A DNA stretch of 64,000 nucleotides from Gammaproteobacteria bacterium (GTDB lineage Bacteria > Pseudomonadota > Gammaproteobacteria > CBDBNL01 > JAAOII01). The notes under the pieces were generated by a model. That model ran no database searches. It worked only from the letters and a program-made list of their open reading frames with translations, and had not been told where the DNA came from. Shown here piece after piece: positions 1-64,000 of this stretch. Each line of letters opens with the position of its first letter. Within the stretch, counting starts at the first letter, position 1. The stretch is taken from assembly GCA_965209035.1 (NCBI GenBank), contig OZ242372.1:608001-672000 (forward strand), read 5' to 3'. A program made the translations under genes and the position numbers.

Positions 1-1532
1 TTGACGGCACCCGGATGCCGCTTAATGTGCCGATACATCCTCGGCTGTGTGATGGCCGGCTCATCGGCTTCGTTATGGCCGTATTTGCGATAACAGATCA
101 AATCAATCACCACATCGGAATGAAACTCCGCCCGATACTCCAACGCCAGTTTTCCTGCAAAAAGAAGCGCTTCCGGGTCGTCGCCATTCACATGAAATAT
201 CGGAGCGCCGATGAACTTGGCAATGTCGGTGGCATAAAAAGTGGAACGCGCATCACCCGCCAAACTGGTTGTGAAACCGATTTGATTATCCAGAATGATA
301 TGCACCGTACCTCCTATGTGAAAACCGCGCAGCTGCGACATTTGCAACGATTCCATCACCACACCTTGACCGGAAAAGGCCGCATCGCCGTGAATGGCAA
401 TCGGCAGCACCCGCTTGCCCTCGCTGTCTTTGCGTCTGTCCTGGCGTGCCCGCACCGAGCCCATCAACACCGGGATGACGATTTCCAAATGGGACGGATT
501 AAACGCAAGAGCCATATGCACTGCGCCGCCTTCGGTGTTCAGATTGCTGGAAATCCCCTGATGATACTTGACATCACCGCCAAAATCCTCCGGAGCGCCG
601 ACGCCAATTTTACCCTCAAACTCGTCAAAAAGAGACTTGGGACTCTTGCCGAAGATATTCACCAGCATGTTCAAGCGGCCGCGGTGTGCCATGCCGATGA
701 CGATTTCCTTACAACCCGCCTCGCCCGCGGATTGCACCAGGTAATCCGTTAGCGGTATGAGTGCTTCGCCGCCCTCCAAACCGAAGCGCTTGGTGCCGGG
801 ATACTTGGCGGCGAGTGCGTGTTCCAAGCCGGCGGCGGCAATCAACTTGCCAAGAATTCTGCGTTTTTGTGGTTTTGCCCAGTTGTAATGGCCGGCGGCA
901 TTTTCCATCTTTTGTTTCAACCACTTTCTTTTCCGCCTGTCGTCAATATGTATGAACTCGGCGCCGATGGAACCGCAGTAGGTTTGTTTTAGCAGGCCGA
1001 CATATTTGTTCAAAGGGATCTTGCCTTTGACCGGCAAGAAGGTGGAAGAAACATCGCAAGCAGCCGTGGGGTCGCCGTTGAGAAGTTTCTTATAGGCATT
1101 ATCCAATTCGGCAGTATCCCGCCGTTGCCTGTATTCCAGAGGATTAATGCGGGCAGCCTTGTGCCCGTGAATGCGGTAGGCCTGTGCCAGATCGTAGGAA
1201 CTGCCATGCAACCCCCGCGTTTCGTCCGCGGTGTCCGCGATGACCCCGATTTCGGCGGGGGTTCCGTTATGATGCCGCTGTGCCGGAACCTGTTGTTCCA
1301 ATCGCCGCAGCAAAGTCGCATAGCCAACATCCGCCTCGGCAATTCCGTCGCCGTTTTTCAGTTGGCGAAAATAGTTTCTCCAGGTTTCGGGAACAGCAAG
1401 CGGATCCTTAAGATACTCGTCATACAGGATCTCCAAGTAAACCAGGTTATTGCCGGATGACTGCGAAGACGCAATGCCAAGATCCGCCGGATCGTTCTTA
1501 TATTCGGGCAAAGAGCCGTGATCACTTGCCAT
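1..1532 (-). CDS. sucA: 2-oxoglutarate dehydrogenase E1 component (5' part; runs off window)
   Basis: Manual translation from ATG 1532: MASDHG...NLVYLEILYDEYLKDP...TYCGSIGAEFIHI...KYPGTKRFGLEGGEALIP...GMAHRGRLN. Absent from the ORF track because there is no stop in the window; lies downstream of sdhB. Confidence 0.96.
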   Translation of the reverse strand, partial: MASDHGSLPEYKNDPADLGIASSQSSGNNLVYLEILYDEYLKDPLAVPETWRNYFRQLKNGDGIAEADVGYATLLRRLEQQVPAQRHHNGTPAEIGVIADTADETRGLHGSSYDLAQAYRIHGHKAARINPLEYRQRRDTAELDNAYKKLLNGDPTAACDVSSTFLPVKGKIPLNKYVGLLKQTYCGSIGAEFIHIDDRRKRKWLKQKMENAAGHYNWAKPQKRRILGKLIAAAGLEHALAAKYPGTKRFGLEGGEALIPLTDYLVQSAGEAGCKEIVIGMAHRGRLNMLVNIFGKSPKSLFDEFEGKIGVGAPEDFGGDVKYHQGISSNLNTEGGAVHMALAFNPSHLEIVIPVLMGSVRARQDRRKDSEGKRVLPIAIHGDAAFSGQGVVMESLQMSQLRGFHIGGTVHIILDNQIGFTTSLAGDARSTFYATDIAKFIGAPIFHVNGDDPEALLFAGKLALEYRAEFHSDVVIDLICYRKYGHNEADEPAITQPRMYRHIKRHPGAV

Positions 1533-1543
1533 CTCAGTCCGAG

Positions 1544-1855
1544 TTATCTCTTGTTTTCGTGATAACCGCTGATTGAGGTGACCTCGTCATTTTCAATCGT
1601 AATTGCAAAGGAGGTATCCAGATCTCGGGTGGAATAAGCCCAGATCCACTTTTCGCCGCCGATATACGGTTCTACCAGATAGGGGGTCCCCAATAATTCT
1701 TCTACCATCTCCTCGCTCATACCGATTTCAACCTTGTCGGCGTTTTCTTCGTCAAAGTAAACACCGCTGGTCGGGGTCGCACATGCCGCCAAAAGAGAGA
1801 AAGCAACCGCAAAAACAAAACTACCGAAACCAACGAACGGACTTCTGTTACGCAC
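1544..1855 (-). CDS. Small lipoprotein with SmpA/OmlA (BamE-like) domain
   Basis: Signal peptide with lipobox LAAC, and IGMSEEMVEELLGTPY...W.Y pattern typical of SmpA_OmlA/BamE-like domains. Confidence 0.75.
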   Translation of the reverse strand: MRNRSPFVGFGSFVFAVAFSLLAACATPTSGVYFDEENADKVEIGMSEEMVEELLGTPYLVEPYIGGEKWIWAYSTRDLDTSFAITIENDEVTSISGYHENKR

Positions 1856-2558
1856 GATTGGCTGCCATCATCTTTTTGATATTACCGATTGCCTTGGTAG
1901 GATTTAATTCCTTGGGGCAAACACTGACGCAATTCATGATCCCGCGACAGCGAAACACGCTGTAAGCGTCTTCCAGTTCTTCGAGGCGTTCCGAGGTGGC
2001 TCGATCGCGACTGTCCGCAAGAAACCGATAGGATTGCAGCAAGCCGGCGGGGCCGATGAACTTGTCGGGGTTCCACCAGAAAGACGGGCATGATGTGGAA
2101 CAGCAGGCACAAAGAATGCACTCATAAAGCCCGTCCAGTTTGGCGCGCTCCTCGGGGGACTGCAGCCGCTCGATGCCGGTCGTCGGCTCGTCATTCATTA
2201 AATAAGGCTTTATTTTTTCGTATTGACGATAAAACGGTTCCATATCCACGACCAGATCGCGCACCACAGGCAATCCCGGCAAAGGGCGAAGCACCAGTTT
2301 GTTACCGCGCGCCGCCTTGGACAAGGGGGTAACACAAGCCAGTGCGTTCTTGCCGTTAATGTTCATTCCGTCGGAACCGCAAACACCTTCGCGACAAGAA
2401 CGGCGAAAGGCCAGGGACGGTATTTTCTTTTCTTTTACCAAATGAAGGATATCCAGCACCATCAAATCTTTGCCTTTCGGCAGATCGACTTCCACGGATT
2501 GCATATAGGGTTTGCGATCCTCGTCCGGATTGTATCTGTAAATGTCTACTTTTAGCAT
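1848..2558 (-). CDS. sdhB: Succinate dehydrogenase iron-sulfur subunit
   Basis: RRSCREGVCGSDG, CILCACCSTSCP, CRGIMNCVSVCP. Confidence 0.98.
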   Translation of the reverse strand: MLKVDIYRYNPDEDRKPYMQSVEVDLPKGKDLMVLDILHLVKEKKIPSLAFRRSCREGVCGSDGMNINGKNALACVTPLSKAARGNKLVLRPLPGLPVVRDLVVDMEPFYRQYEKIKPYLMNDEPTTGIERLQSPEERAKLDGLYECILCACCSTSCPSFWWNPDKFIGPAGLLQSYRFLADSRDRATSERLEELEDAYSVFRCRGIMNCVSVCPKELNPTKAIGNIKKMMAANRA

Positions 2559-2559
2559 A

Positions 2560-4332
2560 TTAATAAGTTCTTATTTGAGGTTTAAATGTATCCATACTCT
2601 CCGGCTGCATATTGACGGCGCGCTTGGTGATCTTGGCGGCACCCTTGTAATACACCGAATGCACCAACCAGTTTTTGTCGTCTCGGTCGGGGCAGTCGTC
2701 GCGCGAATGTGCGCCGCGACTTTCCGTACGCTGAAAGGCGGCAACGGCTGTCGCCATCGCAACTTCCATCAGGTTATCCAACTCCAGGGCTTCTATGCGT
2801 GCCGTATTGAAAACGCGACTCTTATCGGGCAAATGGGCTTTTTCAATCCGTGCTCGGATTTCATTCAGTTTCTTGATGCCGTGTTCCATCTTCTCGCCGG
2901 TTCTAAATACGCCAAAATATTGCTGCATAATCTCTTGTAAGTTAAAACGAATGGCGTCCGGAGTTTCCCCTCCTTCGGAAGCATCCCAACGGTTAAGACG
3001 GGCGGCTGCTTTTTCCAAATCGTCGTCCGCAGGGTCCGTGCCGGCATCTCCTTCCTTAAGAGCCCTTTCCAAGAACAGACCCGTGGCACGACCAAACACA
3101 ATCAAGTCCAACAGCGAATTGCCACCGAGCCGGTTGGCACCATGCACCGAAACACAGGCACTTTCACCCACCGCATAAAGACCGTCAATCAACTCGTCCT
3201 TGCCGCCGGGTTTCGGATTCATCGCTTGGCCGTAAATGTTCGTCGGCACGCCGCCCATCATATAGTGGCATGTCGGGATGACGGGAATCGGCTCTTTCGC
3301 CGGGTCCACATGTGCGAAGGTTTTTGATAATTCCACGATACCGGGCAGTCTGCTGTTCAGGGTTTCCGCCCCCAGATGATCCAACTTAAGCAGGACATGG
3401 TCTTTTTTATCGCCGACCCCGCGCCCTTCCATAGTTTCCAGAGTCATCGAGCGTGCCACCACATCCCGTCCGGCAAGGTCCTTGGCGTTGGGTGCGTACC
3501 GCTCCATAAACCGTTCGCCTTCGCCGTTAATCAGATAACCGCCTTCGCCGCGACAGCCTTCGGTAACAAGGACGCCCGCCCCGTAAATGCCGGTGGGATG
3601 AAACTGCCACATTTCCATATCTTGCAGGGCAAAGCCCGCTCGCAATGTCATTCCCAAGCCGTCCCCCGTATTAATGTGCGCGTTGGTGGTGGATTGATAA
3701 ATCCGCCCGGCACCGCCGGTCGCCAACACAACGGCTCGCGCCCGCACAAAAACCCGCTCGCCTGTCTCAATGCAGATTGCCAGGACACCGCAAACTTGCG
3801 ACTTGTGGTTGGTCACCAAATCTATGGCAAACCACTCATTAAGGAAACTTGTGCCGTATTTGATGTTGGCTTGAAAAAGAGTATGCAACAGTGCGTGCCC
3901 CGTCCTGTCGGCGGCGGCGCATGTTCTGGCAGCCTGCCCGCCCTTGCCGAAGTCCTTGGATTGCCCGCCAAAAGGACGCTGATAGATTCGCCCGTTTTCC
4001 GTGCGCGAAAAAGGCAAACCCAGATGCTCCATCTCAAAAACGGCTTTGGGTCCCTCGCGGCACATATATTCAATTGCATTCTGATCGCCTATGTAATCCG
4101 AGCCTTTGACTGTGTCATACATATGCCAACGCCAATCGTCTTCCGGGTCGGCACTGGCAATCGCACAGGTAATTCCGCCCTGGGCGGAAACTGTGTGTGA
4201 GCGGGTTGGGAACACCTTGCTGAGAACGGCAGTGCGCAGACCGGAGCGCGCCAACTGCAAGGAAGTCCGTAGCCCGGAACCGCCGCCGCCAATGATGACG
4301 GCATCGTAAGATTCTTGATGAATTTTAGGCAT
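2560..4332 (-). CDS. sdhA: Succinate dehydrogenase flavoprotein subunit
   Basis: GGGGSG FAD motif, [29 protein letters not shown]. Confidence 0.98.
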
Positions 4333-4395
4333 CTTCTTTATTTGTTTTTATTTTATTAAAGTGACCGAGTGATTGATGCTGTCGTCGCCGCCCGA

Positions 4396-4740
4396 TTACA
4401 GTTGCCAGAGGACAGTGACAACCCACGCCAACTGTGCGAAGACTCCCAATGCCAGTAATGCCAACAACAACAGACGCAACCCCGTAGCCCGAACATAGTC
4501 GGTCAAAATAGTCCATACGCCCACCCAGATATGACCGGTTAATGCCACCATAGCAATTAAGGTGAAAATCCGCACGGGGGTATTGCGAAATAAGCCGAAC
4601 CACTCGTCATATGTCGGTTGGCCGCCGCAGACAGCAAAAAACCATACCAAAAACAACACATATGCCAGCAAAATAACCGCCGAAAAACGCTGCACCAGAT
4701 AATCCGCCAAACCGCTGCGGGTAAGATTTGTCGCACTCAT
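4396..4740 (-). CDS. sdhD: Succinate dehydrogenase membrane anchor subunit
   Basis: Start reassigned to ATG 4740 (MSATNLTRSGLADYLVQRFSAV...HIWVGVWTILTDY), overlapping the sdhC stop. Confidence 0.93.
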   Translation of the reverse strand: MSATNLTRSGLADYLVQRFSAVILLAYVLFLVWFFAVCGGQPTYDEWFGLFRNTPVRIFTLIAMVALTGHIWVGVWTILTDYVRATGLRLLLLALLALGVFAQLAWVVTVLWQL

Positions 4741-5120
4741 AAGAATAGCAGATAAAACACTACAAGAGAAAACACCAAGCCAAAAAGAATGACCAGGCGA
4801 GAAAGCAACTTGGCACTGCGCAGTTCCTCGCCCCAACCGAGGTCCATCAACAGATGCTTAACGCCGGCAAGCAAATGATAAAACAACAGACTGGCAAACA
4901 ACCACAGGGCAACGGAAAAAGGAGGGAGTTGCAACACGGACGCCACTTGGCGATAGGCGGTTTCGCCGGTGAGCGAGTAGGACCAGCCCCATATGAGCGC
5001 CGGCAGACCGAACACCAACATCAGGCCGCTGATGCGATGCAAGATAGAAGCGATTGCCATTACGGGAAACCGAAAGGCAAACAAGTTCAAATTGACCGGT
5101 CGTGTTTGTTTACTCGTCAT
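4737..5120 (-). CDS. sdhC: Succinate dehydrogenase cytochrome b556 subunit
   Basis: RPVNLNL...SILHRISG...YHLLAGVKHLLMD. Confidence 0.96.
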   Translation of the reverse strand: MTSKQTRPVNLNLFAFRFPVMAIASILHRISGLMLVFGLPALIWGWSYSLTGETAYRQVASVLQLPPFSVALWLFASLLFYHLLAGVKHLLMDLGWGEELRSAKLLSRLVILFGLVFSLVVFYLLFL

Positions 5121-5244
5121 TTAATTAATAAATACAATATCTGTTGCTGTTAATTAGTATCAGTTAAATAGTATTGTATAACAAATCCATAGTAAAAATT
5201 ACTTTTGGTGTTTGGTGTTTGGCTTTTGGCGGAGATTTCTTCGG

Positions 5245-5345
5245 TCGGAATGGGAATGATATGGCATTTGGGGATGGGGATGAGGATGAGGATGATGCTG
5301 GCGTGGCGGCGATGGCGATGATAGCGATAGCGGCGATGTTCGTGT
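5245..5345. repeat. Degenerate hexamer tandem repeat (GGGATG/GAGGAT/GCGATG/GCGATA)
   Basis: ggggatggggatgaggatgaggatgatg...ggcgatggcgatgatagcgatagcggcgatg, upstream of sdhC. Confidence 0.7.
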
Positions 5346-5621
5346 TGATGTTGCCTATTGTAGTTAACTCCGGCTAAAAATGTATGCATCGGCAAACACG
5401 CAATGCAAGTTGTGCCGGATGATCGGTCTTATCTCCATAACTCATATTATAAGTGAATAAACAAACCGAGAAATTGGAGGTTTTAGAGAATGGAAACAAC
5501 TTCCGCCGCCAGATCCCAAACTTCCCAAAATGCCCAAACTCACCTTATGTTTTTATTCTTGCGGCAGTGCGGCAGCCGAGCTCCCTTGCCCTCCTGTTTG
5601 CGGGTTCTTTAATAGCCGGGC

Positions 5622-7220
5622 TTATTTTCCGGGCGGTGACGATTCTGACGATTCTTTTGCGGGGCCCAGTTCGCGCCGGATCCCGTCCGTCAGTTCGGTG
5701 AGTGCGGCATTTGACATGATGACAATCCTGTCGCCGTTCTTTGCCCTTTTACCGAGTTGTGTGCACAGGGTTCGTATGTCCGTAAAGAAATTTGCCCGCA
5801 GGCTACCTCGCTCGTTGGCAAACAGAAGGGTCGGGTCCCAGTGCAACGGGCGCGGCGCAAACCAGAAAACCTCGTCCGCAACGGCAGTCGCAGCCGCCAG
5901 ACTCTCTTTGTGAACTCCCAAACGCATACTATTGGAAGCCGGCACAACCACGGCAAGTAACCGTCGCTGATTCGCTTCCTTTAAAGCTTCCAAACTCGCG
6001 CGAATGGCGGTGGGATGATGGGCAAAGTCGCTGATCAATTCTATGCCCGGCTCGTTTCGGCCGAAAAACCCGAGCGACTGCAACCGCCTTTCTACCCCGC
6101 GAAAACCGGCGAGCGCATCGGTGGGATCCGCCTTGGTTAAAAGACGCAGGCACGCCAAGGCGGCGAGCGTATTGTCCGCATTATGTCTGCCCGTCAAACG
6201 CGATGTAAATTGAAGTTTAAACCCACTCCGATCATCGCCCGTCTCCTCTTGCGTCCGGGCAGCTGTGACGGCATCCTGTTTTACCGGGGCGGCTGCGCTG
6301 GCATTTTCTTTTTCACCGCCGAGAATGTACTGCTCGGCGAACCAAGCATTATCGCAGCCGTTGTCCTTATCGTGGCCATTGCCGGAGCCCTTGCGGCCGA
6401 TTGTCCACAGAGTGGCGTCCTTGGCGGCTTGGGCGGCCGCAAGGGCTTCGGGTAACTCATCGGCATGGCAAAGGCGATGGCGATGGGCGCGGCATTCTTC
6501 CGCTAGTAATTTTTCCAATACCTTATTGCCGTGCCGATAAATGACATGACCGCGTTCCGGGACGGTGCGCAGCAGGTGACGGAACTCCCTGACCAATGCC
6601 TCCATATCCGGGAAGATGTCGGCATGATCGTATTCCAGATTATTAATAACAAGAATGTCCGGTCTGTAATGAATGAACTTTGCTCGTTTGTCGAAGAAGG
6701 CACTGTCGTATTCGTCCGCTTCCAGCACAAACAGATCCCCGCCGCCCGGGTCGGCCGGCAAGTTAAAGTTTTTGGAATGACCGCCGATTAGGTAGCCCGG
6801 TCGCAGGCCGCATTCGCGGCAAAGATGGGCAAGGAGCGCGGTTGTGGTTGTTTTACCGTGTGTTCCCGCAACCGCGCAGACTGTGCGCATTCCCGGTTGC
6901 CTTAGCAGATGCCGTGCCAACCATTCGGGGGCGGAAACATAGGGCAGATGTTCGTTGAGGATTTTTTCCACGGACGGCACCCCCCGCTGCATTGCATTGC
7001 CAATCACATACAGATCGGCGGACGGCAAGTTGTCCGCCGCGTAGTTTTCAATCACACGCACACCCGCTCCGGCAAGAATGTCGCTCATAGGCGGATAGAT
7101 CCGCGCATCCGTGCCGCTAATTTTGTATCCCAAAGAGCGCGCCAACAAGGCAAGCCCTGTCATGAAGGTGCCGGCAATCCCCAGAAAATGGATGTGTGTT
7201 GTTTGATGCGATGTCGTCAT
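5622..7220 (-). CDS. mpl: Murein peptide ligase (UDP-MurNAc:L-Ala-gamma-D-Glu-meso-DAP ligase)
   Basis: HFLGIAGTFMTGLA, VAGTHGKTTTT, EADEYDSAFFDKRAKF, DFAHHPTAI. Confidence 0.95.
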   Translation of the reverse strand: MTTSHQTTHIHFLGIAGTFMTGLALLARSLGYKISGTDARIYPPMSDILAGAGVRVIENYAADNLPSADLYVIGNAMQRGVPSVEKILNEHLPYVSAPEWLARHLLRQPGMRTVCAVAGTHGKTTTTALLAHLCRECGLRPGYLIGGHSKNFNLPADPGGGDLFVLEADEYDSAFFDKRAKFIHYRPDILVINNLEYDHADIFPDMEALVREFRHLLRTVPERGHVIYRHGNKVLEKLLAEECRAHRHRLCHADELPEALAAAQAAKDATLWTIGRKGSGNGHDKDNGCDNAWFAEQYILGGEKENASAAAPVKQDAVTAARTQEETGDDRSGFKLQFTSRLTGRHNADNTLAALACLRLLTKADPTDALAGFRGVERRLQSLGFFGRNEPGIELISDFAHHPTAIRASLEALKEANQRRLLAVVVPASNSMRLGVHKESLAAATAVADEVFWFAPRPLHWDPTLLFANERGSLRANFFTDIRTLCTQLGKRAKNGDRIVIMSNAALTELTDGIRRELGPAKESSESSPPGK

Positions 7221-7316
7221 TTTAGTTGTGAGCCGGGACGCAAAAGCGACCGCACTTTTAATCCGGTGAGAGCGAGGGCGGAAGAAGAAACGGGCTGGCT
7301 CGGTCCCGCCCGTCTG

Positions 7317-8525
7317 TTATTGATCCGATGTCCGTGATACGAAAGGAGGCCCGCTGCGCGGACGGCAAGATAACGCACACCAATAACGCGCGCCGATTCC
7401 CAGAGCAGCGTCATTAAAGTCATACTTCGGCGTATGCAGCGGTGAGGAGTTGCCGTTGCCCAGCCAAGCATAGCAGCCGGGAACCTCTTCCAGCATATAA
7501 GCAAAATCTTCGCCGCCGGTGCTCGGCAACAGATCTCGTCTGACGCGTCGGGACGAAACGGCACGGGCGGCGGATTCGCAAAAATCCGCCGACTCCTTTT
7601 CATTAATAGTAGCCACGGTCACCGTCTTTTCGGTGAAGTTGCCTTTCAGACCATAGGCACCGCATACGGAAGACAGCAGGCGGCGCATGCCGGTAACAAG
7701 AGTGCGCCGCGTCTGTTTGCGGAAGTAACGCAGCGTTCCTTTTAAGTGCACAGTTGCCGGCAGGACATTGTAATTCTCGCCGGCATGGCAGGCGGTAAAA
7801 CTCACAACCGCGGTATCCGCAGGGTCCGTATCCCGACTAACCAATGTCTGGGCGAGGTTCATAAATTGCGCCGCCGCCAACAAGGCATCCTTGCCCTTGT
7901 GCGGTATGGCGGCATGCCCGCCCTGGCCGCGAATTTCTATGTCAAACAGATCCACCGCCGCCATCACTTCCGCATCAAAAACAGCAAACTGCCCAACAGG
8001 CAACCCCGGCCAATTATGCAAACCAAACACGCGCCGCATCGGAAACTTACGAAATAACCCGGCATTCATCATCTTGACGGCGCCGTCCCCCTCTTCTTCG
8101 GCAGGTTGAAAAATAAAGTAAACAGTGCCGGCAAGATGTTCGCGTCGTGCCGCCAAGAAGTCCGCCGCCGCGAGCAGCATCGCGGTATGCCCGTCGTGGC
8201 CGCAGGCATGCATCACGCCCGGGTTGGCGGAGCGATGCTTAAAAGTATTTTCCTCCCGGATGGGAAGCGCGTCCATATCCGCGCGCAAGCCAATCGCCGG
8301 CAGCTCCCTTTTCCCGTTCGGGTGATCCAAGCGCGCCACCACTCCGCCGGCAAGCATCTTATAAGGAACATTCGCCTCTTTCAAACGCTCACAAACAAAC
8401 GCAGCCGTCCTCGCCTCTTCGCCGGAAAGTTCCGGCGCACGGTGCAGATGTCGTCGCCATTCGGTGTACTGCTTCTCGCGCCGGGCAAGATCGGCAAAGG
8501 GATATTTTTTGGCGTTTGGTTTCAT
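7317..8525 (-). CDS. M20D family amidohydrolase (hippurate hydrolase-like)
   Basis: LRADMDALP, MHACGHDGHT, FQPAEE, GGHAAIPH, GEDF, LHTPKYDFND. Confidence 0.93.
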   Translation of the reverse strand: MKPNAKKYPFADLARREKQYTEWRRHLHRAPELSGEEARTAAFVCERLKEANVPYKMLAGGVVARLDHPNGKRELPAIGLRADMDALPIREENTFKHRSANPGVMHACGHDGHTAMLLAAADFLAARREHLAGTVYFIFQPAEEEGDGAVKMMNAGLFRKFPMRRVFGLHNWPGLPVGQFAVFDAEVMAAVDLFDIEIRGQGGHAAIPHKGKDALLAAAQFMNLAQTLVSRDTDPADTAVVSFTACHAGENYNVLPATVHLKGTLRYFRKQTRRTLVTGMRRLLSSVCGAYGLKGNFTEKTVTVATINEKESADFCESAARAVSSRRVRRDLLPSTGGEDFAYMLEEVPGCYAWLGNGNSSPLHTPKYDFNDAALGIGARYWCALSCRPRSGPPFVSRTSDQ

Positions 8526-9256
8526 TTTGCCTCTGCCGATGCGACCGATGCGCTCGCCGGAGCCGAGGCGACCGCCCCGCCCCCGTCATACCATTTTTTT
8601 AAACTCGGCAATCCCTGCGCGCAGCGCCCCACCCAGCGGCCAATCGGCGGTAACTCTGCGGGAATATTAACGCGCCCCGTTTGCACACAATATTGAATGT
8701 GCGACAGGACGATGATGTCGGCATAGTTCGGCATGTTGCCGCCGAAGAACTTCTCCGCCTCCAAGAAATCCGCAATGGTGTCAAATGCTTTTATCAGTTT
8801 GGCCGGATCCGCCCCCTTGGCGGCATCTTCCAGTCGGCATCCCAACCGTTTTTCGCGCGTGGCGCGAAAATACTCCCTGTCCTCATCGGCAAGAGCATTA
8901 AAGATATTAAACGCGGCAAGCCTAAAAGACAACATATAAAAACTGTGCATCGTATGTTGCATGTAAACACTCTGGGCCCGCTCCGCTTCGTTACGAAACA
9001 ACTTGCCGCGGGCGGCATAGGACCGGTCCAGGTAGTTTGCAATTTCCCAAGAATCGTTCATCCCGATCATCTCATTGCAGAGAATGGGCACTGTCTTAAA
9101 TTCTTCATCGTGCGGTCCTCTCACCGTCGGGATTTTTTTGTAATTGATCGGCACAGACTCAAACTCCAGCCCGCGCAATTCCAACAGCAACCGAATGCGC
9201 CAGCAGGGCGGGCTATACAGAACACCGTCCGGTGTTGCCAGTTCGTAAAGTTTCAT
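8522..9256 (-). CDS. Glutathione S-transferase family protein (beta-etherase/LigE-like)
   Basis: YSPPCWRIRLLL, TVPIL, DSWEIANYLD, YFRATREKRLG, FFGGNMPNYAD. Confidence 0.85.
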   Translation of the reverse strand: MKLYELATPDGVLYSPPCWRIRLLLELRGLEFESVPINYKKIPTVRGPHDEEFKTVPILCNEMIGMNDSWEIANYLDRSYAARGKLFRNEAERAQSVYMQHTMHSFYMLSFRLAAFNIFNALADEDREYFRATREKRLGCRLEDAAKGADPAKLIKAFDTIADFLEAEKFFGGNMPNYADIIVLSHIQYCVQTGRVNIPAELPPIGRWVGRCAQGLPSLKKWYDGGGAVASAPASASVASAEAK

Positions 9257-9295
9257 AAAATTATTTTATATCGAAACCCGGCAAAAAAATTGTAT

Positions 9296-9833
9296 TGTGT
9301 ATGATCCCACCCGGTTTTGGACGCCGCGTGTTGTTGTCCGAAGCGAACTCAGCCGGCGAGAGTTGTTTGTGAGCATAACGGGGACGCTCGCGATGATACC
9401 AAGCCAGCCACTCGATGAGTTTGGCGTTGAATGCCGGCAGATCCTTAAACAGGAGATGCCGCATATGACAACCGAACTCTTCCCCCAAGGTATTTATTAA
9501 AGAAGTGCGATTAAACCGTTCGCAGTGTGCATTCATTTGCGGTTTCCCAAAAAACAACATAGTATAAGTATACCAGTGGGTGCTGCCGTTTGCGGTCACA
9601 ACCCGGTGGAAGTCTTTGGCGAACTCACTGCCATTGTCGGTGAGGACTTTTTCGATCCGCACGCCGAGCATGTTTTGCATGGCGGTGAACAGCCGGGCGG
9701 AACGGGCCGAAGCAGCGGAGGTGTCGACACTGACCAGTGAGATGTGTATGATCCCACCCGGTTTTGGACGCCGCGTGTTGTTGTCCGAAGCGAACTCAGC
9801 CGGCGAGAGTTGTTTGTGAGCATAACGGGGACG
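9296..9833 (-). mobile_element. IS481-family transposase remnant (integrase core C-terminal part) with duplicated 91-bp end
   Basis: IEKVLTDNGSEF...PQMNAHCERFNRT...WYHRERP..LSP; frame runs to a TGT terminus; 9296-9386 identical to 9743-9833. Confidence 0.85.
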
Positions 9834-9860
9834 GTTGAAATACTCTCGAGCAGTTTCTTA

Positions 9861-10403
9861 ATGCCTAACGGCTACTTTTTGTTGGTTTTGGTTTTTGTTT
9901 TGCCGCCGCCTCTGAGTGGCACAAGGATTCTGTCCGGCTTCTCGAGGTTGGAATAATTCACTGTCATCTTGCCACCGCCATCCTTCAAGTGGCTTAAAAG
10001 AAAGAATCTTAAGAATATTCCCGGCCCCCGCAAAGATGTTCGGATGTTTGAGATGTATAGACGCTTAGATGCCTAAACGGCTACTTTTTGTTGGTTTTGG
10101 TTTTTGTTTTGCCGCCGCCTCTGAGTGGCACAAGGATTCTGTCCAGTTCCTCGAGGTTGGAATAATTCACTGTCATCTTGCCACCGCCGTCCTTCAAGTG
10201 GCTTAAAAGAAAGAATCTTAAGAATATTCCCGGCCCCCGCAAAGATGTTCGGATGTTTGAGATGTATAGACGCTTAGATGCCTAAACGGCTACTTTTTGT
10301 TGGTTTTGGTTTTTGTTTTGCCGCCGCCTCTGAGTGGCACAAGGATTCTGTCCAGTTCCTCGAGGTTGGAATAATTCACTGTCATCTTGCCACCGCCATC
10401 CTT
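9861..10403. repeat. Tandem ~209-bp repeat containing the parB 3' end (two extra copies plus the native end)
   Basis: atgcctaa(a)cggctactttttgttgg...ccgcc(a/g)tcctt starts at 9861, 10069 and 10278. Confidence 0.95.
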
Positions 10404-11213
10404 GCGGTGGGCAAAAGACACCGAAACGCCCAGTTGATCGCTCAGTTCGTCTCCGAGAGCGCGGATATCCGGGTCCTGTCTGCCGCCGGGCTTCCCGCTG
10501 TCGGATCTTTTACCGGACAGACGCCTCACCAGTTGTTCCGCTTGACGGACATTTAACTTTTTGGCGGAGATAGCAGCCGCCGCCTGTTCTTGAGCCGGCG
10601 GCGGCAAACTCAAAATGACCTTGGCATGCCCCGGGTCCAAAAGACCATCGCGCAGAAGTTGCCGGGCGGCGGGTGCCAAGTTTAATAATCTTAAAAGGTT
10701 GGCGATGCTCGCCCGCGGCATCCCCAACCGCTCGCCCAGTGCCTGCTGGGTGTAAGAGTATGTTGTCATCAATTCTTTGAGCGCGACTGCCTGCTCGTAG
10801 GGACCCAGATCCTGTCGCTGGACATTTTCCATAAGCCCCAGCACCGCGGCCTGATTGTCATCCATCTTGCGGACAATACTCGGCACATTGGTTAAGCCGG
10901 CCGCCTGCGCCGCCCGCCAGCGTCTTTCGCCGGCGACCAACTCATACTCGTCCTCGCCGCCCGGTTTCGGTCGGACGATGATCGGTTGCAGCAGTCCGCT
11001 GGCGCGAATGGAATTGGCAAGTTCCGCGATCTTATCCGCATCAAACACCTGTCTGGATTGACGGGCCGCACGGGAAATTTTACGGATGTCAATGTCGGCG
11101 ATGCCTTCGCCGCTATGCTCGGGCGTATCGGCCGTATCGGCAATGCCGTCTGTTACGGCAAGGTCGCCCAGTAGGGCGGACAAATCCTTGCCGAGTGCTT
11201 TTCTCTTGTTCAT
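10290..11213 (-). CDS. parB: Chromosome partitioning protein ParB
   Basis: KALGKDLSALL, LLQPIIVR, YELVAGERRWRAA, ENVQRQDL. Confidence 0.97.
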   Translation of the reverse strand: MNKRKALGKDLSALLGDLAVTDGIADTADTPEHSGEGIADIDIRKISRAARQSRQVFDADKIAELANSIRASGLLQPIIVRPKPGGEDEYELVAGERRWRAAQAAGLTNVPSIVRKMDDNQAAVLGLMENVQRQDLGPYEQAVALKELMTTYSYTQQALGERLGMPRASIANLLRLLNLAPAARQLLRDGLLDPGHAKVILSLPPPAQEQAAAAISAKKLNVRQAEQLVRRLSGKRSDSGKPGGRQDPDIRALGDELSDQLGVSVSFAHRKDGGGKMTVNYSNLEELDRILVPLRGGGKTKTKTNKK

Positions 11214-11980
11214 TATTGTTCGTGTCGTCTCATAAATTCGCCGGCAAGTGCCAGATAAGTGATACTGCCCGCGGAAGCCTTGTCATAACTTAGCACCGGC
11301 ACACCGTGGCTTGGAGCTTCCGCCAACCGCACATTGCGCGGGATAATGACATTATATACTTTGTCGCCGAAGTTTTTAAGAAGTTGATCCGACACCTCGC
11401 GGGTTAACCGATTCCGCTTGTCGTAAAGAGTGCGGAGCATCCCTTCTATCACCAGTTTCTTGTTGACCGTGGCGCGAATGCCTTCCACCGTGCCGATGAG
11501 ATCCGTGAGCCCCTCCAACGCAAAGTATTCGCACTGCACCGGCACCAACAGACCGTCGGCGGCACACATCGCGTTAACGGTCAAAATGTTAAGCGAAGGC
11601 GGGCAGTCTATAAAAATATAATCATAGTCATCGCGCACCCGGTCCAACGCCTTTTTGAGAACATTATGCTTATCTTTTTTGGAAAGCAACCCCACTTCCG
11701 CCGCCGTCAGATCTCGGTTGGCGGGCAGGAGGTCATAAAGGGCTTTGGTCTGTTTGATAATCGCTTTTTGTATCCGCACCTTGCCCGCAAAAACATCATA
11801 AACAGTCGGATCCGTGGCGCGCTTTTCATAGCCACTGCCGACAGTGGCGTTGCCTTGCGGGTCCATATCCACGACAAGGACACGCCGTCTGGTCACCACC
11901 AAACTCGCGCCCAAATTGATACAAGTGGTCGTTTTGGCAACGCCACCCTTTTGATTGGTTACAGCCGTAATATATGCCAT
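11213..11980 (-). CDS. parA: Chromosome partitioning ATPase ParA/Soj
   Basis: Start reassigned to ATG 11980; NQKGGVAKTTT, DMDPQGNAT, IDCPPSL, PRNVRLAEAPSHG. Confidence 0.97.
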   Translation of the reverse strand: MAYITAVTNQKGGVAKTTTCINLGASLVVTRRRVLVVDMDPQGNATVGSGYEKRATDPTVYDVFAGKVRIQKAIIKQTKALYDLLPANRDLTAAEVGLLSKKDKHNVLKKALDRVRDDYDYIFIDCPPSLNILTVNAMCAADGLLVPVQCEYFALEGLTDLIGTVEGIRATVNKKLVIEGMLRTLYDKRNRLTREVSDQLLKNFGDKVYNVIIPRNVRLAEAPSHGVPVLSYDKASAGSITYLALAGEFMRRHEQ

Positions 11981-11990
11981 CTTGCTTCTT

Positions 11991-13037
11991 TTATGATGCC
12001 GAACGCTTGCGCGAAGTATCCGGCTGAGCCTTGCCGGAAATACCCGGCTGAGCCTTGCGTGAAACATCCGATTGGTCCTTGCCAGAAATATTTGGTTGGT
12101 CCTTCCGTGAAATATCCGATTGGTCCTTGCCAGAAATATCCGGTTGGGCCTTGCCGGAAATATCCGGCTGAGCCTTGCGTGAAACATCCGATTGGTCCTT
12201 GCCAGAAATATTTGGTTGGTCCTTGCGCGAAGTGTCCGGCTGAGCCTTGCCGGAAATATCCCCCCGGTGCTTGCGCCAGATATCCCCCTGGCGTTTACGC
12301 CAGGTATCTAGGTGACGCTGCGCCCCCAAAAAGGGAACTTGCAACCTGTGTCTGCTCGGCGCATCCCAAAATTCGTCGCCCGCCGGCATCTCGGGTTGGC
12401 CGCGCCCGCGCATATGCAGGACAAGACCGCCCGGCTTAAGCAACGAATAAGCAATAGCGCAAAGATCTTCCGCGGTTGCCACGGAACGACCGATCACACA
12501 ATCAAATGCCTCAAGGATTTCCAAGTTGCTCGCGGCCGGATCGCTTCCCGCCACCACCCGATGATGCAAAACGGAAACATTGTTGAGTTTAAGAACTCGC
12601 CTGACCTGCAACAAAAAGCCACATTTTTTACCGGTCTTCTCAATCAAAGTCCAACGGCGATCCGGTGCGATGATCGCCAAAGGAATTCCCGGCAAACCCG
12701 CCCCGCTGCCGATATCCGCCGCCTTTTCACCGGCGATGAAGGGAGCGACACTCAGACTATCCAAAATATGTCGCACATCCCAATGCTCGCGCGGGACAGC
12801 CGTGAGGTTAAACTTGCGATTAGCATCTTCCAAAAGTTCCAGGTATTGCATGATGAGTTCCAGTGCCCGCTGATCCGGAATCATGCCGAGTTTACGCGCA
12901 CCCGCCGCGATTCTTTGCTCCGCCCTCGCCAAACCGGTTGTGCCGGCCTTGGTGTGCTCCGGCCTTAAATTAACTTCCTCCTTTTTCAACCAACCAACCT
13001 CATCGCGATCGCACTCGCGATGCCAAAAAGCGCACAT
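11991..13037 (-). CDS. rsmG: 16S rRNA m7G527 methyltransferase with repetitive C-terminal tail (start uncertain)
   Basis: NRKFNLTA, HILDSL, DIGSGAGLPGIPLAI, EKTGKKCGFL; immediately upstream of parA. Confidence 0.93.
   Translation of the reverse strand: MCAFWHRECDRDEVGWLKKEEVNLRPEHTKAGTTGLARAEQRIAAGARKLGMIPDQRALELIMQYLELLEDANRKFNLTAVPREHWDVRHILDSLSVAPFIAGEKAADIGSGAGLPGIPLAIIAPDRRWTLIEKTGKKCGFLLQVRRVLKLNNVSVLHHRVVAGSDPAASNLEILEAFDCVIGRSVATAEDLCAIAYSLLKPGGLVLHMRGRGQPEMPAGDEFWDAPSRHRLQVPFLGAQRHLDTWRKRQGDIWRKHRGDISGKAQPDTSRKDQPNISGKDQSDVSRKAQPDISGKAQPDISGKDQSDISRKDQPNISGKDQSDVSRKAQPGISGKAQPDTSRKRSAS
12008..12310. repeat. 24-bp VNTR, ~12-13 imperfect copies
   Basis: Units such as cggaaatatccggctgagccttgc / gtgaaacatccgattggtccttgc; encodes 8-aa repeats (DISGKAQP) at the RsmG C-terminus. 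Confidence 0.93.
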
Positions 13038-13113
13038 CCGACTCCCGGCCTGCCGCCCCCTGTCCCCCTGTTAAAGCAACTTGCGTTGTGTTCGTCTCTA
13101 AAAAACTCATCCT

Positions 13114-14202
13114 TTAAAGAAGCGACTTAAGAGTATCTAAAAAGATCCGGTTTTCAGTCGGTGTGCCCATGGAAACGCGCAGGCATCCTTCCAAGGCGGG
13201 ATCCGCACCCGTCAGGTTTTTAACTAATATCTGACGCCCCAGAAGATCTTTATGCAGATCGGCAGCCGGTCGTGAAAGAACCTCAAACAGGACGAAGTTC
13301 GTCGTGCTCGGATAGGGCCGGATACCGGGCAGTTGCCGCATTTCGGCAAGCATCCGCTCGCGCTCTTGCCGAATTTCCGATGCCCTGCGGATGATCGTTT
13401 GCATCCTGTCCGTCTCTGTCACAAAATCAAGGCTTGCCTCCGTCAAAACACCAATGTTATAGGGCAAGCGAATCTTACGCAGCTGCTCCGCCACTTCGGG
13501 CTGTGCGGCCGCAAACCCAAAACGCAGCCCCGCCATTCCAATCTTTGAAAGCGTCCAAATAACGACCAAATTCGGAAACTTGTGCATATCCGGTAATCGG
13601 GGCGGCTCATCAAAAAAACGATAGGCACAGTCCACCACCGTAAGTGCGCCCGAGGCGGCGGCAATTTCCGCCAATTCCGGCGGGAACATATTGCCGGTTG
13701 GGTTATTCGGCAAAGAAAGGAAAATGACATTCGGGCGATGCTTCCGAACCGCCTCCTCAAACTTTGACGGATCCGGCACAAAGTTGTCGTTTCGGTCCAG
13801 CGGAAAACCGACAAACTCGCCGCCGAGCAGTCGCGTGATCCGCTCGTACATCACAAAACTCGGTGTCGGGCTTAACACCTTCAAATTGGCACAGCCTCTC
13901 AAAATGAGTAGCATTTGAATCAACTCATCCGAGCCGTTGCCCGGAATCAGTTCCGCCCCATCCGGCACAGAGAACGGCCGCCGCAACCGCGGCAAGATTG
14001 CCGGCAACCGAACAGGATAACGATTCACCTCCGCCCGTTTGAGTGCCACCGCCCATTCATCCGCCCAGAGTTCAAACCCATAGGGACACTCCATCGCGTT
14101 AAGCCGGGCAAGACCCTCTCCCGGCTGTGTCGCCCGGTAATGATCCAACGCCCGCAGATGCTCGGCGAAAACAGGAGGGCTGTTACTGTGAGGTATCTTC
14201 AT
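13114..14202 (-). CDS. hisC: Histidinol-phosphate aminotransferase
   Basis: LNAMECP, NRYP, GNGSDELI, PNNPTG, TLSKIGMAGLRFG. Confidence 0.95.
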   Translation of the reverse strand: MKIPHSNSPPVFAEHLRALDHYRATQPGEGLARLNAMECPYGFELWADEWAVALKRAEVNRYPVRLPAILPRLRRPFSVPDGAELIPGNGSDELIQMLLILRGCANLKVLSPTPSFVMYERITRLLGGEFVGFPLDRNDNFVPDPSKFEEAVRKHRPNVIFLSLPNNPTGNMFPPELAEIAAASGALTVVDCAYRFFDEPPRLPDMHKFPNLVVIWTLSKIGMAGLRFGFAAAQPEVAEQLRKIRLPYNIGVLTEASLDFVTETDRMQTIIRRASEIRQERERMLAEMRQLPGIRPYPSTTNFVLFEVLSRPAADLHKDLLGRQILVKNLTGADPALEGCLRVSMGTPTENRIFLDTLKSLL

Positions 14203-15601
14203 CCGTCCGCCTTAACTTGGCGGAAAGAGCATGGGCGGTCAGACCTTCCGCCGCCGCCAACTCCTCGGTTGTCCGCACCCACTCCGGATCCGCATTCCCT
14301 CGCACACCGAGAATGCCAACGCGCTTGACAAAATCATAAACACCCAGCGGCGACATAAATGCCGCAGCCGGCGATGTCGGCAGAGTGTGGTTCGGACCCG
14401 CACCATAATCGCCGAATGTCGTCGGACAGGCATTCCCCATGAAAACGGCCGCCGTCCGATGAATTTCCTCTTCCAACGGTTCCGGATCGGCAACCATTAA
14501 TTGCAAATGCTCGGGAGCAAGGGAATCGGCGAGACGCGCCGCTTCCGCAACCGAACGGGTTTTCACCAGCAGTCCCCGGCGGCGAAGGGCTTCTTTAATG
14601 ATTTCCCATCTCGGCAAAACATCCGTCGCATCCGTCGTATCGGCGGCATCGCGGGCATCCGCCATGCCCGTTATGCCTGTTAACTTCCCCAATTCCCGCA
14701 CAGTTGCCAGCAGCAGGGGCTCGGACGGACTAAACAGAGAAACCCCCGCATCGGGATCGTGTTCCGCCTGGGCGCACAGATCCGCCGCCACCCATTCGGG
14801 CGGTGCGTTTTCGTCCGCCACTATTGCCACTTCCGAAGGGCCCGCCGTCATATCAATGCCCACCACACCGAACAGTTGCCGCTTGGCTTCGGTGACATAC
14901 GCATTCCCCGGTCCGACGATCTTGTCCGTCGCCCGCACGGATTCCGTGCCGTAAGCCAGGGCCGCAATGGCCTGCGCGCCGCCTATGGTGTGCAGGCGAT
15001 TCGCCTTGGCAATATGTGCCGCCGCCAACAAGGCGACCGCGTCTTCGTTCACAGGGCTGACAATCGTGATATCCTCAACCTCGGCAATCTGTGCCGGCAG
15101 GGCGCACATCAGCAGACTGGAAGGATAAACCGCAGTCCCGCCGGGGACATAGATGCCAACCCGCTCCAACGGAACTATTTTCTGCCCGCAAACGACAACC
15201 GAATCGCGCTTGGCACCAACTTTGGATTCCTGACGCCAACTGTATTGAATCTGGCTGCGATGATAGGCAATGATCCGGTCCTTCATAGAATGCATCGCAT
15301 CGCGCAAAGCGGGAGAAATCGCCCGGTAGGCGGCCGCAAACTGTTCGGGGCCGAAGGTCAGTTGACGAATGCTTTGGGCGTCCCGCTTGTCATAACGCTT
15401 GGTTAATTCCAGCAGAGCATCATCTCCGCGGTCACGCACCTGCTTCAAAACGGCAGCCACTTGTTCGGCAATACCGCCCGCCCCGTTACTTAGACTGCTC
15501 TTTAAGTGCTTTCTTTGTTGTCGCAGTTCTTCAAATTTTTTTGCAAAATTCTTGTCGCTGCTGTCCCAAAAGGTAAAAAAAGGATGTGGATGTGGCTTCA
15601 T
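14183..15601 (-). CDS. hisD: Histidinol dehydrogenase
   Basis: [59 protein letters not shown]. Confidence 0.97.
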
Positions 15602-15878
15602 AGAATTCCATTATAGGAAACACAGCCGGCGGGATTGCCTTGCCGGATCAGCCCCGCCCGATTGCGGGGTTTAAGTTGTCAAAAGATCAGTGCTTGTTAA
15701 AAATGCACTCTTGGCCGTGCACTCGTCTGCGTTTCCGGACACTTCACAACCGCTTCATCGCCGCTTCACAGCATCTTCACAGACGCTGCATCGATGCCAA
15801 AGCGATCTGTTTGGCTCGCCAAAGCAGCCAAACGAGCTCTCGGTCTGCTTTAGATTCCGCTTGTCCGCTGCTGACTGC

Positions 15879-18800
15879 CTACTGCCGTTGCTGTTGCTCT
15901 GCTACGCTGACAGGATGGCAGTTCAGAACGGGGTATTGTGTGCTGTTGCCCAGATCCCAGGCGCGGATGAAGGAGGCACCTGGCCCGTCATCGGTGGTAT
16001 CTTCCATTTCCTCGCCGGTGTTCGGATCACACCAGAAGTCACCCCAGTCGGCATAGATTCCCGTGAAGTCGGTCGGCGATTGCAAGGCTGTCGTGCTATG
16101 ACCCTCGCCCAAATTACCGGCACTCATAGACTGCATGGTGGTTTGATTGTCCCAATAGGTGGCAATGACATCGGTGTCATTATCGGTGAAGCCGATCAAT
16201 CCACCGACAGCAGCCTTATCGGAACCTGAAACAAGCCCGGGGGCGGCATAAGAATAATTAATTTGAAATCCTACCCCCTGCCCAACCAGGCCGCCAACAG
16301 AAGTACTCTCCGCGTCCCCGGAAACACTTCCGCCGAGCACATAGGCATAGCGAATATCCGTATTAATCCCACTCCCAACCAAGCCGCCAGCAACACTCCC
16401 GGAAACATCCACACCGGACACGGACGTATAGCGAATATCCTGCTCATCACCAAACCCAACCAGGCCGCCAGCAGCATTACTCCCGATAACATTTCCGCCA
16501 GACACGGACGCATAGCGAATATCCTGCTCCTCACCAAACCCAACCAGGCCGCCAACAAAACTCCCGGCAACACTTCCGCCGGACACGGACGCATTGCGAA
16601 TATCCGCATTAAGCCCCTCCCCAATCAGGCCGCCAACAAAAAAAGCCCCCGAAACATCCACACCGGACACGGACGCATTGCGAATATCCGCATACCTACC
16701 ATCCCCAACCAAGCCGCCGGCAACAAACCCGGAAACATCCACACCGGACACGAACGCATTGTAAATATCCGCATCCTCACCATACCCAACCAGGCCACCG
16801 GCAATGCTCCCGGAAACACCCTCGGAAACATTTCCGAAAACACTTCCGCCGGACACGGACGCATTGCGAATATCCGCATCCTCACCATGCCCAACCAGGC
16901 CGCCCACAGCGCTGCCCACAGCAGTGGTGGTACCGCCACTGACACGCGCATTCCCGAGATGCAGATTTTGGATGCCACCGGTTAAGGCACCAAACAACCC
17001 CACTCCATAGGCAGTATCGCTCGCAGAGATGAACAGATCGGCAATACGATAACCGCCGCCGTCAAAGATTCCGGTATAAGAGGTGCAAACATCCAAAGCG
17101 GAACAAGAGCCGATCGGCTGCCAGCCGCTGCCGGTCGTCCAGCCAGCCCGATTGCCACTGCCCGCGGCATAGGAAGCATCATCACTAAAATTGAACGAGC
17201 GAGTTAATTCATAACCCAAACAGCCGCCGTCATCGTCATCCGGATCCGGGCAGCCCATAGAGCCCACAGAGGTAATCTCGGGGATACGGCCATCATCCGT
17301 CCCATCGCCGTTCAGATCATCGCGCAGCCGCGCCAAGTCATCCAAAGTGTGGATCTCTATCAAGCCATTATTATTGTCATCCACATCCTCATCGTTATCC
17401 CGACAGCCGTCACCATCATGGTCCGCGGACGCATTGGAAGTCCAGCCGATCACACCGCGCGGACAAGTATCCGCAAGATCATCCACATCGTCATTGTCAT
17501 CGTCCAAGTCTTCTATTAAGGTGGTATTCACATCGGTCCTGCAGCCGGTAGCCAGCTCGTCCGGTTCGCCATCGCCATCCGTGTCAAGACTCGCACAGGC
17601 ATCCGTCACAAACGCATCATCCGTATCCGCCACGCCATCATTGTCATCGTCCGGATCTTCATCTCTGTCGCGACAGCCATCACCGTCATGGTCCGCGGAC
17701 GCATTGGAAGTCCAGCCGGTAGCGCCGATCGGACAAGTATCCGCAATATCCTCCACGCCATCATTGTCATCGTCATCATCACAGGCATCACCGCCGTCAT
17801 CCGCATTGTCCGTGTTGGCTTGGTCCGCATTGGCAACCAACGGACAATTATCGTCCGTATCCGCCACTTCATCATTGTCATCGTCCGAATCTTCTGTTAA
17901 GGTAGTATTCACACCGGCCGTGCAACCCGGAACAAGGCTATCCGGATTGCCATCCTCATCCGTGTCGGCACTCGCACAGGCATCTATCCGGAACGCATCG
18001 TCCGCATCCGCCACGCCATCATTGTCATCGTCCTCGTCACAGGCATCACCCTCTCCGTCGGTATCGTTGTTATGCTGTTGCGGATTGCGGACGAGCCGGC
18101 AATTGTCTAACGGGGTCACACCGTCGTCGGCAAAGTCATTCACTCCGTCATTGTCATCGTCCGGATCTTCATCTGTGTCGCGACAGCCGTCACGGTCATG
18201 GTCCGCGGACGCATTGGAAGTCCAGCCGGTAACACCGATCGGACAAGTATCGGCCGTATCCGCCACGCCATCATTGTCATCGTCCGGATCTTCTGTTAAG
18301 GTAGTATTCACACCGGTCGTGCAACCGGCAGATAATCTGTCCGGATTGCCGTCATTATCCGTGTCGGTACTCGCACAGGCATCCGTCACAAACGCATCGG
18401 CCGTATCCGCCACGTCATCATTGTCATCGTCCGGATCTTCTGTTAAGGTAGTATTCACACCGGTCGTGCAGCCGGCAGCGAGTTTGTCCGGTGCTCCGTC
18501 TCCATCCGTATCGATGCTCGCACAGGCATCTGTCCGGAACGCATCGGCCGTATCCGCCACACCGTCATTGTCATCGTCATCATCACAGGCATCACCGCCG
18601 TCATCCGCATTGTCCGTGTTGGCTTGGTCCGCATTGGCAACCAACGGACAATTATCGTTATCATCATCCTCACCGTCACCATCAATATCTGTGCCTACAC
18701 CCACTCTCGCTCCCGTTGTGATCGACACAGGATGTGAGGTCACGATAATGCCGTTCTCATAACGCACCGCAACTGTGATGTGATAAGTGATGTCATTGGT

Positions 18801-19271
18801 TAAGCCCGTAATGTTGTAGATGACCCGAACAAGCGGCGCAACATCTGCCGCGGTAGAATTAAGTTCTTCTGTTGTGCCACCATCGCTCGCATTGTCACGG
18901 CGTGTGGTAATAACGAGCCCGTCGATATTATCCGCGGCCGGATTAGTCCAACCCACGAGAATATGATCCTCACCGGCCAGAGCCCGGATATTGAAAACAG
19001 CCGGAAAATTCTGAGAAGCGGGATCGCCGACACCGCCGCTGCTGCCGCCGCTGCCGCCACAACCTGTCAGGACCAAACCGAACATACCCGCCAGCAGCAC
19101 ACCGTAAAAACGAGCCGGTATGCACATCCGTCGTGCCCTATTGGGTTCGGGAAAAGCCTTAAAGGCATTAAAAGCATTAAAAATATTAAGGAGACGCACA
19201 GATACCGTGCCTCTTTGTTCGCGGCACATTGCTTTCGCCGACCGCACAGGAAAAAAGTGGAACTGATTCAT
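15879..19271 (-). CDS. Large surface lipoprotein: FN3-like domain, thrombospondin type-3 Ca-binding repeats, GLUG repeats
   Basis: Lipobox LTGC plus Gly/Ser linker; DNCPLVANADQANTD..DDGGDACD and DxDxDG repeats; GGLVG repeats; start codon uncertain. Confidence 0.88.
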   Translation of the reverse strand: MNQFHFFPVRSAKAMCREQRGTVSVRLLNIFNAFNAFKAFPEPNRARRMCIPARFYGVLLAGMFGLVLTGCGGSGGSSGGVGDPASQNFPAVFNIRALAGEDHILVGWTNPAADNIDGLVITTRRDNASDGGTTEELNSTAADVAPLVRVIYNITGLTNDITYHITVAVRYENGIIVTSHPVSITTGARVGVGTDIDGDGEDDDNDNCPLVANADQANTDNADDGGDACDDDDDNDGVADTADAFRTDACASIDTDGDGAPDKLAAGCTTGVNTTLTEDPDDDNDDVADTADAFVTDACASTDTDNDGNPDRLSAGCTTGVNTTLTEDPDDDNDGVADTADTCPIGVTGWTSNASADHDRDGCRDTDEDPDDDNDGVNDFADDGVTPLDNCRLVRNPQQHNNDTDGEGDACDEDDDNDGVADADDAFRIDACASADTDEDGNPDSLVPGCTAGVNTTLTEDSDDDNDEVADTDDNCPLVANADQANTDNADDGGDACDDDDDNDGVEDIADTCPIGATGWTSNASADHDGDGCRDRDEDPDDDNDGVADTDDAFVTDACASLDTDGDGEPDELATGCRTDVNTTLIEDLDDDNDDVDDLADTCPRGVIGWTSNASADHDGDGCRDNDEDVDDNNNGLIEIHTLDDLARLRDDLNGDGTDDGRIPEITSVGSMGCPDPDDDDGGCLGYELTRSFNFSDDASYAAGSGNRAGWTTGSGWQPIGSCSALDVCTSYTGIFDGGGYRIADLFISASDTAYGVGLFGALTGGIQNLHLGNARVSGGTTTAVGSAVGGLVGHGEDADIRNASVSGGSVFGNVSEGVSGSIAGGLVGYGEDADIYNAFVSGVDVSGFVAGGLVGDGRYADIRNASVSGVDVSGAFFVGGLIGEGLNADIRNASVSGGSVAGSFVGGLVGFGEEQDIRYASVSGGNVIGSNAAGGLVGFGDEQDIRYTSVSGVDVSGSVAGGLVGSGINTDIRYAYVLGGSVSGDAESTSVGGLVGQGVGFQINYSYAAPGLVSGSDKAAVGGLIGFTDNDTDVIATYWDNQTTMQSMSAGNLGEGHSTTALQSPTDFTGIYADWGDFWCDPNTGEEMEDTTDDGPGASFIRAWDLGNSTQYPVLNCHPVSVAEQQQRQ

Positions 19272-19358
19272 TATTTTCTATTGTTTTCTATCATGATTAA
19301 TATTAATTTTTTTTGAGGCATTACTCAACTATTATTATAACTTTAATTTTCAAAATTA

Positions 19359-19995
19359 TGTATGATCCGCCCATTTTCGAACTTTTTTGTTTTTGTAAAA
19401 ACCGGATCGGCGAGAGTTGTTTGAGAGCATAATGGGGACGCTCGCGATGATGATACCAAGCCAACCACTCGATGAACTTGGCGTTGAATGCCGGCATATC
19501 CTTAACCAAGAGATGCCGCATATGACAACCGAACTCTTCCCCCAAGGTTATTTTTTAAGGAGCGCGATTGAATCGTTCACAGTGTGCATTCATTTGCGGT
19601 TTCCCAAAAAACAACATAGCATGAGCATGCCAGTGTCTGCTGCCGTTTGCTGTCACGACCCGATGGAAGTCTTCACAGACCAGCGCGATGCGGGGAAATA
19701 GGTCAATGCCGACGTGCCGGTAAATGCGCCGGCCACCGATGATGCTGCGGGCGATCGTTAACCGGCTGGGTGTCGGCAGCCGCCGGTTATATGTCACTGA
19801 CACCATTCGGGTAACAAGCAGATCGGTTTATCGGGACCGATGTTCGGCCGCGCTTGTCGCCAAGACCGGATCTTGGCAACCAATGCCGGTGACCAGGTGT
19901 TGGACCGCTTGGGCTGATGCTGTATAATCCCACCCATTTCCGGACTTTTTTTGTTTGTGTCCGAATTGAACCGGCAAGAGTTGTTTGTGAACATG
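19359..19995 (-). mobile_element. Degenerate IS481-family transposase pseudogene plus a second end copy
   Basis: Fragments WSPALVAKIRSWRQARPNIGPDK (HTH), VGIDLFPR, PQMNAHCERFNR, WYHHRERPHYALKQLSP with stops and frameshifts; homologous to 9296-9833; ends tgtat(g/a)atcc at 19359 and 19921. Confidence 0.85.
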
Positions 19996-20017
19996 CCGGG
20001 AATAACTTGGGGCGATG

Positions 20018-20566
20018 CTATCTCTTTAAATCCTTTGTCAATTGATCAAACGCCTTTTTAACATCCGCCAAGCTTGTTATTTTTTCCATTTCGTTTAACT
20101 TGAAATCACACTTAAATCCTCTGCCCGTTTTTGCCGTGCCTCTGTCGTGTAACTTTTCCCAATCTATGTTTTTCTTTGCCCAAAACTTGATGTACAAATC
20201 ATCCGGCGAGACACCCAAGAAAAAAATCGCAGCGTAATCGCCGTCTTTTTTAAGTCCTTCGTTTTGAAACCTATGATTAACATCCAATGAAGCGGTTTTA
20301 ATTTCAAACTTACGTTCGTTTACTTTTAGATCCCAATCCCCCTGATCTCCGTCGGCATATTCAAATTTAATGCGGCGATGATATATTTGCTGCAGACACA
20401 TCGCAAAAAATCTTTCACCAAAGCTGCCTCTCTTATCTATTGGCAAGCGTTTTATCTCTATGTATTTGTTTGTATTTTTCCATACGGACTTTTGCTTAAC
20501 CTCCCGGACGATCTCTCTTAATGTCTCATCGGCTATATCGGCAACCGGTTTATTTAATCTATCCAT
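20018..20566 (-). CDS. Putative PD-(D/E)xK restriction endonuclease
   Basis: GSFGERF...GDWDLKV...FEIKTAS catalytic pattern; overlaps the methyltransferase frame. Confidence 0.7.
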   Translation of the reverse strand: MDRLNKPVADIADETLREIVREVKQKSVWKNTNKYIEIKRLPIDKRGSFGERFFAMCLQQIYHRRIKFEYADGDQGDWDLKVNERKFEIKTASLDVNHRFQNEGLKKDGDYAAIFFLGVSPDDLYIKFWAKKNIDWEKLHDRGTAKTGRGFKCDFKLNEMEKITSLADVKKAFDQLTKDLKR

Positions 20567-21639
20567 GTTTCGCTTTTGTATCCGCCCTTAATAACAACCC
20601 CTTCTATTAAACTTCTTCGCAAATTGAGTGCCCCGTTTGTGGATGTAAATGCAATCTTATTTCAGTTGCACTCTGTCAGTATGTTTCCGATCTCTTGTTT
20701 GTTGCGGTGAATCTTAACACCATAGCCTCTTCTGTGCGGCAATTTTTCAAAATCCGTGTACGCCCGCATACCGCTAAAACAAGTGGAAGGCAAGTAAACA
20801 TCACACGCATATAGCATGTTTTTGTTGCGGGTGCTACTCGGCGTGCCTCCGTCTGATAACGAATACACCGTAATGAACCCGGAACAGGTATGTTTAATTT
20901 CTTGTTTAATATAGTGCGTATTAATCTTTGTCCATACCTGGAAGCATACGGATACGCTAACTTCTTTGCCGTTCGGATATTGAAAAGAGTTGTCCGGTAA
21001 ATTTTCCGTGTAGGCTCGTTTGTATTTTTTGATGATTCGTTTGGCCGGAACGCCCTTGCCATCGCTGTTGAACAATGGCGGCAATATGAAAGCGACCATA
21101 TCCGCAAACACCGAAGAATGATTGATAAACTGTAAAGCGAGATGTCCTCTCAAACCAAAAGGAGGATTGCCGATGACCGCATATTTCCCCGCACGCTCGG
21201 GTCTCCAGGTGAGGTAATCCCGCACCAGAATCTCATTTGCATTTTTTACTTGCGGTTCTATGTCAATGCCTATTCGCCGGTTTTTTGGCAAGACATTGTA
21301 AAAACTGCCACAGCCGGCACCGGGCTCCACAAATGTATAAGGACTTAAAGAAACCTTGAGATTTTTTGCTACCATATGAAACTTCTTATAGCAATAGGCG
21401 GCAATCTCAGCTTTCGTATAAAACTGATCCTTGTCTCTTGCCCCGCCACGGCTATCGGTTTGTTTCCCCAGGATTCGCAAAAAATCCCCTCTGTAATGAC
21501 TCGGCACCCCTGTCTGATACCAACGGGAAACAGTATTACTGTTTAATCCTAACTTCTTGGCAATAAAATTCGGATCATACTCGACAAGTATCTTATTAAA
21601 TAATTGATGTGAATTAAAACGATCTTCCATACTACTCAT
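20554..21639 (-). CDS. N6-adenine DNA methyltransferase with N-terminal HTH; in-frame TGA at 20662-20664 (possible nonsense mutation)
   Basis: IAKKLGLNSNTVSRW (HTH), DQFYT, EPGAGCGSF (motif I), IGNPPFG (motif IV); frame continues 35 codons after the TGA to TAA 20554. Confidence 0.82.
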
Positions 21640-21798
21640 TTTTACTGTGATCTTATTATAATCGCATCGTAAAAAAATACCTCAAAAGTTTCCGAAGTAC
21701 GGCACAGCCGGCGAGATTATCTTAAAGCCATTGAACGCCCGCAAGATAATACACTCGGCGATTACGAATTCATTGGAAAAAAGTTATATAATATCAAT

Positions 21799-22317
21799 AT
21801 GAGTACTGAGGTTACAACTTATAGCGGTCGTGCAGTTGCCGGGTACTTTCTGCATAAGGCCAAACAAGAAAATAAAGCACCGGACAGGCTGCAAATGATG
21901 AAGTTAGCTTATCTGGCACATGGTTGGTGCTTGGGTATTTTTAACAAACCCTTGGTCAGTGAAGAAATCGAAGCCTGGCTCTATGGCCCCACTATCCGCG
22001 TTTTGTATAATGCGGTTCAGAATACAAAAACACACACAAACACACACACAAACACACACAATGTCCCGACGAACTTGTTTGACGATGCTTATCGGGAGAC
22101 AAGTTGGTCGCAGGAGACGAAGGAGCTGCTGGACGCAGTCTGGGTGCGTTACAAAAAATATTCCGGCTTGGAACTTTCCGGCTTATGTCATGCAAAAGGG
22201 TCTCCTTGGTTTCAAGTAAACGAAAAAAAAGCGATTATTGCGAATGAAATAATCAAGGCCTATTACAAAGATCTTTGGGTCAAGATCTCCGGGCAAAGAT
22301 CTCCCGGTATGGATTGA
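21799..22317 (+). CDS. Panacea/DUF4065 (SocA-like) antitoxin, copy 1 (172 aa)
   Basis: AVAGYFL, LQMMKLAYLAHGW, PL..EEIEAWLYGP, YSGLELSGLCH..GSPW, I.NE.IK.YY. Confidence 0.9.
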   Translation: MSTEVTTYSGRAVAGYFLHKAKQENKAPDRLQMMKLAYLAHGWCLGIFNKPLVSEEIEAWLYGPTIRVLYNAVQNTKTHTNTHTNTHNVPTNLFDDAYRETSWSQETKELLDAVWVRYKKYSGLELSGLCHAKGSPWFQVNEKKAIIANEIIKAYYKDLWVKISGQRSPGMD

Positions 22318-22459
22318 TAATCAAATCGCCCACTGCAAGCGGTTTTGGCGGATATGCTGTCAGGCGGAGCCTTCTCTATTGAGATTACTTCTTGAACGCT
22401 CGCAAGATAATACACTCGGCGATTATGGATTCATTGGAAAAAAGTTATATAATATCAAT

Positions 22460-22933
22460 ATGAGTACTGAGGTTACAACTTATAGCGGTCGTGCAGTTGC
22501 CGGGTACTTTCTGCATAAGGCCAAACAAGAAAATAAAGCACTGGACAGGCTGCAAATGATGAAGTTAGTTTATCTGGCACATGGTTGGTGCTTGGGTATT
22601 TTCAACAAACCCTTAATCGACGAAGAGATCGAAGCCTGGCTCTATGGCCCCACTATCCGCGTTTTGTATTATGCGGTTCAGAATACAAAAACACACAATG
22701 TCCCGACGAACTTGTTTGACGATGCTTATCGGGAGACAAGTTGGTCGCAGGAGACGAAGGAGCTGCTGGACGCGGTCTGGGTGCGTTACAAAAAATATTC
22801 CGGCAGGGAACTTTCCGGTTTATGTCATGCAAAAGGGTCTCCTTGGTTTCAAGTAAACGAAAAAAAAGCGATTATTGCGAATGAAATAATCAAGGCCTAT
22901 TACAAAGATCTTTGGGTCAAGATCTCCGGGTAA
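22460..22933 (+). CDS. Panacea/DUF4065 antitoxin, copy 2 (157 aa)
   Basis: Same motifs; CAA>TAA removes the last 7 aa. Confidence 0.9.
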   Translation: MSTEVTTYSGRAVAGYFLHKAKQENKALDRLQMMKLVYLAHGWCLGIFNKPLIDEEIEAWLYGPTIRVLYYAVQNTKTHNVPTNLFDDAYRETSWSQETKELLDAVWVRYKKYSGRELSGLCHAKGSPWFQVNEKKAIIANEIIKAYYKDLWVKISG

Positions 22934-23097
22934 AGTTCTCCCGGTATGGATTGATAATCAAATCGCCCACTGCGAGCGGTTTTGGCGGATATGCTGTCAG
23001 GCGGAGCCTTCTCTATTGAGATTACTTCTTGAACGCTCGCAAGATAATACACTCGGCGATTATGGATTCATTGGAAAAAAAGTTATATAATATCAAT

Positions 23098-23592
23098 ATG
23101 AGTACTGAGGTTACAACTTATAGCGGTCGTGCGGTTGCCGGGTACTTTCTGCATAAGGCACAATCGGAAAATAAAGCACCGGACAGGCTGCAAATGATGA
23201 AGTTAGTTTATCTGGCACATGGTTGGTGCTTGGGTATTTTCAACAAACCCTTGGTCAGTGAAGAAATCGAAGCCTGGCTCTATGGCCCCACTATCCGCGT
23301 TTTGCATTATGCGGTTCAGAATACAAAAACACACAATGTCCCGACGAACTTGTTTGACGATTCTTATCGGGAGACAAGTTGGTCGCAGGAGACGAAGGAG
23401 CTGCTGGACGCGGTCTGGGTGCGTTACAAAAAATATTCCGGTTTGGAACTTTCCGGTTTATGTCATGCAAAAGGGTCTCCTTGGTTTCAAGTAAACGAAA
23501 AAAAAGCGATTATTGCGAATGAAATAATCAAGACCTATTACAAAGATATTTGGGTCAAGATCTCCGGGCAAAGATCTCCCGGTATGGATTGA
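23098..23592 (+). CDS. Panacea/DUF4065 antitoxin, copy 3 (164 aa)
   Basis: Same motifs. Confidence 0.9.
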   Translation: MSTEVTTYSGRAVAGYFLHKAQSENKAPDRLQMMKLVYLAHGWCLGIFNKPLVSEEIEAWLYGPTIRVLHYAVQNTKTHNVPTNLFDDSYRETSWSQETKELLDAVWVRYKKYSGLELSGLCHAKGSPWFQVNEKKAIIANEIIKTYYKDIWVKISGQRSPGMD

Positions 23593-23686
23593 TAATCAAA
23601 GAACATTCCTAATTCGCAGTTGATTCTCTTGCTGACCGCAAAATAATCATATCACCTATTCGGCATACCAATAGATAAACAGATAA

Positions 23687-24133
23687 ATGGATACAGATTC
23701 AAGTAAAAAAACGGATCTTGCGGCACTCACCAAAAACCTACCCAATAACAAGGGAGAACTAAAGCCCCCAAAAGATGAAGGCACGGATGCGGAGATTGAC
23801 TCTTATTATCAAGATCAATTAAAAAGAGACTATTCTATTCAAAAGTGGACACATAGGTTCAGACTCGTTGTTGCCGTATCGTTTCATCTCACTGTAACCG
23901 GCTTTCTTGTTTTTTATTTTTTTACCCTGGTATACTTACTGATAAAGATGGGACTTATGTTTGCGGGCCATAAAGATATTATCACCGAGGATCTTACATC
24001 CGTAGTGAGTCTTTTTATTACTCCCACACTGCCATTTATTCTTTTGGCGGCAGCCTGGATTACTTTCAGATTTAGAATAGTCGACGCACTTAAGAATACC
24101 TCCCAAAGATTCTTACCAAACAATGGCTCATGA
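23687..24133 (+). CDS. Hypothetical two-TM membrane protein, putative cognate toxin
   Basis: Charged N-terminus then two hydrophobic segments; directly downstream of the antitoxin array; AT-rich. Confidence 0.6.
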   Translation: MDTDSSKKTDLAALTKNLPNNKGELKPPKDEGTDAEIDSYYQDQLKRDYSIQKWTHRFRLVVAVSFHLTVTGFLVFYFFTLVYLLIKMGLMFAGHKDIITEDLTSVVSLFITPTLPFILLAAAWITFRFRIVDALKNTSQRFLPNNGS

Positions 24134-24437
24134 TCATTTTTCAACACCGAAAATTTGCCAACTCCCCTACTTCTTAATGGCTTCTTATATGGCTTCTTAA
24201 CGGTTTCTTAATGGTTTTCCGGTTGTCGGGTTGTTGGGTTGTTAATTGTTTCATTCCAACTTCTTTATCCGGAAAACTCGGCTCACCATCATCAAGCATC
24301 ACTAAAAAAACCTAATTCCTTTCCGGGGTTTTTCGGGCTTCTTTATAGGCTTCTTTTCGGTTTGGGCGGAGCGAGTGCGAATGCCGAACCCGTTCTCCGC
24401 CAATATTGTGCGGGTATTCTTATAATCAAAGTAAGAG

Positions 24438-26132
24438 ATGTCAATAAAAAACAAACGTTCCATTCTGGTCACCGCCGCTCTGCCCTATGCCAACGGCCCC
24501 ATTCATCTGGGACACCTTTTGGAGCATATTCAAACGGACATCTGGGTTAGATTTCAACGCCTGTGCGGTCACGATTGCCTGTTCGTATGTGCGGACGATG
24601 CGCACGGCACCGCCACGATGCTATCCGCAGAACGCGCCAACACGGACATTCTTGTCTGGATTGAGAATATCCGCCGCGAGCACGAACGGCATCTGCGCGA
24701 CTTCGGGATCAGTTACGATAATTTTTACAGCACACATTCCGAAGAAAACAAACAACTCAGCGAAATGATTTACAACAGGTTGCAGCGGAAAGGATATATC
24801 GGCAAGCGTGTCGTTCGCCAATTTTATGACGAAGAAAAAAAGATCTTTTTGGCGGACCGCTTCATCCGGGGCAGATGCCCAAAATGCGACACACCGGACC
24901 AATACGGAGACAACTGCGAGGTATGCAGCTGCACCTATGATGCCCTTTCGCTGAAAGATCCCAGATCCCGCCTGTCCGGGAGTGTGCCGAGCATTCGCGA
25001 GTCGGAGCATCTCTTTTTTGAACTGCCGCAATTCACCGATTTTCTGCAAAAATGGATGGCGGACAGCAACCTGCAAGACGAGGTGCGCAACAAACTGAAG
25101 GAATGGTTCGCCACCGGCCTGCTGGAATGGGATATCAGTCGGGATGCCCCCTACTTTGGTTTTGAAATTCCCGGCCATCCGGACAAGTATTTTTATGTTT
25201 GGCTGGATGCGCCGATCGGCTATATGGCGAGTTTGGCAAACCTGTATCAAAAACAAGGCAAAGCATCTAATCAGCCATTTGAACTATCTGAACTCTTTGA
25301 GATCTTTAAGGACGAATGGGAGAAACGGGAAGTGTTTCATTTTATTGGCAAGGACATTATGTATTTCCACTGTCTCTTTTGGCCGGCCCTACTGAAAGGA
25401 TCCGGTTTTTCCCAGCCAAGCGGCGTATTCGCTCACGGATTCCTAACCGTCAACGGCGAAAAAATGTCAAAATCGCGCGGCACCTTTATTGCCGCCGGCG
25501 ACTATCTTACACATCTGGATCCGGAGTATATAAGATACTACTTTGCCACCAAGTTGTCGAGCGGCCTGGAAGATATGGATTTCAACACCAAAGAGTTTGG
25601 CGAGCGGGTGAACAGCGACCTGGTCGGCAAGTTGGTGAACATCGCCAGTCGCAGTGCGCGCTTCGTCAACAACAATTTTGACAACCGATTGGCGCGGGAA
25701 ACGACCGAAACCGAAAAGCAACTCTTGTGCCAACTGGCCGACGAGGGAGACGAAATAGCCAAGTTTTATGAGGGACGCCATTTTGCCAAGGCGGTCCGTC
25801 GCATTCTGGAGCATGCGGATTCGGTGAATCGTTATCTGGACCGCACCAAGCCATGGGACCTTGCCCGTGCAAACCCGACAGACGAGCGGGTTCAACAGAT
25901 CGCCACAACCGGTCTCCTTGCCTACCGCACGCTGGCGATTTACCTCAAGCCGATCCTGCCGGGCCTGGCGAGTCGTTCGGAGCAGTTGTTTTTGGAAACA
26001 GATTGGCAGTGGGATGACCGCCGCATCACACCGCCGAGCGGACGCATCGCTCCGTTCACCGCCCTGCTGCAACGAGTCAAAGCCGAAGACACGGCAAAAT
26101 TGACACAAACCCAAATTGGGTCGGAAAAATGA
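24438..26132 (+). CDS. metG: Methionine--tRNA ligase (short form)
   Basis: ALPYANGPIHLGH, CPKC..CEVC, WDISRDAPYFG, KMSKS. Confidence 0.98.
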   Translation: MSIKNKRSILVTAALPYANGPIHLGHLLEHIQTDIWVRFQRLCGHDCLFVCADDAHGTATMLSAERANTDILVWIENIRREHERHLRDFGISYDNFYSTHSEENKQLSEMIYNRLQRKGYIGKRVVRQFYDEEKKIFLADRFIRGRCPKCDTPDQYGDNCEVCSCTYDALSLKDPRSRLSGSVPSIRESEHLFFELPQFTDFLQKWMADSNLQDEVRNKLKEWFATGLLEWDISRDAPYFGFEIPGHPDKYFYVWLDAPIGYMASLANLYQKQGKASNQPFELSELFEIFKDEWEKREVFHFIGKDIMYFHCLFWPALLKGSGFSQPSGVFAHGFLTVNGEKMSKSRGTFIAAGDYLTHLDPEYIRYYFATKLSSGLEDMDFNTKEFGERVNSDLVGKLVNIASRSARFVNNNFDNRLARETTETEKQLLCQLADEGDEIAKFYEGRHFAKAVRRILEHADSVNRYLDRTKPWDLARANPTDERVQQIATTGLLAYRTLAIYLKPILPGLASRSEQLFLETDWQWDDRRITPPSGRIAPFTALLQRVKAEDTAKLTQTQIGSEK

Positions 26133-27280
26133 AAGTATCGTCCACAATGCGTCTCCTGCATCTGCTGCCGCCGGAAACCGCGCACAGATTAACTTTGCGA
26201 TTATTGAATGCCCGCTGCCGTTTGCCCGGCGTTCGCAGTGATGCCCGTCCCGTTGCGCCGTGCCGCGTGATGGGGTTGGACTTTGCCAATCCGTGCGGAA
26301 TTGCCGCCGGGTTGGATAAGGACGGCGAATGCATTGCCGGTCTGCGCGCACTCGGTTTGGGCTTCACAGAACTGGGGACAGTGACGCCGCAGCCGCAACG
26401 CGGTAATCCCAAACCGCGTCTGCGGCGTTTGCCTGAGGAAACGGGGCTGCTTAACAAGATGGGATTTAACAACAAGGGGGCGGATGCCCTTGTGCAAAAA
26501 CTACGCAAAGCAAGCAAAACTAAAACCAACTGCCTGACGGGAATTAATATCGGCGTCAACCGGGACAAACTACAAGACGGGAATGAAAAAGCGGCACGAC
26601 AAGACTATGTTGCCGGGTTTCGCCGCGTCTCTGCGGTTGCCGATTATGTGTGCATTAATGTCTCCTCGCCCAACACACCCGGTCTGCGAAAAATGCAACA
26701 GCAAGGATCTCTGGCAATTCTTTTAACTCTTTTGAAAAAAGAGCAAGATCTGCTTGCCGGTGAGCAGGGCAAGTACACACCCATCACCGTCAAGTTATCG
26801 CCGGACCCGGAGAAAACAGAGATCCGTGAGATCGCCCGCATCGTCTCGGACTGCGGCATGGACGGTATCACCGCCACCAACACCTCCGTAGAACATGCAT
26901 GGCGGCAAGAATTCGGCGGCGGCATCAGCGGCAAACCCTTGGCGGCCAGATCACTGGCGGTTTTGGAAGTTCTGTCCGAACTGCGTCATCACTTGTCCCG
27001 GGGAATTGCCCTGACCTCGGTCGGTGGTATTCTCTCCGCCGAGGATATGCGTGTTCGCCTGAAAGTCGGCGCGGATCTTGTGCAGATTTACACCGGGCTG
27101 GTCTATCGGGGCATGCCGCTGATTCGAGAAATCCTGGCGGACCTTCATAATAGCCATCACAGCCATCATAACCGTCAAAACAGCCCAAGCAGCCAAAATC
27201 ACCAAAACTGCCCAAGCCATACAAAACACCCAAACACACAAAACGCAAGAAACACAATAAACGACTTGCAAAGGGTATGA
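26129..27280 (+). CDS. pyrD: Quinone-dependent dihydroorotate dehydrogenase
   Basis: AAGLDKDG, GNPKPRL, NKMGFNN, NVSSPNTPGLR, GGISGKPL. Confidence 0.96.
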   Translation: MKVSSTMRLLHLLPPETAHRLTLRLLNARCRLPGVRSDARPVAPCRVMGLDFANPCGIAAGLDKDGECIAGLRALGLGFTELGTVTPQPQRGNPKPRLRRLPEETGLLNKMGFNNKGADALVQKLRKASKTKTNCLTGINIGVNRDKLQDGNEKAARQDYVAGFRRVSAVADYVCINVSSPNTPGLRKMQQQGSLAILLTLLKKEQDLLAGEQGKYTPITVKLSPDPEKTEIREIARIVSDCGMDGITATNTSVEHAWRQEFGGGISGKPLAARSLAVLEVLSELRHHLSRGIALTSVGGILSAEDMRVRLKVGADLVQIYTGLVYRGMPLIREILADLHNSHHSHHNRQNSPSSQNHQNCPSHTKHPNTQNARNTINDLQRV

Positions 27281-29241
27281 GGCGCGAGGAAGAACAGAAG
27301 AACGAGCCGGGGAACGGAACGGGAGTTGCCGGTCACAGTTTGAAAGCGATCAACCTTTCCGCCTCGCCCGCGGAAGTTTACGGACACATCGCCTCCCAAC
27401 CGGGAGTTTACATCTTCTCGGCCGGCAAGAAAATCCTGTATGTCGGCAAGGCGCGTAACCTGCACAAGCGGGTTTCCTCTTATATGCGGCCGGCCGGCTT
27501 GGACAATAAATCGCGACACCTGATGGAAAGAGCGGATAACTTGCAGTTTTCACTCGCCGCCAACGAAAGCGAAGCCCTTCTCCTGGAACAAAACCTCATT
27601 AAAGAATACAAACCGCCCTACAACATTCTGCTGCGCGACGACAAATCCTATCCCTATATTTTTGTTTCCGATCATGCCGACTATCCGCTCATCACCTATC
27701 ACAGGGGACCGCGCAAGCGCAAAGGACATTATTACGGCCCCTATCCGCATGCGCGTCTGGTGCATCAAAGTTTGGAACTCCTGCACAAGACCTTCCGAGT
27801 GCGCGGCTGCACCGACAGTTTTTTTTCCAATCGCAGCCGTCCCTGTCTGCAGCATCAAATCGGCAGATGCAGTGCCCCTTGCGTGGGTGCCGTTGACAAA
27901 GAAGAATACCAAAAGAATGTTCGCTATGTCCGACAATTTTTGATTGGCAAGGACAGTGAAATACTGAACGAATTGACGGAGTCCATGCAGCGTGCGTCCG
28001 CAGAACTCAAATACGAGGCGGCGGCGGGGCTGCGCGATAGTATCGCCGGTCTGCGCAGTTTGCAACGGCAGCAGAGTGCGGAAAAAACCGCCGGGAAGTT
28101 TGGGAAGTTCGGCAACTTTGACGCGCTGGGACTGCGCAGCCATGCCAATCTGGCCTGTGTTTATGTCTTGATAGTTCGCCGCGGCAAGGTGCTGGTCGGC
28201 ACACACCACTTTTTTCGCGCGCCCGCCTTTGACGAAGAACGAAATCTCTTACCCGCGTTTGCGGAGCAGTACTACCTGAAGCATCGGCGCGAATTGCCGG
28301 ACGAAATTTTAGCCCCCTTTGACTGGCCGGAGCGGGCGGGATTGGAACAGCAGTTAACCGGCTTGGCAAAAAAGAAACTGCGTATCGCTGTCGGGGTGCG
28401 CGGGGTACGCAAAGAATGGCTGGAGATGGCGCAAAAAAATTGCACCGCCATTCTTGATAATACTCTGAATCAAAAGTATAATGAAAAGCAAGTCCTCTCC
28501 GTCCTACAAAAAATGTTAAATATCACCGAACCCATTGAGCGTATTGAATGCTTTGATATCAGCCACAGCAGCGGTGAGGCGGCGCAGGCCGCTTGCGTTG
28601 TCCGGGGACCGGAAGGCGCACAAAAACAATTTTACCGTCGTTACAACCTGGACGACATTACCCCGGGAGACGACTATGCCGCAATGGAGCAGGCGATTGC
28701 CCGCCGTTACAAAAAAGTCGCCACCGCGGATCATGCGGACCTTGCCGAAGCGGATTTGCCGCCGCAGATTCTCCTGATAGACGGAGGGCGCGGACAACTG
28801 AATCGTGTTCTCAACAAAGCCGAAGATCTCGGTCTGCGCGATATGCTCGTGATTGCCGTTGCCAAGGGCAAACAACGCAAGTTCGGCCGAGAGACCTTTT
28901 ATATTGACGACAGACTGACAGGTGGCAACCATGCGCGCGTGATTGAATATGCCAAGGAAAGTACCTCACCGGAATTAAGAGACGCGTTAAAAATTCTCTT
29001 GCGCATCCGCGATGAAGCGCACAGATTCGCTCTGCGGGGCCATACGCGCAAAAGAGACAAAAGTCGGATGGGATCCGTCTTGGACCGGGTGAAGGGGCTT
29101 GGCGAGGAACGCCAAAAAACGCTCTTGCGGCACTTCGGCGGGATAGAACAGGTGAAAAAAGCGGGAGTCGGCGATCTCGTCAAGGTGCCCGGTTTCGGTA
29201 AAACTCTGGCAACCGCAGTGTTTGAGAGGATGCACAAATGA
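27277..29241 (+). CDS. uvrC: Excinuclease ABC subunit C
   Basis: PGVY..YVGKARNL, YNILLRDDKSYP, IECFDISH, IDGGRGQL, IRDEAHRFA. Confidence 0.97.
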   Translation: MRREEEQKNEPGNGTGVAGHSLKAINLSASPAEVYGHIASQPGVYIFSAGKKILYVGKARNLHKRVSSYMRPAGLDNKSRHLMERADNLQFSLAANESEALLLEQNLIKEYKPPYNILLRDDKSYPYIFVSDHADYPLITYHRGPRKRKGHYYGPYPHARLVHQSLELLHKTFRVRGCTDSFFSNRSRPCLQHQIGRCSAPCVGAVDKEEYQKNVRYVRQFLIGKDSEILNELTESMQRASAELKYEAAAGLRDSIAGLRSLQRQQSAEKTAGKFGKFGNFDALGLRSHANLACVYVLIVRRGKVLVGTHHFFRAPAFDEERNLLPAFAEQYYLKHRRELPDEILAPFDWPERAGLEQQLTGLAKKKLRIAVGVRGVRKEWLEMAQKNCTAILDNTLNQKYNEKQVLSVLQKMLNITEPIERIECFDISHSSGEAAQAACVVRGPEGAQKQFYRRYNLDDITPGDDYAAMEQAIARRYKKVATADHADLAEADLPPQILLIDGGRGQLNRVLNKAEDLGLRDMLVIAVAKGKQRKFGRETFYIDDRLTGGNHARVIEYAKESTSPELRDALKILLRIRDEAHRFALRGHTRKRDKSRMGSVLDRVKGLGEERQKTLLRHFGGIEQVKKAGVGDLVKVPGFGKTLATAVFERMHK

Positions 29242-30644
29242 AAATCGTCGTTCTCGGTGCCGGGCAAGTCGGTTCCAATGTCGCGGCACTCTTGACTAAT
29301 GAAGGAATGGATGTCACTGTCATCGACAAAGCGGACGAGAAACTGCGCGCACTCCAAGAAAAACACGACATTCGCACGGTCCACGGACATGCCTCCTTGC
29401 CGAGTATTCTGACCGAGGCCGGTACGGCCGACGCCCAACTTCTGATTGCCACTACCAGCAGCGACGAGGTGAACATGATCGCCTGTCAAGTTGCCTATCA
29501 TATGTTCGGCACGCCGACGCGCATCGCCCGTATTCGCGAACTCGACTATTCCGCAAACCAGCACCTGTTTTCCAACGACAAGATTTCCGTCAATGTGTTC
29601 ATTAACCCGGAAAATCTCCTGACCGATTACATTCATTCGGCAATTTTGTTCCCTTCCGCTTTGGAGGTGATGGACTTCGCCGAAGGGAAAATTAAGTTGG
29701 TCGGCACCAAAGTAACCGCAGGCGGCCATCTGGCGCATCAAAAAATTTCATCCTTGAAAGAAATTATCCCGCACACGGATACCCGGGTGGCAGCCATTTA
29801 CCGCCAAAAAGGGCCCGTGGTGCCCACCGGGGATACGACGCTGGAACCGGAAGATGAGGTATTCTTTCTTGCCGAAGCGAATGATATAACCCGCGTGATG
29901 CGAGAATTCGGCAGTGTCGAGAAAGACAACCGCAAGATTATCATTGCCGGCGGCGGCAATATCGGACAAAAATTGGCAACAAAACTGCAGAAAAAGCACC
30001 GGGTAAAATTGATCGAAACAAACCGGGACAGATGCGAACTTCTTTCCGCCGAATTGCAGTCTGTGGTGGTTCTGTTCGGATCCGCAACCGACAGGAGTCT
30101 GATGGTGGAAGAAGATGTTGGCAGCTGTCATGTTTTTTGTGCCTTAACCAATAACGACGAAGTGAACATCCTGTCTTGTCTGATGGCAAAAAATTGCGGG
30201 GCGGCAAGAACAATTTCTCTGGTTAACAATAACGACTATCGCCGTCTGCTGGAAGAAGACAATATCCAAATAGACAAACTGGTCACTCCGCAGCAGATTA
30301 CGATCAGTCGGTTGTTATCCTATGTGCGCGGCGACGATGTGGTTCGGGTGCATTCTCTGCGCAGCGGTGCGGCCGAGGCATTGGAAGCCGTCGCCCATGG
30401 CGACGAGAGCACTTCCGGTCTGATCGGCAAAAAATTGGCAAACATTCCCCTGCCGCACGGCGTCACCCTGGGGGCTTTGGTGCGCGCAGACAAAGTGATG
30501 ATGGCACACAGTTATTTGACAGTGGAACCGGAAGATCATCTGATTTTTTTCGTGGTGGACAAAAATAGCCTGGACTCCGTGGCAAAACTGGTGGAAAGCG
30601 AAGAAGCTTCCGATAACCCGGAAGCCGGGCACACCCGGCAATGA
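29238..30644 (+). CDS. trkA: Trk potassium transporter NAD-binding subunit
   Basis: Two RCK modules: GAGQVG and GGGNIG. Confidence 0.96.
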   Translation: MKIVVLGAGQVGSNVAALLTNEGMDVTVIDKADEKLRALQEKHDIRTVHGHASLPSILTEAGTADAQLLIATTSSDEVNMIACQVAYHMFGTPTRIARIRELDYSANQHLFSNDKISVNVFINPENLLTDYIHSAILFPSALEVMDFAEGKIKLVGTKVTAGGHLAHQKISSLKEIIPHTDTRVAAIYRQKGPVVPTGDTTLEPEDEVFFLAEANDITRVMREFGSVEKDNRKIIIAGGGNIGQKLATKLQKKHRVKLIETNRDRCELLSAELQSVVVLFGSATDRSLMVEEDVGSCHVFCALTNNDEVNILSCLMAKNCGAARTISLVNNNDYRRLLEEDNIQIDKLVTPQQITISRLLSYVRGDDVVRVHSLRSGAAEALEAVAHGDESTSGLIGKKLANIPLPHGVTLGALVRADKVMMAHSYLTVEPEDHLIFFVVDKNSLDSVAKLVESEEASDNPEAGHTRQ

Positions 30645-30714
30645 ACCCTGTCCAAGTAAATCCGGTCCGATGAACCCCGTCCAAAGAATCCTGTCAAAAA
30701 TGAATCGATAAAAA

Positions 30715-31800
30715 ATGCAAGAGGCTATTAATAACAATAACAACGGGAGGAACTCGCACCCCCTGCAACTCATTCTGCCCAGGCCCGACGACTGGCATGT
30801 GCATCTGCGCGAAGGTGACTTCTTGCCGCTGACACTTGCTTGCGCTGCGGCAAAGAAGTTTGGCAGATGTGTCGCCATGCCCAACTTAAAAAAACCGCTG
30901 ACTTCCGCCGAGCGTATCACCGAATATGCGGCCGCCGTCACAAGTAACATACCCAAAGACGCCGATATTCGGGTTCTATTGACTCTGTTTCTGACGGACG
31001 AAACAACCGCCGACCAAATAGATTCCGCAAAAAAGATCAACAATTTTTTTGCGGTTAAGTGGTACCCGGCAAACGCCACCACCAATTCGGCAAACGGCGT
31101 GCGAGATATCAAAAACGCCTACCCCGCACTGGCAAGAATGGAAGAGTTGGACATCCCGTTGTTGGTGCACGGCGAAACGGCGGGTGCCGGAGAGGATGTG
31201 TTTGATCGCGAATCTCTCTTCATAGAAAATACTTTGCCGCCGGTCAGATCCAAGTTTCCCGGATTGCGCATCACCATGGAACACATCAGCACCGCGGCCG
31301 CTGTTTCCTACATTCGGGATGCGGGGGCGAGAACCGCCGCCACCGTGACTCCCCAGCATTTAATGTTCAACCGAAACGATCTGCTGGGAGACGCAATTAA
31401 CCCGCATCTTTACTGTAAGCCCATCCTAAAAAGAGAAGCGGATCGCACGGCACTGCGCGAACTCATTGCCGACGGATTGGAACGTGTTTTTCTTGGCAGC
31501 GACTCCGCCCCTCATCCGAGTGCAAAAAAAGAGTCCGCCTGCGGCTGTGCCGGTGTGTTTAGCGCGCCCTGTCTGTTGGAAGCATACGCACAGGTGTTTG
31601 ACGAACTCGGCTGTTTGAATCGGTTGGAGAACTTTGCCTGTCGCAACGGCGCCGCTTTTTACGGTTATCCGATCTCCCGGGAGACCGTCCGTATGATAAA
31701 AGAAAGATGGCGGGTGCCCGAAGTTGTTCGGCACGGCAACATTGAATTGATCCCGATGGCGGCGGGACAGTATTTGGATTGGAAATTGGATCAGCATTAA
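30715..31800 (+). CDS. pyrC: Dihydroorotase
   Basis: PDDWHVHLREG, MPNL, KWYPANATTNS, EHIST, GSDSAPH. Confidence 0.97.
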   Translation: MQEAINNNNNGRNSHPLQLILPRPDDWHVHLREGDFLPLTLACAAAKKFGRCVAMPNLKKPLTSAERITEYAAAVTSNIPKDADIRVLLTLFLTDETTADQIDSAKKINNFFAVKWYPANATTNSANGVRDIKNAYPALARMEELDIPLLVHGETAGAGEDVFDRESLFIENTLPPVRSKFPGLRITMEHISTAAAVSYIRDAGARTAATVTPQHLMFNRNDLLGDAINPHLYCKPILKREADRTALRELIADGLERVFLGSDSAPHPSAKKESACGCAGVFSAPCLLEAYAQVFDELGCLNRLENFACRNGAAFYGYPISRETVRMIKERWRVPEVVRHGNIELIPMAAGQYLDWKLDQH

Positions 31801-31853
31801 TTTGTTTTAAGGAATTATTTTTTTAATGAAGCATTTAAGGAGGTATCATCATA

Positions 31854-32552
31854 ATGCGATATAAAAAAGCCCACCCGATATTTGGCAGGTTTCGCGGTTT
31901 TTTGCCGGTAGTCATTGATTTGGAAACCGGCGGCGTAGACGCGGAAAAGCATCCGATTTTGGAGATGGCCGCCGTTTTTTTAACGATGAATGAAAACGGC
32001 ATCCTGCTGCCGGAAGCGGAATTCTGCGAGCATGTAACCCCGTTTGAAGGAGCCGAAATAGACAAGGAGGCTTTGGAAATTAACCGCATTGACCCGGGGC
32101 ATCCTTTGCGCTTTGCCTTGACAGAGCAAGATGCGCTGGAAAGATTATTTAAGGCGACACGTACACACCTGGAAAAAAGCGATTGTAAACTCGCCTTTCT
32201 GGCCGGGCACAACGCCCATTTTGATTTGGGATTTCTACAAAAGGCGATTAAGCGATGCGACCTGCAAGAAGAAAGCCCCTTCCATCGTTTTTCCGTTTTG
32301 GATACTGTTTCGTTGTCCGCTCTGGCTTACGGGCAAACCATCCTTTCCATAGCCTGCGAGAAAAGCGGTCTGGGATTTAATGCCGAAGAAGCCCATTCGG
32401 CATTGTATGACGCCCATAAAACAGCCGAACTCATTTGTCATATTTGCAATCGTTGGCTGTATCTTGGCGGTTGGAACGAAAAAACGGGGATAACGGCGCC
32501 AAGACCTCCCGAAAAAGACAAAAAGAACCCGAATCCCGCCCGGAAAACTTAA
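31854..32552 (+). CDS. rnt: Ribonuclease T
   Basis: RFRGFLPVVIDLETGG, GHNAHFD, PFHRFS, AHSALYD. Confidence 0.96.
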   Translation: MRYKKAHPIFGRFRGFLPVVIDLETGGVDAEKHPILEMAAVFLTMNENGILLPEAEFCEHVTPFEGAEIDKEALEINRIDPGHPLRFALTEQDALERLFKATRTHLEKSDCKLAFLAGHNAHFDLGFLQKAIKRCDLQEESPFHRFSVLDTVSLSALAYGQTILSIACEKSGLGFNAEEAHSALYDAHKTAELICHICNRWLYLGGWNEKTGITAPRPPEKDKKNPNPARKT

Positions 32553-33661
32553 TCCCCGCGCTTTGCGTAGTCGCGCATAAAACGCACTAACTCCGCGACC
32601 GTCTCAACGGAAACGGCGTTATAGATGCTGGCGCGCATACCGCCGCGCACCCTGTGTCCCTTCAGATACAGAAATCCGGCCGCCCGGCTCTCCTCAAGAA
32701 AGCGCGTGCCCTCCTCCTCGCTCGGCAAATCAAAAACCGCGTTGGTCAGCGAGCGGCAGGATTTTGCAATCGGCGCGGTGTAAAACCCTTCGCTATTGTC
32801 TATGGCATCGTAAAGCATATCGGATTTTTGCCGACTCACCTCGCCGAGTGCGGCAACCCCGCCCTGTTCCAGCATCCAATCGCACATTAAATCGCACACA
32901 TAAAAAGCAAAGGTCACGGGGGTATTCAATAAGGAACCCACTTTGTGCTGTGCGGCATAGTGCAGCACGGACGGGCAAGGGGTACAAGTGGCATCATGGG
33001 CCAGAGCGGAACGCTCCAACAGATCTGCACGAATGAACACCAAAGTCAGCCCGGCAATCCCCATGTTCTTTTGGGCACACGCATAGGCGAGATCCCAACA
33101 CGAAAAATCAAGCGGGTAGGAGCCAATGCACGAAGAGATATCCGCAATCAAAGGCACACCGCCGACATCCGCTCGCTTCGGGATCTCGGGGAATGCCAAG
33201 CCGTCCACCGTCTCGTTATGGCAATAATGAAAATAAGCGGCGGCCGGATCCGTTCGCCATTCGGTCGGGGCGGCGATATCCCGGGGTTTCTTACCCGCAT
33301 CATGCGCGCTATTCACCTTCACATAGTTCTCCGCCAGTTGGGCGGCCTTGCGACTCCAATGGCCGTTAATCAAATAACCGGCACTTTCATAGCCGCCCGC
33401 CAGGTTAAGCGGGATTGCCGAAAATTGGGCGGTGGCGCCGCCGCTCATTGCAATCACTTCATAATCATCGGGCAATTGAAACAGGGCACGCAATTTTGCA
33501 AACAGATTTTCCGTTAATCGGACAAACTCCTTGCCGCGGTGACTGACCTCCGCCACGGAACTGCCGATACCGTTCCAATCCGGCAGTTCGGCCGCCATTC
33601 TTGCGATGACCTCAGTCGGCAAGGCGGCCGGACCCGCCGAAAAATTATGCAGCCTCGGCAT
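32549..33661 (-). CDS. serC: Phosphoserine aminotransferase
   Basis: NFSAGPAALP, HNETVDG, AQKNMG, LKGHR..GGMRASIYNA. Confidence 0.97.
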   Translation of the reverse strand: MPRLHNFSAGPAALPTEVIARMAAELPDWNGIGSSVAEVSHRGKEFVRLTENLFAKLRALFQLPDDYEVIAMSGGATAQFSAIPLNLAGGYESAGYLINGHWSRKAAQLAENYVKVNSAHDAGKKPRDIAAPTEWRTDPAAAYFHYCHNETVDGLAFPEIPKRADVGGVPLIADISSCIGSYPLDFSCWDLAYACAQKNMGIAGLTLVFIRADLLERSALAHDATCTPCPSVLHYAAQHKVGSLLNTPVTFAFYVCDLMCDWMLEQGGVAALGEVSRQKSDMLYDAIDNSEGFYTAPIAKSCRSLTNAVFDLPSEEEGTRFLEESRAAGFLYLKGHRVRGGMRASIYNAVSVETVAELVRFMRDYAKRGD

Positions 33662-33681
33662 ACGGGGTTAACTTCAGGACT

Positions 33682-35439
33682 TCAGGACTTCCGAACCTTC
33701 AGGTCGGCGAAATGGTTGGGGTCCGCAAGGATGCGCGCCAAAAAAGAAGTAAGCCGTGCGCCGTCCGCGCCATTAACCGCCCGATGATCATAAGACAATG
33801 CCAAAGGTAACAAAAAGCGACGCACCGGCATCTCCGTCTCATCCGGCCAAACAGGCCGCCAAACGGACTTGGATACTCCCAAGATCGCCACCTCCGGCGG
33901 GTTAATGATCGGCGTAAACTGAGTGCCACCCAAATTGCCCAGACTGGAAAGAGTGATGCAACCGCCTTGCATCTGCTCGCGCTTGAGTGTCTTTGCGCGC
34001 GCTTTCTTTGCCAGTTCCCCCGCCTCTTCGGCAAGTTCCCAAATACTCTTTTTATCCGCATCACGCAGTACCGGCACAACCAGGCCGTTCGGAGTATCCA
34101 CCGCCATACCCACATGACAGTATTTTTTATGCACAATTTGGTTGCCCTTGCCACTGCCGTTATTAATGACGGATACATTAAACTGCGGTAATTCCATAAG
34201 ACCCATCGCCAATGCCTTAATCAGAATAGGGACGGGTGTCAACTTCACACCGCGTTTTGTCGCCTCCGCCGCCAGGGACTTGCGCCGGACTTCCAGTTCC
34301 GTAATATCCGCATCCTCAAACTGGGTCACATGCGGAATATTCAACCAGGCACGCCGCATGTTTTCCGCGGTCAGTTTTTGGATGCGCGTCATCTCCTCCG
34401 ATTTCACCTCGCCGAACTGTGAAAAATCCGTGGCGGGAATTGCCGGCAGTGCCGCATCGTCGGTGCCTCCCGTCTTCAAGGCATTGCGGACAAATGCTTG
34501 GACATCCCCTTTGAGAATACGTCCCCTGATGCCGCTGCCGGCAACCCGGGCAAGTTCCACGCCGAATTCGCGCGCCAGTTTGCGCACGGAAGGTCCCGCA
34601 TAAAACTTCCCGCCGGACGAAACCCGCGGTGTTTCAAAATGCGCCGGCATCTGTGGCTGTGTTCCGCGTTGCGGTGTTGCGGTTGTCGGCGGCGGCGAAG
34701 CCGGGGCGACGGCTCCCGCCTGCGGAGACGCCCCGGATACAGAGGACACAGGAGACGCCGCGGCACTTACCACCGCGGCACGCATCATTGCAAACACATC
34801 GCCGCTTTTCACCTTATCCCCTTTTTTGCAGCGAACCTCCAAAATCTTGCCTCTGTGAGGAGCGGGGATTTCCATAGAAGCCTTGTCGCTTTCCAAAACA
34901 ATTAACACATCTTCGGCTGCCACCTCGTCTCCCTTTTTGAGATGCACTTCTATGATCTCAACCGCATCGTCTGTGCCAAGATCCGGAATCGTCACCTCAA
35001 TCGTTTTTTCTTTTTTCTCCTCTTGCTCCTGCCCCTCTTCGGGCCGGGCGGGTGTCGGAGCGGTTTGGGTCGTTTGGGTTGTTTCGGACTCTCTTTTTGC
35101 CGCCGCGCCGCCGGCATAGCCGGCCGGAGTTTCCGGTTCGGCGGTGTCGCCGGTCCCGCCGGTAACTTCCGCGGATTCAACCGACTGTGTCGCGCCTTCT
35201 TCGGTCAGTATTGCCCCGATGGTGTCGCCTTCCATTACCTTATCGCCCTGCTTCACTGTCAGTGCCTCCAGTTTTCCGGCAAACGGAGCCGGAATTTCCA
35301 TTGAAGCCTTGTCGTTTTCCAACACAATAAGGGCTTGATCCGCTGTCACGGATTCTCCCGCGGTGACAAGAATCTCTATGATCTCCACCGCATCGTCTGT
35401 GCCCAGTGCGGGAATGATAATCGGTTGACTTTTTGCCAA
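33682..35439 (-). CDS. aceF: Pyruvate dehydrogenase E2 (two lipoyl domains)
   Basis: Two DKASMEIP lipoyl motifs, AGPSVRKLARE, SYDHRAVNG. Confidence 0.96.
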   Translation of the reverse strand: MAKSQPIIIPALGTDDAVEIIEILVTAGESVTADQALIVLENDKASMEIPAPFAGKLEALTVKQGDKVMEGDTIGAILTEEGATQSVESAEVTGGTGDTAEPETPAGYAGGAAAKRESETTQTTQTAPTPARPEEGQEQEEKKEKTIEVTIPDLGTDDAVEIIEVHLKKGDEVAAEDVLIVLESDKASMEIPAPHRGKILEVRCKKGDKVKSGDVFAMMRAAVVSAAASPVSSVSGASPQAGAVAPASPPPTTATPQRGTQPQMPAHFETPRVSSGGKFYAGPSVRKLAREFGVELARVAGSGIRGRILKGDVQAFVRNALKTGGTDDAALPAIPATDFSQFGEVKSEEMTRIQKLTAENMRRAWLNIPHVTQFEDADITELEVRRKSLAAEATKRGVKLTPVPILIKALAMGLMELPQFNVSVINNGSGKGNQIVHKKYCHVGMAVDTPNGLVVPVLRDADKKSIWELAEEAGELAKKARAKTLKREQMQGGCITLSSLGNLGGTQFTPIINPPEVAILGVSKSVWRPVWPDETEMPVRRFLLPLALSYDHRAVNGADGARLTSFLARILADPNHFADLKVRKS

Positions 35440-35465
35440 GATAATTCCCTTAATTCCTTTGCTAA

Positions 35466-38180
35466 TTATTGATAAAGCGGGAAGTTTGCTTTGTTATCTA
35501 TTTTAAGTTTGCGTGCGGCCGCCTTCAAATCGGCACCCCCCAGTTTACCCTGTCGAAACAGCCCCAGGAGCGCATGATAAGCGATGTGGGCACTGTCCAC
35601 CCCGTAAAATCGTCTGAGCGCGGCGCGCGAGTCACTGCGTCCAAAACCGTCCGTCCCCAAACAATAGTAAGGTGCCCGGACAAACTTGCGTATCTGCTCC
35701 GGGTATAAGCGCACATAATCGGTTGCCGCCACAATGGGCGTGTCCTCGTCGTTAAGACAGGTTTCCACATAAGATACCTTTTGTTTGGTATGCGGATTGC
35801 GGTTATTGTGGTGCGCCGTTTCCTGCGCCTCTCGCGCCAATTCGTTAAAACTCGTCGCACTCCAAACCTCCGCACGCACGCCAAACTCTCGTCGTAATAA
35901 CTCCGCCGCCAAAATCGCCTCTGTTAAGATGCTGCCGCTGCCCAGCAGACGCACCGCAAGTTCTTTTCTGTTGCCTCCTTTTTGAGCGGGAACAGTCGAC
36001 AGGGGCAGTCTGTATAATCCTTTAATAATTTTTTCTTCTATGTCTTTTTCCGGCGGCAGGGCGGGATGCAAGTAATTCTCATTCATCGTTGTTAAGTAAT
36101 AAAAGACGCCGTCACCTTCCCCATACATTCGCCGAATACCGCGCAAGACGATGGCGGCAAGTTCGTAGGAAAAGGTCGGATCATAAGAAATACAATTTGG
36201 CACGGCGGAAGCGGCAAGTTGACTGTGTCCGTCCAGATGCTGCAGACCTTCGCCGGCAAGCGTTGTCCGCCCGGAGGTTGCCCCCACCAGAAAACCGCGC
36301 GCACGCATATCGCCGGCCGCCCAGATGAAATCACCCACACGCTGAAAACCGAACATAGAATAAAAAATATAAAAAGGAATTAACGGAAAGTTGTTGTTGT
36401 GAACCGAAGTTGCCGCAGCAATCCAGGCGGCAACGGAGCCGGCCTCGTTGATCCCTTCTTGCAGGATCTGACCTTTAATGTCTTCTTTGTAAAACATGAT
36501 CTGGTCCGCATCCTGCGGCACATATTTCTGTCCCACGGAAGAATAGATCCCCAACTGACGAAAGAGCCCCTCCATACCAAAGGTGCGCGCCTCGTCCGGC
36601 ACAATCGGCACCACCCGTTCTCCCACATCCTTGTCCCGACAAATCCCGGAAAGCATCCGCACAAATGCCATGGTTGTGGAGATCTCGCGGTCACCGCTGG
36701 ACTCCGACTGAGCGGAAAAAATATCCGCTTTGGGAGGCGGCAATAACTTAATCTTGGTTCGGCGCTGCGGCACATAGCCGCCGAGCACTTTTCTGCGTTC
36801 ATGCATATATTGCAAGAAATCGGTAGCCGCGGGCGGCTTGCAATAGGGCATCTTTTTGAGATCCTCATCCGGTACGGGGATGTTAAATCTGTCCCGGAAC
36901 TTCTTGAGTCCTTCTATGTCCAACTTTTTCAGCGAGTGGGCGATGTTGTCCGCCTCGCCCGGAGTGCCGTATCCTTTAATCGTCTTTGCCAGGATGACCG
37001 TCGGCTGCCCTTTGTGCGCCGCCGCCTTGGCATAAGCGGAATAAACCTTATGAATGTCATGCCCGCCTCGGTTGAGGCGATAGATATCCTCATCGCTCAT
37101 GTTTGCCACCAACTGCAACAATTCCGGATACTTGCCAAAAAAGTTGTCGCGCGTGTACTTGCCGCCCTTATTTTTGTAATTCTGGTACTCGCCGTCAACC
37201 ACTTCTTCCATTCGGCGCACCAGCAGTCCCCGTTCATCCCGGGCAAACAGATCGTCCCATCGGCGTCCCCAAATGACTTTGATGACATTCCAGCCGGCAC
37301 CGCGGAAAATACCTTCCAACTCCTGAATGATCAACCCGTTGCCGCGCACAGGACCGTCCAGCCTTTGCAAATTGCAGTTCACCACAAAGATCAGATTATC
37401 CAGTTTTTCGCGTCCCGCCAAAGAAAGACCGCCCAAAGATTCCGGTTCGTCGCTTTCGCCGTCTCCCATAAAGCACCAGACTTTTCTGTCTTTTGCCGGC
37501 AACATCTTGCGGTTATCCAGGTACTTCATCAACCTTGCCTGATACACCGCTTGCAGCGGCCCCAGCCCCATTGAAACCGTCGGGAACTCCCAATAGTCCG
37601 GCATCAACCAAGGATGCGGATACGAAGACAGACTATTCTTGTCCTTTAACAGTTTCGGTTTGTTGGCTTCCCGGCGAAAGTTATTCAGATGTGTTTCGCC
37701 GATGCGACCTTCCAAAAACGAACGCGCGTAAATACCGGGTGAAGAATGCCCTTGAAAGAAGATCATATCGCCGCCGCCTTCCGCATCGGGTCCCTTGAAG
37801 AAATGATTAAAGCCGACCTCGTAAAGAGTGGCGATGGAAGAAAAAGAGGAGATATGGCCGCCAATGCTCGCATCTTGAATATTGGCGCGATTTACCATGA
37901 TCATCGCGTTCCAGCGGATAAACGAGCGAATCCGCTCTTCCATGCCCAGGTCTCCCGGATAGGGAGGCTCTTCCTCGCGCGGGATCGTATTCACATAGGG
38001 GGTGTTTTTGGAAAAAGGCAGTTCTATGCCTTCCACGCTGGCCTTGCCGGCGAGCGCACGCAAAATGACCGTCGCACGCTCCTTCCCCGCATGCGTATAA
38101 ACATCCTCAAACGCCTCCAACCATTCGTTTAGTTCTTCGTCCGTTTGTCTCGGAGTCTGCTGTGTTTTGCTTTCACTCAT
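35466..38180 (-). CDS. aceE: Pyruvate dehydrogenase E1 (homodimeric)
   Basis: SSYPHPWLMP, GDGESDEPES, NCNLQRLDGPVRGN, PDEARTFGMEG. Confidence 0.98.
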   Translation of the reverse strand: MSESKTQQTPRQTDEELNEWLEAFEDVYTHAGKERATVILRALAGKASVEGIELPFSKNTPYVNTIPREEEPPYPGDLGMEERIRSFIRWNAMIMVNRANIQDASIGGHISSFSSIATLYEVGFNHFFKGPDAEGGGDMIFFQGHSSPGIYARSFLEGRIGETHLNNFRREANKPKLLKDKNSLSSYPHPWLMPDYWEFPTVSMGLGPLQAVYQARLMKYLDNRKMLPAKDRKVWCFMGDGESDEPESLGGLSLAGREKLDNLIFVVNCNLQRLDGPVRGNGLIIQELEGIFRGAGWNVIKVIWGRRWDDLFARDERGLLVRRMEEVVDGEYQNYKNKGGKYTRDNFFGKYPELLQLVANMSDEDIYRLNRGGHDIHKVYSAYAKAAAHKGQPTVILAKTIKGYGTPGEADNIAHSLKKLDIEGLKKFRDRFNIPVPDEDLKKMPYCKPPAATDFLQYMHERRKVLGGYVPQRRTKIKLLPPPKADIFSAQSESSGDREISTTMAFVRMLSGICRDKDVGERVVPIVPDEARTFGMEGLFRQLGIYSSVGQKYVPQDADQIMFYKEDIKGQILQEGINEAGSVAAWIAAATSVHNNNFPLIPFYIFYSMFGFQRVGDFIWAAGDMRARGFLVGATSGRTTLAGEGLQHLDGHSQLAASAVPNCISYDPTFSYELAAIVLRGIRRMYGEGDGVFYYLTTMNENYLHPALPPEKDIEEKIIKGLYRLPLSTVPAQKGGNRKELAVRLLGSGSILTEAILAAELLRREFGVRAEVWSATSFNELAREAQETAHHNNRNPHTKQKVSYVETCLNDEDTPIVAATDYVRLYPEQIRKFVRAPYYCLGTDGFGRSDSRAALRRFYGVDSAHIAYHALLGLFRQGKLGGADLKAAARKLKIDNKANFPLYQ

Positions 38181-38310
38181 ATTTGTATTTATTTTATACT
38201 ATCCAAAAGAAAACGAAAAGAAACCCAAAGAAAAAAAGATTAATAGCAGTCCCTTAATCCAAAACGCTCTCCCGGACGCTTCAATAATTTGTTAATGATT
38301 TGTTATTTTA

Positions 38311-38967
38311 TTAAAGTTCGTCCAATACTTTTTTCAATTCATCTATCGCGCATACTTTGGTATCCGAAGTGCATATGCTTCTAAGATTATCCATTTGTGT
38401 CATTCCCGCCCGGACGTTATGACCCCGATAATAGGGGCCGTCCGCTATCACAATAAACCTCCTTTTCGGGTTTTTGTTTCCCGGACACTGCCTGATAAAG
38501 TCCCGAAGAACTTTACATTGATTATCCTGCGAACCACCGGATTGATCCGTGTATTTATGCTTCGCATAAATTTCAAAATTTTTATATCTCCAATAAAAAT
38601 CAATTTTTAGGGCATCCGGATATCTTTTTGCCTCTTCTTGAGAAACCGGGTTTCCTCTCATCAAGTATAACTTCGTAGCCGGCAGATTACGAAAATCTCT
38701 GACGCCTTCCAATTTACAAATATAAGCGGCCGCAACCTTTTCGTGAATGCGTTGTTTGATCGGATTAATGGCAAAACATGCCGCCGCGACCTTATTGCTC
38801 CGGATAGAATCCCGGATTTCCGCCTCGGGTATGTTCCATTGCTGCGCAGCCTGCTCAATCTTAAAAAGAAGATCCTTATCTTTGGCATCCAATAAGTCGC
38901 GCACTGCCCGGATATTTTCCCGCCAACGCTTGGAAACTGCCTCCCGATAAATATTCTTTACAGGCAT
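38311..38967 (-). CDS. Putative restriction endonuclease
   Basis: IHEK...KIDF...KHKYT..SGGSQDNQ nuclease-like pattern; overlaps the upstream MTase; lower GC. Confidence 0.55.
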   Translation of the reverse strand: MPVKNIYREAVSKRWRENIRAVRDLLDAKDKDLLFKIEQAAQQWNIPEAEIRDSIRSNKVAAACFAINPIKQRIHEKVAAAYICKLEGVRDFRNLPATKLYLMRGNPVSQEEAKRYPDALKIDFYWRYKNFEIYAKHKYTDQSGGSQDNQCKVLRDFIRQCPGNKNPKRRFIVIADGPYYRGHNVRAGMTQMDNLRSICTSDTKVCAIDELKKVLDEL

Positions 38968-40013
38968 TCGGCAAGCAAATCCCTTGCGATGCGATATTCC
39001 ATACGCCGACGATATCTCCCGTCTTTGCGCAATCCCTTAAACACCGTAAGAAAAATATCGTGCGTATTGTGCCTTAGTTCGTGAATGCGCTCGTTTAGAC
39101 GCCGAATTAACTGGTCGGAAACATCCGTTCCGCCGATACGCGTGATAGCGCGAGAAGATGATTTAATCGGGTAACGCTCAAGTGCCTCTCCTCTGTGAAA
39201 GGCAATGGAAGCCTTGGCGGAATTGTCAATACCCACAAATCCCAAGTCGCCGTCCGGGACATTAAAACGAAAACGAAAACGAACGCTTTCCGCCCGGGCA
39301 TCTGTCGTGCCGGGCATGTGGGTTTCCAACTCCTTCAGGTTGCCGATGAACATATCGTCCATCTCCACCCGAGTATCCGCAACAGGCCCTTCGCCGAACA
39401 AGCCCAGACAGACAGGATTATCCGTATAAGAAAATAACTTCTTATGGATAAAGATAACGGACTCCAGTCTGTCGCGAAACAAGCCGGACTGAATAAACGA
39501 TGCCGGCATCAACGCTGCCACATAAGGGGAATGCCGCAAACACGACGCCAGACAATGTTTGTAAAGATCATCATATGTCGTCTCCGGGAAAGAAAGCCCC
39601 AACCTGGTGGCTCGGCTTTTGTAAAGCCACGGCGGATTGGTGACGCATACTTCGTATCCTTGCGGATAATCCAAGAGAGTGTCCCGTTGACGAACATCCG
39701 CCGATTGCGGATGCAGATCATAAGAATCGTAAGAATTACAATAGCCAAGCGATTGTAGCATTTCAATCAGGTTGTTGGACCCGGCAAAAGGCTCCAGAAT
39801 TTTTCGCTTGCATATGCGATGTTTGTGCGCCCAGGCAGCAAACCCGCGACAAGAAAAAGGATTATGTAACGCGGTATAGTAAATGCCGTAACTGCGCGTA
39901 TGCGAACGCGAATGCACAGTGAGTTTGCGCGCCGACGACGCATCATTGGCTGTTTTTTTTGCTGTTCTTTTAAAAGTCCTAAAAGCCCAAAGTGTTCCCG
40001 GTTGTAACCCCAT
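38958..40013 (-). CDS. Putative N6-adenine DNA methyltransferase
   Basis: GIYYT, ILEPFAGS (motif I), VTNPPW (motif IV), DLYKHCL. Confidence 0.8.
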   Translation of the reverse strand: MGLQPGTLWAFRTFKRTAKKTANDASSARKLTVHSRSHTRSYGIYYTALHNPFSCRGFAAWAHKHRICKRKILEPFAGSNNLIEMLQSLGYCNSYDSYDLHPQSADVRQRDTLLDYPQGYEVCVTNPPWLYKSRATRLGLSFPETTYDDLYKHCLASCLRHSPYVAALMPASFIQSGLFRDRLESVIFIHKKLFSYTDNPVCLGLFGEGPVADTRVEMDDMFIGNLKELETHMPGTTDARAESVRFRFRFNVPDGDLGFVGIDNSAKASIAFHRGEALERYPIKSSSRAITRIGGTDVSDQLIRRLNERIHELRHNTHDIFLTVFKGLRKDGRYRRRMEYRIARDLLAECL

Positions 40014-40063
40014 AGTGTTAATTTTTATTATACTTTTATTTACTTATTTATTCATTCCACATT

Positions 40064-40098
40064 CCAAGACCCAAGACCCAAGACCCAAGACCCAAGCC
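40064..40098. repeat. Heptamer simple sequence repeat (CCAAGAC)4 plus CCAAGCC
   Basis: Read directly, 51-85 bp upstream of the MTase start. Confidence 0.9.
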
Positions 40099-40151
40099 CC
40101 AACCGGTTGTTTTCTTGGCGTGTGTCCGCGGGTTCGGTTGCCTGCGGAAGG

Positions 40152-40985
40152 TTATCTTCTCCCGGCAAGCAGTTCTTCCAGGTGTTGCAGATCTTCGGGT
40201 CTGTCCACCCCGCCGGGTGATTCCTCGCGCGCAATCGCCACGCGCACGCAAGCACCGTGATGCAGGGCCCGCAGCTGCTCCAACCTCTCTGTCTTTTCCG
40301 CGAATGTCTCTTGCCAACGCACATACTTGTTTAGAAAGTCGAAACGATAGGCATAAATTCCAAGATGTCGCAGCCAGGCCCGGTCATCCCGGCCGGATCG
40401 ATTGCTCTGTTCCGCCGCCTCAGGCAAGTTCGTCTCGCGATCTGCGGCACTGGGAATCGGTGAGCGGCTGAAATACATCGCATGCTCTTTTTGATTGCAA
40501 ACCACCTTCACACAGTTTGGATCCGCCAATTCTCGCGCAGCGGCAATCGGCATCGCCAGGGTTGCCATGTCCGCTTCGCTGTCGCTTGCCAGTACCTCCG
40601 CCACCTGGCGAATATTTGCCGGCGGCAGCAGCGGCTCATCCCCTTGTACATTGATTAAAATCTCATTGGCATCCAACTTGAATGCTTTTGCCGCCGCATG
40701 CACCCTTTCGGTACCGGAACGCAACCCGGCAGAAGTCATCGCAACCGCCGCCCCCGCCCGACTTGCGAGTTCGGCAATACGTTCGTCATCCGTCGCGATC
40801 ACTACCCGCCCGGCGCGACTTGCCACAGCCGCCTCATATACCCATAACAGGATGGACTTGCCACGCAGACTTGCCAACATCTTGCCGGGGAAACGAGACG
40901 AAGCATATCTGGCGGGAATAATGACCGTAAAAGCGGGAGCATCGTGCATCTTCTTATTCTTTTCGCTCATGCTTAAAATTGCCAA
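40152..40985 (-). CDS. kdsB: CMP-KDO synthetase
   Basis: IIPARYASSRFPGKML, NVQGDEP, YFSRSPIP, ERLEQLR. Confidence 0.97.
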   Translation of the reverse strand: MAILSMSEKNKKMHDAPAFTVIIPARYASSRFPGKMLASLRGKSILLWVYEAAVASRAGRVVIATDDERIAELASRAGAAVAMTSAGLRSGTERVHAAAKAFKLDANEILINVQGDEPLLPPANIRQVAEVLASDSEADMATLAMPIAAARELADPNCVKVVCNQKEHAMYFSRSPIPSAADRETNLPEAAEQSNRSGRDDRAWLRHLGIYAYRFDFLNKYVRWQETFAEKTERLEQLRALHHGACVRVAIAREESPGGVDRPEDLQHLEELLAGRR

Positions 40986-42050
40986 TTAGACATGTCGCAA
41001 ATGGCGGAGAATGGCCCGAATCAGGCGAGCGTCTATCCGGACTTCGCGACACAGGACCCACAGATCCGAAATGCCGAAATGCTCGCATTTCACCGCATCC
41101 TTTTCCGTAATGATAATCGGTGCGGGCTTGGACCCGACGGTCGCAAAGTTAAGGTCTTCCCGCCGAAACCGGTGATGATTGGGAAAACTGTGCGTTTCAC
41201 ACACAATATTCTTTTTCTTTAAGGTGTCAAAAAAATTCCACGGTTGGGCGATGCCGCAAACCGCCCGCACCTTCTTGCCCGCATACAGCTTTTTCCATTG
41301 GGCGATGGTTTTAACTTCCTTTGTGCCGGCTCGTCTGAGGTAAATCTTCTTAAGTGTCATTCGGTATGTCTTATCTTTGTTGGACGCCAACAAACGCAAT
41401 AACCTTGGATTGATGCCATTATCTCCCAAGTTCAAACAGTTTAGCAAGATATAATCCACTTTTTTCAGACGGGAAAGCGGTTCGCGCAGCGGACCGGCCG
41501 GCAGACAGTGCCCGTTACCAACACCCCCGACCGCATCCAGCACGGCAATTTCCAAACTGCGATGCATCGCATAGTGTTGCAAGCCGTCGTCACTGATCAC
41601 CAGATCCGGATTGCATTCCCTTGCCAGATTGGCTGCCGCCACCGCCCGCAGCGGATGCACATACACCGGGCAGTCGGTTCGCCGTGCCAGCAGCAACGGC
41701 TCGTCGCCGACTGCCACCGCCTTGCTGTTCCGATTGACAAGCATCCCGTTTTTCCGAGTCGCTCCTCCCTTATAGCCGCGGCTGATAATGCCCGTCTTCA
41801 GACCGCGTTTCACCAGAACTTCGGCTAAACCGATCACCGCGGGTGTCTTGCCGGCACCGCCGACCGTCAGCCCTCCCACAACAATAATCGGCGGGTTAAC
41901 TCGTCGGCTCGGCGGCCGCAACGCGTAGAACGCCCGCAGAGCTCCCATCGCGAGCCTGTATAAAAGTTCAAAAGGGAGTAAAAATAATGGAAAGATTCCG
42001 GAACCGGACCAGAGAGTCCGAAGAATACGAGGCATCAACAACAACAACAA
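40986..42050 (-). CDS. lpxK: Tetraacyldisaccharide 4'-kinase
   Basis: VGGAGKTP, SRGYKG, DDGLQH, PAGPLRE, TEKDAVK. Confidence 0.96.
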   Translation of the reverse strand: MLLLLMPRILRTLWSGSGIFPLFLLPFELLYRLAMGALRAFYALRPPSRRVNPPIIVVGGLTVGGAGKTPAVIGLAEVLVKRGLKTGIISRGYKGGATRKNGMLVNRNSKAVAVGDEPLLLARRTDCPVYVHPLRAVAAANLARECNPDLVISDDGLQHYAMHRSLEIAVLDAVGGVGNGHCLPAGPLREPLSRLKKVDYILLNCLNLGDNGINPRLLRLLASNKDKTYRMTLKKIYLRRAGTKEVKTIAQWKKLYAGKKVRAVCGIAQPWNFFDTLKKKNIVCETHSFPNHHRFRREDLNFATVGSKPAPIIITEKDAVKCEHFGISDLWVLCREVRIDARLIRAILRHLRHV

Positions 42051-42126
42051 TTAAAAACGCAAGACGGATCGGACAGACCCCGAATAGCCATAATAGCCAT
42101 AATAGCCATTCGGAAAATGTCGTTAT

Positions 42127-43859
42127 TTAGTCGCTGAACTGGCGGCGATACAAAGAAGCATAATGTCCTTTCTTGCTCAGCAATTCTTTGTGTGATCCTT
42201 CCTCCAGGACCCGCCCCTTGTCCAAAACAATGATCTTGTCCATTTTTCTGACCGTAGAAAGACGATGGGCGATCACCAAGACCGTTCTACCCCGCATACT
42301 CTCTTCCAGCGCAAGTTGAATCTTATGCTCCGTATCCGTGTCCAAAGAGGAAGTTGCCTCGTCCAAAATTAGGATCGGCGAGTTTCTAATCAAGGCACGT
42401 GCCAAAACAATCCGTTGTTTTTGGCCGCCGGAAAGAAGAACTCCTTTTTCACCTATCACCGCATTCAATTGGTTTGGCATTTTTTCGACAAACTCCCAGG
42501 CCTGCGCTCTTTCCAAAGCGATTTTTAGTTCTTTGTCTGTCGGGTTTCTTTGCAAGCCATAAGTCAAGTTGTAACGCAAGGTATCGTCAAACAAAAAAAT
42601 GTCCTGACTGACATAAGCGATACCGGCACGCCAAGCATACAACTCCAATTCCCGCAGATCCGTATCGCCGATGCAAATCGCCCCTTTTTCTGGCTGGTAA
42701 AAACGAAACAACAGGCTAACAATTGTGCTCTTACCGCTGCCGGATTTGCCGACCAACGCATTTTTGGCGCCGCCGATAATTTTTAAGTTAAATTCTCAAA
42801 AACAGGCAACCCCTTCTTGTAAGCAAAAGAAAGATTTTTGATATGAACATCCCGATGCTGCTCTTTCGGAGTGATTAAGCCCTTGCCCGCATTTGGTTCG
42901 TAACTTAACTTGAGGTACTCGATATAATCGCGCGCCGCCTCCTCGCCCGACACCATCTTGCCTTGAATACCGGACAGACTGCGGATATGCGGACCCAACA
43001 AAAAAATGGCGGTGATGTAACCCATGAATTCACCGAATGTCGAAAAACCGACGGATTGGACATTCATTGCAACCCAAATGATGGTCGCAAAGGCGATGGA
43101 AACAACAACGGACAACAAGGGCGATAATGTTGCGGAGACCACCACCATTTTAAGAGATTGCCTCTTGTTACGAGCAATCAGTTTTTTGTATTTTTTGAAT
43201 TCGTAATCTTCGGCTGCGGATGCCTTGATTAGAGACAAGGCGCCGAAGGCATCAATCATCCGGCGCGATAACAAGACGGCCAGTTTCCGCAAGCGACCGG
43301 CAAGAACCTTAATTCTCTTTTTAAAGAAGTACATCATCACCAACAAAACGGGGACAGTTGCAAAAATGATCAGCGTCAACAACCAATTAAAGTAAAACAG
43401 GTAGCCCAAAAGAAAAATAAAGGAGATACCATCCCGTAACAGCACCGTCAAACCGGAATTCAAGGCACCCACAATTAAACCGACATTGTAATTCAATTTG
43501 TTCAGGACTTCGCCGACGGATGTTTTGTCATAAAAATTGCGGGGAAGCCACATCAGATGTCGATACATACGCACCGAGAGTTTTGCGGACACATTCACGG
43601 AAACATAGGATGCCGTTAGTCCCCCCAAAATGAGCCCTATACCGCGCATCAAAGTAACCCCAACGATACCGAGCGGGATATACCATCGCCACAAAGAATC
43701 GGGTTGCGTATAAGCATCTTCCATTTTGTGCACCAATTCCGCCATACCCACATTGCCCAGGGAAGCAAGGGCAAAAAAGATGACGGCGAAAAAATACAAC
43801 GACAGGTCTTTTTTTACATAACGGCCCAGCCCGATCAGGCCACGATAGGACTTAAACAT
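42127..43859 (-). pseudogene. msbA: Lipid A flippase MsbA-like ABC transporter, split by a 1-nt frameshift near 42790
   Basis: TM half 43859-42783, NBD half with GKSGSGKS and LSGGQKQR in a different frame; between exbD and lpxK; may be a sequencing error. Confidence 0.8.
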
Positions 43860-43877
43860 CTTAGTTAAGATAACGGA

Positions 43878-44300
43878 TCAGAATTCGGTTGCTTCGCGCG
43901 TGGTAATTCGGATATTGAAAAAACCAAGTTGCCCGGCGACATCCATTAACAACACCACCTTGCCATGGACAACCCTGGCATCCGCGGTGACTTGCAGTTC
44001 CCGCAAGTCCGACGCATCGCGCGCCCGCCTCAATGCGAGCGTCAATGTGTCGCGCCGGTTATTCGCCAACTTCTTGTCGTTCACAATATAGTTGCCGCCG
44101 GCGTCCACAATCACAGTAATTAATTCCGCCTCGCTTGCCGGATAACGCGATTGCGCCTCCGGCAGAACAACGGACAACCGATTTTCTTTAATAAAGTTCG
44201 TCGTCAGAATAAAAAACACCAGCATCATAAACACCACATCTATGAGAGGTGTCAGATTAATTTGAATATTATTTTGTTCCGGCAGTCGCGGGAATTTCAC
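43878..44300 (-). CDS. exbD: Biopolymer transport protein ExbD/TolR
   Basis: INLTPLIDVVF, LPEA, AD..V.HG.VV..MD. Confidence 0.93.
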   Translation of the reverse strand: MKFPRLPEQNNIQINLTPLIDVVFMMLVFFILTTNFIKENRLSVVLPEAQSRYPASEAELITVIVDAGGNYIVNDKKLANNRRDTLTLALRRARDASDLRELQVTADARVVHGKVVLLMDVAGQLGFFNIRITTREATEF

Positions 44301-44317
44301 TTGTACTTGTTATTTCG

Positions 44318-44938
44318 TTATTTCGATCTTTTGTGCGGACGGAACATCATACTCAGTAACACGGAAGCCTGTCGCTCCATCTCCACACTGATGTCTTCCA
44401 GCCGTCTGATAAACATTCTGTGAAACACCACCGCCGGAATGGCGATGATCAAACCATAAGCAGTCGTTAGCAGTGCCTGCGAAATACCGCGCGCCATAAA
44501 GGACGGTGAGGCGGTTTCCTGAAACGAGAAAAAAACTTCTATCATTCCGAGAACCGTGCCGAGAAGACCCAACAAAGGAGAAACAACCGCCACTGTTCCA
44601 AGTGCGTTAAGAAATCGTTTCAGTTTGTTTACCTGTTGCGCCGCTTCTTCTTCCATACGCAAACTCATCTCATCGCGCCCGTATTTGGAATGATTCAACC
44701 CCGCCATCAAAATTCTGCCGAGTGGGTATCTTTGACTCATCTTATCCATTTGTTCCGAGGACAGTTGCTTACTTTCCACAAGATCCCACAGTCTGTAAAC
44801 CAGCTCCGGCGGCGCCACATTTCTTTTGCGCAGAACCCAGAGTCTCTCCAAAATAACGGCACAGCCGACCACGGAGAATAAAGTTAAAAAGTACATTACC
44901 GGACCGCCGGCAAGAAAAATTTCAAGCATAAGTGTCAA
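44318..44938 (-). CDS. exbB: MotA/TolQ/ExbB proton channel protein
   Basis: PLLGLLGTVLGMI, GISQALLTTAYGL. Confidence 0.92.
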   Translation of the reverse strand: MTLMLEIFLAGGPVMYFLTLFSVVGCAVILERLWVLRKRNVAPPELVYRLWDLVESKQLSSEQMDKMSQRYPLGRILMAGLNHSKYGRDEMSLRMEEEAAQQVNKLKRFLNALGTVAVVSPLLGLLGTVLGMIEVFFSFQETASPSFMARGISQALLTTAYGLIIAIPAVVFHRMFIRRLEDISVEMERQASVLLSMMFRPHKRSK

Positions 44939-44981
44939 ACATAATTTTCAAATGGCGATGAAACACATCGCTTTATATAAT

Positions 44982-47525
44982 TTAATGATCATAATTGAGA
45001 TGCCAATAGCGTTTATTGATCACTCGATAACCCCTATTATAAGTTATTTTTTCTCCGCCCAATTCAAAAGTTGCCGCCCCCGTTTGCCAAAGAATTAATG
45101 GCACAGAGCCAATGCTTGCGTATCGGCGCACAATGTCCGCATGCGGGTGACCGTAAGGATTAAGATATCCGGCGGCAAAGACCGCATACAGAGGACGCAC
45201 CGCCAGCACAAGCCTTTCGCCCGAGGCACCCGCACTGCCGTGGTGTGGCACCTGCAACAGATCCGCCGTTGCGTTTGCCACGGCTGCCAAAAATTGCTCT
45301 TCCGCTTTTTGCGTGAGATCTCCCGTCAACAGAAGGCGATGCTCCCCCGCCGTCACTCTGAGCACGCAAGAATTATCATTCCGGTTTTTGCTTCTTTTAC
45401 CCGGCACGGGATAGAGCAGCTCAAACAGCACCCCGTCCCATCTCCAGGATTGTCCGGCCTGACAGGGCAGGATCGGAAACCGGGAATTTGGCAGAGGGAA
45501 ATTCAGCATCAGTTCGGTCCGGCGGGTGCGCTCCAACAGATCCTCCAGGCCGCCGCTGTGATCCCGATCCCGATGGCTGACAATGATCCTGTCCGGGTCC
45601 GCCCCGCCCAGATAGCTGAGATAAGGGGCTATCACCAGACTGCCGGCCGAACTGCGCGCAGAAAAAGAAGCCCCGGTATCATAAATTAACCGATGATTGG
45701 CGGTGCGAAGATACGTCGCCAACCCCTGACCGACATCCAAAAAAGTCACTTCCAGTTTGCCGGGGGCGAGTGACTTGTCCGCGGGAAAGAACAACGGCAA
45801 AAAGAACAATATTGCCAAAAGCGCATCCGCGGCGGAACGGCGGCATAGCCAAAAGATGACCCCGACAACGGCACAAACTATGGCAAGAGCACTCGGCCGA
45901 GGGAGATGCACATAACTGCGGGGGAGACTCGCCGCCGCCGCCAAACCGTCATAACAAACATCAATGAGCCAAACAAGAGGGACCAGCGAAAGTTCGCCAA
46001 GAACCGGCAAAACAAATAACAAAAAGGTTGTAAGAAAAATCCACGGCATCAAGACAAAAGTTGTCAGAGGAATTGCTATGAGGTTAACAAAAATTCCTGC
46101 GATGGAAAACTCGTAAAAGAAAAACAAAATAAACGGCGCCAAACAAAATACCAAACTCACCTGTAAAAACAACAACGAGCGAAAAAAAGCGAGCGGGCCG
46201 GCAGCTGGGCCGGCGGACGCACCGCCAAGCCGCCGGCTTGCCAAGAGGATAAAACCGGCGGCCGCAAAAGACAACCAGAAACCGGCACCAAGTGCCGCCA
46301 AAGGATTAATCATCAACACCGCCGCCATCGCCAAGACATAAATATTCAACAGGCGATAAAAACGCCCGCAGAGCAGCAGCAACAAAAAAATACCCAGCAT
46401 GATCAACGCGCGCTGTGTCGGCAACGAGAAGCCGGCAATAACGGCATAGCACCCTATCAAAGGCAAGGTCATAAGTGCCGCCCATCCAAGCGGCGAACCG
46501 GCTGCGGAGAAAAGCGAGCCGCCGCTCAGTCGATGCAGTCTGCCAAACAAAAACATCAGGACGCCAAAAATGAAGCCACCCACCATGCTCAGATGCAAGC
46601 CGGATATGGCGATTAGATGCGAAATACCGTTGCGCCGCAACGCCAGCCTGTCCTCGGCGGATATTTCGCCACGGTCGCCGATCATCAGGGCATTCAGCAA
46701 CCCGAGCGCATGCGACGAAGCACTCTGTTGCGAAAACTTGCGTTTGATTTTCCAACGTAATTGGGCAATCGGATACCGATGGCTTTCCCCGAGGAGCCGG
46801 GGAGCCGGTTTCGGGCGAACATAGCCCTGTCCTTTAATACCGGATTGCAGCATATAACTCTCGTAATCAAAACCACCCGGGTTGCGAAACGAGTGGGGCC
46901 GGCGGATACGCATCGTTAGCCGCCATTTCTGTCCGGGAGCAATTTCCGTTCCTTCCGGCGGATCATACCAACTGAGTTGCACCCTGCGAAACGGCAAGGG
47001 CCTTGTGCCGGCTGCGGACAACAGGTTGCCGGCCGGATCCCGTAGCTCCCGGATGACGAACACGAACCGAATGCGTCTTGCGCCCGGTGTCGGCAGGTCC
47101 GCAACATAACCGACGGCCTCCAGATCTTTCTTCTGCCAGTCCGCCGGCAGAACTGTGTGTGTCCGCCACAGACCCCAGCCGCAGGACCAAACGCCGCCGC
47201 AGATCAGTGCCAGGCATACCAGCCGGATCATATGAAGACGCGGCGGACAAGACGGCAGAGGAGAAAAGGCCGCCAGGAACGCGACTAGTAAAATAACCGC
47301 GATGGTCCCGGGAGCGGGCAGTTCCGGGATCAGGCTTGCCGCAATGATCCCCATATTGAAAAAAAGCAACAACAACGCAAAAGGCACTTGCCTTAATTGC
47401 CGCGCTTGGCAGTTGTTTACCGGTCTAAAAGCGCGCATACCGCTTCCCCTTGCCACCTTGCCGTCCGCTGCTTTTGATGCCTTTGAAGTATTTGAAGTAT
47501 TTGAAGCCTCCGCAGGTTTCGTCAA
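44982..47525 (-). CDS. comEC: DNA uptake competence protein ComEC/Rec2
   Basis: NPGGFDY, HLIAISGLH, DVGQG, SHRDRDHSGG, PHHGS, YGHPH. Confidence 0.95.
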   Translation of the reverse strand: MTKPAEASNTSNTSKASKAADGKVARGSGMRAFRPVNNCQARQLRQVPFALLLLFFNMGIIAASLIPELPAPGTIAVILLVAFLAAFSPLPSCPPRLHMIRLVCLALICGGVWSCGWGLWRTHTVLPADWQKKDLEAVGYVADLPTPGARRIRFVFVIRELRDPAGNLLSAAGTRPLPFRRVQLSWYDPPEGTEIAPGQKWRLTMRIRRPHSFRNPGGFDYESYMLQSGIKGQGYVRPKPAPRLLGESHRYPIAQLRWKIKRKFSQQSASSHALGLLNALMIGDRGEISAEDRLALRRNGISHLIAISGLHLSMVGGFIFGVLMFLFGRLHRLSGGSLFSAAGSPLGWAALMTLPLIGCYAVIAGFSLPTQRALIMLGIFLLLLLCGRFYRLLNIYVLAMAAVLMINPLAALGAGFWLSFAAAGFILLASRRLGGASAGPAAGPLAFFRSLLFLQVSLVFCLAPFILFFFYEFSIAGIFVNLIAIPLTTFVLMPWIFLTTFLLFVLPVLGELSLVPLVWLIDVCYDGLAAAASLPRSYVHLPRPSALAIVCAVVGVIFWLCRRSAADALLAILFFLPLFFPADKSLAPGKLEVTFLDVGQGLATYLRTANHRLIYDTGASFSARSSAGSLVIAPYLSYLGGADPDRIIVSHRDRDHSGGLEDLLERTRRTELMLNFPLPNSRFPILPCQAGQSWRWDGVLFELLYPVPGKRSKNRNDNSCVLRVTAGEHRLLLTGDLTQKAEEQFLAAVANATADLLQVPHHGSAGASGERLVLAVRPLYAVFAAGYLNPYGHPHADIVRRYASIGSVPLILWQTGAATFELGGEKITYNRGYRVINKRYWHLNYDH

Positions 47526-47577
47526 TTTCGTTATCTTGTTACTGTGCCATATTGCCGGGCGGGGCTACCGCGCGACA

Positions 47578-48357
47578 TCACCGGGTTGCAACCTTTGGTC
47601 GCGGGCCGAACAGAGCACTGCCAATCCGCAGCATGGTCGCCCTGTGCCGAATGGCAATTTCCAAATCCGCACTCATCCCCATTGAAAGAGTGTCCCAATC
47701 CGCGGGCATCTTCTCGCCGATGGTCTCAAACAGACGGCGCATACGTTCGTAGTCTTTGCCGAGCAACTCCGTATTTTCAGTCTGCCGGGGGATCGTCATC
47801 AGCCCGCGCAAGCGCAACCATTCCATTTCGCTGATTTGGTCGCACAAAGACATGGCATCTTCGGCGGCACAACCTCCTTTTGTTTCCTCGCCGCTGATGT
47901 TCACCTGCACGCAAACATTGAGTTTGCCTTTTTCCGGCGGGCGTTGACGGTTGAGACGCCGGGCAATCTTCAAAGAGGTCACAGTTTGTGCCCAATCAAA
48001 GTGTTCGGCAATTGGTTTGGTCTTGTTGGACTGGATGCGTCCTATGTAGTGCCGACATATATCGCCAGCCGTTGTTTCCGTATTCTCCGGCTTTTCCATC
48101 TTGCTTATCTTGCTTAATGCCTCTTGCAGATAATTCTCGCCAAAATCCCGTTGCCCGAGAATACGCACGGCGGCAACCGCCTCGGCCGATTGTCCTTTGG
48201 AAACGGCAACCAACCGGATTTCCTTTTGTGTTGCGGCTGAAATACGCCGGCGCAGTTGCTCCATCCGTTCTTTAATAACCGTTACGGCGGCCGAAGAATT
48301 CGCGGAAGAATTTGCCGGAAAATTTAAAGACATTTTAGAAACACCGCTCCCCCGCAA
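47578..48357 (-). CDS. yggS: PLP homeostasis protein (start probably ~48333 or later)
   Basis: LVAVSK, FGENYLQE, IQSNK, LRGLMTIP, LSMGMSAD. Confidence 0.95.
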   Translation of the reverse strand: MRGSGVSKMSLNFPANSSANSSAAVTVIKERMEQLRRRISAATQKEIRLVAVSKGQSAEAVAAVRILGQRDFGENYLQEALSKISKMEKPENTETTAGDICRHYIGRIQSNKTKPIAEHFDWAQTVTSLKIARRLNRQRPPEKGKLNVCVQVNISGEETKGGCAAEDAMSLCDQISEMEWLRLRGLMTIPRQTENTELLGKDYERMRRLFETIGEKMPADWDTLSMGMSADLEIAIRHRATMLRIGSALFGPRPKVATR

Positions 48358-48589
48358 TGCTTTTTCTCATCCACCCGGTCATTGGTTTGATTTTTGTTAT
48401 TGTTATTATTAATGTCATCTTGCTCATATTTCGCGCTCTTTTTTGTCTATCTGTTTTTTGTTTTTTGTTTTTAATGCTTTCCTTTATTTTATAAGACGCA
48501 GCCGCATAACCGCGCAACCGCAGAAGAAACTCAAGAACATCGGCATGATCTCGCGGGCTATCTGTGATAATCTATATCTGTGCGCGGAA

Positions 48590-49300
48590 ATGAAAAAACG
48601 AATGTCTGACAAAGAAATTAAAAAGTTCAATGCTCTGGCTGCGGATTGGTGGCAACCAACCGGCAGTATGGAACCGTTACACAGAATTAACCCTTTGCGC
48701 TGCCTGTTTTTAGATACCTATGTGTCCGTGGCCGGCAAGCGTGTTCTCGACATTGGCTGCGGCGGCGGGCTGTTTGCCGAAAGTATGGCGGAAAGAGGGG
48801 CAAGAGTCACCGCCATAGATCCGGCGCCGGACCTCATAGAAGCAGCCCGTCGGCATAGTACCCAGTCGGTGCCTTCCGCCAATATTTCTTATCGGGTTGC
48901 CGAAGTGCAGGACCTAATCGCCGAAGGCGATGGGCCCTACGATATGGTCAGTTGTCTGGAGGTGTTGGAGCATACGGAGGAACCGGAAGAATTAATGAAG
49001 AGATCTGTTCAACTAATCAAGCCGGGCGGTTGGGGCTACTTCTCCACGATTAATCGCACCCCGCTTGCCTTTGCCAAGATGATTGTGGCGGCGGAATATG
49101 CGCTCGGCTGGCTGCCGCGCGGAACGCACAGCTATCGGCAGTTCATTCGCCCGTCCGAAATGGCAAGTTGTCTGCTATCTCATAAAATGGAATTAATCGA
49201 TATGAAAGGAATTACCTATGATGTTTTGCGGCGCAAGTTCGTGCTGTCTTCCAAGACAGACACGAATTATCTTCTTTTAACTCGCAAATCAGCCTCCTAA
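48590..49300 (+). CDS. ubiG: Ubiquinone biosynthesis O-methyltransferase
   Basis: EIKKF..A..WW, LHRINPLR, LDIGCGGG, LPRGTH; start reassigned to ATG 48590. Confidence 0.95.
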   Translation: MKKRMSDKEIKKFNALAADWWQPTGSMEPLHRINPLRCLFLDTYVSVAGKRVLDIGCGGGLFAESMAERGARVTAIDPAPDLIEAARRHSTQSVPSANISYRVAEVQDLIAEGDGPYDMVSCLEVLEHTEEPEELMKRSVQLIKPGGWGYFSTINRTPLAFAKMIVAAEYALGWLPRGTHSYRQFIRPSEMASCLLSHKMELIDMKGITYDVLRRKFVLSSKTDTNYLLLTRKSAS

Positions 49301-49314
49301 CCAAACAGGTCCCG

Positions 49315-49803
49315 GTGCGTCGTCTGTCTGTCTTTTTGTTTTGTGCCTTTGCCATCCTGGTAGCGGATCAATGGAGCAAACAGGCGGTGACCGTGGCACT
49401 CAACCAAGGAGAGCGTATCGCCGTTTTTTCTTGGCTGGACATTACACTGGCGTATAATCGCGGGGCCGCCTTCGGTTTTCTGGCAAACACCCCCTGGGCC
49501 AACCATATTTTTACCCTGGTGGCATCCGCAGCCTCCATCCTGATTCTTTATTATTTGTTTAGAAACCGAAACGCGGCTATTTTTCTGCAACAAAGTGCCT
49601 TGTCTCTCATCCTCGCCGGAGCACTCGGCAATCTTGCTGACAGGTTCAAACATGGCTATGTGACCGACTTTGTCTCCCTGCATTACGGCAATTGGTATTA
49701 TCCGAGTTTTAATGTTGCCGATGCCGCCATTAGTATCGGCGCCTGCTTTCTGCTGGCGGATGTTTTTTGGGAAACGTTCCGGTCGGTGCGAAAGAATCGT
49801 TAA
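49315..49803 (+). CDS. lspA: Lipoprotein signal peptidase II
   Basis: [26 protein letters not shown]. Confidence 0.96.
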
Positions 49804-49832
49804 TTCTTATTAACTCTTTAAGGCATCAACAA

Positions 49833-50903
49833 ATGGAGATCATTCTGGCAAATCCGCGCGGGTTTTGCGCGGGCGTGGATCGGGCAATTTTATTAGTGGA
49901 AAGGGCTCTGATATTGTTTGGCAAGCCCGTTTATGTCCGGCATGAAATTGTGCATAACAAGTATGTTGTTGCGGAGTTGGAAAAGCGCGGTGTCATCTTC
50001 GCGGAAGATATCCGCGAGATCCCGCCGAAAAGCACGGTGATTTTCAGCGCGCACGGCAGTTCCAAAAAAATTCGCCGGGAGGCGGAAGAACGCAGCCTCC
50101 GTATTTTTGATGCCATCTGTCCGTTGGTGACCAAAGTGCATATGGAAGTCCAAAGATTTGAACTGGAAGGCTACGAATGCATCTTAATCGGACATGCCGG
50201 ACATCCCGAAGTAGAGGGGACACTGGGGCAGTTCGGGCAGCTGCGGCAGTCCGGTGAAAAGCGAACCTCAGAACAAGCCCCCAAACAAACAGAAGCACTA
50301 ACCGAGGCATCACCGGCCAAAGGCATCTATCTGGTGGGCGACTGTTGCCAAGCCGAAACAGTGCAAGTCCGCAACCCGGCAAAACTTGCTTATGTCACTC
50401 AGACCACTCTGTCCGTGGACGATACAAAAGAAATCATCGGTGTCCTCAAACGCCGCTTCCCGCAGATCAAAGAGCCGGCAAAAGACGACATCTGCTACGC
50501 AACACAAAACAGACAGGACGCGGTCAAGTCGCTGGCCGCCAAATGCGATTTAATTCTGGTCATCGGCTCGGAGAACAGTTCCAATTCCAACAGGCTCTGT
50601 GAAATTGCCAAGAGTTACGGCAGTGTTTCTTACCTGATCAATGATGTCTCTCATATTAAAAAGAAATGGCTGGATGATGTTCGGGTTGTCGGCATTACCG
50701 CCGGGGCATCCGCACCGGAGAAACTGGTGCAAAACACTTTAGATTTTTTTCGTGCAAACTATCCGCGCTGCGTGATTCGCAATGCGCCCGGCAAGCCGGA
50801 AAATGTCATCTTTAACTTGCCCGCGGAAATTCGCGCGCTGCCGATTAAGAATATTCCCGTTTGGGAATCCTTGTCCGAGTTCGGCGCGAACGGGGCAAAA
50901 TAG
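49833..50903 (+). CDS. ispH: HMBPP reductase
   Basis: [36 protein letters not shown]; start ATG 49833. Confidence 0.97.
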
Positions 50904-50991
50904 CGCGCACCTCGTTTGCCGATGACGCGTTTTTTATTTTTACTTTTATTTTTACTTTTTTTACTTTTAATGCTTAGTTAATGAATAGATC

Positions 50992-51504
50992 ATGCAAAAA
51001 AATATTTTTCTAACACTTACGATCCTACTCTGCTGGGGCAGTGTTGCGATCGCCTACTTTTACTTTCAGTTGTTCGTCGGTCTGCCCCCCTGCCCTTTGT
51101 GTATCCTGGACAGGATGGTCTTGATCTTCATCGGCGTCTGTGTCGCCGGGATGCTGTTTCTGCCGGGCCTCGCCAAACGCATCGCCTATGCTCTCGCACT
51201 GCTCGGCCTGGTTGCCGGTCTTGCCGTCGGCATCCGACATGTTTTGTTGGAACGCTTGCCACACGACAGCGGCAGTTCGGGCGGCTGTATTCCACAAAAA
51301 CAGGCGCAGGGTCTGTTGGAATTTTTGACTTCCGCGTTTATTGGCACGGGAGACTGCGGGGTGGTTTATTGGACTCTGTGGGGGTTCAGCCTGGCGGACT
51401 TCACCCTCGTCCTGTATGCGGTTATTGCCTTTTTTTTATTGTTTTTGTTTCCGGCCCGTCCCGGTCGGTCCTCAAAAGGGGGGGGAATAGAGAGGGAGAA
51501 ATAA
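50992..51504 (+). CDS. dsbB: Disulfide bond formation protein B
   Basis: PCPLCILDR, second Cys pair (GC...GDC), four hydrophobic segments. Confidence 0.9.
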   Translation: MQKNIFLTLTILLCWGSVAIAYFYFQLFVGLPPCPLCILDRMVLIFIGVCVAGMLFLPGLAKRIAYALALLGLVAGLAVGIRHVLLERLPHDSGSSGGCIPQKQAQGLLEFLTSAFIGTGDCGVVYWTLWGFSLADFTLVLYAVIAFFLLFLFPARPGRSSKGGGIEREK

Positions 51505-51523
51505 GGATACTAAAAATTCGGAA

Positions 51524-52984
51524 CTAAAAGTGATAGACAAGGCCGTATTGCATCCTCAGGCGCGGATACTCGGCATTGTTGCGTCCGTTAAAGGTTTCGT
51601 GATACAAGTAGCCGATCTCATAGATAAAGTTTAGTCCTTCCCGCACCTCGTGCAGATAGTTGAAATGCAACGAGTGCAAAGACTTTGTGGCACCGCCGCC
51701 CAATGCCAGTTCGTGTTCCTCGTCTGTCAGGGTGCCACTGAGAATTAAATTGTATCTTTTGCCGAAGTCCGCGCCAAACACATAGGAATGACTCGTAACC
51801 TCCGCCAGTTTGTAATCCGTCGCCCCCCGTTGAAACACCTTGGTCGGTACCACTATATAAGACGGGTTGGGGTTGTCGCGCAGGTAGGTGCCACCGTTGT
51901 AGATGTATGCCAACTGAATGGCACTGTCGCGTAAAAAGTGCCATCGCCCGCCCAGGTGAAAGCCGGGGCTTAACACACTCAACCCGCCGGAAAGGGCCTC
52001 GTTGAGAGCCAGTTCTTCTTTCAATGCCGGCACTGGCACGGTAGAACCGCCATCGTCGGCATCGCTCCTCAGTTGTAGCAGCCCTTCGTCTTCTTCAAAC
52101 AACAGCGGCGCGTTATTGTCCAAACGGACATAACGCATTACCAGGGATACGAACCAATCCTGATCCGGCCGTTTTCGGTAATAAGTAAAAACAAAATCCG
52201 GTAACACACCGCGGGTTCGGAGACGTCGCCCAACCTTATAAATCCTCTTGTCCTCTCCATTAAGATCAACAACGTGTACGCGCGGATCGGTAAACACCGT
52301 ATGCGAGTTCAAATTATCCGCAGGCACATTCTCCGTATCAGTCAGCCCAAAGCCGCGATACACCGGATTGTTCGCCTCTTCAAAACCCAAGTAGTAATCT
52401 TCACCGAGCCTCAGTCGGATCAGGAACTGCCGCTTGTAGGGAACACCGACGGGGCCGTTGTATTCAATGAAGTGCGGATAAAAATCCTGTTGAAAATCGG
52501 TAAAAGTGGACCAGCCATAACCGAAACTCACGCTCTTGTATTCCGCCCACAATCTGTATAGGCGCGGCACAAAGGGATCTTCCCTGTCGCCTTCCATAAT
52601 GCCCTCGGCGAACACATCATGATGCTCCCCGCGGTGCCCGATACGCACCCGCGAGCCACTTAGGGTCCCGCCAAATACGGGCGTATCCGAAAGAAGAGGG
52701 CGGCAGTTTAATACATTTCCATCCTCGTCCAGATCCGTAGGAATGCAGGTATTGTCGGCATCCGGGTCACCGCCGCCGTAATCACCGAACACCGGGGTGC
52801 GGGCGGCACGCAGATATGGATCCGCATAAATACTGTCGGCAAAAACACCCACTTGCAGTTGCCCGCTTACATACCAATCGTCTTCCGATGCTTTCGGTTC
52901 GGATTCTTGTGCCGCAAGAACCGGAGGCAACAACAGAACGCAAAAAAACAGGACCGTGCAGTCACGGTAAATGCGGTATCCCAA
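51524..52984 (-). CDS. Outer-membrane porin, DcaP-like
   Basis: Signal peptide; SRVRIG...EGD...PRL..WAEY...G.GWSTFTD...GPVG...R; C-terminal Y.F. Confidence 0.7.
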   Translation of the reverse strand: MGYRIYRDCTVLFFCVLLLPPVLAAQESEPKASEDDWYVSGQLQVGVFADSIYADPYLRAARTPVFGDYGGGDPDADNTCIPTDLDEDGNVLNCRPLLSDTPVFGGTLSGSRVRIGHRGEHHDVFAEGIMEGDREDPFVPRLYRLWAEYKSVSFGYGWSTFTDFQQDFYPHFIEYNGPVGVPYKRQFLIRLRLGEDYYLGFEEANNPVYRGFGLTDTENVPADNLNSHTVFTDPRVHVVDLNGEDKRIYKVGRRLRTRGVLPDFVFTYYRKRPDQDWFVSLVMRYVRLDNNAPLLFEEDEGLLQLRSDADDGGSTVPVPALKEELALNEALSGGLSVLSPGFHLGGRWHFLRDSAIQLAYIYNGGTYLRDNPNPSYIVVPTKVFQRGATDYKLAEVTSHSYVFGADFGKRYNLILSGTLTDEEHELALGGGATKSLHSLHFNYLHEVREGLNFIYEIGYLYHETFNGRNNAEYPRLRMQYGLVYHF

Positions 52985-52993
52985 AATCTTTTA

Positions 52994-53668
52994 TTAAAAC
53001 GGATTAAAGTAAGGGTCCAATGTCGTGTACCTGTTAGCCGCGCATGCGGGTGCGTTAGCCACTTGTCTTGTATCGCCGGGAATCCCAAGGCCAAGATAGA
53101 GAGTTTCCCCCTCACGCAAGTAAACACTGCAAACTCTTGCTCTGCCCTGTCTCGCTGCATCTCCCGCATAGACATAATTGATGGCAGTTGTAGTTCGATT
53201 CATACCGCCCAGTGTGGCTATGATTGATCCGGCGGAAAATACGGTGCCGGCGGCGGCCGCTATATGAGATCTAATACGGGAACGGTCCAATGGAATAATC
53301 CGTGCCTGTTGAATAATAGTATTCCTGTCGGCTTCCGACAGCTGCTCGGCATAGCTGCCGTCTTCCAAATTACATTTAGCGGGATTACTGCCGGATTGCT
53401 GAACATAACCCGAAACGGCCTTGCTACCCTCAAAATAAAAAAAACAACGGGTGGGTGTGTTGCCGACCAGGTCAAATACGGTGCAACCGCAAGCATTGGC
53501 TTGGATCCAAAGTCCTTGCAGAGCCTCAATACCGTCGCCGGAGGAGCCGCTGTTGCCACCGCCGCCGCAGCCTGAAAGAACAAGCAGCGGAAACAGAGGC
53601 AGCAGGCATTTTCTAAAAAACCCCTTGCGAAAAGACGCCGGTTTTGTCAATTTTGTAAGATAATTCAT
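52994..53668 (-). CDS. Hypothetical Cys-containing lipoprotein
   Basis: Start ATG 53668; lipobox LSGC followed by GGGGNSGSSG. Confidence 0.75.
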   Translation of the reverse strand: MNYLTKLTKPASFRKGFFRKCLLPLFPLLVLSGCGGGGNSGSSGDGIEALQGLWIQANACGCTVFDLVGNTPTRCFFYFEGSKAVSGYVQQSGSNPAKCNLEDGSYAEQLSEADRNTIIQQARIIPLDRSRIRSHIAAAAGTVFSAGSIIATLGGMNRTTTAINYVYAGDAARQGRARVCSVYLREGETLYLGLGIPGDTRQVANAPACAANRYTTLDPYFNPF

Positions 53669-53852
53669 TTCCTTATTATACAATTCTTTACTGTCGTTTT
53701 TTTCACGGAATGACCCCGCAATACATCTAATGCGACAACAGAAGCACACCAAAACAATACGCAACGGACTTCGCAAACGCAAATAGCAGCCGTTATCCCG
53801 GGATCTATTGCCGCACGATCGCAAGGCAACGGAATAAACCTATGCAGTTTTT

Positions 53853-54983
53853 TCACAGAACCACCAAGTTATCGCGATGAATCAATTCGGGTTCGTATTC
53901 ATAGCCCAAAATCTTGCCTATCTCACCGCTGGCCTTACCGCAAAGTTTTTGACAGTCCGCCGTCCCGTAATTAACCAGACCGCGCACAACTTCTTTCCCT
54001 TTACTGTCATAGCAACCGACCGGATCGCCACGCTCAAACAGCCCTTCAGCACGCACAACCCCCACAGGCAGCAAACTGACACCGCTATGGAACACCGCTC
54101 GGATGGCGCCGTCGTCCAGATAGAGTTTACCGCGCGGCCGCAACTGGCCGACAAGCCAACGCTTGCGGGCTGCGGAAGGGGCCCGTCCCGCTCTAAACAG
54201 GCTGCCGATATCTTCTCCCAGATGAAGACGACACAACACATTTCGCTCGCCGCCGTGTGCGACCCGGGTGGGTGTGCCGGAATGCGCCGCCAGACGCGCC
54301 GCCCGAATTTTTGTCAGCATACCGCCGCGCCCCAATTCGCCCTTACCGCCGGCAAGGGCCGCCGTTTTTTCGTCTTCCGCATTCGCTTCTTTGATTAATT
54401 TTGCATTCGGAAACAGGCGCGGGTCCGCATCATACAGACCGTCGCAATCCGTCAAAATAACGAGAAGATCCGCATTCAACAGATTGGCCGTCATGGCGGC
54501 AAGTTCGTCATTATTGCCGAAACAGACTTCCTCATCCAGCAGGGTATCGTTTTCGTTAACAATCGGCACAAGCCCCAAGTCCAGCAACCTAATCAGAGTG
54601 GCGCGCGCATTCAGATAACTTTTGCGTCTTTCCAGGTCATAGTGCGTGAGTAACACCTGCGCGACACGAAGCCCGTAGGTATCGGCAATGTGTCGCCAGG
54701 TACTCATCACAGTCGGCTGTCCCACCGCGGCAGCGGCCTGGAGACTCCGCAACGAAACATCCTTTTCTTTCCAACCCAACACTTGTCTGCCGGCTGCCAC
54801 AGCCCCGGAAGAAACCAACACCAACCGCAGGCCGCGGTCGCGCAGCTCCGCCAACTGACGACAAAGGGAATTAATCAGTTGATCGTTGAGCCCCTCTTCT
54901 GTCTGACCCTGTTGTGCCAATAAGGAACTGCCGATCTTAACAATCCACAAGGGCGTCTCGGCGGTCTTTTTTGCTATGTTCAT
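53853..54983 (-). CDS. proB: Glutamate 5-kinase
   Basis: VKIGSSLL, VSSGAVAAG, NENDT, GGMLTK, C-terminal PUA domain. Confidence 0.97.
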   Translation of the reverse strand: MNIAKKTAETPLWIVKIGSSLLAQQGQTEEGLNDQLINSLCRQLAELRDRGLRLVLVSSGAVAAGRQVLGWKEKDVSLRSLQAAAAVGQPTVMSTWRHIADTYGLRVAQVLLTHYDLERRKSYLNARATLIRLLDLGLVPIVNENDTLLDEEVCFGNNDELAAMTANLLNADLLVILTDCDGLYDADPRLFPNAKLIKEANAEDEKTAALAGGKGELGRGGMLTKIRAARLAAHSGTPTRVAHGGERNVLCRLHLGEDIGSLFRAGRAPSAARKRWLVGQLRPRGKLYLDDGAIRAVFHSGVSLLPVGVVRAEGLFERGDPVGCYDSKGKEVVRGLVNYGTADCQKLCGKASGEIGKILGYEYEPELIHRDNLVVL

Positions 54984-55452
54984 CGTCTTTTAATTTTAGG
55001 ATACCGGACCGCAAATTTGGGCCGCAGATTTGATGCGACAGCCCGCAACAGCCGATAAAAGTCCGAATTCCCGGAACTCTGGCCAATCTCCCCCAATCTC
55101 CCGGTGGCGTGACACAAGATGAACACCAAGTGTCCGCCACAGGAATCTGTAAGTGCATCCGTCAGTCGTCGGACAGCCGTCAATGCGAACCCGGAGGATA
55201 TGGTCGTCGCGGTCCCGACACATTCCTTGCCGTAATTGTGTAAAAGAACTTGTCTTTGTTACGGATGCGGAGTTGCAAATGCGGAAAATACCGTTCAATA
55301 TTCAAAGGGCGTATCTTGTTGTACCTTTTGGGAAAATTTTCATTCCTTTGGCAGACTAAGGCTTTCAATTGTTGCGTATGTTTCGTATATTTCATGTGTT
55401 GCATACCGGAATCGCAAAAAATACTCGTTGATGATGACTGATGATTAATGCC

Positions 55453-56529
55453 TTAATCGGAGACGGGCTTGGCGGCGGGAGCAGCTGGATTCTCGAGAAG
55501 CGAAGAGTCGCCGGTGTTGCGGGCGGTATCGGCGGCCAGGAATGTTCGCACCTTCCGGCAAACCGCATCCACCCCCTCACCTCGCAGAGAGGATACCTTG
55601 TAAACCGGCAGACCAAATTGTTTGAGTTGGTTGAGTCGCAAACTAAGGCACTTCGCATCCGGCAGATCGGCCTTGGAACCGAGAATCCACCTGGGTATCC
55701 TTAGCAGGTTTTTGTCAAAGGCACTCAACTCTCTTTCAAAAATGCGGACATCTTCCGCGGGGTCTGCACCCGACAAGTCCGTCAGATGAAACAGCAGACG
55801 CGCCCTGCGGATATGCCTTAAAAATTCCAAACCCAGTCCTTTGCCGGCGGCGGCTCCCTTTATGATACCGGGTAAATCCGCCAGGATTAGACCCCGTTCC
55901 GCCCCGGACACAGCCTCCGCAAAAACACCGCATGCCGGATCCAGCGTGGTGAACGGATAGTTGGCAACCTTTGGTTTGGCGGCCGTCGCGGCGGCAAGAA
56001 ACGAAGACTTGCCCGCATTCGGCAGACCGACCAGCCCGACATCCGACAGAATTCGCAATTCCAATTTTAGTTTTCGCTTCTCGCCCGGGAATCCCGAAGT
56101 GGCTTTAACCGGCGCCCGTCGGACGGAGCTCTTGAAATGCCTGTTGCCGTATCCGCCCTTGCCGCCGTAGGCGACCGCCAACCGTTCGCCGTCTGTCATA
56201 ACTTCTCCAATCCGTTCGTCGCTGTCGGCGTCATATACCAGAGTCCCAATCGGCACGGGTAACACAAGCTCTTTGCCGTCCGCTCCCCGCCTGTTTGTTT
56301 TGCCTCCGGATTTGCCGGACGGCGCCGCATAGGCATCGGTGTACTTGTAATCCAACAGACTGTGCAGTTTGTCATCGCCCAACAAGAACACATCGCCCCC
56401 CTTGCCGCCGTCGCCGCCGTCCGGTCCGCCGCGGGCGACATTTTTTTCTCGCCGGAAGGAAACAATTCCTTTGCCGCCATCGCCGGCCTTCACCGTGATT
56501 AAGGCACCGTCAACAAACCGCATGATCAA
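55453..56529 (-). CDS. obgE: GTPase Obg/CgtA
   Basis: FRREK..GGPDGGDGG, GLPNAGKS, YPFTT, DLPG. Confidence 0.97.
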   Translation of the reverse strand: MIMRFVDGALITVKAGDGGKGIVSFRREKNVARGGPDGGDGGKGGDVFLLGDDKLHSLLDYKYTDAYAAPSGKSGGKTNRRGADGKELVLPVPIGTLVYDADSDERIGEVMTDGERLAVAYGGKGGYGNRHFKSSVRRAPVKATSGFPGEKRKLKLELRILSDVGLVGLPNAGKSSFLAAATAAKPKVANYPFTTLDPACGVFAEAVSGAERGLILADLPGIIKGAAAGKGLGLEFLRHIRRARLLFHLTDLSGADPAEDVRIFERELSAFDKNLLRIPRWILGSKADLPDAKCLSLRLNQLKQFGLPVYKVSSLRGEGVDAVCRKVRTFLAADTARNTGDSSLLENPAAPAAKPVSD

Positions 56530-57027
56530 TGAAAAACATCACCTTACCGGTATCAAGGGGAACCCCTGCCGATGAGAGTGTTTTGAGGATGTATCCCAAA
56601 ATACGAATGCCTCCCGCACAGCATAACCGAAAAAGAGCGGGGGAACGCATGCCGATGCAAATTGTTTTTGGGAAGCCGGCAGGAAGCAACCGGAATGCAG
56701 CCGGGAATAGGGATGCTGTCCGCATAGCCGCGGGGACCGAGGTCGCGTTGGAATTGATCTTGTTGTGAGCGATTTGAGGAACTCACAACTCACCCCGGAG
56801 GACTGTTTGGGCCCTAAGTTTTTTGCGTGTTCGGGCTGTTTAAGCATCTAAATTTCTAAAAAGCCCAAATCGTCCGGGGTGTCCGAACCGTCCGAACTGT
56901 CCAAACCTTATAAGATTTGTAATCTGTCTTATCTGACTTACCCGCCTTATTTTTTTACCCTACCCCAACTCGTAGGATTGGATTGGATTGGATTGACCCT
57001 CACATTGCGCCCGGTGAGGTTTCCGAA

Positions 57028-57288
57028 TCAGACGGGCGGCAGAATATCTATGTACTTGCGTCTGTGCGGGCCGCGCACCGAAAAGGATACAACTCCGTCC
57101 GCCTTGGCAAAAAGAGTCCAATCGCCGCCACAGCCGACATTGTCACCCGCGTGAAACCCTGTACCGCGCTGGCGGACAATAATGTTGCCGGAACGCACCT
57201 TTTGGCCGCCGAAACGCTTGACACCAAGTCGTTTGGAATGCGAATCTCGACCGTTGCGAGTGCTACCCGCCGCTTTTTTATGTGCCAT
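57028..57288 (-). CDS. rpmA: 50S ribosomal protein L27
   Basis: [23 protein letters not shown]. Confidence 0.99.
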
Positions 57289-57354
57289 AACTTCTAACTT
57301 TTATTGATTTATCAATCTATTGGTCTATTAATTTATGAATGTTCCTCAATGTAT

Positions 57355-58221
57355 TTATTTTGAACCCTTTTTCTGAGCCGACCTGCGTCCGAAAAGTTTG
57401 CCGACTACGGAGCGACCCGGCTTCTTGGCTGCCATCTTGGGGTCAATAGCGGGCGAAGCGGGTTTGGCTGCCGGACTCGCTTTCTCCGACTTGGATGGTT
57501 GAACAGTCGGGGAAGATTTTTTTGTGTCTTTTTGTTTCTCTTTTAATAACAATTCCACTCCCGCCCCTGTGTCCGTCCGGGTCTGTTTTGCCGCCGGCTC
57601 GGATGCAACGGAACTCCCTTTCGCCAGTTTTGAACCCTTTGCCGGCGACGATGTCCCGGATGTTTCGGCCGGCGTGACAGCGGCACTCTTTGCGGTTCCT
57701 TTGACGGAAAGGGCCGCGGCCTTACCGCTCGGCGGCGGGAGGCGAACAGGGCGGTTAAGAGATGCTCTGAGTTTTGTTACTTTATCGGAATCGGGTTTTT
57801 CGTCCGCCCCCAAAATTAATACTTCCGTGAACCACTGGCGATGTCCCTGTCGCTTCAAACTGTGCTTGCGCCGCTTAAACTTGATGATCCTTATCTTGTC
57901 GCTTCTCGCATGGCGGATCACGACCGCACGCACTGTTTGGTTGGCAAGGTATGGTGTGCCGAATTCAGTTTTAGTATTCATGCCGTTGCCCTTGCTACTG
58001 CTGTCGGCACCGCCATTATTACCATGACCTTCGCCTTGAGGGCTGCCGGCGGCATCATCGGATTTGGCGGCGGAATCACCCTGTGCGGCAAAAAGGACCT
58101 TGTCAAAAAGAACCTCTTCGCCCTCTCGCTGGTTTAGTTTTTCCAAACGGACAAGCGAACCGACGGCAACTCGGTATTGCTTGCCACCGCTTTCAAAAAT
58201 TTTGTAAGACACAGAAGACAT
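57355..58221 (-). CDS. rplU: 50S ribosomal protein L21 with internal insertion and long C-terminal extension
   Basis: ESGGKQYRV...EKL, GTPY, KFKRRK...GHRQ.FT. Confidence 0.95.
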   Translation of the reverse strand: MSSVSYKIFESGGKQYRVAVGSLVRLEKLNQREGEEVLFDKVLFAAQGDSAAKSDDAAGSPQGEGHGNNGGADSSSKGNGMNTKTEFGTPYLANQTVRAVVIRHARSDKIRIIKFKRRKHSLKRQGHRQWFTEVLILGADEKPDSDKVTKLRASLNRPVRLPPPSGKAAALSVKGTAKSAAVTPAETSGTSSPAKGSKLAKGSSVASEPAAKQTRTDTGAGVELLLKEKQKDTKKSSPTVQPSKSEKASPAAKPASPAIDPKMAAKKPGRSVVGKLFGRRSAQKKGSK

Positions 58222-58256
58222 AATGTTTTTATTTTATAACAAACCACACATTAATA

Positions 58257-58344
58257 GGGCAAAAACCGCACTATTTTCCAAACCCGAATAAAAATAATCC
58301 CCGTATCGCCCTGCTCGGTTTGGAAAATAGTGCGGTTTTTGCCC
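58257..58344. repeat. Perfect 28-bp inverted repeat with 32-nt spacer
   Basis: gggcaaaaaccgcactattttccaaacc (58257-58284) / ggtttggaaaatagtgcggtttttgccc (58317-58344). Confidence 0.95.
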
Positions 58345-58348
58345 GCGC

Positions 58349-58470
58349 CGAACCCGCGAGAATTGTTTAGTAAGCATAATAGCGCAGTTTGAAGGTTCTC
58401 AAAAAAGCCCGTCAATGCGTTTGGGCGTTTGGCGTTGAACGCCCAAAGATTTTAAACAGAATATGTCGCG
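58349..58470 (-). mobile_element. Highly degenerate fragment of the same IS481-like element
   Basis: gagaattgtttagtaagcataa and tttggcgttgaacgcccaaagattttaaacagaatatgtcgc resemble 9357-9462. Confidence 0.55.
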
Positions 58471-58570
58471 ACTATTCCGCCGGGGTTCGGTAAAATTTGC
58501 ACGTTTCGGTACCGTATGCTTGCAAAGAAGGGATGTTATTTCATATAAAAGCATATAAAAGCAAGGATGA

Positions 58571-59350
58571 CTAAACCGCCCGATTCGGGTAAATTGGCAA
58601 GAGTTTGTCCGGCGAACAGAATTGTGGTTTGGGTATGTTGCCGAGCCACTCCAGCAGGTCGACAGCCAACGGGTGAGATTCCGGGAAAAGAACGATCCGT
58701 TTTTTTATGGAGCGGTTTCCGGATGCACCAAAAATCTTCCAAGCGTCTCCCGGCACCACCAAAGGGTGTTTTGTTTTGGGCAGAAGGTCGGCGGTGATTT
58801 CGGCGGGGCTGCTTAAAGATGCCGTTCCGTATTCACCGGGATTGGCGGGTTGAACCGCATCCGGCACAGGGGCGACGGCATCTTTTGCGAGAGAAGGCCC
58901 TTTTTGTTTTTGTTTTTCTTTTTGTTTTGATGACGACTGATAACATGCCCAATATATCCGACCAAAACGGGCGTCTGTCATCGGCAAGATGACGCAGTTT
59001 GCAATGCCGGCTTTGCGGGCGAGATTCTGTCCGCGGAGGGCAAGGGATTGCATGGAAGAGACTCCGAACACGGGGATGTCGGCGGCATAAGCAAGCGATT
59101 GGGTTGCGGCGACTCCGAGCCGCACTCCCATGAGAGATCCGGGACCGATATCACAGACAATGGTATGCAATTGCCGAATGCGGATTTGAGATTCCGCCAG
59201 AAGTCTGTCGATCATGGGCAGTAATAAGCGATTATGCACCCGGGGCTTGACACGCAACAGTTGCCGAACGGGACCCTTGCCACCCAACTGCAAGGCAACC
59301 GAGCAGGCGGATGAACCGCAACTAATTGCAAGTCGGTAGTCGTGCGGCAT
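58571..59350 (-). CDS. tsaB: tRNA threonylcarbamoyladenosine biosynthesis protein TsaB
   Basis: CSVAL, H...LLPMI, GPGSLMGVR.G, DARFG.IY. Confidence 0.9.
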   Translation of the reverse strand: MPHDYRLAISCGSSACSVALQLGGKGPVRQLLRVKPRVHNRLLLPMIDRLLAESQIRIRQLHTIVCDIGPGSLMGVRLGVAATQSLAYAADIPVFGVSSMQSLALRGQNLARKAGIANCVILPMTDARFGRIYWACYQSSSKQKEKQKQKGPSLAKDAVAPVPDAVQPANPGEYGTASLSSPAEITADLLPKTKHPLVVPGDAWKIFGASGNRSIKKRIVLFPESHPLAVDLLEWLGNIPKPQFCSPDKLLPIYPNRAV

Positions 59351-59485
59351 GCATTAATACATTAATGAATGATGATGCGGTTTTTATTTTTTGTGTTTTT
59401 GCATTGGAAGGAGAAATCACCTGTACCGAAACACTCGGGCGGACGCTCTTTCTTTTAAGGGAGCAGAGTTTAGCGGGCAGTCTAA

Positions 59486-60127
59486 CTAAAACAGGTCTTT
59501 CAGTTGTTGGGTTAGGACATCCGCGGACAGAGTCGCATCCGGACGATGATAGCGGCAATCGGTTTCGGCGGAAAGTTTTTGGTAGTAGGAGCAGACTTTC
59601 AAGGTGGTGTTGGCATAGTCTTCTATGCGTTTTTGGACCGATTCGCGGGTGTCGTCCGCCCGTTGTTCCAAAGGTTCGCCGGTAATGTCGTCCTTGCCTT
59701 CGGATTTGGGCGGGTTAAACAAAAGATTGTAGATACGGCCGGATGCCGCATGCACTCGGCGGCTGCTGAGCCGTTTGATGAGATCCTCGGTCGGGCAGTA
59801 AAATTCCACAACATGATCTATGCGGATGTTGTGTTGTTTGAGGTATTCGGCTTGGTTGACAGTGCGCGGGATACCGTCAAGAATAAAGCCGGCGGCACAA
59901 TCGGGCTGTTGCAAACGATTAACAACCAATTCCCCGATGATTGCATCTTCTATCAGTTCGCCTTTGTTCATTTTCTGTTTTACCCGACGCCCCAGTTCGC
60001 TGTTGCGGCGCGTTTCGTCGCGCAGCATGTCGCCCGTGCTGATATGAGCAATGCCGAAATGCCGGGATAGGACCGCGGACTGAGTTCCTTTGCCGCTGCC
60101 GGGCGGACCGAGAAAAACAATATTCAT
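59486..60127 (-). CDS. adk: Adenylate kinase
   Basis: GPPGSGKGTQ, STGDMLR, LDGIPRT, QRADD. Confidence 0.98.
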   Translation of the reverse strand: MNIVFLGPPGSGKGTQSAVLSRHFGIAHISTGDMLRDETRRNSELGRRVKQKMNKGELIEDAIIGELVVNRLQQPDCAAGFILDGIPRTVNQAEYLKQHNIRIDHVVEFYCPTEDLIKRLSSRRVHAASGRIYNLLFNPPKSEGKDDITGEPLEQRADDTRESVQKRIEDYANTTLKVCSYYQKLSAETDCRYHRPDATLSADVLTQQLKDLF

Positions 60128-60216
60128 TCTTGTCTTATGTTTGTTTAGGGTTGGTTAGGTTTGCCAAAGTTTGGAAGCGCGGCGGTATGCGTATACCTGC
60201 GAATGCGGGTATGCCG

Positions 60217-61257
60217 TTATACGGTCGCACAGACACGCCTTGGCAGCAACCTGCCGTCTTTCAATTCCGCCAGACCCAAAAAAACAGGCCGTTCGTCGGC
60301 GGGGGATTTTATTTGCGTGTTTTTTGTAAAAAAGACGCCCACTCGCGGGGGACTTTCGGTATGTCGAAGGGAACTGTCTTTTAAGGATGCTTCTTTTAAG
60401 GACGCAGGTAAGGGCGACGATAAGGGCGGCGGGGCGTAAGGAAAGTCCATACCCCGAACAAACAATTCTCTCTCTTGCGGGGAAAGAAATATATTGGGCA
60501 TCAGATGCGAAAAATCCTCGGGGGGCAAAAGGAAATGAGAGAGATCCAACGCCTCTTCCAGTGCGGCGAAGGTGTGCATCCGTTCGGCGGAAAATCTGTC
60601 TATGCCGGTGCGTCTTAGCCGACTGACATGAGCGCCGCAACCGAGTGCCTCCCCCAAGTCGGTTGCCATGCTTCTTATATAGACGCCTTTGGAGCATTTA
60701 ATTTTTAAGGAAATACGGGGGAGGTCAAAATCTGTTAAGAGCAAGGAATGAATGAAGACCCGGCGTGCCGATGGCAGGACGGGATGGCCGCTGCGCGCAT
60801 ACTTATACAGGGGCTTGCCTTTGTATTTGATAGCCGAGTAAACGGGCGGACATTGCATAATCTCGCCGCGAAATCGGACCAGGGCATCGCGAACATCTTG
60901 CTCGGACAGATCGTCGGGGTCGGCGCGTCGGGTAATCTTACCTTCGCGGTCGCCGGTATCCGTAGTAACGCCGAGTATCCATTGCGTTTCATATTCTTTG
61001 ACGGCACCAAGGAACATGTCCGCCAGTTTTGTATAGCCGCCGAGAAGGATGGGCAGCATCCCTTCTGCAAGCGGATCCAGACTGCCGCCGTGTCCCGCTT
61101 TGGGCCCCGCCTTGGGACCCGCTTCGGCACCGAATTGGCGTTGTCGGAACAATCGCTTAACCATACTGAGTGCCCGATTGGAGGTAATGCCCGCGGGCTT
61201 ATCCAACAACAGAATGCCGTCGGATACCGGGGTGTTCGCTTTTATGGTTGTCTCCAT
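60217..61257 (-). CDS. truB: tRNA pseudouridine-55 synthase
   Basis: LDKPAGITSN, GHGGSLDP, PP.YSAIK, CSKGVYIRS. Confidence 0.96.
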   Translation of the reverse strand: METTIKANTPVSDGILLLDKPAGITSNRALSMVKRLFRQRQFGAEAGPKAGPKAGHGGSLDPLAEGMLPILLGGYTKLADMFLGAVKEYETQWILGVTTDTGDREGKITRRADPDDLSEQDVRDALVRFRGEIMQCPPVYSAIKYKGKPLYKYARSGHPVLPSARRVFIHSLLLTDFDLPRISLKIKCSKGVYIRSMATDLGEALGCGAHVSRLRRTGIDRFSAERMHTFAALEEALDLSHFLLPPEDFSHLMPNIFLSPQERELFVRGMDFPYAPPPLSSPLPASLKEASLKDSSLRHTESPPRVGVFFTKNTQIKSPADERPVFLGLAELKDGRLLPRRVCATV

Positions 61258-61282
61258 ATGACAGGGCTTGGGATTGGAAGTT

Positions 61283-61654
61283 CTAACTTTCCTGAACTCG
61301 GTTCAGAAGATGTTGCACATAGGACTCTTCTTCCGGCGTGCGGTCGTAATGAAATACAAGGTTGGGGAGGAACTTAAGCGACAATAAAGGCGCCAGGTTG
61401 TGCCGAATAAACTGACTTTTTTCGTTCAGATCCCGGATGAGATCCGCAGGCTTAATCTTTGGGTCATCCGCAACACACCGGCAGTACACATTTGCAATCC
61501 GCAGATCATTGGTCATATTAATGAAACTCACGGTGATGCTTTGAGATTGAAAGTAAGAACTTTTGCGGTGGAGAATCTGTGTCAATGCCCGGATAAGAAC
61601 ATTTGCCACGCGGTCTTTGCGATGGGGGTCTTTTTTCACGGGCATCTCGAGCAT
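61283..61654 (-). CDS. rbfA: Ribosome-binding factor A
   Basis: R.DRVA...DLRIANVY...P.L.F.YD; between infB and truB. Confidence 0.92.
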   Translation of the reverse strand: MLEMPVKKDPHRKDRVANVLIRALTQILHRKSSYFQSQSITVSFINMTNDLRIANVYCRCVADDPKIKPADLIRDLNEKSQFIRHNLAPLLSLKFLPNLVFHYDRTPEEESYVQHLLNRVQES

Positions 61655-61693
61655 TTTATGCTTCTTTCCATCTTTCCAAAACCAAAAAAATTT

Positions 61694-64000
61694 TTAAGGA
61701 GAAGTCGGTAAGTTCTTGTCGTAGACCTCTATTTGATCGCCGGCACGCACATCTTTGTAGTCTTTAATGCCTATGCCGCATTCCACTTCTTTTTGGACTT
61801 CTTTGACATCTTCTTTAAATCTGCGCAGCGATTCGAGAACTCCTTGGTAAATGACTTTGTTATCACGCAGGACACGAATGGGTTTTTCTTTCAGGATCTT
61901 GCCTTCGATTACCATGCAGCCGGCTATCTGACCGTAAGTTTTTGCGCGAAATACTTCCTTCACTTCGGCAATGCCCAGTATCTTCTCCGTCCCGCGCAGC
62001 ATGGATTTTTCTTTAATGACGCGTTGCAATTCATTCCCCAGTTCGTAAATGACGCTGAAATACTGCACTCTTTCCACAAGATTGCGTTGCTTGATCAATT
62101 TCTTGGCCGCACTGTCCGGACGGACATTAAATCCGAGAATTAAGGCGTCGGTTGCTTCGGCAAGACTGACATCCGTGACATTGATCGCACCCGCGGACTT
62201 GGAAACAATATTCACTTCCAAGGAATTTTGGTCGTCCGCTTCGGCAATTACGGTATCCATCAAAGAGCCGATGGCTTCCAACGAACCCGAGACATCGGTT
62301 TTAAGAATTAAGTTGATCTTGGTAATGTGCGTTTGCTTGTCTTGCATAAACGCCACGGCGTCCGGCGCTCTCGGTCCGGATTGTGTGGTCTTTTTGGCAA
62401 GGTTTTGTTTTATTTCGGCAAGTTTGCGCGCTTCTTTCTCGGTCGCACAAACCAGGAAGGCATCGCCGGCGGACGGAACGCCGCTGAGACCGAAAATCTC
62501 CGCGGCTTCGGCCGGGCTGGCTTGCCCAATCGGTTTGCCTTGGTCGTCTCGCATAATTTTTATCCGTCCGTAGTGGGAGCCGCTGCTGATAATATCTCCT
62601 TTGTTGAGAACACCGTGACGCACCAGCAAGGTGGCGACGGTTCCCATGTTTTTGTCCAGACGGGATTCAAGCACTCTCCCTCTTGCGGGAATGTCCGTTG
62701 CGGCTTTTAAGTCCATGACTTCGGCTTGCACCAAAACGGACTGTAACAATTTGTCTATGTTGGTTCCTTCCTTGGCGGATATCTCCACGAACTGAACATC
62801 TCCGCCCCATTCCTCGGACTTAAGCCCGCGGGAGGCAAGTTCTTTGCGTATTTGCTCGGTATTCAAATCGGGTTTGTCTGTTTTTGTGAGCGCGACAACT
62901 ATCGGCTTTTCGGCAAGGGTGGCGTGCTTAATGGCTTCTTCTGTTTGCGGTTTGATGCCTTCGTCGGCCGCCACAACCAAAATGACGATATCGGTTACAC
63001 CGGCACCGCGCGCCCGCATGGCACTAAACGCGGCGTGGCCGGGCGTATCCATGAAAGTAATCTTTTGACCTTTTAGGTTGACCGTGTAGGCACCCAAGTG
63101 CTGGGTGATATTGCCCGCTTCGTTTTCCGCAAGTTTCGTTTTGCGGAGGTAGTCTAACAGGGTTGTCTTGCCGTGATCCACATGCCCCATCACTGTTACT
63201 ATGGGGGGGCGGGAGATCATCTTTGCATCGGCGGGAGGAGCATCAATGCGGCGTTCGGATATCTCTTCTTCGGTTTCCACCAATAACACCTTGTGTCCGA
63301 GTTCTTCCACCAAAAGCGATGCCGTATCCCGGTCCAGAAACCGTTCTTCCCCGACAGTATCCAGTTCGTCTTGCTTAATTTTTGCTTCAATTTTTTCGAC
63401 CTTTACCGCCAGTTGGGCGGCAAGATCTTCAAGGGCAATTTTGTCGCCCAAACGAATTTCTTTTTGTTTTTGAACGGCCGGTTTTACAAAGCCGTGCCTG
63501 GGAGCCACTTTAACACCATTGGCCTTGAACATCTCGCGCCGCAGGGATTGGGAGCCGGTGCGCGCACCGCCTTGTTTGTTCATCATTTCTTCTATCTCCG
63601 CGATATCGTCACTGGTGACACGAATGCCGTAACGCTGCACGGATTTGTCTATGATGGTTTGGATCTCTTGCGAGCGGGTGCGCTTGTTCTTTTTTTCTTT
63701 ACTTTGGGCCTGGGCTGCGTCACTCGCACCGGTCTTGACAGGATATTTTCGGACAGGTTTGGTTGCCGCTTTGGACGATATCGGGTAGGCGGGTCTGCCA
63801 CTTTTATTTGCTTCAAAAGAACTTCTATTTTTAAGGGGGTTTTTATTATTAAAGGATGTTTCCGGCCCTTTTGCGGAACGCATCGGTTTTTGGCCGACTC
63901 TTTGATATTCGCCGCTCTGGCGTCTTTGGGCATCCGCCGGGTTTTTGGCTGGAGTTTTTCCTCTGTTTTGACCGTGCGGTCCCGCCGAGGGCCGTGCCCC
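61694..64000 (-). CDS. infB: Translation initiation factor IF-2 (5' end beyond window)
   Basis: MGHVDHGKTTLLD, DTPGHAAF, SLRRFKEDV; frame open to the window edge. Confidence 0.98.
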   Translation of the reverse strand, partial: GARPSAGPHGQNRGKTPAKNPADAQRRQSGEYQRVGQKPMRSAKGPETSFNNKNPLKNRSSFEANKSGRPAYPISSKAATKPVRKYPVKTGASDAAQAQSKEKKNKRTRSQEIQTIIDKSVQRYGIRVTSDDIAEIEEMMNKQGGARTGSQSLRREMFKANGVKVAPRHGFVKPAVQKQKEIRLGDKIALEDLAAQLAVKVEKIEAKIKQDELDTVGEERFLDRDTASLLVEELGHKVLLVETEEEISERRIDAPPADAKMISRPPIVTVMGHVDHGKTTLLDYLRKTKLAENEAGNITQHLGAYTVNLKGQKITFMDTPGHAAFSAMRARGAGVTDIVILVVAADEGIKPQTEEAIKHATLAEKPIVVALTKTDKPDLNTEQIRKELASRGLKSEEWGGDVQFVEISAKEGTNIDKLLQSVLVQAEVMDLKAATDIPARGRVLESRLDKNMGTVATLLVRHGVLNKGDIISSGSHYGRIKIMRDDQGKPIGQASPAEAAEIFGLSGVPSAGDAFLVCATEKEARKLAEIKQNLAKKTTQSGPRAPDAVAFMQDKQTHITKINLILKTDVSGSLEAIGSLMDTVIAEADDQNSLEVNIVSKSAGAINVTDVSLAEATDALILGFNVRPDSAAKKLIKQRNLVERVQYFSVIYELGNELQRVIKEKSMLRGTEKILGIAEVKEVFRAKTYGQIAGCMVIEGKILKEKPIRVLRDNKVIYQGVLESLRRFKEDVKEVQKEVECGIGIKDYKDVRAGDQIEVYDKNLPTSP

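Follow-up and report, generated by a model that had tools for sequence, protein, structure and literature searches.

The window, a 64,000-nucleotide stretch of a gammaproteobacterial genome, contains a locus that is best explained as a toxin–antitoxin system of the PanA/PanT type, in which redundant copies of the antitoxin gene arose by tandem duplication and were homogenised by gene conversion; we place the probability of this reading at about 60%. A stand-alone Panacea antitoxin gene would have reached three redundant tandem copies through duplication and unequal exchange, which agrees with the "accordion" origin proposed in an initial annotation of this DNA. The toxin is predicted to be a small, lineage-restricted membrane protein, in which two transmembrane helices follow a charged cytoplasmic N-terminus. 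The lineage appears to duplicate PanA–toxin modules repeatedly, to delete the spare toxin genes, and to retain the antitoxin genes, while conversion between the copies would hold them 94–96% identical and reshuffle their few differences. The three PanA proteins most likely share a single toxin as their target, and the effect of the additional copies would be a larger and more robust supply of antitoxin, with no separate specificity for each copy. Panacea domains are known to pair with many toxins that are unrelated to one another, and descriptions of them have always involved a single antitoxin and a single toxin.

The array consists of three direct head-to-tail units on the + strand, delimited by direct repeats, unit alignment, and self-BLAST. 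Unit 1 (21731..22391; 661 bp) comprises a leader, PanA copy 1, and an inter-copy spacer. It is followed by unit 2 (22392..23028; 637 bp) and by a partial unit 3 (23029..23622; ~594 bp), in which the similarity stops ~30 nucleotides past the stop codon of copy 3. The start-to-start distances in the direct-repeat families are 661 and 637/638 bp, and the units are 93–97% identical over 300-nucleotide blocks, with a self-BLAST identity of 94.7% over 1,234 nucleotides. The tandem triplication noticed in the initial annotation is confirmed, and its unit length of ~640–660 bp is correct for units 1 and 2, whereas unit 3 is incomplete. The 64-nucleotide inter-copy spacer (22328..22391, with a second copy at 22965–23028; + strand), defined by a genome-wide match and local alignment, occurs in the genome at the two inter-copy junctions only. 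Its alignments to the flanks and to the toxin gene do not exceed those of shuffled sequences (15 and 93 of 300 shuffles reach the score). The motif TATAAT is located 6 nucleotides 5′ of the ATG of all three PanA genes, as had been noted; a sigma-70 scan calls no + strand promoter at these sites (6 sites found versus 6.0 expected). A consensus scan of the + strand between 21500 and 24500 found no terminator in the inter-copy spacers. A terminator-like hairpin with a T-run, a pattern match only, lies 3′ of the toxin gene (24322..24337, + strand), and the other + strand calls are one weak motif of five pairs that recurs within each PanA coding sequence.

The presence of three copies is supported by junctions and coverage in read-derived contigs. 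Logan contigs containing the array come from three runs of one sample, which is probably the source of the assembly, and hence they are not independent of it. Head-to-tail junctions are present in pieces from run X3 (22296–22458, no differences) and from runs X1 and X2 (22933–23067, one difference each), and the depths of the array pieces in the three runs are 52.4, 33.8, and 54.1, versus 30–36, 14–16, and 17–26 in the flanks. Run X4, from another sample with the same species label, provided 51 reads, too thin for a copy number. An artificial array, produced by joining strain haplotypes of a single-copy gene in tandem, would fit with the fact that no Logan piece of the three runs spans the whole array and with the origin of these runs from a single sample. 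However, it is extremely improbable, given the junctions and the raised depth in contigs built from reads, the assembly of the genome in 2 contigs, the same layout at three other loci with unrelated sequence, the contig of a relative that carries at least two PanA copies with an ortholog of the toxin gene, and the tandem PanA genes in single-contig chromosomes of sister genera.

PanA copy 1 (21799..22317; 172 residues), copy 2 (22460..22933; 157 residues from the shared ATG), and copy 3 (23098..23592; 164 residues), all on the + strand, match PF13274 SocA_Panacea with E-values from 4e-19 to 3e-17 (4.2e-19 and 70 bits for copy 1, 8.6e-19 for copy 2, and 3.2e-17 for copy 3). Their scores of 64–70 bits are well above the Pfam gathering score of 25.7, which assigns all three to PanA and confirms the initial call of a Panacea (DUF4065) domain; copy 1 also matches phrog_1281 (5.1e-32). 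Twelve amino-acid positions and eight synonymous codons vary among the copies, and the 12 amino-acid differences listed previously are all present. The replacements are mostly conservative (V/I, A/S, A/T, L/I, and K/Q). The AlphaFold2 model of copy 3 has a pLDDT of 91.4 and a pTM of 0.88. The 24-nucleotide insert of copy 1 consists of two additional 12-nucleotide units of a (ACACACAAAC)-type microsatellite (22024..22061, + strand; Tandem Repeats Finder: period 12, 3.1 copies, 96%), and the eight additional residues that it encodes fall in a loop formed by residues 75–86 of the model. The stop of copy 2, read from the codon table, results from a CAA>TAA change seven codons before the end and removes just the tail that is disordered in the model (residues 159–164, pLDDT under 50); P0011, a copy from a relative, has the same length of 157 residues. 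Both length differences in the initial annotation therefore exist, but they correspond to microsatellite slippage in a loop and to loss of a disordered tail, and a functional role for them is not supported. An additional A in the A-run upstream of copy 3 brings an upstream ATG in frame, which yields the 176-residue database form P0009. The three copies keep every one of the 11 alignment columns that do not vary among 21 PanA sequences of the bacterial family. A Foldseek search of the PDB with the PanA model returned no match at an E-value of up to 0.001 (best 0.27), PDB sequence searches with the PanA and toxin profiles gave chance-level matches only, and a word-indexed search with copy 3 was uninformative, recovering its own cluster only, from 34 candidates.

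The sole downstream partner of the array is a 148-residue putative membrane toxin (PanT-like; 23687..24133, + strand), designated from its hydropathy, charge, and paralog context, the gene of which starts 94 nucleotides 3′ of copy 3. Its N-terminal part is charged, with nine K+R and 11 D+E among residues 1–56, and it contains two hydrophobic segments, in which windows of at least 1.6 begin at residues 58–76 and 102–117. A low-confidence fold model (pLDDT 58.9, pTM 0.28) is disordered over residues 1–34 and continues with two long helices. The protein thus has the form of a membrane-type PanT, with a charged disordered N-terminus preceding predicted transmembrane helices, and the single downstream partner with two membrane segments described in the initial annotation stands as a candidate toxin of this kind. 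The 148-residue protein has no match in Pfam, NCBIfam, PADLOC, or PHROG, and an ESM Atlas search with it returned unnamed clusters only. A profile of the partner family found seven proteins among 5.77 billion and six among 1.84 billion representatives, and four of the seven are encoded in this genome; the family appears to be a new, very narrow, lineage-restricted family of candidate membrane toxins. A search with the single protein recovered none in 40 relatives, which is a limit of sensitivity, because the profile later found the family in the sister-genus genomes G002 and G003.

The 148-residue protein is probably the toxin of the three PanA copies. Prediction of its complex with PanA copy 3 gave a score of 0.56 (runs 0.60, 0.12, and 0.56), compared with 0.00 for the best of three controls; at least 45% of the contacts agree between runs, and the pLDDT of the partner is at least 60. 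In a calibration that applies roughly, as custom alignments were used here, the mark was reached by 58 of 80 solved complexes and 2 of 110 mismatched pairs, with 7 of the 80 solved complexes and both passing mismatches at 0.60 or under. The prediction thus lends weak support to direct binding. In PMC10440598, a stand-alone Panacea protein is reported to touch the N-terminal region and the pre-transmembrane helix of its toxin. By analogy with that validated protein, PanA may bind the N-terminal region of the 148-residue protein and the helix before its first transmembrane segment.

Validated PanA–PanT pairs with membrane-depolarising toxins have been described from E. coli STEC O31, Bartonella apis, and Helicobacter sp. 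(PMC8832971), and the Blautia-type pair PanT_D11:PanA has been described in PMC10440598. The locus resembles such pairs in having a stand-alone Panacea protein of ~160 residues, encoded less than 100 nucleotides upstream of a small protein that combines a charged N-terminus with C-terminal transmembrane helices, in a layout conserved in more than one species, and in the direct binding, which is here weakly predicted. It agrees with the PanA–PanT criteria of PMC8832971, with a gap of 94 nucleotides and a pairing that recurs in the relative's contig, in G002, and in G003; it surpasses the limit of three genes by one, owing only to the triplication of the antitoxin. Unlike the described pairs, the locus has three antitoxin genes for one toxin gene, and its toxin family is without detectable relatives beyond the bacterial family in the profile searches of 5.77 billion proteins and 1.84 billion representatives. 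The main texts of PMC8832971 and PMC10440598 do not mention tandem or duplicated genes, and their supplements may list multi-PanA loci. Literature searches on tandem or duplicated antitoxins with gene conversion and on recent Panacea/DUF4065 work yielded no description of tandem PanA arrays.

Another point of comparison is SocA–SocB, a type VI toxin–antitoxin system of Caulobacter, in which SocB is an inhibitor of the replication clamp that SocA hands to a protease. The SocA_Panacea Pfam domain is common to both systems. However, the three copies score 75, 72, and 66.8 bits against the SocA equivalog NF047745, the cut-off of which is 190, and the partner at the present locus is a predicted membrane protein.

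The 2.2-Mb genome encodes the toxin-like family at four places, always downstream of a duplicated Panacea gene. At all four loci (the three-copy array, which is locus A, and loci B, C, and D), the partner gene directly follows a Panacea gene, with an overlap of 11 or 32 nucleotides or a gap of 15 or 94 nucleotides. Each locus has at least two PanA copies, which are 94–96%, 92%, 96%, and 75% identical within the respective loci; the identity between loci is 28–55%. The repeat breakpoints determined by self-BLAST differ locus by locus, and the repeat unit includes the first 196 nucleotides of the toxin gene at locus D and ~24 nucleotides at locus C. Copy D1 is truncated to 101 residues, whereas D2 and its toxin are intact. 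Four further PanA loci in the genome contain a single PanA gene with a small two-transmembrane partner or a partner remnant. A strict genome-wide filter identified 22 gene-sized tandem-duplication loci, corresponding to 2.8% of the genome.

The dN/dS values among the three copies are 0.35, 0.33, and 0.49, and those of the duplicated PanA pairs are 0.86 at locus B, 0.31 at locus C, and 0.58 at locus D, with small counts of 8–13 non-synonymous and 6–7 synonymous differences per pair. There is no excess of non-synonymous change between copies, which would characterise a diversifying family; the locus-B value approaches neutrality, and decay is evident in some copies of the lineage (D1 and the frameshifted P0010 of a relative). 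Judged from these comparisons, selection on the copies is purifying or relaxed, and no positive selection is apparent. The term "diversifying" in the initial annotation is therefore not upheld.

The mosaic pattern among the three copies, which the initial annotation had also pointed out, was not accepted as a sign of recombination: when only three sequences are compared, each variable site is a singleton, and the pattern within one genome is uninformative. Two PanA copies of a relative, on the contig of its toxin ortholog, have these allele states as well, combined in different ways. In the four-gamete test at locus A, 31 of 45 informative site pairs fail, which corresponds to a minimum of five exchanges in protein data, and at two sites each genome is fixed for a different state. 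A tree groups the copies by locus with 93–99% support and leaves the locus-A clade unresolved. Clustering by locus together with reshuffled shared polymorphisms, the signature of concerted evolution, is thus observed in the protein data and indicates gene conversion among the copies of locus A. Shuffling relative to the copies of the relative is what gene conversion yields, and a mosaic produced by selection is not supported.

It was also considered, following the initial annotation, that the copies form a repertoire that is kept for its differences, directed at toxin variants, foreign toxins, or phage triggers, with a shared abortive-infection effector and with recombination making new combinations. 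The bi-allelic sites that recur in two organisms in different combinations fit this idea, as they show that variation has been retained and reshuffled and not simply swept away. So does the setting of the array, which shares a low-GC island (GC 0.39–0.45 over 19800–24400, versus 0.52–0.59 in the flanks) with a type II DNA methyltransferase (20662..21639, − strand; PADLOC MTase_II PDLC03280, E 5.8e-39) and its possible restriction endonuclease partner, a weak call (20018..20566, − strand; PADLOC REase_II, E 0.002; phrog_6927, 7.3e-06). A sensory role for Panacea is the view preferred by the authors of PMC10440598, and toxin orthologs, which are 80–88% identical, diverge faster than PanA orthologs, which are 90–98% identical. 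Nevertheless, a repertoire is distinctly unlikely, because replacements are not in excess, the 12 variable residues are few and mostly conservative, the indels lie in loop or disordered regions, and some copies in the lineage are plainly decaying. Furthermore, no family of PADLOC-DB 2.0 matches the PanA copies or the 148-residue protein, whereas the neighbouring methyltransferase and endonuclease are matched, and the genome-wide habit of tandem duplication is a simpler cause. Neither a new mechanism nor adaptive diversification finds support in the locus.

The history of the modules is visible in relatives. Genome G001 contains three complete modules of PanA and transmembrane-protein genes in tandem. 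The order in G002 is PanA, transmembrane protein, PanA; at the same chromosomal site, G003 (L015) has PanA, a 3′ toxin remnant, PanA, and the transmembrane protein. The remnant spans 104 nucleotides, with 86.5% identity to the intact gene. Both G002 and G003 retain PanA1 and PanA2 as separate orthologs (clade support 100/99). It follows from the two layouts that whole modules were duplicated and spare toxins lost, and the loss is reciprocal between the two genomes. Module duplication followed by toxin loss is thus seen in relatives and at locus D; no toxin remnant was found between the copies of the three-copy array, where duplication of PanA alone would fit equally well. The lineage provides a natural series, comprising three full modules, a pair of antitoxins flanking one toxin, a pair separated by a toxin stump, and a triplet of antitoxins with a single toxin. 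Tandem duplication, preferential toxin loss, and gene conversion among the surviving antitoxins are all recorded in this series, which represents a concrete way in which orphan or surplus antitoxins can arise.

In a close relative, B1 has the ortholog P0016 (96.3% identity; clade support 98/98) and D2 the ortholog P0018 (97.7%; 97/97), D1 is represented by the full-length P0020, and the C-terminal tails that distinguish the copies of locus B are conserved (B1 with P0016, B2 with P0015). The relative's copies P0015 and P0026 are located on contigs other than that of the toxin. By these orthologies, the PanA duplicates at loci B and D predate a species split. This persistence weighs against the extra copies being functionless, recent by-products of a duplication-prone genome that are decaying and stay similar only through conversion from the functional copy. 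Tandem duplications are indeed common in the genome, the early stop of copy 2 and the damage to D1 and P0010 resemble decay, and dN/dS reaches 0.86 at locus B. However, the three copies are intact over the folded domain with every invariant residue in place, and dN/dS of 0.33–0.49 indicates constraint; such an origin is unlikely. Duplication at four of four loci, against a background of ~3%, is a further argument against it.

The conserved pairs also raise the possibility that the toxin needs two non-identical PanA proteins, as a hetero-oligomeric clamp or as a neutraliser with a regulator or sensor, in which case the order PanA–PanA–toxin would be ancestral and selected and the third copy recent. 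At least two PanA genes precede the toxin gene at all four loci and in G003, and the tails at locus B and the orthology of PanA1 and PanA2 would suit distinct roles. This requirement is very unlikely, since the pairs of G002 and G003 derive from two complete modules, each once with its own toxin, and G001 still has one toxin per PanA. In addition, D1 is truncated while D2 and the toxin are intact, four other loci have a single PanA gene with a small two-transmembrane partner or remnant, and the repeat breakpoints vary between loci.

Redundant copies maintained by conversion remain the preferred reading, yet pure redundancy leaves unexplained the duplication at all four loci relative to the background and the persistence of the two-copy layout. 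Together, the excess and the recurrence of that layout across species and genera hint that extra PanA genes are selected for. A broader generalisation, which we regard as unlikely, is that PanA/membrane-toxin modules of this gammaproteobacterial family amplify, lose their spare toxins (reciprocally in sister species), and retain recombining PanA genes under selection. If it held, each toxin would be guarded by a small recombining Panacea set, with the surplus, slightly different PanA proteins as the selected product. This surplus could insure the cell against losing any one antitoxin, or having it inhibited, for instance when a phage or protease attacks it; alternatively, the set could act as combinatorial trigger sensors for an abortive-infection membrane effector. 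Such a rule for PanA/membrane-toxin modules has not yet been described.

Amplification of a gene that counteracts a toxin has a parallel in phage T4, which reportedly amplifies its ToxN inhibitor by a gene "accordion". Both cases involve head-to-tail copies made by recombination between repeats, with a changeable copy number. By contrast, the PanA copies have diverged by 3–6%, occur in a related organism too, and are chromosomal, beside their own toxin gene. Orphan antitoxins, or anti-addiction modules, are left behind after toxin loss, and SpoIISABC combines one membrane toxin with two antitoxins. Antitoxin genes outnumber toxin genes in these systems as they do here, and the reciprocal toxin loss in G002 and G003 is of the same kind. 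Unlike an orphan antitoxin, the surplus copy of the array adjoins, and is nearly identical to, a copy that still has its toxin.

The locus appears to be a PanA/PanT module, in which the gene of the Panacea-domain antitoxin (PanA) is triplicated and the putative toxin (PanT) would belong to a new and very narrow family. Repeat analysis and unit alignment place three head-to-tail units at window positions 21731–23622, with start-to-start spacings of 661 and 637/638 bp and identities of 93–97% over 300-nt blocks. Comparison of the array with itself by BLAST gives 94.7% identity across 1,234 nt, which confirms the tandem triplication proposed in the initial annotation. The units contain intact forward-strand open reading frames for PanA copy 1 (21799–22317, 172 residues), copy 2 (22460–22933, 157 residues), and copy 3 (23098–23592, 164 residues). 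The proposed Panacea domain was recovered in all three products, which score 64–70 bits against PF13274 SocA_Panacea (gathering score 25.7) and also match the phage family phrog_1281. SocA equivalog identity was rejected, with 67–75 bits against a cut-off of 190. The third unit stops about 30 nt past its stop codon. A 64-nt spacer is present only at both inter-copy junctions, and a search for its source traced none.

The copies differ at 12 amino acid positions, all of them listed previously, and in eight synonymous codons. The two length differences noted before are also present: copy 1 has a 24-nt insert consisting of two additional units of a 12-nt microsatellite, and a CAA to TAA change ends copy 2 seven codons early. 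In the predicted structure of PanA, which is confident (pLDDT 91.4, pTM 0.88), the insert falls in a loop formed by residues 75–86, and the residues absent from copy 2 (158–164) belong to the terminal part of the last helix and to a disordered tail (159–164). All columns invariant across 21 family members are kept in copies 1–3.

The hexamer TATAAT, noted before for each unit, is indeed positioned 6 nt upstream of every PanA ATG in the array; a consensus scan called no forward-strand promoter at these sites and found 6 promoter-like sites, compared with 6.0 from shuffles. A −10-like hexamer ends 6–8 nt 5′ of the PanA ATGs in the window (21780–21798 and its repeats) and in G002 (locus L016) and G003 (L015), relatives from the same bacterial family, where a TTGAAA-like hexamer is located 17 nt further upstream. 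No Shine–Dalgarno-like sequence is visible by eye upstream of the PanA genes in the window, L015, and L016. Judged by sequence, leaderless PanA transcripts are possible. The A-run just 5′ of the TATAAT of copy 3 is A7, compared with A6 in copy 2 (23070–23100 versus 22433–22462). The extra base shifts any promoter spacing by one and brings an upstream ATG into frame, resulting in the 176 residues of the database entry.

Tandem copies could arise from haplotypes mis-assembled side by side, and no contig piece built from reads covers the whole array. Nevertheless, such an artefact is very unlikely, because pieces that bridge the 3′ end of one copy and the leader of the following one were recovered from three sequencing runs of one sample (22296–22458 in X3 with no differences; 22933–23067 in X1 and X2 with one difference each), and word depth is higher in pieces inside the array than in its flanks. 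That sample is probably the source of the assembly itself; however, matching arrangements at further loci and in further organisms provide independent support. The copy number of exactly three rests on the assembly.

The single downstream partner (23687–24133, forward strand) begins 94 nt past the end of copy 3 and shows the membrane-type character described before: 148 residues, of which the N-terminal third is charged (residues 1–56 include 9 K+R and 11 D+E), and two hydrophobic stretches. It has no match in Pfam, NCBIfam, PADLOC, PHROGs, or among solved structures, falls only into unnamed clusters of the ESM Atlas, and yields a poor fold model (pLDDT 58.9). A profile of the family retrieves 7 proteins from 5.77 billion and 6 from 1.84 billion cluster representatives; four of the seven are encoded by the source genome, and the other three come from metagenomic contigs that represent at least one close relative. 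By analogy with PanA–PanT pairs that have been validated, the protein is most likely a membrane-depolarising toxin of the PanT type. Prediction of its complex with PanA copy 3 reached a median score of 0.56 (runs 0.60, 0.12, and 0.56; best control 0.00), with contact agreement of at least 45% and partner pLDDT of at least 60, and lends weak support to contact between the two. In calibration on 80 solved complexes and 110 mismatches, the mark was reached by 58 and 2, respectively, and scores up to 0.60 included only 7 of the 80 complexes and both passing mismatches; these counts hold only roughly for the PanA–toxin score, which was obtained with our own alignments.

The source genome (2.24 Mb, two contigs) contains 13 Panacea matches, the highest number among 301 sampled genomes of the class, 36 of which have a match and most of those one or two. 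The 148-residue protein has three paralogs in this genome, 16–36% identical by alignment, two of which are detected by tblastn (E 3e-12 and 4e-11). Each is encoded directly 3′ of Panacea genes, and the Panacea gene is duplicated at all four toxin-family loci. The copies are 94–96% identical in the window (locus A); the pairs at the other three loci, in coordinates of contig C1, are 92% identical at B (1135629–1137279, forward), 96% at C (1636362–1638250, reverse), and 75% at D (1141696–1143935, forward). The first copy at D is truncated to 101 residues and followed by a remnant comprising the 5′ 196 nt of a toxin gene. Identity of PanA proteins between loci is only 28–55%, and the copies cluster by locus in a tree. 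The end points of the repeat units differ at each locus: the unit ends 22 nt before the stop codon of the first copy at B, covers some of the upstream neighbour together with roughly 24 nt of the toxin gene at C, and reaches 196 nt into the toxin gene at D. Four more Panacea genes of C1 are single (1573942–1574848 and 274049–274880, reverse; 1490229–1490904 and 1393841–1394661, forward), and the next gene in each case encodes a small protein, different every time, that has two transmembrane segments and a charged N-terminus. Two of the four partners are intact; of the others, one is truncated and one is broken into ORFs of 62 and 57 residues. A 171-residue protein with an HExxH motif, identified by eye, precedes the locus at 1393841–1394661.

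The three family members from metagenomic contigs are orthologs of the toxins of loci A, B, and C, to which they are 80.4%, 81.9%, and 88.4% identical. The relative's Panacea proteins pair individually with those of the source genome: B1 with P0016 (96.3%, clade support 98/98), B2 with P0015 (92.6%), each pair keeping its own C-terminal tail, and D2 with P0018 (97.7%), the counterpart of D1 (P0020) being full-length. Therefore, the duplicates predate the split. Across loci A–D, toxin orthologs are less conserved (80–88%) than Panacea orthologs (90–98%; P0005–P0007, P0015–P0020), and changes in the locus A toxin are concentrated in its N-terminal region. Two PanA copies of the relative share a contig with the locus A toxin ortholog. 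The relative's locus A copies have the same two-state sites as copies 1–3 in different combinations: in one, N-terminal states matching copy 3 precede a middle section matching copy 2; in the other, the N-terminal states and the premature stop are those of copy 2, and the states of the middle and the C-terminus agree with copy 3. All four combinations occur in 31 of 45 pairs of the 10 informative sites, requiring a minimum of five exchanges, in a test that used protein sequences only. At two sites, each genome is fixed for a different state. Of the relative's Panacea proteins, P0015 and P0026 are encoded on contigs other than that of the toxin. As far as protein sequence can tell, this reshuffling is the pattern that gene conversion or unequal exchange between tandem paralogs leaves behind. 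The accordion-type origin suggested earlier holds.

In the same bacterial family, four of five genomes have Panacea genes no more than about 1.2 kb apart on one strand. G001 has three complete modules of PanA and a small transmembrane protein in tandem (L017, 1377–4334, reverse). G002 and G003, two species of one genus, have PanA1–toxin–PanA2 (L016, 1473–3048) and PanA1–toxin remnant–PanA2–toxin (L015, 2721–4411), respectively; the two loci occupy one shared chromosomal site and precede the same gene. What is left of the toxin gene in the remnant is its final 104 nt, with 86.5% identity to the intact copy. These layouts indicate that the ancestor had two complete modules and that a different toxin copy was lost in each species. 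Duplication of modules, loss of toxin genes, and gene conversion can all be followed at the PanA/PanT loci of this lineage. Outside the family, tandem arrays are uncommon: they occur in one of the 35 other Panacea-bearing genomes of the class sample, G066 from another family, which has a Panacea pair 655 bp apart and three Panacea genes of about 205 residues, two of them separated by a 139-residue ORF (L012–L014); no member of the 148-residue family is located beside them. Phage records matching the array PanA have a single match in 38 of 38 cases.

The diversification proposed initially was not borne out. Nei–Gojobori dN/dS values are 0.35, 0.33, and 0.49 for the copy pairs of locus A, 0.86 for B, 0.31 for C, and 0.58 for D, with dS of 0.05–0.07 at A–C and 0.20 at D; there is no sign of replacement excess among the copies at these loci, although the counts are small. 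As described in one study (PMC10440598), a stand-alone Panacea protein contacts the N-terminal region and pre-transmembrane helix of its toxin. Panacea proteins would neutralise the toxin through direct binding, and the three copies would be redundant, raising or securing antitoxin supply. Different partners are not expected, because the copies differ too little and too conservatively. It is improbable that surplus PanA has itself been selected; the idea is retained because duplication affects four of four loci, against about 3% for the genome as a whole, and because the duplicates persist across species. The genome is rich in tandem duplications: a strict filter, which loci A and D escape, retains 22 loci of gene size that make up 2.8% of the sequence, and direct repeats within 4 kb of each other give 406 match pairs with a length of 250 nt or more. 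The survey includes a recN/radC amplification (134130–135774) and a tandem IS pair (679327–681939).

The array is part of a 4.6-kb low-GC stretch (19800–24400; 0.39–0.45 versus 0.52–0.59 in the flanks), located between the methionyl-tRNA synthetase gene and a remnant that resembles a transposase. Immediately upstream of the array, the stretch also encodes a type II methyltransferase (PADLOC E 5.8e-39) and a possible endonuclease with a weak match (E 0.002), both on the reverse strand within 20018–21639. Transposase-like ORF fragments, recognized by eye, adjoin loci A (19321–19806), B (C1 ~1133753), and D (C1 ~1141033). In X4, a run of another sample with the same species label, four reads pass from 21715 into sequence resembling such a fragment, which suggests that the left flank of the array differs in that sample. 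A 1,130-residue ORF (15879–19271, reverse) contains numerous Asp-rich repeats, its C-terminal half is repetitive and rich in Gly and Ser, and its product resembles a large surface protein; a similar protein adjoins locus B (C1 1138005–1139462).
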